From positions 4,278,001 to 4,342,000 of the forward strand of contig CAIIXF020000001.1 in NCBI GenBank assembly GCA_903813345.2: a stretch of DNA of 64,000 nucleotides, in the 5' to 3' direction. Source of the DNA: Owenia fusiformis. Its lineage: Eukaryota. Positions within the stretch are counted from its first letter, which is position 1. Every line of letters begins with the position of its first letter. This document shows, in pieces, positions 1-64,000 of this stretch. The position numbers and the translations under genes were made by a program. The notes under the pieces were generated by a model. That model searched no databases. It had not been told where the DNA came from and saw only the letters and a program-made list of their open reading frames with translations.

Positions 1-139
1 GAATAATCTGATTTTAGAGAAATGAAAAGAAAAATGTCCACACCCTACACAAAATATTTATGGTTCCCCGGGAATACGTATGTGCTGCTTGTATATTAGA
101 ATCGTATTCCAGTTACAGAAAGAAGTACATATCATGCTA

Positions 140-3100
140 AACTATATACAACAGTTATGCACTTGGAGGTTTTGGATACAGGGAATATCCCGAGGGATAT
201 ATAATTCATCTTCCCTTGGTCCCTTCGGTCCCTCGGGAAGATATATTGTATATCCCTCGGGATATTCCCTGTATTCAAAACCTCCAATTGCATAACCCCT
301 ATATATTGGCCAAGGGATAATCCCAATATCCTGAACCGCGACTATAGGATAATATGTTTATCCCATACCAATCTTGGTCATCTGGTTCACATTGTTAAAT
401 CGTGGAAACATTTTAGAATATTCATGTCCAGTTTTGTTTTCTTGGCCGTGGGCGGATTTTCATGTTCTCTCAAATATTCCCATATTTATTTTCTCGAATT
501 TTTATTGATTAAGTGGATGCTCTTTCCCCTTTTTTAACTATCAAACAGACCCTGATTGTCTGTGTTTTCTCCATTGCCGTTTACAGTCATTCCGCGAACG
601 TTACAAATTATGAACAAACATGCAAGCGGCGATTATGACGTAGCGGGCAGATATACTATATCTGCCCGCTTGGAGCGGGACGTAAAGCTTTATCCCATGG
701 TTGCAAGGAGGATATAGATCGAATATCACATGATGATATATTTGATATGTGGATCAAGATATCATATTTTAGCAAACAATTTACAAACCATCGAATATCA
801 CTTTTAAACTATCGAATATCACATCTTAAATAGAGGATATCCTATGATTTATGAGTGATATGATTTTTATCCACGAATGGATATGATATCTGCACGAGTG
901 AGCGTAGCGAGAGAGTGCAGATATCAATATCCATAAGTGGATTAAAATCATATCACGAGTAAATCATAGGATGTTCTTTATATTCCATAGTTAAATTCAT
1001 CATCAGAATCGTCGGGAATTAAGTGATTTAAAACGAATTTTCCAAACGATACGGCGATATTGACACTTAGCCTCGTTTTGAGTCTGAAGTAGCAAAAATC
1101 CATAAACCATGGCATACGGCGCCGTATGTCATGGCTAAAAGGCCCCCCCCTAAAACACCGTATGCTATGGTCAAGTGAAAATTTGCCAAAAATATCATAT
1201 TTTACCACTGATTTCAAAAATACCGTTTTTGTTTTGACATGTTATCCTATGGATATCATGCTAACTATGGAATAATATAGGAATATCCTATGGCTCTGAA
1301 AAAATATCACTTATATCCATGAGAGGATATTGATATCTTCGCCTTTGAGTGCAGCGAATGAGTGAAGATACTGATATCCATGAGTGGATATAAGTGATAT
1401 TTTTGAAAAAACATAGGATTGTCCGTTTATCCCATTGGGAATTATTATCCAGCGAACATTGAATAGTCAGATAAATTGCAATGGAAATTCCATTTGGTCT
1501 GACATTTTGATTGCGATAATTCAACGAACGTCATATACGTGACGTAACAGAGTGGTTTGTATTTAATGCGAACGCCGTAAAAACAAGATCCCAAAAAATA
1601 AAAATATATAATAAATATATAAACAATCGTTTTGCTGAATTAATAAAAAAAATTGAAAAAATCAAAACCATCGAATATCACTTTTGAAATCATCGAATAT
1701 CACTTTTGAAACCATCGAATATCACCTTTCAAAAAGTGACATTCGATGGTTTCAAAAGTGATATTCGATGATTTGGGAATTGTTTGCTAAAATATGATCT
1801 TCATCCACGTATCAATTATATCTTCACGTGATATTCTATCTATATCCTTGTAACCATGGGATACATAAGGGTTATGTACTGGGGGGTTTTGGATATGGGG
1901 TTTTTCCAGAGGGAGATATGCATATCTACCTGAGGGACCGTAGGGACAGAAAGTAGATGTGCATATCTCACGAGGGATGAACCCAATATCCAAACCGACC
2001 GTACATAACTGCTTTATCCTATACCAAGTAGAGTTTTCAGTAGTACAAGGTGTAAAAAATAAACAAATCATTCATATGCAAAGTCATTTTATTGCATTTC
2101 CACTTTTTTTGGAAGCGGGAAGATACGCCCCGAAGCGGGAAGATATGCACCGAAGCGGGAGATATGACGGGAGATATGGAGGTTCTTGATATGGAAACCT
2201 CTTAAATCAGGATACGGGATATATCTTACCAACTTATCTCCCTAAAACCCTACTTGGCATAGGATAAATCAAGATAATTTCTACTCGCATCTAGTCTATT
2301 CCACATATTTGGGAAAAGTGTACAGGAAAATCTCCATGTTCAATTGATGTATGATCAATATATACGAATCGAATGTATTCTCGTGTGCATTACAATATCC
2401 ACATTGAAACATTTTTGGCCTGCAATGGACGTATAATAAATTAGAATATGAGGCCGTGTTATCATTCTAATGTAAAGTCATGGTATTTACTGTGGTATTG
2501 GGTTGCAAGCTAATATCAGATTCAATGCAAATTAATCATCTAATATCAGATGCGCGATCAGTCCAATAATCTAATTTCAGGTCATCAGTTCGATATCTAG
2601 CATTTGTTCTAACGACACGGTATTACTAGGCTATCATATTATAAATACACACACATATAAAACAATCAAACTGGTACACGATATAAGCACGACTGCTCTT
2701 TCAATTGAGTATAAATGTTGATAAACTTACCCGGAAGCCAAGACATACACGTTTAGACGATGCTATTTTCAGTTCAGTGTAAGAGTAAATGCCCGGATAT
2801 CGAGGCTTTTTCGTGTAAAGTTTTAACCAAGCATCTAAAATCGGGTTATATTGCGTGTAGAATTTATCGATATCAGGGCCGCTACATGCCAGTGAATCGT
2901 GGAATTATTTTTAAATATTCATGTCCAGTTTTTTATTCTTGTCCGTGGCCGGATTTTCCTGTTCAAATATTTGAATATTAACGGGGCATACTGCTCATTC
3001 CCTTCTCTAAAGCCACAAACAGATCGCGATTGCGTTTTTATCCATTGTCGTTTACAATATGCGAACGTTACAAAAAAGAACCAATACGGGAACAGCGATT

Positions 3101-3210
3101 ATGACGTAGCGGGCAGATACGTAAAGCTATATCTGCCCGCTGATGAAAATATAAGTTTTTACACACCGGCTTTATGTACCCGTAACACGTCCAAGTTTAG
3201 GATAAAATGA
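140..3210. mobile_element. Cluster of non-coding hairpin/inverted-repeat elements (possibly non-autonomous Crypton/YR-type)
   Basis: Long imperfect hairpins at about 152-298, 832-977, 1282-1420 and 1866-2010; inverted repeat 691-820 vs 1735-1862; diverged direct copies about 400-670 vs 2897-3141; 22-bp AAACCATCGAATATCACTTTTG repeats. Confidence 0.6.
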
Positions 3211-3226
3211 TACATGTAATAGCATT

Positions 3227-3433
3227 CAGTGATCTCCCCAGCATAAAAGCAAGTGGGTGCAGCACCCACCTGAGATTTTGAAAACAGGGCTGCACCCACC
3301 TGGAAATCCATTTGCACACACTTGAAAATGAGAAAAATCATGAATAATATTGGCATATTTAGACCATTTTTGTCTGAATTGTGAAAATTAGAATTTTACA
3401 CTGACTTGAGAAAAAATCCTGTGGAGATAACTG
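3227..3433. mobile_element. Small MITE
   Basis: TIR CAGTGATCTCC / GGAGATAACTG; GCATT on both flanks. Confidence 0.45.
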
Positions 3434-5250
3434 GCATTGCATCAATATTTGACTGCCTAACAGACATATCATATTCAGTTATCTAACAAAATACAATACT
3501 TCTGCGTATCATTTGTATGTCTATGGTGTTTTATAAGGTCCGTTTTATAACCATTCTGTGTATCATTATATTTCCTTTATATTCTCAAGAGAAAATTGTT
3601 GAATGGCAAAACAGGTTGTGTGGGACATTCCTTTAGTTATGCAATCTGGTTGCTTCGGGTCAAGTTGTGTTCTATTTATTGCTGGGAAATTCTCATGTGG
3701 TAATATTATCTGGATAAGTTATCTGATTTCCTCAACATTATGTGAACTAATGATTACTTTGTCAAATGGTACACTTTAAGCATTTTTATCATAATGCAAA
3801 ATGTGAAATAGAACAACAAAATAAACATGTACAGGAAAATAGATACAACCTGAAATATTTTATTTTGAGCTAAAGTAGTTAGTAACAAAAAAACATGTTT
3901 ACATATCATATATGATGGATTGTTGAGGCACACTGGCTTATTCAGCTTATATCCTGGATTTATATTTTGTATTTACCATGTATTATAGTACATGTTTACA
4001 CATCATATGTGTATATGTATATTTGTGCTTGCATCATTTCTATGTTGGAGGAGGGAGGGAGTAGTTACCTGTTTGGAATCATTGGAAAATGTTTATATTC
4101 TTACACTGATGAAAAATTAAACTTTTCATTTAAAATTACCTTTCAACACTCGCAGCTTGGTATGACGATTGATTATTTCTAAGATGAACTTGACATAAAA
4201 AATGTCGTGTTATAAACACATATTTTTGGTATATCATAAAAGATCTTTGAATCATGTTTCTTTTTAAATTTCAAGAAATATGAGAATTCTCTATATTAAA
4301 TGAAAATTTGTTCTTTTGATTTTTTTTATTTCATACCAAATGTGTTTTTACTTATTGAAAGATTGATTTTTTAGGCATTTTTTAATGTTTTCAAAGGTTT
4401 CCTGTAGTATATTAATTTCAAATTCCACCCTCAAATCTGTTTATGTTTAATACCTTGACAATCGAGGTATTTTATAATCAAGGTATGTTTGCACCATGTC
4501 ATCCTGGAATGTGATTGAGAGTTTGTCATTTAAGTCATGTATCTACCTACATCTCTTAAGAGCTTAGATGATATATTATATTATTAATTATTCACATGGC
4601 ATATGCAAAAGTGAAAATATTTCAAAGTTCAACAACTCTACTGTGAATTGTAAATGTGGATGGTGCCGGGTGGTAGGCTTACATGTATGAAGTCAAAATC
4701 ACATAAACATCAAATTTAGCAGTCGTTACATCTTCACGTTTGGTGTTAAAATGGCTCAAAGTAATTATTGATTTAACAGGAAGGGGATATTTTGGAAATC
4801 TGAGAAATGAAATGATTGTTCTTAACATTTTAAGAAATGAAGAACTTTTAAAATACATCGATGTTTTGAAACAATCCCTTGTATTATCAATACTATCAGC
4901 AAATAGTCTCATGGTTTTCTCATTTATAGAAATTAGAAATATTAATTACCAGTAACCCTGAAATAGGACACACTATAATATTGCTGCTCTTGGTCAAAAG
5001 TAATTCATGGCAACTTGAGCTGACAATATTTCTTATTAATAAAGATCAATATACATCTTAGTTCCAGTCTAAATCTTTCTGATCACACTTAAGCTACAGA
5101 ATAATTACACTTTGTCATTCTTATTTTAATTTTGGTCACCTAATAGATGCGTCATTCTATTATTCTACACTATAATGGGATATAATATTTCTATGGGATA
5201 TCAATGCCCCATCTGGTCTCTCTTGTCTCTACTTAGTGCCTCAGCCATTA

Positions 5251-5431
5251 CAGTAAACCCTATCTTATCCTAACATTACTTGGACTTGTGAAAACTGTGA
5301 TTAGCAGGTTTTAAGGTTTCTGAATATGTTAGTCAATGGGGTAGGGGACAACAAACTTGGGACTGAGATAAGTTGTTCATATTTAGAGCTAATTAGATAT
5401 AAGAGGTGTTTGGAATATACAAGTTTTACTG
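5251..5431. mobile_element. pogo/Tigger-type MITE, degenerate
   Basis: TA|CAGTAAA...TTTTACTG|TA. Confidence 0.6.
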
Positions 5432-5554
5432 TATATATGGTTGCAACATTGTCGTTTTATCTTGTCTTAAAATGTTCATCACAATTTTTCTGATTTAAAC
5501 TGGGAACCACACCCAGTTCCAGGAGACAGTCTTTAAAGGGTGAATTACATTGTA

Positions 5555-5734
5555 CAGTAAAACATGTATATATGAACATTCTCTAATTTGAACATCTCTC
5601 AATGTGAACACTTTTTCATCCCATTTTTAAATCTGCCATAGACTTCCATGTTAGAAAACCTTGAAATATGTGAATATTCGATCTGAACATTTTCGGCCGG
5701 TCCCGGTAGAATTCAGATTAGACAGGTTTTACTG
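5555..5734. mobile_element. pogo/Tigger-type MITE
   Basis: TA|CAGTAAAACATGT...ACAGGTTTTACTG|TA with GAACA subrepeats. Confidence 0.75.
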
Positions 5735-6078
5735 TATAGTGTGATTGATTGCTAGAAGTAGGTTATCTCTATATATTCTTGATTGGTTTTTGTGATATTG
5801 GATGGCCTGATTGACAGTTCAAGGGTAGATATCTTCAAAATTCTTTGAACATGTTGAAATGTAATATAGAGCTTTTTAACTGTCATTTTACAGGCATGTT
5901 ACTTGAGATAAAATACCATACTGATACTGGGTCATTATTTACAAGAACTGATAATATAATGTACCTATATATGGTAGTATTTTATACATGTTTTATTTGT
6001 TTATAACATTTGTTTAAGTGTGTAAGGAAGCCCATTGCCATAATCATAAAGACCACAAGTACAGTGTCCATAGTCTCG

Positions 6079-6944
6079 TTATAATTAAAATACAAAGTAT
6101 GTATGAAGAGACTTTATAGACACCCTGTATTAAAAACACAGTAAAACAGTTGACATGACAATCTATAAATGGTGAATTAGCCATAGTACCAATTCTATAG
6201 GCGCGATAATACTTTGTATCATATTGAATGGTGTTTTTGAGTTTTCATACTTTAACTATTTAGTAGCTTTATAAATAATTCCAGGTGTACTTTGTTGAAA
6301 AAGCCTATGTTATTGTTAACAGTAGTCATATGTAATAATTTTGTAAAAGGAAACCAGCAAAAACTCATAATCACTTTTTTATTGTCGGCCATTTTGGTTT
6401 TTTCCGTCCTAAAATCTTGTCTGTAAAGTCTTGTCTACACGTTTTCAGGTGAACCGTTTGGTAGATCAATTTCAAATTTTCAGGGATGAATCTTAGTATG
6501 AAAATCTAGATCTGATTAGTTTTTTGGCGTTCTGGGTGAATGTCAAGGCAGCCATTTTGGATTTTCGGTCCTAAAATCTTGTCTGTAAAGTCTTGTCTAC
6601 GCATTTCCAGGTGAACCATTTGGTAGATCAATTTCAAATTTTCAGGGATGATTCTTAGTATGAAAATCTAGATCTGATTAGTTTTTTTGGCATTCTGGGT
6701 AAATGTCAAGGCAGCCATTTTGGATTTTCCATCCTAAAATCTTGTCTGTAAAGTCTTGTCTACGCATTTCCAGGTGAACCGTTTGTTAGATCAATTTCAA
6801 ATTTTCAGGGATGATTCTTAGTATTATAATTAAAATACAAAGTATGTATGAAGAGACTTTATAGACACTCTGTATTAAAAACACAGTAAAACAGTTGACA
6901 TGACAATCTATAAATGGTGAATTAGCCATAGTACCAATTCTATA
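6079..6944 (+). repeat. 121-bp direct duplication flanking a 624-bp copy of 8169-8792
   Basis: 6079-6199 matches 6824-6944 with 1 mismatch; 6201-6824 matches 8169-8792 at a constant offset of 1968 with about 6 mismatches. Confidence 0.9.
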
Positions 6945-7627
6945 TAGCCTACAACAAACTCTGGAGTTAATATGATCTGATGAACAAGTTAATAAAAGAT
7001 GAATTTATATTACATTAAAACCTTAGTAGATAACCACAATAACAAAGGTTATAGGAAGTCAGATTTCCATCAAGATTTATGTTATCATTACCAACAACCT
7101 TTGCAATTTCACTAGAATGTTGATTAGTTTTTTGCTGGAAACTACAGATTTTATTTTCCTAATATAGCCCAGTGAGGCAGAACTAGGGCTCTCTCCCAGT
7201 TAATGTACTCTTCTAAATTACTCTCAGAAATCATCATAGAAAATACCAATATGAAGCATGAACAGCAAAAATACATTAAAGCACAGATTGACTACAATGT
7301 TAGTTCAAGTCACGTAAGAACAAAAAGTTGATTGTTTTGTATGAACCAATATATTTTAGAAAGATGTGTTAGAAAACTGTTAATGGTTTAGAATATGACC
7401 TATGCAGACTAGGTTATGTGGTAAATCATTTGTAACTGCAAATGTTGAATGTGAATACAAAATGCCAAATAGCTTTGAAGTAGAAATGGAGAATTCTTGC
7501 ATATGGAATTATAATTGTATATTTTGTCTGAACTTTTGGACACCTGGTTGTTTTATGTTGAATTGTCATATGTTACCAAAAGTTGATTTACGTTGAAAGT
7601 GTTAATTCAATCACTCCATGTTTAATA

Positions 7628-7772
7628 CAGTAAAACCTGTATTTCCGAACACCTTTCTTATCTGAACACTTTTTGATCCTATTCTTTAATCTGCCATAGA
7701 CTAACATGTTGAAAACCATGAAATGTGAACACCTGCCTATATGAACACTTGGTCAGGCTTCTGGTTTTACTG
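7628..7772. mobile_element. pogo/Tigger-type MITE
   Basis: TA|CAGTAAAACC...GGTTTTACTG|TA. Confidence 0.75.
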
Positions 7773-7777
7773 TATTA

Positions 7778-9273
7778 TTATGTCCCCACCACATAGTGTG
7801 GGGCCATATTGTCGTCCTAGGCGCGTCCATCCATCCGTCCGTCTGTCTGTCTGGTTGTCTGTCTGTCCGTCCGTACGTCCGGCAGTTTTCTCCAAAACCA
7901 CTACAGGTATCACCTTCAAATTTTCAGGAATAACTTGTGAGTGCATACAGATGTGGATGAAAAAAAATTAACTCGATAGCTACTTCCTGTCAGCCATTTT
8001 GAGGTCAAATGCTAAAATCCTTGTCTGCAAACTTTAAGAAAAACGGCTTCACAGTTGCTTTTAAAACTTTAACATCTTGTTCAGCTCACTTCATTCTACA
8101 TCTGATTAGGTTTTGGACCTGTTAGCCCAGTCATGTCAGCCATTTTGAATGTCTGAAGAAAAGTTAGCGCGCGATAATACTTTGTATCATATTGAATGGT
8201 GTTTTTGAGTTTTCATACTTTAACTATTTAGTAGCTTTATAAATAATTCCAGGTGTACTTTGTTGAAAAAGCCTATGTTATTGTTAACAGTAGTCATATG
8301 TAATAATTTTGTAAAAGGAAACCAGCAAAAACTCATAATCACTTTTTTATTGTCGGCCATTTTGGTTTTTTCCGTCCTAAAATCTTGTCTGTAAAGTCTT
8401 GTCTACACGTTTTCAGGTGAACCGTTTGGTAGATCAATTTCAGATTTTCAGGGATGAATCTTAGTATGAAAATCTAGATCTGATTAGTTTTTTGGCGTTC
8501 TGGGTAAATGTCAAGGCAGCCATTTTGGATTTTCCGTCCTAAAATCTTGTCTGTAAAGTCTTGTCTACGCATTTCCAGGTGAACCGTTTGGTAGATCAAT
8601 TTCAAATTTTCAGGGATGATTCTTAGTATGAAAATCTAGATCTGATTAGTTTTTTTGGCATTCTGGGTAAATGTCAAGGCAGCCATTTTGGATTTTCCGT
8701 CCTAAAATCTTGTCTGTAAAGTCTTGTCTACGCATTTCCAGGTGAACCATTTGTTAGATCAATTTCAAATTTTCAGGGATGATTCTTAGTATGAAAACCT
8801 AGATCTGATTAGTTTTTTGGCATTCTGGGTAAATGTCAAGGTAGCCATTTTGGATTTTCTGTCCTAAAATCTTGTCTGTAAAGTCTTGTCTACGCGTTTT
8901 CAGGTGAACCGTTTGGTAGATCAATTTCAAATTTTCAGGGATGATTCTTAGTATGAAAATCTAGATCTGATTAGTTTTTTGACATTCTGGGTAAATGTCA
9001 AGGCAGCCATTTTGGATTTTCCATCCTAAAATCTTGTCTGTAAAGTCTTGTTTAACTGTTTGACGGATCAATTTCAAATTTTCAGGGGTGGTTCTTAGTA
9101 TGAAAATCTAGAACTAGCTAATTTTTGGGGATTCTGGGTAAATTTTAAGGCGGCCATTTTGGACTTTCCGTCCTCAAATTGTGTCAGTAAAGTCTTGTCT
9201 ACTCATTTTCAGGATAACCATTTCATGGGATCACCCATTGGTGGGGACATATTGTACACATTTGTGTTCTTGT
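7778..9273 (+). mobile_element. Helentron-associated/Pearl-like (HINE) element with about 5.5 copies of a 162-bp monomer
   Basis: Subterminal IR TATGTCCCCACCA (7779) / TGGTGGGGACATA (9239); (GTCC/GTCT)n microsatellite near 7825-7880; monomer starts at 8356, 8519, 8682, 8844, 9006, 9153; 3' palindrome ACACATTTGTGT. Confidence 0.8.
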
Positions 9274-9526
9274 GTTGTAAATTGCTATGTCACCTCCACA
9301 AGTTGTGACATCATATTGTTTTAGTCTCCAGTTCCCATAGTTCGGTAGTCCCATTTAGTGTCTTTAACATGACATCTCAAACAAATGGCAGGTGGTGACA
9401 TTTTGCATGTTAATGCCTTGTTTCATTATGTTATAATCAGTTAACATTTTTTACAATGAAACATTGAATTGAAGATTATTATTGAATAATGGATGATAAC
9501 GTGATATATCATTTTGTATGTTTCAG

Positions 9527-9648
9527 GTGACACATCGTACAACGAAGGAGGTGATGGTCTTAAAGCTGAACATATCTCCGAGTAACAAACCTAATGTACT
9601 GAGGGAGGTGCAGCTCATGAACAAACTCAACCATCCGAACATTCTCAA
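9527..9648 (+). CDS. TESK: TESK exon ([15 protein letters not shown]...[16 protein letters not shown])
   Basis: tttcag| ... |gtaag; 122 nt; kinase subdomains II-III. Confidence 0.93.
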
Positions 9649-12600
9649 GTAAGAAATCACCTGAATTCCTAAAATGAATTTAATTGTTCCAATGTCATCA
9701 TGAAAAATGTTGAGCCATCCTTATCATTAATATTTATTTGTGAATATTATTTGTTAGACTTCCCGTAGTTTGACAAATTATGTATTTATGGGGGAAGTTT
9801 GTCTCTATTCACGAGGTTTCAGTTTCGTATGGGATATTATTTTTTGTTTCAAGACCCTCCCGATATCAAACCTTCCATTTTAGTCACTTAGGTTAGAACA
9901 CTCTGATATTTAACACATCTTTCTGTTCTGTATTCCTGAATCCGTGGACAAAGCCTCATGTTTAAATGAATTAGCTCTCCTAACTCTTTTAAAATTTAGC
10001 AAAAGTGTACATTTTCAGTTAAAGCAATAGAAATGAAATTGATAGAATGACATGATCTCTCATAACAGGATAAGGATGATATTGAAAAGTTTAAAAAAAG
10101 CAAGCAGATCATATTGGTCAGCATCATTCACAATACTGGGTTTAGGTTCTTTCTCATCATACCTTACTTGATGAAGATGGGCCAACATTGAGGTCTGGAA
10201 GCAATTATGGCAATAAGATAAGAGGCCAGAGGATATCTAGTACTTGGCAAATACCTTTCCTCACAGTAGTAACATATGCTCAAGCCATTGTTGTTTACTA
10301 CACATGATTTCTTTCTATTGGAAAAGACTTCTTGGTTTTGGGCATCTTTACCTACCAAGTACGCAACTGTTACTTAACATCTGTTGTATTATGCATTGGT
10401 ACTCCTTTTTATTATTACCATATTTGGAGGTATAAACATGACCCTCGGCCTCGTGAAATACTTCTGAATAGGGAAATACCTTTCTCTATTTACAGCAATT
10501 TAACGCTATACAAGATATTTAATATTTTATTGTAAACTTTAACTAATCTTTACTCACATTTGTTGGCATTTCTTCAAAAGAGTTTTAATTTTAATACCTT
10601 GCTAACTTCAAAGTTATTGAATTGCAGAAGAAATATGTCCATTGAGATATGGGTGATTTCTATTATAAAATCATTAGAAAAATATTTGTATGTGTTTATT
10701 TCAAGAGTTCTACTTCAATTAGAAAAAAACATTCCTGCTTTGTGTAATACAAATACATCTACATGTAAAACTTGTACATGTACTTTAAATGTTTTGATGG
10801 AGGTCACCGTGATTTCTTAGATTCCTTCCTCGTTGTGTATTTTTCTTTCATTTATAATAATACAGTAAAGCCTGTGACATGGAACACCTCTGTGTGTAGA
10901 ATACTTCCATAAGGAGAACACTTTTCAGAGTCCTTTGACCAAATGATTTAATGTTTAATGACCTTCTGTAAGTAGAACACCTCCTAAATAGAGGATCTAC
11001 AGAGGTAGTAAAGGTGTTCTACTTATACAGGTTTTACTGTGTTTTGACAAAACTGTTTATATAGTTTTGTAATTTGTAATTGTAGGGTAGGGTACCCCTT
11101 TTTTAGAATCAGGGCCAATCAACTACGAGGGCAATTTCAACTATTTCACATCCTGGTTCAGTTAGTTGATGATTGGGCACGTAGGATTGCATTAGATTAA
11201 GTGTAAATAAATCTCTGGCATATTAAATTCTATTATCTGAAGAGATGCTTTTTAATAAACCATTTTATCTCTTTTCTCCCAGTAGGGAGATTGCCTGGTA
11301 TATCAAATTTGTAGAGATGTGTCAATCCATCTCCAATTTAAGGTGGTTGAAACAACTGAAAATTTTTAGAATCAAGATGGTGTCAAAATAAGACTTAAAC
11401 CTTTAGGTCGTGTTTCTCTTTTCTATATGGATGGCAATTTGATAAGTAATTAACCAGTATTTTAAAACGGAGAGTTTAATTTTGATTGATAAAAGATGAA
11501 AAGATATGCAAGTCACAATAAAAATAAATGACCTACTTTTTCTACTCTGTGAGCATGAGACAAAATGAAAGGGATTAGGAATAAAGCATTATCTATATAA
11601 AATATACCTTTACAACCCCAGGGATTGAGTTGAATGAAATACAGTTGAACAAAGCAAATTGACTATCTGGTATTATGAGATAAATTACTCCCTATAGCCA
11701 TGAAACAAAGAATTATTAGACAGATCTGATGATTAGAGGTTGTCACTGTAGTGAGTGGGTATTATGGCTTCTATTGCTTCAACATAGAATTACAGTAAAA
11801 CCTGTCTGAGGGAACAACTTTCTGTGCCTGTCCAACTATCATCATTTGGATGGCCCTTGTTGTTACAAGAATAAGTACAAGGTAACAATGCTTTTATTCA
11901 ATTGATTAATTCTAATATTTTTGTATTTCAGATTTAAAGGTGTTTGTGTACATGAAGGACAGCTCCATGCTTTAACTGAGGTAAGTTCACTCCAATCCCC
12001 CATCACCTAGTGCTCCCAGGGTAAAAAATGACGTGATGTTGTCAACCCCCTGCCATTAAATGTTGCGTGTTTAATGTTGCAGTTATATGTTCAGTATGTA
12101 CTTAAATAAATATGTTGATAAAAAGATACTTTGTATTAAAAATAATTTCCTCTGAGATCATAAACATGACTATTAGTGGGGGGAATTTCGTGGAAAATAT
12201 TTCAAATGGTGAAACAAGCAAATTTATTGGCTTAATCTGTTATTTAAACTATTTGGAAAAATTCTGTCCCTGTGATCAATCAAACTGAACACTATTTCAG
12301 GAAAAAATTCAAGATGGCTGCCGTACATGTGTAATTCGATACAAATGACACTCTAGATTCATATATAGAGATAAATATGGTTTAAAATTATATTAATTCA
12401 GTAGTAAAGCATGTACATTATATCTAGAAATACAGTTACATTCATCAATGAGCTGAATTTGGGCAAAATGACTTTATATAGGGATTCTACAAGGTTCTAT
12501 TTTGGGAGCAGTCTTATTTTGCAACAACTTTAGTCATTAAACTTGTTTTCTTGAATAATGTTGATATTTCATACATAATTCAATCTAATGTTTCAAGTTT

Positions 12601-15600
12601 CGAGAAAACACTGTCTTACAAGTACCAAGGAGACTTTGAAGGAGTCCCGCAAGGTTCTACTACACTCCATTATTATCACAATCTCTTGGAATTCGGTGGA
12701 AAATATTCAAAATTGCGATACATGCAAATTTATGGGCTCGTTAGTTATTTATGCAAAAAAGAAAAATTCCATCCCTCAAATCAGCCAAACCTAATACTAT
12801 TTCAGTAAAAAATTTAAGGTTGTCGAAATATGTACATAATTCGGTTAAAATGACACCTTAGATTCATACATAGAGATAATATGGTTAAAAAATAGGTTCA
12901 CTCAGTACTAAGATATGCAAATATATTTAAAATGCTATGATCTTCTTTGATTTGAATTTTGGCAAAAAGAGTTTCATAGGAGTTCTTCAAGGTTCTATTT
13001 TGGCCCTCTCTGTTAGAACTTGAATTACTTTATGACATTCTCTAATACATTTTAAATATATAAGACAATATTAATTCAAGAATATATTTCAAGTTTGAAT
13101 GAGAATATTGTCAACCAGGTATCAATGCAAACATTGAAGTAGTCTTCCAAGGTTCTACCTTAGTCCATTATTATCACAATCTCTTAATAGTATGATGAAA
13201 TAAGGGCAGGTAGACAAGAACTTATCAATTATACAGAATTACATGTGCAATTGCACAATACTGTACATTTACGTACAGATTTTTTACAAAAGCAAACTAA
13301 ACATGTCTAGAGACTTGCTGGGTTTAGAGCCCCGTGTCGAGTTGTCTACGGTGAGGTCAACAGTAAAGGCCATGTGATGTTGATGTTGCAGCTATAACAC
13401 AGCTAATAGCAGAAACAAAGCAACACAAAACCAACTTGCCAATTGTATGGCTTGATATAACTAAGGCAGCAGTGTACCACACAAATGAACTCAACAGCCT
13501 TGAAGCATTATAATGTTCCTCAACATGTGATTGGCCTTGAGATAGAGCACCTTGAAGGTATTCAGTTGAGATTCTTGACTGAAACAATCACCACTGGTTG
13601 GCAGCCTTTAGAGAAGGGAATCATGGCAGGCTGCATATTACTATTCATGGCAGTTATGAACATCCTTCTGAAAGGAGCCACAAGGAGTGCAATGAATTTA
13701 AAATGAGAAATGGTAACCCACATCCAACATACTAGTATCACATTTTCATGGATTGATGGGGTCACTCTAGCAAATGACACTGAAATAGCCATTCTGTGTA
13801 TCTTCACTGAACTAAAAAAACCTAGTAACCTGGGAATCATATCAAATGTTGCAGTCTCCTGGAAGCTCCCTGCAATTTCCTTATAGAACACTAAATGACA
13901 CAAAACTTATCCAACCAACTAGGCAAGGCAGGGTGGCCTAATAGAACATCCAACATATTGACCCAATTGTCACAAGTACTTCAAACTGCCTAAAGAGTCC
14001 TAAAGCAACATATGTGATTCAGGCAACAGATTGGAAGGTGACTAATTGTAATGACTATTACAATGAGACTCCTTTATTGCCCAAATGACTTGATTGTCAT
14101 CACATCAGAACAATATGATAGTCCCTTTTCTGGCTGTTAAATTCTGCTGGAGTTACAGCAACAGAGTGGAACAAGGCTCTCTTAGAAATAGGCCAAACAG
14201 AAAAATGGTGACTATGGCTGCATTGTGCAGAGCTGGCTGAATAACTTAGTGAGGTTTGATCAATGTGTTTTCCAACCTCTCTGAGTTTGTATGCAGCTTT
14301 AGGGGTAGAAGCAGAAAAATAGAAATTAAACTGACAAAAAGACTAAAGCTGCTAATCACAACCAAACCTGAAGGACAATAGTGCCACAAGCAATGATACT
14401 CCATTGTTTAAACTCACGTCAAAATTCTGCAATTATTTTCTTGCTGGTGTTGTAGTTGTAAAACATACATTGATAAATCTGAAAAACTCACTCAGTACTC
14501 AATGTTCAGTTGTTTTGGAAACTTCAGTTGTTTTGGCAATTTACACAAATTGATTTTGTTGTAAATTAGTGCATTTGTAAGTGTAAAGAATAAGAAGGGT
14601 ATCAAAAGTAAACCTTAAACGGCTCCTATGTAAAAATGACTTTTAAAAACTGATTTTGTTGTAAATTAGTGAATGTATATTCCTAATTATAGAACAGAAG
14701 TACCAATGATGTTAAATTCATTAAATTAAATAGAGTATCCATTGTACCAATTTGTGAGTATACAAAATAAGAAGGGTGTCAGGAAAGAACCTTGCTTAAC
14801 TCCTAATTATTTATTTTGACTTGAGTTCATAACAGTATTATGTGTTATGTGTGTATGTTGTATACTACAGCTCTAAACATAGAGATAAACATGTCTAATC
14901 ATACTCTGATGAAATCATAGCAACCTCTCTATTTTATTTTATGATTACATAACATTACATAGTGATACATGTACTGTACTACATAAACATATAATCACAC
15001 ACATATATAAAATATGTTGTGTCCTATATAGTTATAATAATCATATTATAATATCCAGTTACCTTTGAAGATGGTCTGAATGTACTTATTTGTTTTCTGT
15101 TGATACACGTTTCTAACTTAATCCTACAGAATGATAAAATTGACCACTACTTCCTTTTTCCAATTTTATGGGGTAGGGCACTTTCAACGCTTTTTAAAAA
15201 ATACTTTCAATTTTCCAATAATTGAAATCTTCATATTGTAGTATCAGGCAAAGTTATTAGATGTTTTTTAAATAATAATTAATGTTATTTGTCATTGCAT
15301 TCTTTATTTGAACCTAGAAAATGAACATTATTTCCCATTTTACGCCAAATCGTCACACTTTGGGGCCATGGGAGAGGGCTAAAATTTAGTTTAAAAATTT
15401 GAAAAAAATTCACATGACTATTTTCACCTTAAAGAACAATATTTCACCATGAGAGCATGAATTTTCCCCAAAAAATTTTTTTGCCCACCCTACATGTTAT
15501 TTAAGTCATACTTTGTCGGCCATCTTGGATTTTGGGGGGAAGAAGTGAAATATTCCGTCGATCACAGGGACAGATTTTTTAAAAAAGGTTTTAAGAACCA

Positions 15601-18600
15601 GAAAAGCCAAAGTTTATACTTGTATCACCATCTGAAATATTCTGCCTAATATAGGGGTAAATTCCCCCAACTATATATTTGACTGTTCAAGCAAACAAGC
15701 AAGTAATTGATTGGCTTTTTTTGTATGTCTATAATATGCTTCATAAGGAAGGCATATGATGTACATGTGAGTATGACACGACTCTGGAAGAAGGAAGACT
15801 ATGTTGTTATATTTCAAATTGAACAGGCATGACAGTCACATTAATTTATGTTCACTTCCTTCAGTCGCATAAGACTTTTACGAGTCCTGAAGTTAATTGA
15901 TAACATAAACTGAATCATTAATTTTGAATGCTATCACTGGGAATACCAAAAAAGGTGACTGACAAAAGCACATTAATATTTTTCCCTCAACCATGACAAA
16001 TATGTTTATAGTACTTTATCCTATGCCAAGTAGAGTTTTAGGGAGATAAGTTGGTAAGATATATCCCGTATTTTGATTTTGAGGTTTCCATATCCAGAAC
16101 CTCCATATCTCCCGCCATATCTCCCGCTTCGGTGCATATCTTCCCGCTTCCGGTAATTTCACTTAAAATTTCTTTTTTTCAAATTTTTGGATACATTTAT
16201 CCTTTTGTTAAATTGTTTAACAACACTTTTGTATTTCAAAAAGTTATCAATGTATTTAAAATGTAAAAGTGGAAATGCAAGAAAATGACTTTGCATATGA
16301 ATGATTTGTTTATTTTTACACCTTGTACTATTGAAATGGCCATATGCCCCTGAAAACTTGGTATAGGATAAAGCAGTTATGTACGGTTGGTTTGGATATT
16401 GAGTTCATCCCTCGTGAGATATGCACATCTACCTTCGGTCCCTACGGTTCCTCAGGTAGATATGCATATCTCCCTCTGGATAAACCCCATATCCAAAACC
16501 TCCCAGTACATAACCCTTATGTATATGATTCGGTGTATGTTGAATTCTACCCCTCCCATTCATTGTATTTTTCATTGATAATTTAATTTAATTGAGCTGC
16601 ATTGTCATCACATTATCCCAATTTAAAAATTGTGAATTATTCATCATACATGACTCAATACTCTTTGATTCTAGGTGTCAAGTAACTTGCTTAACCAACA
16701 TTTATGATTTTATCTTATCCTCATTATATAAAATCCTGTTTTTGGATATGTTTCAATGAGGTCATTATTCCAGGAAATGTCAACGGAAATACAACACACC
16801 TTGGTGAATTAATTTGACAGCAGCTCTCTATTTTAAGTTCCACTTATAAATATTTTTCATATGATTAACTGAATTTTGATACATGTTATGCATATCAAGT
16901 ACTATATTTTGGAAAAGTTTCACTTTTTGTGAAATAATTGGTTTTATTATAGAAGTTATAACGCATGATGAAATGTTAAGTGACATCGAATCATTTAATT
17001 GGGGGCATAGGGAGATCTCCTGGGGGATAACCTTGTTAAGGGTCTATAAACTTTTTGTCTATATTTGAATATGGGTTTTGTTTGCGGGTATTCACCAGTG
17101 TTCTAGTAGCATTCAATCTGTGTATTCAATGAGAAAACATGTGGGATGACTATGGTAATCCTAGAAAATACAAAGAGCCAGTGTGAGATTACAACTTACC
17201 TTAAAAACCTTGCGGTTCAATGAAATACTTTTGCTATTCTGCAGATAACTGTTTAGTGAGATTTCTGTGTTTCTCTGTCTTGTGTCTATTCCTGGTTGCT
17301 TATCAACTTACCTCCAGCTCTCTCAACAAGCTAGCTTCTTGACAAAGCATTAAATAAAATGTTTTATTCAAAATATAAGAAATAAAAAGTGCATAATTTT
17401 ATATACATGGAATTGATAGAGACTATAGGAAGAAGATACTTTATATAATTAGGGAGTCAGAACTGTGTATAAATTCATCTGAAAACGGAATTTTGAGTAT
17501 CCTGACTGAAAATAATACATCTCTTCTACTTTAGCAATGTCCCATATCAAGGTGATATGACTAAAGTACAAATGCATCTTGATTGACATAAACCCAACAT
17601 TGATTTCATCTTGGATTTATTAATAACCAATAACCTTTGATTTATGAAACCTAAGATGGGCCTAAAGTGAAGAAACATGTTCTGTTTGACAGCTCTACTC
17701 GATCCTAACCCTACCACTTCTGAAAGGGCCTTTTTAGATGTCTACTCACATGCACATAGCACACTATGAATATACATGTCACCATGAACATACATAATAC
17801 AAAAATAGAGTCTTGTTTGTCTTACATTGAAATTACATGTATATATCTAGGTAGTTTGTGAAGATCATTTCAATATAGTTTCTTTTTTTCTGCCATATAA
17901 GGGCACTTTACACTTGAGAGGTAGAAATTGAGAGGTTTTCTATCGTAGCAAGCATACAAAAATTGCATAAGAAACAAACTTTCAATAGGGAGGTTAAGAA
18001 ACATGTTTTTAAGAGAACATGTATGTGAGTGAGTAATATTTCGACCTTCAGAATTACTGTCCCACAATAAATTCACTTTCGCATGGACCTATTTGCAATT
18101 ATTTTCCTTATACCTTTATACTCAATGGGCCAAGTAAATATTACAAATGGGAGAACTAATCCATAGAGAACCATAATTCTACACATCGTTTTTGATTTTT
18201 GAGTTATTTCTTTGAATTATATATGAAAAATACAAAATAATTTTTTTCCTGGAATGTGTACATTTTCTCCCAATTTTAAAAACTCAGGGCAAGGCTCATA
18301 TATAGAATCTGGAAACCCTCCTCTTGAAAGCCCATGCATACAGTACAGAACTATGAGTGCAGTTAATAACATATCATTTACAGTTTCATTATACCTCCTT
18401 ACAATACATCAATATCCGGTTACATGAGATAGTTCTGCGCATGCGCCAATCAGAGTTCTTGCTGACATGCAAGCCGAGTGGACGTCTATTTGTAGACTCC
18501 ACAATTGATAGTGTTACTGGTGGTAGTATATCACAGTGCACATATACATATTTATATGTATTTATGGAATTTATGATCGGTACGTCTGAATTTCATGTAC

Positions 18601-21600
18601 GATAAGAAAGTAGTTATTTTATCATTACACATTCTGAACACCGGCCAAGTCTGGTTGTTTCAGAAAATAGTATTCACTGTTGTAGATCTGAGATCTCAAC
18701 CTTCATTGAATATTGATAAATAACAACGCTTCAAACCTGTTCACAGGTTATAGCGATTTGTTTTACATTTATTAACTTACTGAATACGCTATTGAATAAC
18801 TGTTCCTATAGGGATCAAGTGAGCGTTGTATTTAATACACGCTAATTAACTATAAACCAGGCCTTGGATTGGTTTAAAAGTTACGTTGCACACTTGCACA
18901 CACTCCATTGTGTTTTCAGTCAAACGGTTCTTTTGTTAGCCAATTGCGATAAAGTAAAAGTGAATAATACGTGTGAGCACATGCTTACAATTTCACTAGT
19001 CTACGTGCAATTAAGTTGTACAATATAGCTGCATGTTTTCGCATTCTGAACAGCTAAATATCAGTGCATTTACTAAACAGTACTAGCAAGTTACAGCTAA
19101 AATGACTTCACAAATGGTGAGAGATAAACCATTAGGGGCCAAGACCCCATCTGAATGTGAGAAAATGGATATAGATGATTCCATCTTAGACGAAACTCCG
19201 TCTGTATCAGGTGTAAAAAAGAAGACACCTCGAAAAACAATTCCTAAGAAATCAGGAAAGAACGATGATATTAAAAACATCACGGAGGCTATAACGTCTA
19301 GTATTTCTTCAGGCATGAGTGACTTGACGGAAATGATGGCATCTTCTTTGCAAGAATTAAAAGAAACCATTCAAAGTGGATATGAAAATGACGAACAGTA
19401 TGATGATGATTCGTACAATGATAATGATCATGATGATTCTGATCAAACACCAGTGAAGAGAATGAAAACTGATATGCAAACGTGTATAGACAATGATACA
19501 GTATCCAGTGAAAATGAGGATACTTCCGACCTAATGAAACAGTTACAATCAAAGTTCAATAAATCAAATGAGGGTCAAGGACCACCATTAAACAAGGCTA
19601 TGTCAAGCCTACTAAATGATCTAATACAGAATGTTTTGAAGGGAGACGAAGAAAGCCAAAAGCTTGATGATTACAAAACCCCTTCAAATACCCCTCTTGT
19701 ATGTGCTGCTAGGGGGAACGAACAAATATGGAGCCGCATCTCTAGTGAGGTCCGCTCGAGTGACATCAAAATGCAACAAGCGCTCAAGCCAATGATATGT
19801 TCCATAGTGGCTATTTCTAGAGCCTTAGAGGTATTGGATTCACTGAAAACTGCCGTCGGAGGAAAGACGGATGAATTCCAAGATCAATTTGGCAATATGG
19901 CAAATTTGCTTTATGACAGCATCCAAATGATGTGTTTGTCGAACTACAAGTTTAACATGAGAAGGCGTGAACTGATAAAACCAGACATTGCCCATAGTTT
20001 CAAACATCTCTGCGACAAAACATCACCTGTAACAACTTTTTTATTTGGGGATGACATTACCAAGAGAGTCAAGGATATTTCAGAAATGAATAAAACCCAG
20101 ATAAACTCAAGCGTCTTTAATCAGTCTCGAGGCAGTTATCGTGGCAGTTATCGAGGCCGAGGAAACCGTGGACGTGGCACACGTGGACGTGGACGAGGCC
20201 AGAATCATTTTTTAGGCCAAGGCCAGAATCGCAACTACAGTCAGCGGCAGGGTTACGCCCAAAACAAATCCTCTCGAGGAAAAGGAAGAGGCAACACGGC
20301 CCAGAACCAGGACAACAAACAGTCCAACAAGTAGCTGCAAATGATCATGAACCTAGTGAGGTAAGAGATTTACTTAGATCTCAATTAAAACATTTCGAAG
20401 GTGGTAGATTGAAATACTTCTATTCAGAATGGGAGAAAATCACTTCAGATCAAACTATTTTGAATGCAATAGCTGGATATGATATTGAATTTATCGATGT
20501 TAACGCTATCCCACGATCTGACCATCCACGACCAATGGTTTTCTCAGATTCAGAATGTTCAGCTGTAGAAGCCGAAATTCAAAAATTTCTCGAAAGAGGC
20601 ATTTTAAAACCAGTTGAGCATTCAAAGATTGGCTATTTATCTTCAATTTTCCTCACACCTAAAAGTGATGGTACAAAAAGAACAATTCTGAATCTGAAAA
20701 ATCTCAATGAACACGTGGAATATCAACATTTCAAAATGGAAAACTTTCAGAGTGTCATAAACATGATAACCGAAAATTGCTATATGAGTACCTTGGACAT
20801 AAAAGACGCGTACTATAGCGTACCTGTGTCTGAGACATCTCAGAAATTCCTTCAGTTTGAGTGGAAAAATACCATATACCAATACACATGTTTAGCGCAG
20901 GGCTTGTCATCAGCACCGCGCATTTTTACTAAGATTATGAAGCCAGTTTTTGCAAAACTGAGAAATGAAGGTTTCATGTCTGTTTATTACATCGACGATT
21001 GTTGTTTGATTTCAGACTCATATGAGGAATGCAAACGCAACATTGCTACAACAATTGACCATCTACAGCATCTTGGTTTTATGCTACATCCTGAAAAATG
21101 CGATCTGATCCCAAAACAGGTAATCAAATTTCTTGGTTTCGAAATCAATTCTAACACCATGGAAGTGAAGTTACCAGAAACCAAAGCAGTCGCTATTCAA
21201 TCGCTATGCATTGAAACGTTGCGTCGAAAAAACAAGATCTCTATAAGAGAGCTTGCAAAACTTATTGGAACATTGGTAGCTTCGTTTCCTGGTGTCAGGT
21301 ATGGTCGGTTATATTACCGTCACATGGATAACAATAAATCGTTAGCTTTATCCCAAAACTGTGGGAATTTTGACACGAAGATCGCATTGAATCTTGATGC
21401 ACAAAATGAAATCAGGTGGTGGATTCGTCATATTAAAAATGCCACTAACCCTATTTCTGTTATAGACCCACAGCATGTATTGCGATCAGATAGTAGCATG
21501 GCAGGATGGGGTGTGTTTGATGTGACAAATAATACCAGAACTGGTGGACGATGGAATTACGTTGAGTCTAGACACCATATTAATTACCTGGAATTATTAG

Positions 21601-24600
21601 CAATATTTCTTGCACTCAAAACCTTTTGTAGGTCTGTTAGAAACAAACACGTGAGAGTCGAGACTGACAACACTACAGCTATGACGTATGTCAACAACAT
21701 GGGTGGCTCAAAATCTATTGACTGCAATATTCTAGCCAAACAAATATGGCAATGGTGTATTTTTCGTGATATTTGGCTGTCATCATCTCACATTGCAGGT
21801 ATTGAAAATGTCGAAGCTGATTCCGAGTCTCGCATTTTCCATGATGAGACTGAATGGATGCTTGATGAACAGGTTTTTGCAGATATTTGCAACATTGACA
21901 TGTTTCCCAACCCAATTCTAGATTTGTTCGCATCAAGATTGAACAATCAGCTTGGGAAGTACGCATCTTGGAGACCAGATCCAGAAGCTGAATTCATTGA
22001 TGCATTCTCAAAAACATGGAATTGTATGGTTACTTATTATGCCTTTCCGCCTTTCAGTATTCTGATGAGAGTGCTGAACAAAATTCAACACGATAGAGCC
22101 GACGTTCTCTTGATCTTACCCCTCTGGCCCACTCAACCGTGGTGGCCAAAGATGTTGAACCTTTTAACCACACATCCAGTTGTGCTACCCCAAGGACGGA
22201 AGATCCTAAGCCTACCATACAATCCAGAGGCACAACATCCGTTGAGAAAACTGACATTAATTGCCTGTCATTTGTCAGGAATTCCCTCCAGAAACAAGGA
22301 CTTTCTGTCCCAGTTACCGAAATCATCCTACAATCTTGGAGACCAAAATCACAAAAGCAATACGAGGTTTATCTCAAGAAATGGATTTCGTTCTGTTACA
22401 CGAGGGAAATTGATCCAGTTCAAGGAACTTTACAGTTAGGTTTGGAATTTTTAATGACATTATCGGTAGATAACCTAGGCTATAGTGCCATTAATACCGC
22501 ACGCAGTGCGCTCTCATCTTGTATTAACTTTCCCAAAACAGAGACATCTTTTGGGCAACACCCTCTAGTGGTGAGGTTTATGAAAGGTATTTTTAATAAG
22601 AATCCTCCTTTACCGAGATATACGAAAACTTGGGATGTCAGTGTGGTTCTGAGACATTTGCAGAGTTTTTTCCCAATAGAAAAAACAACTTTGCTTGAAT
22701 TAACGTTGAAGCTTATCATGCTAATTGCGTTGGTTTCCGCACAACGAGCACAAACGTTACATCTATTGTCACTAAACAATCTCATTATTGAGAAGGACTG
22801 CTATGTGTTTACAATATATGACAATGTAAAACAATCAAAACCTGGAAAATCAAATCCAATTATCAAACTCCATAAGTATGATGACCCAAGTCTCTGTGTT
22901 GTAGTCACGTTGAGAGAGTACATACAACGAACTGAAAAATTAAGGGCTGGTGAATCAAAATTGTTTGTTAGTACTATCAAGCCCCATAAAGCGGTGTCTA
23001 AGGATACAATAAGTCGTTGGCTTAAACTTGAACTTAGTAGAGCTGGTATTGATACAGACACTTTCAAAGGTCATAGCACTCGTAGTGCTGCAGTTTCTGC
23101 GGCTAGCAGATCTGACGTAAATGTGGACTTGATTTTGAAAACTGCCGGATGGAGCAGTGATTGTTGTTTCAGGAGGTTTTATAATAAACCTTTGGACATT
23201 GATAATGAAAAAACGTTTGGTAAAGCGGTCTTAAGCCTATAAGAATACTTAAAATGTTTGAGTTTGCATTGACAAAACAATGTCAAAATTGTATTAAGTA
23301 GTTTATTAATAACAATATGCTTTATTTGTTTATTGTACATAATCTGTCTGTTGTTTATCAGTCAGTTGTCCTTGAAGGGAATTTAATCTTACTTAATTTC
23401 CCTTTTTGACCTATGTGCCCAGTTGGCTTTAAAATCTCATGTAACCGGATATTGATGTATTGTAAGGAGGTATAATTGGAAATTAAACGAAACTTTTGTA
23501 AAAAGGTGAAGTTTGATTGTAATTATACCGACTTACAATACAGCAATAAGGTTACATGCCCTCCCAGTGAGGCCCTACCCTAATCACTACCGTTATGGAG
23601 TCAAACATCTACAAAGGGTATAATCCAAATTTATGTTTTACAATTGGTATAATTTTACAATGTAATTAATTGTTACAATTAACCTTTTACTCATGTATTA
23701 TTTGTCAAGAAACATGAGTTGTACACCTGGGCACAGTAGGTCTTAGTTTTAAAGATCTGATTGGCGCATGCGCAGAACTATCTCATGTAACCTTATTGCT
23801 GTATTGTAAGTCGGTATAATTACAATCAAACTTCACCTTTTTACAAAAGTTTCGTTTAATTTCCAATTATATTACATAGAATACTACTTTATGTAGAAAA
23901 TTGGTCAAGAGCCTGGTTATACAAAAATACAATTGAAATAGGCTGAGTGTCTTCATTTCATCTGTTCATTTGTTTATAAAACATGTTCTGTATTTGTACA
24001 TGTTTCTAAAACTACTTCAGACTGAGTAAATATGTCAGTTATTTTACTGCTATTTTATCGCTTGACGTTTGTTTATAAAAGGAGAATTAATCTGATTTGG
24101 AGTGGTATCCGTATCACTGATTAACCCACACTAGCTACTGGTAAACAAGCTGCCTCTCTTTGTGATGTAAAAAGACTTGAAAGTTTAATTGAACAAAGTG
24201 ATGTACATATTGAGGATGAGTGTATCAATCAGTGGGGATCGATTAGTAGGTCAAGTGATGTTACTAGCGTCCATACCAGCAGATAATTTATTTTATATTA
24301 TTGGAATGCTATGCTTTATATGGAATTTATCCAACAAGAGTTCATTTTTGTGTCTAAAATGAGATAATGGGATCTTGCATTGTTTAACCCCCATTTCTAA
24401 AAGGCATAGAAATGCCATATATATGGGTGTGTATGAATATAACAACATATATATGTACTTTGTTATCAATAATAATTTTATCTTTTGTTTTGAACTGAAG
24501 CGATAAATGCATCATGTTAGAAAAAATAAAATAGTCTTCACGAGATATTAATACATACAAGGAAGAATAATAGATCTTATACCATCTCTAATTTTTAGAT

Positions 24601-27600
24601 GCATTTCTTAGTAATTGGGAAATGAAATCATGAAGAGAACATATTTCCTTGTCCCATGATCGTGTCATTCTCACAGACACATGTGTCATTACATGTATAC
24701 AGTTAATATCCCACAGTAGTCTCGAGTAGGGATATAGAGAAGTGATCCATCCGTCTATCCATTTGTTGAACCTGCCTGACAATTTTTAGGCTGATACCTT
24801 ATGGGGGAATTACTTCTGCGGAAGAAGGAATTTTCAATATGGCCCCTCAGTTCAAAATGGCTGTCATATTTGGAAGATAGAATAAAAATGTACAATGAAC
24901 TAAATGAGATTACTGAATCAGTAACATATAATGACTACCTAACATGTAGATGGCAATATCCATTTCAAGACTGAGAAAAAAAGTCACTCTGTTCTCTCTC
25001 GGATGATTACATATTTGCTTTTGAGAAGCAATTTGCTAATTAAACAGTGATTTAAGGAAAATTTACTGGTACAGATATACTTTGTGAGCGGAATATATGG
25101 TAACTTAAGGAGGGCCTGAGATTGAACTGGGTTAATCTGACCTAGAACTCTCACAGCTCCTGGAATAACCAGACTTCATCTTAGATGTTAAAATACTAGA
25201 TGAACTGCTTGAAAGCGTTGTACAGGAAAATCCCCTGGAACTATCCAGCTTTAGGACTTTTCGATGATATGTGCCAGTATTTGTGTGCAGATAAAACATT
25301 CAGATTAATTTTGATTTTATTGGATGACATCACATTGTTGACTTTACAATATGTTGCATTGGGAAACTAACCACATGTTTAACCTTTAAAAAAAGAAAAC
25401 TATCAGTTATCAGTAAAATGGTATTTAACATTCAACTGTCTATGATATTACGGAACATACATGTTGAATATATACAGTGTATATGATTTTATTGATCGTT
25501 GTAAGGCTTGCTTCAGGTCCTTTTAGCCCCCTTTTGTTCACTGTGAAGGGTCGATAAGGGGGGACCAGAGATGCTGAATGCAAAGTTATATTTCTTGTTA
25601 GTGAAAATAATCAAAAGTTATAATGACCTTTTTTAAACTTTTTAAAAACCAATTTGGCAAGCTTCCTGCAAGCACGCAGGTGAAATCACAGTAAATACAA
25701 ACTTAGTATACTTGTTTGATTGATTTTAATGGCTGGCAAAGAATATACTGAAGTTAGCCAAAACAGCCAATGATTTTACCTCTAAAATGCATACTGAGAA
25801 ATTGCAAGCTCTTTTTACATATTCATCAAGAATTAAAGATAATTGATGCCTTTGTAGTTCGGGGTCAATGTGTTGCCTAAGGTTGGCTTGATCACTTTGA
25901 TATTTTTGGAATCGGATCCAAATAACCCTGTCATTATATATAAAACATTGGCTATGTTTAATTTTCTTATAAATAAATTAAAGCCAGTAAATAAATGATA
26001 AACATTTTGGCATGACATGAAGTTTTTTACAATTGAAATTGATATAATATTGTGTCCTGATAAGAAGGAATAAGGTTGGAAGCCATCTAAACAAACTGTA
26101 AAACATGATCTACAGGGTGTTCAAAAAAACGCAACCCAAAGAAATCGCGATATCTTGGAAAATACTAATCCAATTATATTCATATTTTCAGGAAAGAAAG
26201 AAGAGACTGTGTATTTATAGCCCCTGTTGTTAGTTAGTTGTAAACCATGATGTCTTGGACACTTGCTCAAAAGACAGTTGTACTAGCAAAATACGAAAAA
26301 CGTGAATGGAAAATAACTATATCTTGGAAAATACTAATTCAATTATGTTTATTTTTTCAGGAAAAGAAAGAAGAGACTGTGTATGTATAGCTCCTGTTGT
26401 CAGGAAGCTGTAAAACATGATGCCTTGGACACCTGCTCAAATGACAGTTGTACTAGGAAAATATGAAAACGCAGTCAGAGGTGACTGCCACAGCAATAAA
26501 ACCAAATAACTTTCTAACCATGGTGTTTTGGCACTTCAGATTTGGCACAAATTATCCTTATTTAATGTGTGGTGAATTTGTGAAGTTTCATCAAAATCAC
26601 TCCAGGGACGTTATAGTGGTGGTCAAAATGCCTTCTTAAGTCTCCCTGAACCAGGGCGTTTGACTGCGATTTCAAAGCATTTCAACCATGACAGTGAAGT
26701 CCCTGAAGTGATTTTGATTTCACTCTACAGATTTATCATACAGTGAATGAAGATGGTTTGTGCCAAATTTGGAGAGCCAAAACACTATGGTTAGGAAGTT
26801 ATTTAATTTTTTTGCGGTTGCAGTCACCCTTGACTGCGTTTTTCGCATTTTGCTAGTACAACTGTTTTTGAGCAGGTGTCCAAGGCATCATGTTTTACAA
26901 CAAACCATTGACAGGAGCTATACACACACAGTCTCTTCTTTATTTCCTTAAAATATGAACATAATTGAACCAGTATTTTTCAAGATATAGCAATTTCTTT
27001 GGGTTGCGTTTTTTTTGAACACCCTGCACTTAGGTATAACATTTAAATCTATCTATAATATAGCCTATTTTTAATTTTTAACACATCATATATTTGAATG
27101 GTAAATTATCAGTTCTCATCTATTCACACCAAGATTTAAGATGTACTAAAAAAGGTATTACAGGTTTAAGACATGCAATGTCAAAATGATAAGTTTTGCT
27201 CAACTGTTCCTAAGGGCAGCTTCAGCATAATCAAGTCCAAAACATGATACAGTTATGTGACTTCAATTTAAACATTTATTCCCATTTTATGATTTTATCT
27301 TGTCATGGAGCCTCTTCATCTAGATTAGATACTTTGTTGAATATGTATAAACTTATTTAGGTTAGATGACCAAATTACGGGTTTGTGTCTCAATTTACAA
27401 GTCTAATTAAGTTAAGAATTCACACATAGAAAGGCAAAGTGTGTCCAATTCCAGCCAATCAAAACACAGTATTTCATATAACTGCAGTGCATCATAGAAC
27501 CAATCATTGCATTAAAGGTCATTCATTATATGGTAGTCAAGGTGAGAACTTGACTCTACAGATTGAAATTGATGCTTGGCCAACTTGACCCTTGCAAAAT

Positions 27601-30600
27601 GTTTCATTGAAGATATGTTAGTTCAGTGATTTTGTATCTTTTAAATAGATTGGTATAAAATATTTTCTAATGTGTGAAAAGAATTTAAGCCCAAGACTCA
27701 GTGCACTGTGGAATGACCATTTCTTTCAGGCGTTGTTCCCTAAATTTAAACTTGATGCTGTGCATCTGGGCAAACTTTGGAAAGCAACACCTTCAAGGAA
27801 TGGTCATCCCACATTGCATTGAGTCCAGGACTTAAATTCTTCTTTGATTTTACATTTATTATGACATTATTTATGGACTCTGTGACTCAGGATGTATAGT
27901 CGATTCTTATTATTCACTTTGGAGTGGTCATTGGCAATGCTTGCAGCATTTGTAACATGAAAATATTTTGTCACATATTACAATTACTCAAATGATATTG
28001 ATCAGATTGACTTGAAACTTATAGAGAGAACATAGGTATAGGCTTTGCTTATCTTATAAATTACTGCAGATTATAAGCAATATAGGTAACCATGGGAACA
28101 AATGAAGAAGTAACAGTCATGTAGACTTAAAATTCAATTAGTGACACCTACAAATAATTACAAAAGTGTTCAGATTATAGGCATTATCCATTACCACGAT
28201 ACCCATTTCAGAAAGTTAGGTTTCTAAGCTCAAAATTCAGGTTTGTTCATCCCTGTTCAATCTTTGCCTTAATTTCTGCAAAAAAAGTTCATATCAGCCC
28301 AGTTCCACAGCTTTTATATAAGCTATTTTAGTATGAAACAGCAGCACATACTCTTGACATTCTGTATTTACCTTTATTAGAATCATAACTCATTAATAGT
28401 TATTAAAGTATGCAGGTCGTAGCAACCTTTGAGTTTGGCAACCCTGGGTTGTTGAATTCCATGCTCCCTGAGGAGGCAATAAATATAACAGTATCTGTCA
28501 AGTAGATGAAACATCGCCTAATTTATGATTAACTCATTTTTGTATCTTTCAAGTAAAACTACAGCTTGATTCATAAGAGATTTTATAATATGTAAAAATG
28601 TTTAAATTTAGTAAATAAAAGTTTATTAAAAAAATAGATCCTGGAGTTATGATTAAATTCAAAGAGGAAGGTATATTCTAATCTCATGAATTTCATATCA
28701 AAGCAAAATTAGATGGAAATGAATTGATTTTAAGGTTAATCTACATTATTGCATTGAATCTGAATTTTCCAAATGTCCTAGTTCTTACTTGCTAGAACTA
28801 TGTGATTCCACTTGCACCTCCAGACTGTGTTTGGTCGTGAATAATTTATTGATAAATTCTTCTACATGCATGACTTACATGTAGACTTAGCATTAACCTT
28901 AGGCTGGGATGAATACGCTTCGTAATATTTAGTGTAATTCTTGCCTTTTGCTATGCTGGTGAGAATCTATCCATTCTAGGGTCTCATCGTTTCATTCTGA
29001 CATTTCTCATGGCTGCTTATTGTCAGCTCTTAGTGTCATGAAATAAAGTAATTTCTATTACCCTTTGCCCTCCTGGACAACTTTTAAGTTTATACCATTG
29101 GCTAATAGGGGGGTGATTTATGTGGAAGTAGAGATGATGGAAATGGCAGAAATCTTCGGATTTTTCAAAATGAATGCATTAATATGTTGTGAAAAACAAT
29201 AATCATATTAAATTGTCTACTGTATTATATGTTTTCAGTATATCAATGAAGGAAGCTTGGAGCAGTTGCTAGGCAATAAGAGGTTGGATCTATCGTGGTC
29301 CGTGCGAGTCCAGCTGGCTCTGGACATGGCTAAAGGCATGCGGTATCTTCACCACAGGGGTGTCTTTCACAGAGACTTTACTTCCAAGGTAAGTCAAATT
29401 GGAATATTCTGCTGGCAATCTTATGGTTATCTTATAAAATGTTAAGGAATGAATTTTCTGGCTTATTTGATCGGTTCCTTAACACAAAGATTTAAAACAT
29501 TTCCTGCTATACCCTCTGTGATAAAATATTGAGGTGAGAAATAAAATACAAATTGTCTGTAAAAACTGCTGTTTGCTGAGTAAACAATGCTGATTTTTGA
29601 ACCCTACTTGTATATTCTATAAATTCTTGTAAATTTTAAATGAAATTGATATCACTATAGTAGAAAATTAATAACTTTCCTGATGTAAATTGATATTTAT
29701 TGAATACTATAGTAATTGCAATCTATGGTATATCAGGGGTATCTTTATGCATTTACATATATGATTGGTGTCATGATTGTTGCATGGTAAGTGACTAGGT
29801 AGTTTAGCTCAGTAATAGGGGCTATTTGTCTCGTTAAATCAATTGGCTTGATACATTTTTTCCTCCACTTATCTACTATTCCTCCATTAACATTGTTTTC
29901 TGATGACACTTCATTGCAGTTTATTCCACCATTTATCGAACACATGTCATGGAAAATTGGAGGAAAGTGGGACCTGTTCACAATATGAACTTAGGATTTT
30001 TCAACATGGATTTCATTGGCAACTGATATATATGTGTGTATGACAAAAACAATAGAAAAAATTCAAGAAAATCATGAAAATCTTTCATTGTAGAGATTAA
30101 GTTGGGTCTCTCATTTGAGAAAAAATCCTTGTGAGAATACTAGAGTCCATTTCACTGTTTAACTGCGTCAGTAAAAGCTAAAAAATAAGAAATCAAAATA
30201 TCATTTTGCAATAATATATGGAAAAATATATTCTTATTGTACATGAATGACATTTGTATATCTTGGATTGCTTCTAGTTTGGCTTATAAAGTGTGTGGCC
30301 TCTTATATTTGGATGCTTCTCTGCCATGTTATTTTCAATAAGATTAACATGGCTGAAATTCTTCAAATTACGAGACAGCACAGGCTTATTGCACAAAAAA
30401 CTAAAAAATCTGAAATATACAAATGTCATTCATGTACATTATGAATATACTTTTCCATATATTATTGCACAATGGTCTCCCAGTTTCTTATTTTTGCCAT
30501 TCTACTGACGCAATGAAGCAGTGAAATGGACTCTACACAAAACTGTTTGCTTTTTGGTAAGATTCTGTATGCAGTATAGCGATTGACATTTGAAGCATTC

Positions 30601-33600
30601 GAACAACTATGCTCTATTAGCAGTTTTATTGTATTTAACACCTGTTATTTTATTCAATTATCTGAAGGTCAACAACACAATATTGCACATATTTGGTTAC
30701 ATTAAGACAATCAGGATTTGCAATTAAGGTCATAATGCCTGTAACACATGGTTCAATCTGTTGTCAATAGTACAATAACGTCATTTCTAAGGGCGATATA
30801 GTGAAATATTGGACCAAGGGCCGAAAGTGAAATATTGGACCAAGGGCCGAAGGCCCAAGGTCCAATATTTCACTACAGGAAAACCTGTATATCTGAACAC
30901 CTGGCTAATCCGAACACCTTCCAATATGAACACTTTTTTTCGGTCCCATTTTTTCCTCCCATTGACTCCCATGTTAAAAAAACCTTGAAATCTGAACACC
31001 TCCTTATTTGAACAGTGAACAACCAGATTTGAAAAAGTGACCTGTCTAATCTGAACATTTTTATCAGAAATCAAATGTCTGGACATTTCAATTAAAGCCA
31101 CATATTGAGTCAATGTTATAGTTGTTATTTATCTTTACATATGCAAATATACAAATGCAATCAAAGAACCAATTGTCCTAATTAACTTATTTAGTCTCAG
31201 TGACATCCCTAATTTGTGGAAAACAACAGGATGTTTTGGAAAGGAGTGAATACAGGAGTTAATTGGTTTATCCTATTCGAAAAGAACTGAATGTTTTATT
31301 TTTGGATTAAGAGAAAGGTGTGAATCAAGAAGATAATTGATTTATCATTATTGGAAATTACCTGGATGTTTTTGGTTTGGATTAAGAGAAAGGTGAGAGT
31401 CTGGGAGATAATTGGTTTATCCTTATTGTAAATTAACTGGATGTTTTTGATTTGGATTATGAACAGGTCTTAAATGTTTTATATCCCATGGGTCTGTTAT
31501 GATAGCTAAGATTCAATCAGTAAATGTTTTATAATCACAAAGACAACACAGACACCATTTGCAGACACTATTATATCACGAGAAGGAGAAAAAATCCAAC
31601 TTCGTAATATTTGCATACATCTGACATCCTGAATGCCCTTGATATTTTGAAGGATTATACATCATCTCGAATGAACACTCATGAAAAATTATTTTTACTT
31701 GAAGAGGATATCTACTCAAATATTGCTAATGCTAAAAGTGCCAAGAAACAAACAACAATGAAGGACTTTTTCAAGCAAAAGTAAAGCAGTGCTATATAAC
31801 CATAATATGGGATAAGCCATTTGATAAGTATAGGATTTCGTACGAGACTATCATATACTTTTACAGTGTATTACAAAGTTTTTGCCAAAATATAAGAGTT
31901 ATTTTTACTAAAATGATGAAATTGTTCAAAATATAAATAAAACATAGCATATAGGCTATAGGCCTATTGTAGAATTAACTCATCAACAACATGTTTTGCT
32001 TTCTGACTTAGTATTAAGTGTTCAATATAGTGCACTGAACAATGAAAATCCCCCTCCCCCGACCAACAAAATCCTCGAAATTTGAACACCTGCCAATTTG
32101 AACGCTTTTGGCTGGTCCCATGGGTGTTCGGATTAGACAGGTTTTACTGTATATCGCTCGCAGAAATGACGTTATTAGTATGATTACCACCGTTAATGAC
32201 TAGGACTGAAACAGCAAGAAATCTTACGCATTGAACGATATCTAATTTCCCGGGGAAAATTGCCGGTCCAGAATATATTCTAGACCGGTCCATATGGACC
32301 ACCACTATGACGTCACACATTTCTCAGGTCGATATAGTAAAATAAACGCCTTCTAAACTAGCACTAAAACCCCTAGAACTGGCCCGGCAAGGTGGTAATA
32401 ATGCGTGTTAGATTAAATAGAATAATATTCGTTCTGTCATTAAAAATTGTATTGTGATCAAAACTTTTGAAATATGAAAATTTGATATCAATTAATTGTT
32501 TTGTAACAATGATTCATTTTTTACATTGTCTTGTTAAGATTTACTTTCAAGTAAAGCTAGGCAAAAAATGTTTTCTGATATCTACAGAATCCTTGAAGTT
32601 TGTTCAAGGCTCATCATTATAGTGAATTATATAAGTCAACCAAGATATCAACAATATAGAAAACGATAAATCTAAAGACCAATTGAATGGTTGATTGGTT
32701 AAGAGAAAAAACAGGTTACACAGGTACAAAATCCTTTTGGCAAAATGCTTTCTGATGAAAAGCAAATTAACCCTGCTATGGAATAGATTGGCTCAGAAAA
32801 GTCTTCTTGCTTGTTGGCTTTATGAACTCAAGTTGCCGATGTTTGTTGCTCCATTAGTCAATAATTTCTATTTTTGATTTACTGTACCTTGAATTCAGTT
32901 GTTCAGAGGTCAACCTGTAAAATGCAAGACAGACTAAAATGTTTTTTAAATGCCAAGCAACAACTGTGAGTAGCTATTCCAGTTTACAGTACTCAATCTT
33001 CATAAAACTTGAACAAGCCTTCGACTCACTTGTTGTCCATGCTTTTCTCACTAAAGAATAAACTACCGAATTTTCTTTCATCTTTAGAAGATTGTTCCTT
33101 ACCATATTTGCTATTCATGAATTATGGCTGATTCTTGATATTTTGAGTTTTTATCACAACTACACTGACTTAACAATCGTGCGTAGAACAACTCTTCAGG
33201 TCAATAATAATTCAAGGTTTTTCAATAGGAAAAGTACTTAACTTGCAAAACTCAGGTAAAGGTCTATGGAATAATTGACCCGACAACTGAAGATTGTCAC
33301 GGACGCTTTTTATGAGTCTTCAACTGGCATTTATGGCTTTCACTTGATTAATATCACAAAAATCACTCTCTAGATTTAATTTGCTTAATTCCCTTTTTGT
33401 TTGGTAATTTCATCATTTATTCAGCATTTGAATTGTGTATTGTTTGTTTATTTTAGAATGTGTTAATCAACAAAGAGGACGGCAAGTACAGTGCAGTGGT
33501 GGGTGATTTTGGCCTGGCTGCTCGTATACCTGACCCCCTGTAAGTATAAATCAGGAATATCAGAAAAACTGCTATGGTACATGTACAAAACAAACCCAGT

Positions 33601-36600
33601 TTTGAAGACATGCATATCATTTGTTTGTGTTCAATAAGAGCAAAGCTGAAGTATTAGTAGAGACAAAGATTGATCTGTAAAATGAAGCCCTCTGATTGGT
33701 CAGTTCTTGTGCTGTACCAATCTGTATTGTTACTGAGATTGTCCCCATTGATCATCTCCATCGCAATACAGAAAATATTGGTATGGAAGAGACAATCTCA
33801 GTAGCAATACAGAGGATCACACAATAAAAATGTTATTGAATAATTTGAAGTGCAATACAGGGTATATTCTGTCTCAATATTCTGTATTGGCACTCGACTT
33901 TGTCTCGTTCTCGAGCAGAATATATCCTGTATTGCACTTAAAATCATTCAACATTCAATAACTTATAATCATTTCAAGAGATGAATGAGGTTTTACCTTT
34001 AGTATCTATATAGACAGTATTATGTACCATTTATAAGGCCTGTTTTCTGGATAGTAAAATGCGTCTGAATGATAATGATACCATATAGTGAACTCATCTA
34101 TCAACTGAAACAGAAATTATGTCATGTTTCCCCATTGATTTCCATGACAACCTACCTGAATTCTATGCAATTGCCTATATACAGTGAAGCTGTTGAGGGA
34201 ATACCTTAATTAGGGTTAGCAACAAGAGCTGTTCACGATATATTTGTTTCACTGTAGTAATATAATATCAAGGCAACTTGATTGAGCGAATTATCTGAAC
34301 ATATTGCATGATTTGATATTCTATGATAATATCAATGCATTTATCTTCATTTAATGATACTTGATCACTAAATATAATGATTATATTTTGTAATTGAATA
34401 TGGCTTCTTTGATGAACCAGGTTCATTAAAAAATTACCATTTACTTTGATTATTATATATCATCATCATTTGGTGTAAAAATCATTTTGCAAATTAGATG
34501 CTATATTTCAGTATGTACCGTACATTATTGTACAGTATGTAAGCCTGGAAAAGGGGTTCTGTTTAAGTGGCAGAAAAGGAGAGAGAGCATATGAAATATT
34601 GGAATTTATTTCAAATTCCGATTCCCTTCCAAAATGAAAAGATTTGAGATATCTGATTAATTTTGGAAATCATTTAAGATGCAAAAATTGAAAAATAAGA
34701 TAATAATTTTTTAAGATAACCTTGATTAATCAAAGTATTATCATAAAATAAAGTCATAGGACTTTTTAGAAAATTGCAATCCTGTGAGCAAATCATCTTA
34801 TAAATTCTGACTATTTTTAAAAGTTTATCCCGAATTTATCACTTTTCTTTGTTGTCTATTTAAATGAACTTTTATATCAATTGATTTTTGTATGAATATA
34901 TACAAATACATACCAATAAAAAGAAAATCAACTAATTCAATTGAGAATCATTGATGAACTCAAAGATAATCTAAATAGTCTGTCTGCACAAATGAAGCAA
35001 GGCAGTGCAAAATTTATGAAGATGTTTATCAAAACAAAGTACAAGTAAAGGTATATATGTATATCTATATAGGTCAGTCTGAGTATGTTTACATATTGTA
35101 AATATATAAAGCAGGTGTGACCTTCTTTCTTGAAATATTATTGGAACTGCTTCATGCCATGTAATGACAGGCTACATAGATTTCTTCTTATTTAAACACA
35201 AAATACTGTACCTGGAATATACTCGTATATCAAAGGAACTTTGCTTTTCAAAATATGAAATACAGTTGTTAGTTGTTTTGAGGATAAATAAACAGTAGAA
35301 TTGGTTTCAGTGTTTTTATTTTCTCAGATACCATGAATATATTTCTATCGACTTTTTTAAACATGTTCTCTCTTTTGGCTATCTTACTGTTTCAAAACTG
35401 TTCAAATACAGGATTCCTTGACTTTCTGAGACAAATGAGAATCCAATGTAAGAAAGGTTGAAGTACAGAAAGCCGGCTTGTTTGAGATAAACAAGATTTT
35501 CTCAACTTCCAGTCTGTATCTCCTTTATGGATGGCTGCCAATTGGGTTTGCTCTAATGTCAGTTTGTTTTTCTCTCTCTTCATAGTCTACCCATGTTGAT
35601 CTGCTGTAGAGCAGATTTCCCTCTGATACAGTGACTATGGATTCGATCTCGTTTTGGCAAATCTACTTTGTGTGTTGTATTATTGCATTAAAGTAGTGAT
35701 TAACTGTGTTCCATAACTCATACAAAAGGTTCCTAGTCAACTCGGACCCTAGTTAACTCGGACCCTAGTCAACTTGGACCCTAGTTAACTCGGACCCTAG
35801 TCAACTCGGACCCTAGTCAACTTGGACCTATGTATTTTTTATATTTTTCCTCAGTTGAGCATTAAAATGATAAGGTATATATAAAAACAACATTAATCAT
35901 ATATAATTGTTAGATAGAACAATGGTTGATAATGGTGAAAAATAATTCTGACACTTTTGAGTCAATCATAAACCATTCAGCCTGATTGTGAACTCATATA
36001 CTGGTAGGAATAAATATTAAATAACCAAGATTTTGATTTTACATGAAACCAGTTAATTTGTCTTCCAAACAAATAGTATGTAACAATAAATTAGAAATTC
36101 AAAGGTGAATTAAATGTTGTTGACCTCAATTCTTCAAACCAAGTTAAAAGGGTTAAACATGTTTGTAAACAATTGAAAGCCCATGATTTTTAAGGAATTT
36201 CTTATAATGAAAATTAAAGATAAAGTTTCAAATCAAACGATAACACCATATTTGATAATTTTGTAACTTGTATTTGCAATTCTTTGATTTATTAAATCAA
36301 AATATATTTCAAATTCCCTACTCATTGAATATTTTACTAAGGTCACCAAATTATTTAATCATTGTATTTCCACATTTGAAGCTTTGAAATATGAAATAAT
36401 CATGGATTTTCGACAAACAGAAAGTAATTTTACACACATGTTTAGAAAATGAAATTGGAAATAAAATTGTTTAAAACACAAATGCGCTAACACATTTTCC
36501 TATACTGTATATTGGAATTAATGTAATACCTCTATATTTTGTTTACTTCAACACCCTAATTAAATGCTTATCAGAGGATACAAGATTTGTTAATTAGGTT

Positions 36601-39600
36601 TCTTAGTCAAAGTTATTATAACAGCATTATACACAACAGGCTAAATTGAATTCATTTTTTAAAGACATAGTATAGTTCCAATTCTATATAAAGTCAATAT
36701 AAAATGAATCAAAATCATTCAAAATCATTCTCATTTAATTATAAAGAGTTATTTGATCCCACATGACGCAAATAGCATAGAAGTATAAAGGTTGTAAAGA
36801 CTGATTTTGACTCATCAGAAATATACATAAACATCATTATTTAAAGATTTCAGTAATGAATTGAATTATATCTTAAACCATTCCAATATTCTTAATATTT
36901 TGAAAGTTAATTGCTTTCACCTCTAACATAGCAAAATACCTCTGATTTATATTAAATATAACTGGGTCCAAGTTAACTAGGGTCCGAGTTGACTAGGGTC
37001 CGAGTTAACTAGGGTCCAAGTTGACTAGGGTCCGAGTTAACTAGGGTCCGAGTTGACCAGATACCATACAAAAGGCTTGTGTCTGCTTGTACATACCTAA
37101 AGGAACACAGACCTACTTCAATGGAGTTCCTAGGTCTATCTTCATTGATGAAATGCATAGATGAATTATGTAATAAAATATTGAATTATAAATCCTCTAC
37201 CATAAGTCTTTTGCTCACCTTCATTGGTGGTAAACAAAAAACAAAATTAAAAACAAAAAAAGCTCTGGATGAAGTAATAACCCATTGGGTTACATCTGTG
37301 CTGGATATCTGTTTAGACAGACTTCCTTCCACATTTCATGTTATGCTTGGAGAAATCATCATTAACTTGTTTACCTTATATCCTAGACAAACCGAGCATG
37401 TTGCAGTAAAATATGAGTTTGGATACATAAATTATAACAACATTTTCTTTGATCTGAAATTCATGAAAGAACAATAAACCCATGCTATAAATAAGAGTGA
37501 AGTTAGCAAGGAATAGCATAAACACAAGCATGGAATTAGCTCATATGGAATCAGCATGTATGACCTGAAGAACTTTCAGTTATATCTTATCTTAAGTTGA
37601 ATGACTTTACCAAAACTAGGTCAACCAGAAAACAACACTAAACAAACCTAGAAAAATAAATACCAGCAATGTGATTCCCTGAATGCTGTCTAGTTATAAA
37701 CTGATGTAGATGAAACTCTCTTTTAAGAAGCAAAGTCAAACAAATGCAAAGGGTAACAATTTATAGATGTCAGTCAGAAAAGCAAGCCAAGAAGTTCATT
37801 AATTGAAGATCCGTTCACATTTTTAATTAAACTCATCAAAGTGATGTTGAAAATAAGTATAACATACACTAAATGGTTATCATTCAAAGGGCTTCGTTTA
37901 TTTCTCAATTCAGGAATGAAGTGAAATACACCTTGGGCCAAGTATGGAGTTGTACCTGGCCTTACTTGACCATCAACCTTGTTTTATGTCAGATATTGTC
38001 CATTGGTGTCACAAAAGACAAATGACTCCACAGTTTAGTAAAATAACAACTAAAAACCAATTTGAAGAAAAACATATATGATAGTATGAATTCTATGCAG
38101 AGATACACAGTATATATGTTTATTTTTGGCTGAAGATTGAACTTACCTTTTTCAAAAAAATATCATGAATCAATTAAGATTTGTGAAATACTGTAATAAA
38201 CTTTATTCGTGGGTAAAGAGATTGGTTCCCTTCATATCTAATGGTTCAACCATAAGTTGTTTTGGAAAGAGCTGAGACAAGAATGCCTATTAAAATCTAT
38301 TTTGGTGTGATCTGGCTCATCAATTTATAGATACGAGTACACAGATAAAACATAGTCGGTAAAGTACAGTACAGTGCAGATCCTTTTACATATCATTTCT
38401 TTATTACAAACTTCCAGGATCTTTGCCTCCTATCTTTGATGGCTCTTATAAATGATGTGTTCCATCATTTAGTCATTTCGGGAAGGCTATTTACATGTTT
38501 CTATTGTACATGTATTATTCTCTTTATTTATTCCTGTGGGAGTTACTTTGGGCTGGAAGATTATATGGACTTAAAACAATCCCTTACACCCCTTAAAATA
38601 AGTATCATAATTCAAAATACAATGTTTATCATAATGGCTGTTTTAATCATTTTCTGTGTTGTTATTTGAAATAGTTGTTTATTTCCATTTAGATGTCACA
38701 TATTTGTCTCAAATGGACATTTTTGCTTCAGTCAACTATGATGTAGAACATATTTAGATTTAGGAACACTTTTAGAACAACAAGATAAATTTTTCTTTTG
38801 TATTTCAGTGACAACAGCAAGAAATTGCCAATAGTCGGCTCCCCCTATTGGATGTCCCCAGAGTGTCTGAATGACAAGAGATATGATGAAAGGGTAACTA
38901 ACAATTGAATTATTATGTTGATATATTAAGAAGGCAAAAGCAATGTATGAAAACATGTCAGGAAAATACAGATGCAAAAGTATATTTCTGATTGGAAAAT
39001 GCCATAATATTGGAAGAGACAGTACTATTGGTCAAATAAGATATTTGTCATTTTTCTCTCTGAAAATCTCTTACAAGTCACCATGAAACCAGAATTGATC
39101 AATCTCAAATCCTGATTTGTGCAATAGGACATGCTACCTAGTACATCAAGTTTAATAACTCTCTCATTCAACCGTTAATTAGAATGTTGGATGATCTACA
39201 TGATGCAAATGTTAGGGCTGATTGCATATGTTGTAAGTTCATTCTAGTCTACTTGGCCGAGTTAGCCAAATGGCTCATTTGTTAAGAGTGCCAGGCCAGA
39301 TACATTTGGTGATTGGTGTTGTAGTCTAAATGTGTGAGTGCATTTGGGTGGGTGGCCATGTGTCAGTGCATTTACTCATTTATAAAGAATCTCAGGTGAT
39401 TGCAGTTGTTACTTGATTAATAGTGGGTACTACTTGACCTGATGTGTTTTTTACTTGTCTACTGGACCTTTAAAATACATTTAGAAAGTTACTGTGAGGA
39501 GACATGTTAACTCACACATCGTAGCCCATAAAATGTGTCATAGAATCAATTTGTTATTCCTTTGGTTAATTTTGATATATTTTATTCATGTCATGCATAA

Positions 39601-42600
39601 AACAGGAGTGAATAGTTTTTTTTCATTATTAATGGATGAAAATTTATGTTAAATAGTACATCTTTGCCTGGTCATCATTGTGTTATTCAAAACATCCTGT
39701 CATTTTATTTATTACTTGTTTTCACAAACTTTTTATTTATTTTTGCCCAAATTGTTTAAAATTAGAAATTGTTATCAATACTCTTGTCAAGAAAGCAATT
39801 TATTTATCAGATTGGGCTGTATGTAAACAAGAGGCTGATGGCTACTTGGGAATAGTTTCCTCATTCACTGTACGGTTGTATTTAAAATACAGTATAACAT
39901 GTATATTGGATACCTCACTAATTCAAACACCTCTTAATATGAACATTATTTCTCCCATTTACTCACATGTTAAGAAACCTTGAAATGTTAGACACTGGTT
40001 TATCCAACACTTTTTGGCTGGTAAAACAGACATTTGGCAGAGCATAAATCCTACAATTGAGTCTACTTTTTACCGAGAAATGCATTACTCGTATAATTTT
40101 TACTTTCATTAAGATTTCAAAATTTTAAGTGAAACAGTGAAGTGTGGAGGTTGATTGCTACACAGGGTCATATGGTCATATCATTAGTATGGGATTTGCT
40201 CCTATGTTTCAAATTAACATACATGTCACTTCTGTAAATAAGTGCCACTTCTGTAAATAAGTACCACTTCTGTAAATGGGTGCCACTTCTGTAAATAAGT
40301 GCCACTTCTGAAAATAATTGCTGCTGTTAATGAAAAATGTCTATAACATTGATTGACTGGCAGGTGACAATCACAAATCCTGCTACAGCACTTTGCAATA
40401 ATAAATGTAGCAATATTTGTTTCAAAACAGTTATTCTGAAATTCAGAATGCAAAGATTTAGTGAACTAGAATAATATAATAAAATTGTCATTTTATTAAT
40501 TTACTGTATCAACTGACATTTTAAGACTCTTGTATTTGTAAGAGACTTGGCACTGGAATCAGGGCATTTGCCATTTGCATAAGTTAATCAAAGATTTATG
40601 TATTTATACCATTATACAGTCAGCTTCATTGGCTTAATTAGGAAAATTCCTTTCTCTCAAGTGGCACAAGAGTCACATCATGGTAATTGGTAAATGCAAA
40701 TATTAACATTTGATCGAGAGAAAATCCCCAAAAGTTCTGGTATCTATTACACACCAGGTTTATATTGCTTCATTAAGGAGCATTTTGAAAATACTTTGTA
40801 AAGAAGGATTTGACCGTGCAGCACCTCAAAAATTCCTTCATTATGAAGTTGCTTTAATTCTATACATACGAGTACATGTATATCATTGAAATCTGTGAAA
40901 AGTCTAAATTGTGACTAGGCATAATGTCTCAACTAATTCAATTAGTCTCACAATGTTAATGAAGGTGATAGCTCATAAACATGTCTTGTAGCTACCCTGT
41001 ATATCTGGACTATATCTTAACCCTAGATTCTGACTTCATGTTGTTCTCAAGCTAATTATGCCATATAGTATCTTGAATCAAAGAGGAATCAAAATGAAGT
41101 AATTATTTTTGACTATTCAAGCCAGTATTTTATACCTGGTTGTTTTATTTCTATGAATCAACCATTTTTCATTTAACTATGTTTGCATTTACACTATGTA
41201 TTCTGAGTGCTCAAAAATACTTCAAAAATCATGACTGGCAGTCTCATTTTATCCAAATTCCACTCAAAATTGATTTACGCTACACTACCATTTTGACAAA
41301 ATAATTTTGTTTGTTGTCTCTTCAAAAGGTTTAGAAGAAATCTTGTTTCTGAATTAGCAGCATAAGCATTTATAGAATCCTACATAATAAGTATGTTGAT
41401 ATTGGCATTTCAATTATTTAGATAAATTGCTGTACCTTGTAGTTTCTGACCAATATGTCATTATGATGACATTAATTAGTCAATGAAATATATACTGTCA
41501 GTTAAAATGCGTGTATATGTTATAATTTTTAAAATGTGTATATATGTTAGTGTGTAAATATCCTCTTTATTTATAATTTATGGTTCCTCAAACTAACCTG
41601 AATAACTTATTTCTTTCATAGCTTATCCTCTTTATGTTTGTTTCAGGCTGATGTATTTTCTTTTGGCATTATACTGTGTGAGATTATAGCTAGGATAGAA
41701 GCAGATCCTGATCAACTACCTAGAACCAAGGTGAGTTGCAAATGTCTCTTTGTGAACCCTGAATGGAGTGAAGCCCAAATATGTGAAGATGTGTTGCATA
41801 ATGTATTAGTAAAAACATATATGAGTTGGAATTACATCGTTGATTATTATCATATAGTATCATATAATATAGGATTGATAAAATAAAATAAGAAATAAAA
41901 TATTTAATATGTCTACAATGTTATGATAATTTATGGTCTACATATACGTAGACCATTCAGACAGAACGTCTACCTTTTATTAATTAGACCATCTGAATGA
42001 ACGTTCAAAAGATATTTTGTATTCCTTTAAGAAAAAGAATCACCAGTCATCTTGTCTAAGTTCTGCAACCCGTAGAAATGTATAAAATCTGTATGTCTTT
42101 TTCAGAATTTCGGCCTGGATTACGTGGCATTTAGTAAAATGGTAGAAAAATCTTGTCCTCCTGTGGACTTCTTACAACTGGCCTTTAGGTGCTGTCAGGT
42201 ATGTTGACTTTTACTAATGATCAAAAGAACCTAAATAAATGATGAGAGTTGCAGACATAAAATTCTTGGACACCCATTAGTCATAATACACTCTACTATA
42301 CCTTTGCATTTGGTGTTCATGAGCAACCCATTTGGCTTATCAGTAATGATTATGTTATTTGTTCTTATGTGTCTGCTGCTTATGAATGGTTTATTGGATG
42401 ACTATTAGATGTTAATAAGGTACTTTCAAAAATATACTAAACAATACAATTAGACAAACAGAATGTCTTATGCATTTCTAGGGGTAAGGTATAGTAGAGT
42501 GTAATAGTTATAGTGTTTTGTTAAGATATTTGTGTTTTTTGCTCAATGTGTTATGAAGAATAACAGTAAATCTGAATGGTTTGCATTCCTTAATTGCTAT

Positions 42601-44834
42601 CACATAAGTTTAATAAAACATGAACAATGTTTTGCCAGATGTCACTGTATGAGTACTGTATGTTTCTCAGATATATTCTCACAGAGCAATTATTCCAGCT
42701 ATTCAAAAAATTGCATTGTTTTGTGATATACACTCTATATTGTTTATTGGGAAAATTAAAATGTACTTTTTAGATGATTGTGTGCCAATTATAATGGTCA
42801 CATCATTCTCATGCAATGTTGTTTCTAAAACACATTTTATTGTTGTTGTTTTTTTATTGTTTTTGTTTTGATTTTTGATCTTGTAAAACAGCTCCATGTG
42901 ATTTATGTTGTATAAATTACAAGTACATGCATTATTCTTTGAGCAGTCAGTTTACTTGAGTAGTTTTAAAAAATTGAAAAGAATTGAACATTTTTGTTTT
43001 TAGGTGGATCCCAAGAAGAGACCATCGTTTTCAGAGGTTGTTCCACAGTTAGTGCAAGTCCAACAAAACCTGTTCAAACAACTAGTCCTAGCAGATATCT
43101 GCAACCTTAGTCTGAGTGATAATGACATGGTTATACTCAATAATAGAGGTAATGTTACACTAGTATTAGTACAATACTATGATGGGATCTCCCCATCATT
43201 AGTGTATAGCTTGCAACCAGTTAAGAAAGTAGGAAATGAGCTTTGGTTCAAATAAAAATTCATTTGTAACAAGTTCAGAATTTGAAAAATCAAGAATTGA
43301 TATGTTTAAAACTGTTTTCGTTTGTCACTGTGTGGTCACCATTCTGCTCATCGCATTGAGATCCTTTGGAGAGCCCAATGAACAAGATAAAGATTTGCCT
43401 CTTATTCATATACAGATTACAGTGTAATCTCTAGAATGTATATGTGTCATTTTCAAATGGCCATTGACTGTATATTGTATGATCCACTCTCTGTGTATTC
43501 CAGTACAAGAACCAACAACTGTTGATGTGACTGCAAACACACTGGAGACATCTATACCAATACCTATACATCATATGGCATCAAGAGACGCCCCAGAGGA
43601 ACAAGATATGAGCTCAACACTTGTGTCCAGTATTCCCGCAACACCTAGTCTCCTTGCTACTATCATGAGGCACGATGATCCCTTCTACACACCAACTATA
43701 CCAAATCCATTCAGAACTCTCAACTCTGTGTTCCAAGAAGGACAGAAAATAATAGGTCCTCCAATTTTGACAATGTCTTTCGAGGATTTAGCGTCACCAT
43801 CTATATGTAGTACTCCTCCGGGAAGTCAGAGTGATTTTTTGGCCTGGAGTGAGCAGTTGTGTGCGAGTATGAGACTTAGTAGATCTCTACCTTCATCTCC
43901 GACTCTCCTCAGGCGAACATTTGAACAATTTAGTCAGGAACAAGAGGAGTACGCCCGCAATATTGACTTTCCTTTAAAACAGCGTACAACCAGTGATACC
44001 TCAGCCATGAAAAAACTAGTGTTCGAGGACCCAGGTGATACCTCAAACATGAAAAGACTAGTGCATGAAGATTTATGCGATGGCGAGTTAAGTGATAGCT
44101 CAAGTAGTACAGACAGTGCTGTAGAGCTTGTCAGCCAGACCTCATCTTTCAAACATACTCTAGCACATCGACTTGCTCATGGACAGTGTCGCAAGTCATT
44201 TCAAATGGGTAGTGCTGGCGATAAATATCAGAACATATCAGAGAGTAAAATGAGGTATTTTGACCCATATTTTCCGGGAGAATGGTGTGTGAAGGAACAT
44301 TTAACAGTAGATGATAGAGGTGACATGCCCAGGTCTTATAGTTCCTCAGAGTCTTGTATGTCATACGATGAAAGTGGTGCATTATCACCCACCAGCTCTT
44401 TATCGAGCTATGAGGATGCAGATAGTCTTCACTCCTCAAACACAGACTCACCAGAAAAACGCCCAAGATCTATGGACATGTCCCGTTTGCGATCAGAATT
44501 TATTGAAAAGCGAGCAGTATCCTTTGATCGCGGTGGGCTAGGTGCAATTGAATTGTCAAAGAATAGCAGATACAGGGCCCAGGCTATACAAGGGGCAAGT
44601 ATGGAATACATGAATCGCCATAAACCAATTAATTCAGAATTATGGCCAAGCAGACAACAAATTGGCCTCATTCGCCCGTCATTTGTGCATGAGAAAGTGA
44701 AAAAGTGGGAACTGAGACAGAAAGAAAAGGAAACGAATCCAAATAAAAAGTGCAGTGTAACTGTGAAATTTAGTTTGAAGAATACAGGAGTGAAAGATAC
44801 TAAGATTAAATTAGAGGAAAAGTCTTCGCAGTAG
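9527..44834 (+). CDS. TESK: TESK-family dual-specificity protein kinase (TESK1/2, cdi-like), 5'-partial gene model: join(9527-9648,11932-11980,29239-29388,33457-33539,38809-38893,41647-41730,42106-42198,43004-43148,43504-44834)
   Basis: Nine GT-AG-bounded exons splice in frame (2142 nt, 713 aa). Kinase motifs: [82 protein letters not shown]. The tail carries the TESK-type RSLPSSP motif. The Gly-loop exon was not found and is presumably upstream. Confidence 0.92.
10863..11039. mobile_element. pogo/Tigger-type MITE, related subfamily
   Basis: TA|CAGTAAAGCCTGT...ACAGGTTTTACTG. Confidence 0.65.
11932..11980 (+). CDS. TESK: TESK exon ([16 protein letters not shown])
   Basis: tttcag| ... |gtaag; 49 nt; phase fits both neighbouring exons. 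Confidence 0.93.
12174..15673. mobile_element. Putative Academ-like non-autonomous DNA transposon
   Basis: Ends TAGTGGGGGGAATTT / AAATTCCCCCAACTA; about 150 bp of diverged inverted similarity; TAT on both flanks. Confidence 0.5.
13380..13706 (+). pseudogene. Degenerate non-LTR (Hero/R2-like) reverse transcriptase fragment
   Basis: Frameshifted reading [25 protein letters not shown] / [11 protein letters not shown]...[22 protein letters not shown]. Confidence 0.65.
16015..16524 (-). mobile_element. Second, inverted copy of the hairpin element at 1861-2268
   Basis: Reverse-complement similarity over most of its length with shared ends; the 16-kb copy has an extra AT-rich insert. Confidence 0.8.
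19102..20334 (+). CDS. DIRS ORF1 Gag-like protein, 410 aa
   Basis: First ORF after the left ITR; LFGDD motif; RG-rich basic C-terminus ([24 protein letters not shown]); no CCHC knuckle seen. Confidence 0.85.
   Translation: MTSQMVRDKPLGAKTPSECEKMDIDDSILDETPSVSGVKKKTPRKTIPKKSGKNDDIKNITEAITSSISSGMSDLTEMMASSLQELKETIQSGYENDEQYDDDSYNDNDHDDSDQTPVKRMKTDMQTCIDNDTVSSENEDTSDLMKQLQSKFNKSNEGQGPPLNKAMSSLLNDLIQNVLKGDEESQKLDDYKTPSNTPLVCAARGNEQIWSRISSEVRSSDIKMQQALKPMICSIVAISRALEVLDSLKTAVGGKTDEFQDQFGNMANLLYDSIQMMCLSNYKFNMRRRELIKPDIAHSFKHLCDKTSPVTTFLFGDDITKRVKDISEMNKTQINSSVFNQSRGSYRGSYRGRGNRGRGTRGRGRGQNHFLGQGQNRNYSQRQGYAQNKSSRGKGRGNTAQNQDNKQSNK
20121..22439 (+). CDS. DIRS ORF2 Pol: reverse transcriptase, RNase H and Dam-like N6-adenine methyltransferase domain (frame open from 20121; listed TTG start at 20409)
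   Basis: [13 protein letters not shown] motifs [28 protein letters not shown]; RNase [40 protein letters not shown]...YAFPPF...PLWPTQPWW. Confidence 0.95.
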   Translation, partial: SVSRQLSWQLSRPRKPWTWHTWTWTRPESFFRPRPESQLQSAAGLRPKQILSRKRKRQHGPEPGQQTVQQVAANDHEPSEVRDLLRSQLKHFEGGRLKYFYSEWEKITSDQTILNAIAGYDIEFIDVNAIPRSDHPRPMVFSDSECSAVEAEIQKFLERGILKPVEHSKIGYLSSIFLTPKSDGTKRTILNLKNLNEHVEYQHFKMENFQSVINMITENCYMSTLDIKDAYYSVPVSETSQKFLQFEWKNTIYQYTCLAQGLSSAPRIFTKIMKPVFAKLRNEGFMSVYYIDDCCLISDSYEECKRNIATTIDHLQHLGFMLHPEKCDLIPKQVIKFLGFEINSNTMEVKLPETKAVAIQSLCIETLRRKNKISIRELAKLIGTLVASFPGVRYGRLYYRHMDNNKSLALSQNCGNFDTKIALNLDAQNEIRWWIRHIKNATNPISVIDPQHVLRSDSSMAGWGVFDVTNNTRTGGRWNYVESRHHINYLELLAIFLALKTFCRSVRNKHVRVETDNTTAMTYVNNMGGSKSIDCNILAKQIWQWCIFRDIWLSSSHIAGIENVEADSESRIFHDETEWMLDEQVFADICNIDMFPNPILDLFASRLNNQLGKYASWRPDPEAEFIDAFSKTWNCMVTYYAFPPFSILMRVLNKIQHDRADVLLILPLWPTQPWWPKMLNLLTTHPVVLPQGRKILSLPYNPEAQHPLRKLTLIACHLSGIPSRNKDFLSQLPKSSYNLGDQNHKSNTRFISRNGFRSVTRGKLIQFKELYS
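22139..23242 (+). CDS. DIRS ORF3 tyrosine recombinase, overlapping the pol 3' end
   Basis: N-terminal [15 protein letters not shown] and INTARSALS; catalytic residues R (AQRAQ), K (KQSK), HSTR, GW and Y (FRRFY). Confidence 0.95.
   Translation: MVAKDVEPFNHTSSCATPRTEDPKPTIQSRGTTSVEKTDINCLSFVRNSLQKQGLSVPVTEIILQSWRPKSQKQYEVYLKKWISFCYTREIDPVQGTLQLGLEFLMTLSVDNLGYSAINTARSALSSCINFPKTETSFGQHPLVVRFMKGIFNKNPPLPRYTKTWDVSVVLRHLQSFFPIEKTTLLELTLKLIMLIALVSAQRAQTLHLLSLNNLIIEKDCYVFTIYDNVKQSKPGKSNPIIKLHKYDDPSLCVVVTLREYIQRTEKLRAGESKLFVSTIKPHKAVSKDTISRWLKLELSRAGIDTDTFKGHSTRSAAVSAASRSDVNVDLILKTAGWSSDCCFRRFYNKPLDIDNEKTFGKAVLSL
23434..23558. repeat. Internal complementary region (ICR) of the DIRS element
   Basis: 23434-23476 is the exact reverse complement of 18388-18430 (43 bp); 23471-23558 is the exact reverse complement of 23784-23871 (88 bp). 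Confidence 0.96.
26113..27026. mobile_element. Tc1/mariner-type foldback MITE
   Basis: TA|CAGGGTGTTCAAAAAAACGCAACCCAAAGAAAT with its reverse complement at the right end; long inverted arms; internal tandem duplication of about 170 bp in the left arm. Confidence 0.85.
27679..27841. repeat. Imperfect palindrome of about 160 bp
   Basis: AAGAATTTAAG..GACTCAGTGCACTGTGGAATGACCATT vs AATGGTCATCCCACATTGCATTGAGTC..CTTAAATTCTT. Confidence 0.6.
29239..29388 (+). CDS. TESK: TESK exon ([11 protein letters not shown]...[10 protein letters not shown])
   Basis: ttttcag| ... |gtaag; 150 nt; catalytic loop. Confidence 0.94.
30141..30535. mobile_element. MITE with TAGAGTCCATTTCACTG termini
   Basis: 17-bp perfect TIR extending imperfectly (TGCGTCAGTA / TACTGACGCA). 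Confidence 0.65.
30770..32400 (+). mobile_element. Hairpin (GGGCCGAAGGCCC-loop) element interrupted by a pogo-like insertion
   Basis: Removing 30876-32151 restores the arm pair AATAACGTCATTTCT..GCGATATAGTGAAATATTGGACC / GGTCCAATATTTCACTATATCGC..AGAAATGACGTTATT. Confidence 0.7.
30876..32149 (+). mobile_element. Internally deleted pogo/Tigger-like transposon retaining a transposase C-terminus
   Basis: TA TSD at 30874-75 and 32150-51; TIR CAGGAAAACCTGT / ACAGGTTTTACTG; 31617-31784 reads ...[11 protein letters not shown]...[13 protein letters not shown]. Confidence 0.8.
33457..33539 (+). CDS. TESK: TESK exon ([27 protein letters not shown])
   Basis: ttttag| ... |gtaag; 83 nt; DFG motif. Confidence 0.93.
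33720..33957. repeat. Two adjacent hairpins (non-coding palindromic element)
   Basis: TCTGTATTGTTACTGAGATTGTC / GACAATCTCAGTAGCAATACAGA and AAGTGCAATACAGGGTATATTCTG / CAGAATATATCCTGTATTGCACTT. Confidence 0.6.
35728..37065. mobile_element. Non-autonomous DNA transposon with 101-bp TIRs built from 16-bp subrepeats and an 8-bp TSD (Mutator/Phantom- or Merlin-like)
   Basis: About 6 copies of GACCCTAGTYAACTYG at each end, inverted; ATACAAAA at 35720-35727 and 37066-37073. Confidence 0.88.
38809..38893 (+). CDS. TESK: TESK exon ([28 protein letters not shown])
   Basis: tttcag| ... |gtaac; 85 nt; activation segment. Confidence 0.92.
40227..40321 (+). repeat. Minisatellite, 19 bp x 5
   Basis: CACTTCTGTAAATAAGTGC units. 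Confidence 0.85.
41647..41730 (+). CDS. TESK: TESK exon ([28 protein letters not shown])
   Basis: tttcag| ... |gtgag; 84 nt; subdomain IX. Confidence 0.94.
42106..42198 (+). CDS. TESK: TESK exon ([31 protein letters not shown])
   Basis: tttcag| ... |gtatg; 93 nt. Confidence 0.92.
43004..43148 (+). CDS. TESK: TESK exon ([16 protein letters not shown]...ILNNR)
   Basis: ttttag| ... g|gtaat; 145 nt; subdomain XI Arg (RPSF). Confidence 0.85.
43504..44834 (+). CDS. TESK: TESK terminal exon, Ser/Pro-rich C-terminal tail
   Basis: ttccag| acceptor in phase 1 matches the previous donor; open to TAG at 44832-44834; RSLPSSP (14-3-3-type site known in TESK1) at 43881-43901; AATAAA at about 44877. Confidence 0.85.
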
Positions 44835-47800
44835 AGCTCAGAATATAAAGAGCAACAAGAATGAGATTGTTAATGAAATAAAGTGTTGTATTAGTATATA
44901 CAGTTCATGTACAGCCAATCTATGCTATATCATTCAGTATGTCTAAGATGAATTACATGTACGTCTCAATTTAAATCAAGTTTAGATTTTATTCAGAGAA
45001 AATTTCTTAAATTGTTGCTTGGTGCCAGAAGGCAATACTATCAGTACATATACGGGTTAGTGGATTTTGTTCGTTGAACAAATAAGTGAATGAAGAGTAT
45101 ATATTTTTGTGATGATCTTATGCAATCTAATTGTAATGTTAAGGAAATTCTTATTATTTTCTTTTAATTTCAGTCACTGAAAAAGTCAATGACATCTCCT
45201 AATTAAAATCCTAATTTAGTCATAATGTTTATTTGTTTAATTTTCTGTTAGTTATATTTAAAATTTCTGAATTACTTTCAAATTATTGTTTTAAACAGAG
45301 TTAACATTTTTGATCAAAATGTTGAAAATCAAATATTATTCAGTATTTATTTACTTCAGCATAATTTGTTAATATTATTACGAAATGATAAATGAATCCA
45401 TCCAATACAGCGATGCAAACAACTAGATGCAAGTTCAATATTAACATATTATAAAAATGGTGCTTAAAGGTATGATGTGTTTGGGGAGTGCTCAAATCAC
45501 AATGTTATATAAAATAGAATACCATGAAGTTCAGTGTACAAAGTTGATAAGGCTGTTTTGATCAAAGCCTATTACAGCCAATGATATCAATTGATTTGTC
45601 ACAAATTGTCACAAACAATATACAAAAAATATACATGTAATGAATTCAAATTTCAACGTTATCAGCACCTCACCATGGTGGCTCTTTTGTCAGGAGATCT
45701 GTTTAAGGAACAAAATGGCTGCAGGCTCATGTTATGCTCATACATGAATTTTCTCTTATCATCATTAAGCAAGATATAGTTGAAATATTCATTACAATTT
45801 TGTATTCACTAAAGCATATTCTGCTTTTAATATAAATCCAAACTTTGAAACTTTGAGAATAGCTTGTAAGATGGTAACATGGTAACATGGTAAGATGGAT
45901 TTTCTTGCTTCAAGTCCCTCTCTTTTTTTGGGTTGATCATAAAGAAAATATTTCGGAAGAAGCATATCTGGGCTTGCCGCTAGGTTGTTATGGAAACAGA
46001 TTTGTTGTCTGATCTTCTGATAAGAATTGCATAAATAAGTTTAAACACAGAATATTTTGAATATTAATTATTAGTTATTTTAATGTACATAAACTATAGT
46101 ACTGTATATGTACAAATTGTACATTGAAGTCAAGATATCAAGGGTGCCTGTATGTTCAATATCAACAGATGTCTTTTGTTAAATGAAAAAAAACATTTCA
46201 TCGCACATATCCTGCGATCAAGTTGTATCACCCCTATGAAGCCATTTTTGTAAGAAATTACAAATGCAATGCTTTATTTTAATTTACACCAGTGAACCAC
46301 TATAATTGATTTATTATTTTGTTTACCATTTTCAGGTTTTCCATGGTTTCCATGTTAACCCCTTTGAAAATTTAAATGGCTTCAGGGGTGATGATAAAAA
46401 AATACAAAATTCATGACATATATTTTTGGTTGGAAAACATTCAATATTCGCCCTTATCCTGAATATAGAGGAAATCTATAAAGGATGATTTCATTTGATT
46501 TATGGCTGTTTAGGCATTAAAACTAGATACTGTCAAATTGACAGACTTTGAGTTACAAGTGCACTGTGGAGGAACTCTTCAAAATGTTACTTAAACGGAT
46601 CCATTTAAGTTCCGAAAACGAACGTTGAAAACGGTTAAACATCTGCACTTTTAACCGTTCCGTTTTCGTAATAATAGTAGTGAGGAATAATTATGATCTA
46701 TCTTACCGCCTTGTGAACTATTCGTTCACAAATTATTAGATTTTCATTAACACATGATGCTTACGCATATTTGTACCAAAGCGGTTGTGACGATTTTGCC
46801 TACAACTCGTGAAATTTTGAAAAAAGAAAAATTGTACCTTAGAGGTTGCGACATTTTGTTACGTAAACAGATCCGTTTCTGTAACTGGTTTGAGGAGTTC
46901 CTCCTCAGTGAAGTGATATGAATAGAAATGCAATTGCACACGATTAAACTGTGTCAACCATTACATAAACAGTTCACCGAATAAGGAAAAATATGAACAA
47001 TATAACAGTGTACTAAGATCTATTTTTGTAATTTTGGATATTTAAACCCTGAAATGGGCTATATTTATATGAAAGAGACACCATTGTGGATACTCTCAAT
47101 ATGTAATACATGTGTATGATTCTTTAAATCTAGTCTCAAACCAAAACTGTACTCGCATTATTCTGTATATGCTTGTGTATTAACTTTGTATGTTTTGCAT
47201 CATTTGTATTATTTCAGTATATTGTATGCTCCAGATTGGCAAACATATACTTATATACTGTACTTATTTATCATAGCTAGTTTAAATTCAGTTCTCATGA
47301 TATTTACGATAAAGATCATAATCTTTGCTCAAATGCTTTATTACATTCTAACATTTTGACTTGGCCGTCAAAAAATTCTTTGAGAAGATTCTATTGAATG
47401 CAAATCTCCCAATTTAAAGCTTGGCATGATAAAAAAATTCCTCTCTGACATAGAAATAGCATTGATTTTGAAACAATCAAGAACAAGGAAGCAATGTTGT
47501 CGATATTGGTAATTGCCAGCAGCTCTCTGCAGCCATTTGTCTGACAATAACCTATGTTATGCTATGAAAGACATTGCCTCCTTGTACCACTATATACAAG
47601 AATTGCAACACAAAAACATGCAGATGTAAATATATGACAGAAGGGATGGGAAAAAAGTGATTTGTATTTGTTACTTCCTCAAGCCAAGTTCCATTTCCTT
47701 ATGTTTTTCACCTTATTTACATTTTGTACTTTTCTTTCTTCTTTGCAGGCTGTGTAATCACAAGAACATATTGTATTACCGTATCATATTTAATTAGTCT

Positions 47801-48410
47801 TCATATTTCTTTAAGATTTAAATAAATTATTTGTTTTAATTGAAATAAATTCAGATTTTGTTATTCATATATATCATTCAGTGGTAAAATACACGAAAAG
47901 ATGTATATGGAAAATGTATAACATCTTCCCAATTGAAATGTCACATCAGTCAAATAGTGATGCTTACTCCATTCTCAATGCATGCCTCAATCTGTGTAAC
48001 ATTTGAAATTCTGCCATAATAAGGCTTTTCAAAGTTTAATATATGTTTAATGCCCCCTTCTATGATTTAGGCAAATTTTCAGAAAACAAACAAAAATTCC
48101 AAGTGTCTACATACATACTTAAAATGATGTCAGGATGTAACATCCTATTTTACAAAAACTAATTATTTTAACAGTAACTTGAATAGTATTTTGGATGGAA
48201 TTCATATTGAGCATGATAGCTTTTGGGCAAAATCATTTCTTATTTATGGGTTAGAACTTGGTATAGACTAGTATGGATATCTTTGACCAGGATGGATATC
48301 TTTCCTCACTGTCAATATGACATTTGTCATCAAAATAATAACATATGATTTCTCAAAATCTAGACTTATTTTCTAAAGTATCGCTTTTTATTTTATCATC
48401 AAGGATCTTG

Positions 48411-49816
48411 TTTTTTAGCTCACATGGTGAGCTTTTGCAATCGCTCACTTGTCCGTCTGTCTGTCTGTCCGTCCGTCCGTCCGTCCGTCCGTCCGTCCGT
48501 CCGTCCGTCTGTCTGTCTGTCCGTCAACAATAGTGGCACGTTTTAAAACCTCTGTCGATAGGATTCCTGTTTCCTGTTTTCGCGAAATTCACTTTTGACC
48601 CATTTCCTAGCTTTACAAATAATTTCAGGTGTCCTACATTGTAAAAATCTGTGTTAATGTAAAGAGTAGATATATGAAATAATTTTGTTACAAAAAATCA
48701 GCGTAAAATTATATCTATTTTTTTATTTTCAGCCATTTTAGTTAACATTGATTTGTCCATCTGACTTGTGAAATCCACTTTTCCGTCAACAACAGTGGCA
48801 CGTTTTAAAACCTCTGTCGATAGGATTCCTGTTTTAAGTTATTTCTGTTCAACATCAATACAGAAAACTCCCCTATGACTCCTGGCTCAAAAGCTCGCCT
48901 ATTTTCAAAATGCCCACCATTTTGTCTCGCGAAATTCACTTTTGACCTATTTCCTAGCTTTACAAATAATTTCAAGTGTCCTACATTGTAAAAATCCATG
49001 TCAATGTAAAGAGTAGATGTATGAAATAATTTTGTTATGAAAAATCAGCAAAAAATATTTTTTATTTCAGCCATTTTAGTTAACATTGATTTGTCCATCT
49101 GTCTCGCAAAATCCACTTTTGGACCATTTGCCTTAAACCCTCTGTCGATAGGATTCCTGTTTTATTTTAAGTTAATTTTGTTCAACATCAATACAAAAAA
49201 CTCTCCTATGACTCTTGGTTCAAAAGCTCGCCTATTTTCAAAATGGTCACCATTCTTGTCTCGCGAAATTCACTTTTGGCCCATTTCCTAGCTTTACAAA
49301 TAATTTCAGCTGTCCTGCATTGTAAAAAGCCATGTCACTGTAAAGAGTAGTTGTATGAAATAATTTGGTTACAAAAAATTGGCAAAATATTATATCAGTT
49401 TTTTTATTTTCAGCCATTTTAGTTAACATTGATTCGTCCATCTGTCTCTCAGTCAGTCAAAAAAAGTGGCAAGTTTTAAACCTCTGTCAACACTTTTTAA
49501 ATCCTCTGTAGATAGGATTCCCGATTTAAAATAATTTTGTTCAACATCAATAAAGAAAAAAAACCTGTGACTCCTGCTTCAAAATCTCGCCTAATTTCAA
49601 AATGGCCACCATTTTTGTCTCGGGAAATTCACTTTTGGCCCGTTTCCTAGCTTTACAAATAAGTTCAGGTGTCCTGCATTGTAAAAAGCCATGTCTTTGT
49701 AAAGAGTAGTTGTATGAAATAATTTTGTCACAAAAAATCTGCAAAAAATTATACCCGTCTTTTTTATTTTCACTTTTGAGCAACACCATGTGAGCCCAGT
49801 ACCCACAGTACTAATT
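48411..49816 (+). mobile_element. HINE/Helentron-type element with about 4 monomers of 330-360 bp
   Basis: Subterminal IR GCTCACATGGTG / CACCATGTGAGC; (GTCC/GTCT)n at 48450-48525; 3' AGTAC-N5-GTACT palindrome; CGCGAAATTCACTTTTG-like motif at about 48581, 48928, 49262 and 49620. Confidence 0.82.
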
Positions 49817-52800
49817 TATATCACTTTATTGCCTACATTGTACAATAGATCTATAACTTCTTTAAACCCAGAATGGTGAGTCAGATTTGGAAGAAAATTA
49901 AGCTGAAAACAATGGATAGCATGAATTTGTCCTATGGGATAATTACATGGAATATACCATTTTTAACTAATACACATTTCATTGTAATCGACCTTTCAAA
50001 AGTTACAGGTAAGTGCAGAGGAAATGTTTCATAAAGTAAAAAGAGAAAATATCCTAGAAAATATATCCAACATTTTAAAAGTTGTCTAGATAGGTCCTAA
50101 ACAGTTTTTTGAAAATTAGGAACAATATTTCTATTATCCCAATGACTTTGAAGATAATTTATTGTTTAATTAATGGAGATAGTCATGGTCAAAGATACTA
50201 CTGTCTATCATTTGCCACACCATACATGCTTTTTTTCTGTTTGGTGATATGTGCAACTCAAAGTTTATTATGCTATGAAAGTAAGTTTCTATATCACTAC
50301 TGTAAATTTATGTTACAATGCAAGGGTTCAATCATGGATACATGGGGGAGTACCTATATACCAAGTGAATCCATGCTAACCCAACTTGCAAGTATTGCAA
50401 AGGCAAACCTACAAATCTGATCATTTACCCTTTCGGACAAAATGTCTACCATTTTATTTTAGTGGCGACATAAAGACAAGGGGAGGGGGCATTTAACAAT
50501 ATATCAATCTTATAAACAAAAGCAACAAAAGGGAATTATTAAGCAAATAAAATATTTCAGTTTTATTGGGACCACACTCCATACAAAGTATACATGATAG
50601 AATACAACAATTGTATAAATGGTCTTGTATAAATGGTCTTTCTGCATGGTTTATTACACATGGTTTTGTTAGTGAGCATTTGTAATGATAAAATATAACA
50701 TAAGCTAATTAACTTGAGGAAGTTCCCTGAACCAAAAGCTCACGCATTGTACAATAAACTGTATCGACAGGGAATTCAATAATTACTATTCCTTGGCATT
50801 AGAACCGATTATTGGTGTAGTGTCCAAAGTATATGTCTTTTTGCGACACAAAGTAATCATTTCTAAATTACCCTTTCAGGGTCTAAACGTGCATCTATCT
50901 AGGATTATTCATACATATATATATATTTTGATTATTGTAATTATATCACATTTGTAACATTATAATACTGTTCATTTTATTTTCTAATTAGTAAGTTTGT
51001 CATAATTGTAATATCAAATACTGAAACATTGCATAAACATTCCACATACTATTATTTTACAGTCAAAGTAGCACTGCTTGTAGTAAAAACTGAGCAGAAT
51101 GAGCATTTCATTACTTGCCTTTTAGGGAGGGGGCTTTATATGCAGGTTTGAATCCATTCTATCAATGGCTAATGGAAAAGTGTGGCTATTAATATCATAT
51201 TTAGGCCAAAAATCCAACTGAAAATATATCAGATTAGAGGCCCGGCATCTTCAGGCAGGTTTTGAGTCCTGGGAGCTTCTTAAAATGATTTTTATAGGCA
51301 AGTTTGATTTTTAGGAAATTCAAACCATACTTCACTCAGTGTCACTTTTCTGAGCTGAGAGATAACCAAGTACTAATAATACATGTTGTAAAACTTCACT
51401 TGTGTTTCAAATACTGTAAAAATGATTTTACTTGAACTTAAACTTCAACAATATAAAAACAAAACTTCAACAATTTATAGATCTATACTAAAACATAAAA
51501 TATTTCACTAAAGCCTGAAAGTAACATTGATTACAAAATCATTTTTACCCGTGTCCGTAAATACTGTTTGCACCACTTTGGTAGACCTTTCCAATATATC
51601 CTGCCATTTTTTGACAGATCAAGAAAGCTAGAATACATTGGTGAAATTGATGATGTCATTGGTTGTAAACTAAATTCTAAGAAGTTTTTCAAAATAAGTG
51701 ATAAGTTGATCTTATTGTTGTTGGGAACCTTGCAATCAACAAGCATCACCAAGGTAACCAATATGTCCTGGATTCTTATACACAGTAAAAGTTGCAGTTC
51801 ATTAGAAAGTTCAATTATATCAAAAAGAAACATTTTAGCAGGTTGATTAATAACAAATTACACTCAAACTATCTCAGAAACTATCCCAAACGTCTATACT
51901 CATGCATGATAATTTCTAATTAATAAAAAATTGTGTTTTTAATTTGAACAAAAATTAATAACATGGTTGATTAACTTGGACAGTAAACATATTCACAATT
52001 ATGGCAGTTTCAGTGTTCCACTTTGCACACAAAAGTGTATACTGGCCCATTATACCACACACAAGTCCTAATATTACACACTAGTTGATACAAGTTCATT
52101 AGTTATAAAAAAGCATTATGAAACAAGCAGTATAAAATATAAATCATTCAATATACATCTGAGCTATATAACAATAATATTATCGTACTTATACTAAAAG
52201 TCTACCAGCCAAGTACAACAGGTACCATCATGTATTTGATAACAACTAACTTATACACATAGGATCCTATTAGTGGAAAATAAATGTCCTGGCATTATTA
52301 CTTTGACGCATCTTAACCACCTGTTACAATATCTTCAGTAAGAGTAAATTTCTGTCTACTTAAAGGTAGTAAATACAATGTATACCATTAGAGAAAACTA
52401 TCAATTAACTTATAGATAGAGATGGCATCCAAATGTCAACTGTTGTGAAAAAATAATCAATTTTTTAATGTTATCTTTAACTCCATTGCCTCTGCTTATT
52501 ACAAGTTTAAAATATGAATTAGGTTACATTTCCAATGAGGCATTAATATGTTAAATGTAACCACTTGCAATCTGATACAGACACTGACTGCCGAACATCA
52601 ACCGCTGAACACCATTCACAAAAATGGAGATTAATACAATACGTCACTACTCTGGTGGTGGCATAAAATCAAGTAACAATTATCATTTACAGATTTACCC
52701 CCGTCCTCCTCCTGATAAAATTGTCATTGTTTCCTCACAACTCTTGAATTTTGGACACCCTCCCTGACAAGTAACATTGTTTCCTTAATGATATATATAC

Positions 52801-53272
52801 CAGCTACTAAAATATCTACATGTACCTTAAACATGAATCAAATGATTCCATAATCTCTCTTGACATAATTGCTACATGTATTATAATTTTAATAACAAAA
52901 AAATAATTCAACAATAAACCAATTTATCAAAAATTCTTCATATATGGCTTAACAATATTGTTAGAACCTGAGGCTGCCCTATTAAAACAGTGCATTTACT
53001 TGAAACATCATAATCAGTCTTCAATTGGGAAGGAATCTTTTAATATGTAACTTGGATTTAGAGTCAATGTTTTTTTTTACTGAATTCTTGTATGATGTTT
53101 CCAAGTATGTGCACAGTTAATATAGAAGTTTTGAAATACTAGGAAAATGCATTCATATGGTATTGCTATAGTAATATGAATCTAATAATATGATTCATAT
53201 TGATCAGTTGTAATCACTGGGGTGCAGTATACATGTACATTGTATTGTACAAAACATACACTAAAAGTTCAC

Positions 53273-54442
53273 TTAATTCCATGACGTGATCAGTTTCTCA
53301 TTTCCACACATAGTTTGTGACTTTTTCACCATGTTAAACATTTCCATAAGTTGAGTAGAATTCACTTGGTGCACTTGGAACAAATATCTGAAATTACACG
53401 TCGACCATTTGGTATTATGGAACGTGAATCGGAAACTATTCATCGGGGATATGTTGATTTTATCCACTAAAACCCCAATATAAGCATCTTCATTGGGAAA
53501 TGGTGGGACAGTTTGACTAGTTTCAATGATATCATGTAGCACGTCATGTGATGTGATATACCCTGTACCACTTGCATATTTAGGGTAATAATCTGGTGCA
53601 TAGTGTGACTTGGGAACATACCAACGATTATCTGTATTTCGTATCACTTGGCGTTTTTGTTTCTCACTGAATACATTTCCAACATATAGTTTTTCGGATT
53701 TCTTATTATGACTGACCAAGAACTTTGGTAAGTACATTGTGTTTATGAAACAATCGTCATCAGTTTTCAAATAATATTGAGACAGACAGGACGTGGAAGC
53801 CCAATGGAAGCCATGAAGCACCTTGTACGTTAAGTTCCTGTAAGTATCCAAATAGGCACCTTTAACAATATCACCGTAAGTTTGAATTTCACGATTGACT
53901 GCAATATTAAGATCATAATCAGGTGTTTCACCGATTAGAAATACTGTCTTATATTTATGACCGGGGCTGCCTTGGATACTAGCCCAAGTATTACGTATTG
54001 TGTTACGAATTTCCTTATTCTCTGGGGATGAAGTCACTAAAATTAGTAACAACAACTCCGCAGGACATTTTGGCTTTGGTAACCCATCACGCTGACCACC
54101 ATCTATTTGACTAAAACTCCACTGTGTTACAGCTGCATCTTGGTTAATAATGCTGTCAAAGTTATATGCATGCTGACCACTGATTCTTATATGACGCCCC
54201 TCATCTCTAATGAAATCATAGTTCCCGTCAGAGAAAGTCGGCTTGTTTGTATAACTCAAAATAGCCAGAGGGACGACGCTGAATAGACAGAGTATGAATA
54301 ATACAATGAGGATCTTCGACCATGATGTTCTACGTGGGTGCATAATGATGTTCCATGTGATGATAATGAAGATGACGGGACGAGGTGGGGGTCCCTTTCC
54401 GCTGAAAACTTCCCCAAAGACCCATCTAAGTGATGGGTACAT
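53273..54442 (-). CDS. Beta-1,3-galactosyltransferase-like (GT31) type II membrane protein, single coding exon; start at 54442 or 54343
   Basis: TM segment KILIVLFILCLFSVVPLAIL; motifs LLILVTSSPEN..RNTIRNTW, FLIG, YGDIV, DTYRNLTYK, LKTDDDCF, YPKYASGTGY, EDAYIG; likely splice acceptor at 54492-54493. Confidence 0.92.
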   Translation of the reverse strand: MYPSLRWVFGEVFSGKGPPPRPVIFIIITWNIIMHPRRTSWSKILIVLFILCLFSVVPLAILSYTNKPTFSDGNYDFIRDEGRHIRISGQHAYNFDSIINQDAAVTQWSFSQIDGGQRDGLPKPKCPAELLLLILVTSSPENKEIRNTIRNTWASIQGSPGHKYKTVFLIGETPDYDLNIAVNREIQTYGDIVKGAYLDTYRNLTYKVLHGFHWASTSCLSQYYLKTDDDCFINTMYLPKFLVSHNKKSEKLYVGNVFSEKQKRQVIRNTDNRWYVPKSHYAPDYYPKYASGTGYITSHDVLHDIIETSQTVPPFPNEDAYIGVLVDKINISPMNSFRFTFHNTKWSTCNFRYLFQVHQVNSTQLMEMFNMVKKSQTMCGNEKLITSWN

Positions 54443-55759
54443 GGTGGTGACATCTAGATCCCACTACTGGTTTCATTCATCCCAGCCCCACCTACAATGT
54501 AAATATATGTCAAACTTAACATTTAAAAATAATTTTACTGTTGTTTACATTGCATTGCAGAAAAAACTTTGTTTTGACTGGATATTCTGACCTCGTTGAC
54601 CCAGATATTTTTTTGCAAATAAACATTGCGATTTCACATGCAAAACGAACTTGAAATTGAACGATATCTTAATAAAGTTGTACTTTGTATTGTACTTCAT
54701 ACAAATGAATACATGCATTTATCAAAGCATTGGAGAATATACCCCAAATTAAGCTGTAAATTAAATACGTACCTCGAGTTTTAATATTTTCCATATGTTG
54801 CAGAGAATATCTACTCCTTGCTCATTGGCCAAAAGTTTTTAAAGTTCATGACACGCCCTAAATTGTTTCTACTTTGATAACTTTTTGAAGTGTGTCAAAT
54901 CATGGATTTAATGATTTCTTGTCAATATATTTTTTGTTATTTATCTATTTTCAAATTTAAGTTAATATGTAGGAGGGGTGTTCATTGGAGAATGTTCATA
55001 TTATTCTTCAGCCCAAAATTTGAACTCTTGTAACTTACATCCCTACAGAGCCCATGATCTCTATGGGCATTCATTGTTGTATGAATTAGTCCAGATATCC
55101 ATGACTTCTTCAGTTATAGTTCATTACATCTCAAAATATTCCATGCATGTTTTGGAAGTCCACTATTGTGAAACCATGGTAAAAGATCCTGTCAAAAATC
55201 TATTGAAACTTATACCTAGGTATGTGAGATTCACAGTAAAACAAGGCTTTAACATGCAGTGTCCTGTCATTTGTTAAGACACCGAACACGAGATGCTAAC
55301 GGCAAACACCTTCACAAAAAATGGAAACCATAACAATATGGTTCCAAAAGTGCAACAATTTGTTACAGATGCTGATTACTGAACCAAACCCCAGTTCCAA
55401 TAATGTTGTAACGATATGTCACCACTTCAATAAGACTGTCAAATCAAAACACCTCTGGGACTGGGAGTATTCAGATTAACAGGTGTTCACAATTCAAGGT
55501 TTTTTCAACATGTAGGTCAATGGAAGGTTTCAAGAAAAACTGTTCACACTGAGAAGTGTTCAGGTTTGAGAAGTGTTCGGATATACAGGTATAACTGTTC
55601 TTGTGATATAACTAGAAAATGGCAACTCCACGGAGTAGCAAATCCCAACGAACACTATATAAATCATCAATCTGTACAGTCACAATGTAATATTTACCAT
55701 CTACTCTTACCTTCAATAAATATTTTAAATCATGTAATCATACTTTCAAGATAACTAAG

Positions 55760-56556
55760 TAATGGCGAATTTCTGCTCTAGTCAGCTATTTTGAATTTTC
55801 AGAGGCACAAATCAGAAAAACAATGCCATAATTGTGATCTACTCTGAAATTCCTTCAATTTGAGTATAATCACCCTTGGTATACGCAGCTAACGAAAATT
55901 GACCGGTATGGGTCAAAAGCTGGACCGGTACGGGTTAACGGTTTTATTTGAATTTAAAATAGCCATAACTTGCTCAATATTGACTTCCTCGTGTCCAATT
56001 TGAAATATATGATGCCTCCCGATGCTTTTAAGTACCCCAATTTTTTACAGATTTTTAATTTTTAATTTAATTTAATTTTTTACAGGTACTTTAAAGCATC
56101 GGGAGGCATCATATATTTCAAATTAGACACGAGGAAGTCAATATTGAGCAAGTTATGGCTGTTTTAAATTCAAATAAAACCGTTAACCCGTACCGGTCCA
56201 GCTTTTGACCCGTACCGGTCAATTTTCGTTAGCTGCGTATACCAAGGGTGATAATATAGCCATACTTTTAAGAGATCAGAAAACAATTGCGAAATCCCGC
56301 ATTAGGCGGCCATTTTGAATTTTGAGGCCCGAATCAGAAAAACGTTACAATATTTGCAATCTACTCTAAATGGCCTTTCATTTGAGTATAATAAAGCTAT
56401 ACTTCAAAAACATCTCAAAATTAACGCAAATTCCTGTTTTCCGACTAGTATTCGAGTTATCTTCCGGACAGACGGACCGACTGACGGACAGACGGACGGA
56501 TGGACGGACGGACGGCTTTACTATATCCCTACAGAACTTCGTTCGTTGGGATAATA
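55760..56556 (-). mobile_element. Degenerate HINE-type element hosting the foldback MITE
   Basis: (GGAC/AGAC)n at 56466-56515 next to a small hairpin; repeated GCCATTTTGAATTTT and TTTGAGTATAAT monomer motifs. Confidence 0.55.
55871..56250. mobile_element. Foldback MITE with 166-bp TIRs, CAC...GTG ends and a 5-bp TSD (Transib-like)
   Basis: 55871-56036 vs 56085-56250 nearly perfect inverted arms; ATAAT at 55866-70 and 56251-55. Confidence 0.85.
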
Positions 56557-57585
56557 AACCATATCATAACAGAATAACCTTTGATTTTAGATGTATTTAT
56601 ATTTTTTATTGCAATTTCCAACTTTAGAATGGTAAAATATAAGTGAAACATTTGTGATCTTGTAGAATGTTTGTAACACCTTTATGGCCACAAATGTTTA
56701 CAAAAGAAAACAATTATATAAATGATCGAGCGATGTTCTTAGGGGTGAAACAACAACCAGATGAGTATAGTGTCAGTGGGTTGAGGGCTTCAGGTGGATC
56801 TGAATCAATGGCAGAGTTGATGCATCAAATTCAGGTTGAGTGGAACGGAGAAAAAATAAATGGAATAAAGGATCACATGAGTACGAGTATTTTACTATAG
56901 ATTGTGCTGAATTTACAAGTTGCCATCAACTGAACATGTTTGCAGTGAATTATATACTTTATTGTATGTGCATTCAAATAAAAACATAAATTAAACTCAG
57001 AAAAACTTTCAGAAAATACAAATGATCAAAAGTGATGTTTTTCAAAACATTTTTTGTACTTTGTTCACAGTCCAAATTAGAGTTGTGACCAAAATCATTA
57101 TTTTGCTGACACAAATCAAACTCAACCTGAAAATGATTTTTTCAACATGTCTCACCCCAAGATACCATGCCAAAATCTAGCCAAAATCTTTATGATATCC
57201 ATCAATTGGAATTACATGTATAACAGCTGCTTGAGGCATTAAATTGTACCAATAAGCACTTCTATCTAATTTGGATGAGAGTGGTAGAAAACTGTCAACT
57301 CTTCCTGTTTGGATACTGTGTAGTTTGGTATATCCTTCAAAAATTGTGGGATGAATTTTCCGAGCTAAAGATGTACAGCAGTGAAATCCAGTTGCCTCTC
57401 GAGAATATCATCTATTGGTTGCAAAGTCTATGGTTGCACTGGTGTATAAAGTTGCACACATTGAAATAGTTGCACATGAGATGTCCAAGAATCTGTGAAA
57501 GGTTTTCCTTTAGATATACCAACTACAGCAACTGGTCCAATATTAATTTGTCCAGCTGGTCATAAACTATAAATGAAGGCACTGA

Positions 57586-57766
57586 CTATAGAATGACTTT
57601 TCCTAAGTTTGTGTAACCAACTCCTACACATGTCAATAAGACTTTATCTCCACCTGTCCTTAACACATCTTCATCCTCATTGTCTAGGTCTCTATTTGCA
57701 TTAGTGTCATTGTCTATCTTAAACACAACCTGGAGGAATGTCTTTAAATGACGCAGGAAATGTATC
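57586..57766 (-). CDS. RCL1: RCL1 exon 8 (IHFLRHLKTF...TCVGVGYTNLGKVIL*)
   Basis: ccag| acceptor; TAG stop at 57586-57588. Confidence 0.92.
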
Positions 57767-60700
57767 CTGGAAATAAAGATGAAATAAAATCTATTAAATA
57801 TTTCATAGTGACTAATCGTATGTGAGAAACAAGAAATATGTAAATTACTTGATCCAAGCCTCTGTTTCTATTTTTCCACTTCTTAACTCCTTATTTGGCA
57901 AAACGGATGTAGGCTAGTCAATTAATAAGGAAAAGGCATATATGCCAGGTAATAGAACAAACCGTTTAAATCAAATAACTTCAAGCCCAAAATTCAAACT
58001 GCTTTCAGGCAACTTTTGAAAAAGATCTATAAATCATATCAATGAAACATGAATTTACTAGAACTGGAAGTGATATTTTAAGCCAGAATGTGAGTCGATT
58101 GTCTCATTCTAACATTGTCTGACCTATGAGTGGTAGAAGTGTTTGATACTTACGTATATTGTGATAGTGGGCCTACTTGTATTTTTGAGACATCTTGTTG
58201 ACCAAGAGCCATAAATAAACAGGCAATACTCTGACTGGCTGAGTCAACACACCCACCCTGCAACACAAAAGACCAATGTACTCATATGATATACAGCATA
58301 CAGAACATCCTTTGAGAACACTGTATTTAGGTGCAACAGTATGTATTTATGGAAGTACAAGCTGGCTGTTGTTTTGAAATGTTTTTTTTTCAGAATCTAA
58401 AAATATAATTGCGATTTCTATGCCTCTCCACCTTTATTATTATTATTATATCTTGGTTACCGCCATATTTGGCGAGCAATACCCCATTGGTATATTCCGT
58501 ATTTTTACGTATTTTACACTCGAAGACAGAGCCAGAAACCCCTCCTTGGAGGAGCCCTGTGTTCTTTTTTGTGCACAGGTACACAGACATACAGGTACAC
58601 ACCACAGCCTTTTATACGAGTCGTGAACCACTCAGTCAAACACCCAGAATTACATAACGCACAAACAAACTTGTCTGAACCGGGAATCGAACCTGGGGCC
58701 AAGCGATATTGGTAACCTTGCTCTGCCACTGAGCCATAGCGGGTGGACATTATGCACCTTACAACATTGAGTTTAGAAGCAGTATTTTAGGGATAGTGGT
58801 CATTTAAGAGAAAAACATACCCTATATATTTCATCTAACAATGCTATAGCTGTATCTCTCCCCAGCTCCTCTGGAACAGTGGGCTCACTAGGTTGATCAC
58901 CTGTGTGTTTAGGGTTGGAAGCACCTTCAGCAGTGTAGTACACACCATCTGTGGTCTCTGCTACAAGTGTCATACCAAACCCTGGGGACCTAGAGATACA
59001 TGAGAAATGCATGTTGGTCATACAAAATTCATACAGTGCAGGATATCAAAGATATATTTGGAAGCACATGTATACCATAGATTCATATGCAAAATGCAAA
59101 TATGAACAAGGCAGTAACATAACAGAACACTATCACATGAATCCATTTTGTTACAGTTGCCAGTGCCATATGCTGAACACTCGTCACCAAAATGGTGGCT
59201 TTAACAATGAAAGAAACCAAGAAGTGTGAAGTGTTTTCAAGCTATACTCACTTGCCAGACTGACTGCCTTTATAATGATCTGTGTATATGTATATATCAG
59301 GTAGGCACTTGTTGAGTACACCCCTGGCTGAATCTACCAATCTATTAGATGTGGCTGGAGACACACGCACTGCCCAGCTAAATGCAACTAAGGAAGAATA
59401 TCTTAATACTACAAAGTGCAATCATGTTTTCTACTCAGTTAGCTAGTAGTGAGCCTGTAAATTGTATTTAAAGATCTTGTTTCCTGATAATACTAAGGAT
59501 TTAACAAACTGTCGATATAACATGCTGCATAATGTTTGCAAATTCTTAAGGGTGCAGCATCTCTTATGATTTCATTCTGAGAGACAAATAATTCACTTAC
59601 TAGATGAGGAATTTATTTCAATCTCTAATAATCACAGTAAAGACACTGTTTCATATTGATGAGATAAAACAAATTAAAGGCAATTTTGATTTTTTGGTGT
59701 ATTTCAAAATCAGAACAACTCATAGTTTATATTCAACTGTTCCAAAAGGATACGCTACTCCTCTGATTCTTTTGATTTTTCCAGGAACTGTGAGCTGCAG
59801 TGGACGTAATTTTTGTTTAGTGGGACACCTAAATATCATCTCCCCTCCTCCATCTGGGGCAGCACCCCTTCTTGTCACTTTCCACTCAACACCGTCATCC
59901 GTCCCCAGAAATCTTTTTAACACAGGCAGAACTGAGTACTTCAACTGGTCTATCTAAAAGTCAGAGTAACATACTAACTGACATGCTCTTCCTTCAGGAC
60001 ACAACATATTACACATAGTAGATATAGAGTTGGTGTTATTATTGTCTTACTGTTATTACATGGCTTCACTTTCAAATAAACAAAAAACAAGGCAAGGTGT
60101 GTTAACACATGAGTTAAAAGGGTTCAACCCCTGTTATACTGCCATATATACTCCTCAAAAAAAGTTAAGGACCTCATAGGTTTACATGTTAACTCCCATA
60201 TTTGTTTGAACGACTGTTTTCTAAGCGAGGAACAAAATAAATCCCAATAAAGTAAATAAATCTGTTTCTTGATTCTATTCCCTATGAAGTCCGCAACGTT
60301 TCAATGTTATATCTCCATTACATTCGGTCAAAATTTGATGTCAGCTTAGGGGCAACTCAGATTCTGGAATATCTATTCAGCAAAACATTTATTAAAAATA
60401 CTTTCTAAGTAGAAAATTGAATGATTTTACATTTTACATGCTAAATGTCTCCTTATGTTGTTAAAAAAATTAGCGATACGGAGCGTTAAAGTAATTTTGA
60501 CCACCTCACTGAACCACCTGTGTTATTTAAATAAGAGGTTCATTAAAAAATTATTGAATTTGAAACCATTAACTTTTGTAAAGCCTGGACAATTAAATCA
60601 TATTTTTGTCAAGTGGACAATTTAGCAGATTTAATTATCTCTTACAATTTGAATTTTGAGAGCAATCGGATGGATAGATCATTCCTCATATGACTTATGG

Positions 60701-63438
60701 CAACCCAACCATTCCCCATTTGTTTAACATGGGATCTGCCATTTTTGTTAAATTTCATGAAATTCATCAATTTTGACATCAAATTTTGACCCAATATAAT
60801 GGAGATATAACATTGAAACGTTGCGGACTTTTTTGAGGAGTATTATATAAACTCCCCCTCTCAAAAAGCAACTCACGACAATGATTTGGCGCAGTTACAA
60901 ATGCCAAGATCCTAAGAGAATTTCAGAAATACATAAGAGACTCTAAGAGATTCTAGGAGAATCGACAGTGTATATAGTGTAAATAAACCAGTTGCTAAAA
61001 ACACAAAAAAAACAAAAAAAAAAAAATCAATTTTAGAAAATCTGAAATATAAACATTAAAATGCCAGCCACAATAAGCCACATTAAAGTAACAAGTGAAA
61101 AAGTAACGCTGTGCCAGTAATTAGTGTCAAAAAACTACATAGAGACTAATCAAGCAGCATAAAAGTGCTTACTGGATAGAAAGAAAGAAAGATTTCATTT
61201 AGGAAGTTTGAAAAATGACCACCTAACTAGAGGCATGAGAATTTCCCGAGATTTTTTATTTTTTTCAATTAACCCTTTTTCAAAAGTGATGTTGCTTCCA
61301 AAGTAAGCAAATTATTAAGTGTAAAAGTGATCCTAGTGAATTATGGAGTCTTACCACCAATTAATGAACCTCTGTAAGTGGAACATATCCTATTATAAGT
61401 GGAACATTTGTGGACCTGAGGACATTCCACTTAAACATGTTTTAATGAACATACAAATGCATAATAAACTTACAGATGGATCTATCTGGTCATTGGTGAC
61501 GCCTCTCAGGATGGCTTTCAATGGGGTCTTCATAAAGGGAGCCAGACACATAAGTGCCTCAAGGTAATAGCCTATAGATCTTTGTGGATTGCACTCATGT
61601 TCTATGGTCCCACCCTGTAGCATCCCTGGTTGGTAGAATAATGTCGTACCTATGGAAGTATAGAGTACAATACATATCAATGCTTTAATTTGGCTTGCAT
61701 CAAGTGTTTAAGGAATATCTCCTGTATCTTTTTACTAAATATGTGATAGGGTATAGATTATATACAATGTATGAGAGGGTAACTCGGGGACCAATAATAA
61801 AGAATAATGAACCAGACAGAAAAATTTACAAAATATGAATAAACATGTACATTTATGATTAATAATCCTTATCTATCACTTTCTTGAAAGCCCATGCTCA
61901 GATCATGAGGCAAATACAATACTGATTTAATACAAACCTGTATGGCTAACATCTATCTTGGATCCATTAGTGATTTTGTCCAACAGTCGAATGAAACTTG
62001 CTTCAAATTCTGGAAGAATAAAGACAATGATTATAGTACACATAGCAATATGTGATGTGACAGTTTGAAATACCCATAACCACAACCATGGGCTTTCAAC
62101 TAGTTGAAAGCCCATGCCACAACCAAATGATTGTGGACTTTGGAGACAGATGGTGGTGATGGTGGTAACACCAAAAGGTGTTATACCAAATGCCATACAT
62201 GTAATACCGATGCACATTGTAAAGTTTTCCTGCGTGTAACTATCTGCGTGTAACCTTTAAGGGACAATGCAAGAGCAACTTAATTGATAGACAAATTAGT
62301 GATCAAACACATACTATATGTAATTAAAGTTTATTTGGAGTAAAATATTAGACAGTTTTTAAGTTTTGATACGTGATATTCATTAATCAGAATTGACGAA
62401 AATCCTTGGATACTTTGTTTTCTATATACATCAATTACGAAGATTTCATGTACGTAAAACAATGAAGAAATGTCTAAATAGCACCATGAGAGCCAACTGT
62501 TTCCAATCCTGGTATATTTATAAGGAAGTACAGTGGGGGACAAAAATAAAACTCAACGTTCACAAGTTGTCACAATGAGCTAATTTCCAAGTTTCGTGTC
62601 TCAAACTCTCCCAAGCAGTAGAAAAATAATTCCCATTCACTAAAGTAGCACAATAAATGAATCCAAAGCTTCATACCTGCAAATAATGGATAAATCCCTA
62701 CCAAATCGAATGAATGTTTTCATGAATCGCCATGTTTGTTATCCAAGGACGGTTGACTCCCAGAATGCAACATCAGTTACCGTATTTACTCATGACAGGT
62801 TTCAAAATGGAGGAACAGCATTTTGAAAGCTGGCACGTGTCATGTTGCATTCTGGGAGCCAATCCTCCGTTCCGGCGCAATCGGTCTACAAAATCACCTC
62901 AACATTTGAAGAGTCGGCATAACATGTGAATATCCACTTGAATTTTTGAAGTTCTTATTTGTCATTAGGGACACAAATTCCACTATATTTGGACTTACTC
63001 AGACGGTGAAAATAGAGCACTGAATACACTGAGGTAAGAATTCATTACATGTGCGACAGCATGTAATTTTCATAGCTTTTGCAATTCTTTATGATCCCCA
63101 CTGTAAGTTTCGGAAGGGAGGGTGACTTACTAAGGACTCAAGTCTGTGGAAATACCCATGCTTTATTTAGAAAACTACGACAATCAAATGATTGACTTCT
63201 ATAGAATAGATCTAACACCAAATCCATGATCAAATCAGAGAAATTCAACAAAAAAGTAGAAACAAAAATAACAGGCCCAAATAGGCCTAACACTACAACA
63301 GAAATTACCTCGAAGTCCCGGATTATCATCTTTTGATCGAATTTTTTTGATTTTCACAGATTTACCACTGACGGTGGCTAGGATAAGGCGCATTCGAAGA
63401 AAATTGCATCCTTCAAAACTCAGCGTGGTCGATGCCAT
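57586..63438 (-). CDS. RCL1: RNA 3'-terminal phosphate cyclase-like protein RCL1: complement(join(57586-57766,58154-58257,58821-58989,59252-59377,59754-59953,61474-61649,61938-62009,63309-63438)), 385 aa
   Basis: Eight exons totalling 1158 nt in frame; LSFEGCNFLRMRLILATVSGK, RSIGYYLE, RRGAAPDGGGE, SGKSPGFG, GGCVDS, TCVGVGYTN. Confidence 0.95.
58154..58257 (-). CDS. RCL1: RCL1 exon 7 (GGCVDSASQSIACLFMALG...GPLSQY)
   Basis: gcag| ... |gtaagt; 104 nt. Confidence 0.93.
58432..58748 (-). mobile_element. tRNA-derived SINE with a Meta-domain-like core in RCL1 intron 6
   Basis: A box TGGCTCAGTGG, B box GGTTCGATTCC, core TCACGACTCGTATAAAAGGCTGTGGTGTGTAC...GTGCACAAAAAAGAAC, (TAA)n tail. Confidence 0.78.
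58821..58989 (-). CDS. RCL1: RCL1 exon 6 (SPGFGMTLVAET...LLDEIYR)
   Basis: ctag| ... |gtatgt; 169 nt. Confidence 0.93.
59252..59377 (-). CDS. RCL1: RCL1 exon 5 (WAVRVSPATSNRLVDSARG...SQSG)
   Basis: tttag| ... |gtgagt; 126 nt. Confidence 0.92.
59378..59753 (-). other. RCL1: U12-type (minor spliceosome) GT-AG intron in RCL1
   Basis: 5' splice site GTATCCTTTT; TTCCTTAG branch-like motif about 12 nt before the AG; no polypyrimidine tract. Confidence 0.85.
59754..59953 (-). CDS. RCL1: RCL1 exon 4 (IDQLKYSVLP...GKIKRIRGV)
   Basis: ttag| ... |GTATCCTTT (U12-type donor); 200 nt. Confidence 0.92.
60149..60842. mobile_element. Tc1-like MITE in RCL1 intron 3
   Basis: TACTCCTCAAAAAA / TTTTTTGAGGAGTA ends; 57-bp internal inverted repeat at 60287-60343 vs 60774-60830. 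Confidence 0.7.
61474..61649 (-). CDS. RCL1: RCL1 exon 3 (GTTLFYQPG...GVTNDQIDPS)
   Basis: tag| ... |gtaagt; 176 nt. Confidence 0.93.
61938..62009 (-). CDS. RCL1: RCL1 exon 2 (EFEASFIRLLDKITNGSKIDVSHT)
   Basis: ccag| ... |gtttg; 72 nt. Confidence 0.92.
63309..63438 (-). CDS. RCL1: RCL1 exon 1
   Basis: ATG at 63438; donor g|gtaat. Confidence 0.93.
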
Positions 63439-63475
63439 TCTTGTTTTGCGTAATCTGGTAGAGTAATTAGAGCTA

Positions 63476-63484
63476 ACCGGAAGT
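63476..63484. promoter_or_regulatory. ETS-type motif ACCGGAAGT just upstream of the RCL1 ATG
   Basis: Exact consensus about 40 bp from the start codon. Confidence 0.45.
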
Positions 63485-64000
63485 AAAAATAATTCTGGGG
63501 AATATTTCTTCCTTCTTCTTTTTTTAACAAATTGCTCACAACTTACGACTTACAAAAGTATGAATCACTGTTAGGAATATAGTTGGATTATATCTCGTTC
63601 GACAGAAGCTTAGATGGGACCTAAATAAAAAGAATATCAGCAATTATCCGTCTAAATGTAAAGGTAGTATTTTTGTATGAAACTTTTTATTTTTTTATTT
63701 TACTTTTGGTTTTTAGGTACTGTAGTAAGATTGGAATTACGTTGATAACTTTGACCCTGAGAAATTTATATTATATTCACCGCATGTCAACTTACCATGT
63801 GATAGCTCCTTTCAAGGCCTACGTTACATTTTGAAACCTGGCAAACACCACATTACTGTAATGACCATAGGCCAAGGGTAAAGTAATAGTAAGCCGTATA
63901 TAGAAGAGACAGGTGAACAACTAGGATTTAGGCCACTTGTTAACATGGCGATTTTAACATTATTTGTGTATAATTTTCAAAAAACAATGCAGAGTTGATC

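Follow-up and report, generated by a model that had tools for sequence, protein, structure and literature searches.

Spliced transcripts of a DIRS1-like retrotransposon from Owenia fusiformis suggest a subgenomic mRNA that joins gag to the tyrosine recombinase

Introduction

DIRS1-like elements are described, in passages of Piednoel 2011 (PMC3266345) and Malicki 2020 (PMC7192593), as carrying open reading frames (ORFs) for gag, for reverse transcriptase, RNase H and methyltransferase (RT/RNase H/MT), and for a tyrosine recombinase (YR), with an overlap between pol and YR, inverted terminal repeats, and an internal complementary region. How DIRS elements express the recombinase is not explained in the literature searched. 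PMC3266345 mentions splicing or introns 0 times, and its passages on the pol/YR overlap describe no mechanism of YR expression. In PMC7192593, the splicing and intron mentions examined (12 of 15) concern an artificial marker intron only, and the passages give no mechanism for YR. A full-text search of openly available papers found no description of DIRS elements with splicing of their own. In the related Ngaro elements a second ribosomal frameshift is assumed, as quoted in a passage of PMC13003380.

Here we describe a single intact-looking element at about 18363–23871 of a 64-kb window from Owenia fusiformis, the window being the whole stretch of DNA analysed. All features below lie on the + strand. 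The element matches the published passages on DIRS1-like elements (PMC3266345, PMC7192593) in its gag, pol and YR ORFs, its pol/YR overlap, and its repeats, and its transcripts are spliced.

Results

Architecture of the element

The element is a DIRS1-like retrotransposon of the order DIRS. Its left inverted terminal repeat (18363–18454), internal complementary region (23434–23558), and right inverted terminal repeat (23756–23871) are linked by three inverted repeats. I1 joins the internal region to the right terminus (23471–23558 with 23784–23871, 100% identity), I2 joins the left terminus to the internal region (18363–18430 with 23434–23501, 82%), and I3 joins the two termini (18418–18454 with 23756–23792, 100%). 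The gag ORF (19102–20334, frame 1, 410 aa, TAG stop included) matched no Pfam family and shares 24–30% identity with the gag of relatives in tblastn searches. It is followed in the −1 frame by the pol ORF (20121–22439), which lacks an ATG before 20535 and contains a reverse transcriptase domain (RVT_1, E = 8.1e-25) and an RNase H-like region whose Pfam match is weak (RT_RNaseH, E = 0.0018, below its cut-off). The C-terminal part of pol, called methyltransferase-like after a passage in the literature (PMC3266345), had no Pfam match but aligns with its counterpart in relatives, an FPPF motif and the motifs that follow it included.

In place of a DDE integrase the element carries a tyrosine recombinase ORF (22097–23242, stop to stop; Phage_integrase, E = 2e-08), with 1909 homologues at E <= 1e-10. 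Among those listed, the named matches are uncharacterised or tyrosine-recombinase-domain proteins from marine invertebrates (molluscs, corals, echinoderms, and others). The gag-pol-YR order is collinear with all 80 related loci, and at 80 of 80 YR lies, as here, in the −1 frame of pol. The initial annotation had noted that the YR ORF begins without an ATG and that its first ATG falls inside the conserved N-terminal domain; this is so, although that ATG is codon 120 (22454) rather than about codon 106.

For the step from gag to pol, a heptamer scan found a candidate −1 slippery site, T TTT TTA, in the gag frame within the overlap (20208–20214), and a canonical heptamer is present in the gag/pol overlap of 23 of 25 distinct −1 contexts. 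Folding of 20215–20300 with a tool that does not model pseudoknots gave no stimulatory structure (minimum free energy against shuffles, z = −0.01).

Splicing of the element in RNA

RNA evidence comes from two raw stranded RNA-seq datasets of one study with the same species label (X19 and X21), of which about 6% and 12% of the runs were examined, with 138 and 67 reads on the element. In these reads the sense transcript is spliced at a donor that lies shortly downstream of gag. Nineteen reads in all support two joints, in both runs, all in the sense orientation and all with GT..AG borders. The donor (GAG/GTAAGA, the slash marking the junction; GT at 20361–20362) lies 27 nt after the gag stop (TAG, 20332–20334), where the initial annotation had placed it, and is used far beyond chance: 5 reads with 4 distinct starts in X19 and 6 reads with 5 starts in X21 leave at 20360/20361, and all 11 join 21016. 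The first intron thus spans 20361–21015 (655 nt, GAG/GTAAGA ... TTGATTTCAG/ACT). It is followed by a 104-nt mini-exon, E2 (21016–21119), from within the RT domain, and by a second intron at 21120–22057 (938 nt, CAG/GTAATC ... CCGCCTTTCAG/TAT), whose removal is recorded by 6 reads with 6 starts in X19 and 2 reads with 2 starts in X21. The AG of this YR-proximal acceptor (22056–22057) supplies codon positions 1 and 2 of the Ser that follows FPPF, a conserved motif of pol.

Read depth in both runs is 0 over 20452–20949 of intron 1, rising to 4.8 (X19) and 3.5 (X21) in the bin holding the mini-exon (20950–21115); in intron 2 it is 0 over 21116–21447, yet about 3 over 21448–22057. Per-base depth of the mini-exon resembles that of gag and YR, and nearly every spliced read appears to include it. 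At the listing threshold of 3 reads, neither X19 nor X21 shows 20360 joined directly to 22058. DNA-like contigs (X1, X5) are collinear with the element without the joints. The spliced RNA retains gag whole and the YR region, while the RT and RNase H regions are gone except for the mini-exon. Separately, 3 reads in X21 join the acceptor at 22058 to a foreign upstream exon.

The initial annotation had proposed that pol is spliced out after gag, bringing YR next to it, and the reads support this for most of pol; it had drawn a single 1.9-kb intron where the RNA has two introns around a mini-exon. Its acceptor is legible in the sequence (CTGAC at 22251–22255, an AG-free stretch, then TTTGTCAG/G with the AG at 22277–22278), but the two RNA runs do not support its use as branch point and acceptor. 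Spliced reads leave the predicted donor and go to 21016: no joint to 22279 is listed, depth on either side of 22278 is alike (5.0/5.4 in X19, 6.2/4.8 in X21), and the acceptor in use, 22057/22058, lies 221 nt upstream.

Coding potential of the observed isoform

In the isoform seen here, gag is the only complete ORF. Stops within the mini-exon end every frame that crosses the first joint, the pol frame of exon 1 among them. One ATG left in phase with YR lies in the mini-exon itself (21081), and its frame ends at a TAG (22094–22096) 12 codons after the acceptor, the only YR-frame stop that this copy has from the acceptor up to the conserved YR domain. Full-length YR thus has no open path in the observed isoform. 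As its sequence reads, this RNA can yield complete Gag and would yield no full-length YR from this copy as it stands, because the mini-exon breaks the phase between pol and YR and the TAG at 22094 blocks both routes.

Two routes to YR suggested earlier fail on the same RNA. Reinitiation was to begin at an ATG in the gag frame, which is present at 20341 but is out of phase with YR through every observed joint, so that the predicted protein (MIMNLVR...) is not made; readthrough of the gag TAG in the gag frame meets a stop in the mini-exon. Removal of 20361–22278 (1918 nt) does, as calculated, leave an ATG-initiated ORF of 327 aa, a product that the RNA does not support. Still plausible is a Gag-YR fusion that would pass through the gag/pol −1 frame and join directly to the acceptor actually used.

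Conservation of the splice sites in related elements

Donor conservation was surveyed in 81 sources, of which 37 were usable and formed 20 families, counting sites that match at least 7 of 9 positions of MAG/GTRAGT within −9 to +60 nt of the gag stop. Such a site follows gag in 15 of 20 family representatives, or in 16 of 20 families when a site in any one member suffices. For the donor, the check proposed in the initial annotation, whether a GTRAG-type site after the gag stop is conserved, is thus positive. Chance predicts 1.9 sites against the 15 observed (Poisson P = 2e-10), and at 8 of 9 positions or more, 0.075 against 9, in families that share only about 25–30% gag identity with the Owenia element. 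Fifteen of the 16 donor sites are in phase 0 of the pol frame.

Acceptors were surveyed in 43 families. An AG follows FPPF in 28 of them, and where the acceptor position encodes Ser the codon is AGY in 28 of 32 families, compared with 26% AGY among pol Ser codons. It may be added that the FPPF codons form a pyrimidine tract simply because of the amino acids they encode. Between the acceptor and the conserved S80, 32 of 43 families have no stop in the YR frame, and 0 of 43 have a stop-free third frame; YR lies open from the acceptor, about 75 codons ahead of its conserved domain. Twenty-five families have the AG and no nearby ATG, and 10 of these lack any ATG before the conserved domain; in some families YR starts at later ATGs or is fused in frame to pol.

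When the donor is joined directly to the FPPF acceptor, the pol frame continues in phase into YR, since the donor falls between two pol codons (phase 0), and the join is in phase and stop-free in 13 of the 16 donor families. These comparative counts are not phylogenetically independent, and because one ancestral arrangement would explain the shared phase, we value the pol-to-YR phase match at roughly a one-in-three coincidence. The mini-exon sites are not conserved: of 35 distinct contexts, 2 have a GT at the corresponding position. In P0041, a coral gene model, a 36-aa leader stands ahead of YR. This leader shares 89% identity with residues 190–225 of P0123, a protein with gag, leader, and RVT_1, and ends exactly at the Q/VS donor motif, so that the model joins leader to YR in phase, donor direct to acceptor.

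Discussion

A conserved pol intron and its possible products

On balance, we favour the reading that removal of a conserved pol intron by the host spliceosome gives this DIRS1-like element a subgenomic gag-YR mRNA, which ancestrally encoded a Gag-YR fusion. The relatives suggest that the donor after gag and the acceptor after FPPF are old, conserved parts of DIRS1-like elements, that the YR reading frame would have its true 5′ end at the acceptor, and that from a phase-0 donor joined directly to it the pol frame would run on into YR. The pol frame would itself be reached from gag by the −1 slippery heptamer or, in some families, would form one frame with gag. Spliced RNA would then give Gag, plus a Gag-YR fusion at the frequency of frameshifting, and possibly free YR where a family has an ATG of its own directly behind the acceptor; unspliced RNA would give Gag and Gag-Pol and also serve as the template for reverse transcription.

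A wider version, in which we have less confidence and which we offer tentatively, is that animal DIRS1-like elements share this ancient intron and make and package their recombinase as Gag-YR, with optional mini-exons switching between Gag-only and Gag-YR output. Gag-YR would then use the same −1 frameshift, or single ORF, that produces Gag-Pol from unspliced RNA.

Alternative explanations

The strongest competitor, though an unlikely one, is that splicing makes a Gag-only subgenomic mRNA in the manner of Ty1/Copia elements (a precedent described in passages of PMC5580714), raising the Gag:Pol ratio while YR is carried passively in the 3′ part and made in some other way. A donor just past the gag stop is where a gag mRNA would be expected to have one, and the isoform sequenced here fits well, given that gag is its sole complete ORF, with the frames across the first joint stopping in the mini-exon and the frame of the mini-exon's own ATG ending at 22094. 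A dedicated gag mRNA would not account, however, for an acceptor placed where the YR frame opens or for the missing YR ATG in most families, and it leaves unexplained both the contrast between the YR frame and the third frame downstream of the acceptor and the in-phase leader-YR join of the coral model.

It is less probable again that the joints serve no role in the life cycle, arising as chance splice sites in an AT-rich element or as inactivation imposed by the host. The mini-exon sites are lineage-specific, the observed product gives no YR, the pyrimidine tract stems from the FPPF codons, and the joining of 22058 to a foreign exon marks it as a generally strong acceptor. Against this stand the enrichment of the donor at one place across distant families and the excess of AGY codons at the acceptor; moreover, an element that needs full-length RNA should shed strong internal splice sites unless they are useful.

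Slightly more doubtful still is that YR is translated from unspliced RNA by a second −1 frameshift in the pol/YR overlap, with splicing unrelated to YR. The constant −1 register of YR relative to pol would suit this, as would the in-frame pol-YR fusions among database proteins (P0093, P0114), and Poulter and Butler 2015, as quoted in a passage of PMC13003380, call a frameshift probable for Ngaro. Yet the pol frame of the Owenia element contains no canonical slippery heptamer within the pol/YR overlap, and in relatives one occurs in only 16 of 57 distinct contexts, at scattered, non-conserved places, against 23 of 25 for gag/pol; nor would a frameshift require the YR frame to be open some 75 codons before the conserved domain. 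Because spliced reads, a conserved donor and acceptor, and a YR frame that opens at the acceptor are found together with the lack of a conserved pol/YR slippery site, the evidence points to splicing rather than a second frameshift as the means of YR expression.

The single 1918-nt intron with YR translated from ATG 20341 by reinitiation or readthrough, whose sites exist and whose arithmetic is correct, and whose acceptor lies near the only place where a few families (L055, L073) open the YR frame, is already contradicted at the available read depth by the 11 of 11 donor reads that go to 21016 and by the similar depth on either side of 22278. Its AG falls within codons for LSG, a conserved pol motif, and we regard this model as very improbable.

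Implications and comparison with known systems

If the conserved pol intron works as proposed, DIRS elements would have a retrovirus-like division between genomic and subgenomic RNA, and fusion to Gag would be a simple route for the recombinase into particles. For annotation, a DIRS YR ORF that seems to lack a start codon may be a complete exon, not a damaged gene.

Gag-Pol can be made by −1 frameshifting at X XXY YYZ heptamers, and HIV-1 uses U UUU UUA. The candidate site of the Owenia element, T TTT TTA in the gag frame, is of this type; it differs in that no stimulatory fold was found in the segment tested and in that the proposed shift would serve a second, spliced mRNA as well.

Drosophila copia provides one example of a short gag RNA. 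Among other Ty1/Copia elements, one is described for Arabidopsis EVD and its relatives (PMC5580714), and BARE is reportedly a further case (PMC3735527). As in those elements, conserved internal splicing here removes catalytic domains, and the resulting subgenomic RNA still carries gag. The Copia spliced RNA, however, is dedicated to Gag and ends early, whereas in Owenia the acceptor lies where the recombinase frame begins and the transcript runs on through YR.

Retroviruses make spliced subgenomic mRNAs for env and accessory genes, in HIV-1 with small optional exons. The arrangement is similar in that a donor close to where gag or the leader ends is joined to an acceptor before a downstream gene, with gag-pol or pol sequence removed, that small internal exons can be included, and that unspliced RNA is both genome and Gag-Pol mRNA. 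It differs in that the downstream gene of the Owenia element is a tyrosine recombinase, serving integration, rather than env, that the spliced RNA keeps gag, and that the likely product in a DIRS element would be a fusion translated by way of the gag/pol frame, not a protein with a start of its own.

Element architecture and transcription

A single DIRS1-like retrotransposon occupies positions 18363–23871 of the window, which contains no second copy of the element. Inverted-repeat pairing delimits inverted terminal repeats at 18363–18454 and 23756–23871, along with an internal complementary region at 23434–23558. The ORF list comprises three ORFs that overlap one another: gag (19102–20334), pol in the −1 frame of gag (20121–22439; RVT_1, E = 8.1e-25), and a tyrosine recombinase (YR) in the −1 frame of pol (22097–23242; Phage_integrase, E = 2e-08). 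The first ATG of the YR ORF lies at codon 120 (22454), later than the codon ~106 given in the initial annotation but, as described there, inside the conserved N-terminal domain.

Reads and contigs from four of the 21 sequencing runs found were aligned to 18460–23430: the raw stranded RNA-seq runs X19 and X21, both labeled as this species, and the contig sets X1 and X5. The element recruited 138 reads from X19 and 67 from X21, nearly always in the orientation of sense RNA. Its transcripts are spliced at two GT..AG joints, 20361–21015 and 21120–22057, which flank a 104-nt mini-exon (21016–21119). The first joint was recovered in 5 reads with 4 distinct starts in X19 and 6 reads with 5 starts in X21, and the second in 6 reads with 6 starts and 2 reads with 2 starts, respectively. 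With boundaries marked by a slash, intron 1 has the donor GAG/GTAAGA and the acceptor TTGATTTCAG/ACT, and intron 2 the donor CAG/GTAATC and the acceptor CCGCCTTTCAG/TAT. Depth is zero across 20452–20949 in both runs, indicating that intron 1 is absent from essentially all sampled molecules.

X1 and X5 each contain the same collinear contig, ~2% divergent from the window and without the splice joints; its differences include gaps of 8, 3, and 1 nt, all outside the spliced region. These sets were listed as "RNA?", a guess, and we rejected that label: a single collinear contig spans both introns, so they behave as DNA and are uninformative on expression. X5 also has sequencing-adaptor loose ends. 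Variants of this contig recur in the RNA reads, and full-length copies are therefore transcribed and then spliced. Near the end of gag, a 33-nt stretch (20067–20099) is common to an unrelated contig or transcript; in X1, X5, and X19 it is bordered by loose ends at either side.

The initial annotation had proposed a single 1918-nt intron (20361–22278) that would place YR behind an ATG at 20341. All of the strings and coordinates it named are present in the sequence, and deleting the 1918 nt does yield a 327-aa ORF. Its donor at 20361 is the one used in the first joint in both runs, while its acceptor at 22277–22278 is unused at the present RNA depth, the listed joints ending at 21015 and 22057.

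Two further features of the read data concern the second intron. Sense depth is mostly ~2–4 over its second half (21448–22057; 0.1 in one X21 bin), with none over 21116–21447. A pyrimidine tract with an AG lies at 21450–21465, and a pol-frame ATG at 21498 would open an ORF comprising RNase H and C-terminal pol. This depth could reflect an additional acceptor or an internal start; no joint explaining it reached the listing threshold in X19 or X21. In addition, three X21 reads join the acceptor at 22058 to an upstream exon from outside the window, the 30-letter sequence of which has no match anywhere in the window even when 3 mismatches are tolerated. These reads probably come from another element copy spliced into a foreign transcript, and the junction indicates that the acceptor is strong on its own.

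Conservation of the outer splice sites

Searches with YR returned 1909 homologs at E ≤ 1e-10 but no close relative, the top identity being 50%, and a scan of viral_contigs recovered no relative. A metagenome scan recovered 80 loci, in all of which gag, pol, and YR are collinear and YR is in the −1 frame of pol; none of the 80 joins gag directly to YR.

The acceptor was compared across 43 families at the codon following the pol motif FPPF, the place homologous to 22057/22058. An AG occurs there in 28 of the 43 families. Where the residue after FPPF is serine, it is encoded by AGY in 28 of 32 families vs. 26% of pol serine codons overall (P = 7e-13, a value that ignores shared ancestry). Six families without this AG have their own YR ATG 14 nt downstream, directly preceded by AG in five. 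Between the acceptor and the conserved S80, stops are absent from the YR frame in 32/43 families and from the third frame in 0/43. Together, the AG and open-frame counts indicate that the 5′ limit of the YR frame coincides with the acceptor. In 25 families the AG is present with no nearby ATG; a Fisher test of AG against absence of ATG (P = 0.046) was discounted as weak and uncorrected for shared ancestry. The YR frame opens only ~140–250 nt after FPPF in a few families (L055, L073, L052, L015, and L028), near the place homologous to the acceptor of the initial annotation, where L073 also has its own ATG; in these lineages the junction may have moved.

For the donor, 37 of 81 sources, representing 20 families, have a gag stop spanned by an open −1 pol frame; the others lack gag upstream of YR (33), are not in the −1 arrangement (10), or have pol far away (1). 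The interval from −9 to +60 nt around the gag stop was searched for sites agreeing with MAG/GTRAGT at 7 or more of its 9 positions. Such a donor is present in 15 of the 20 family representatives, or in 16 of 20 families when any member is counted. The remaining 73,156 nt of these elements contain 101 sites at ≥7/9 and 4 at ≥8/9; near the gag stop, sites at ≥8/9 occur in 9 families vs. 0.075 expected. Pol is in phase 0 at 15/16 donor sites, and the peptide flanking the donor is not conserved, so the conservation resides in the nucleotides. A statistic on serine codons after the donor (12 of 12 as computed, 11 Ser on recount) was dropped as circular, the sites having been chosen by donor score.

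Non-adaptive splicing is a rival explanation of the joints. Relatives do not conserve the splice sites of the mini-exon itself: of 35 distinct contexts, 2 have GT at the position homologous to its donor. Both outer sites appear to be conserved functional parts of DIRS1-like elements, a reading well supported by the sequence comparisons.

Coding potential of the spliced RNA

Since the donor falls in pol phase 0 and the acceptor in YR phase 0, a direct join of the outer sites would carry the pol frame into YR. This join is without stops in 13 of 16 donor-bearing families; the window's version keeps the phase but meets a single stop (TAG 22094). Most leaders have no ATG, so translation would need entry from gag, and we infer a Gag–YR fusion as the product. 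In two families, L053 and L065, the gag stop overlaps a pol-frame ATG (TAATG) just upstream of the donor, which would permit termination-reinitiation into leader plus YR on spliced RNA.

Database proteins provide one candidate for such a join. The first 36 residues of a coral gene model with YR (P0041, 429 aa) are 89% identical to residues 190–225 of P0123, a protein with gag, leader, and RVT_1. The match stops exactly at the donor motif, whose V-S comes next in P0123, and P0028, the unspliced reading of P0041's family, differs upstream of that point; the gene model therefore joins the homologous donor and acceptor in phase. A search of longer proteins with the 75-aa pre-donor leader of locus L003 returned one pol protein and no leader-plus-YR protein. 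In three other proteins (P0093, P0114, and P0110), YR is fused in frame to the pol C-terminus or to an RNase H piece; these may belong to families whose junction differs, contain gene-model introns that run from within pol to the same acceptor, or derive from mutated copies.

In the observed spliced RNA, gag is intact. The pol frame of exon 1, after the −1 shift, meets a stop within the mini-exon, and the ATG at 20341 in the gag frame opens 9 codons before a stop. Starting from its ATG at 21081, the pol frame of the mini-exon continues in phase into the YR frame of exon 3, where the TAG at 22094 terminates it; exon 3's own first ATG, at 22065, belongs to the pol frame. In its present form, the window copy cannot yield full-length YR from this RNA: the mini-exon breaks the pol-to-YR phase in O. 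fusiformis, and this copy additionally has the stop. The observed RNA may be a Gag-only message, or the mini-exon may be skipped in tissues other than those sampled.

Comparison with known systems

Full-text literature searches, together with passages of PMC3266345, PMC7192593, PMC4157794, and a 2026 preprint, turned up no account of DIRS elements being spliced natively. A rival to the Gag–YR reading is a gag RNA like that of Copia, as described in PMC5580714. The gag/pol overlap carries a canonical slippery heptamer in 23 of 25 contexts, including T TTT TTA at 20208–20214 in the window, downstream of which RNA folding revealed nothing notable. Heptamers in the pol/YR overlap are few (16 of 57 contexts) and scattered, with no canonical one in the window, making unlikely a second frameshift from pol to YR, the route held probable for the related Ngaro elements in a view quoted in PMC13003380.
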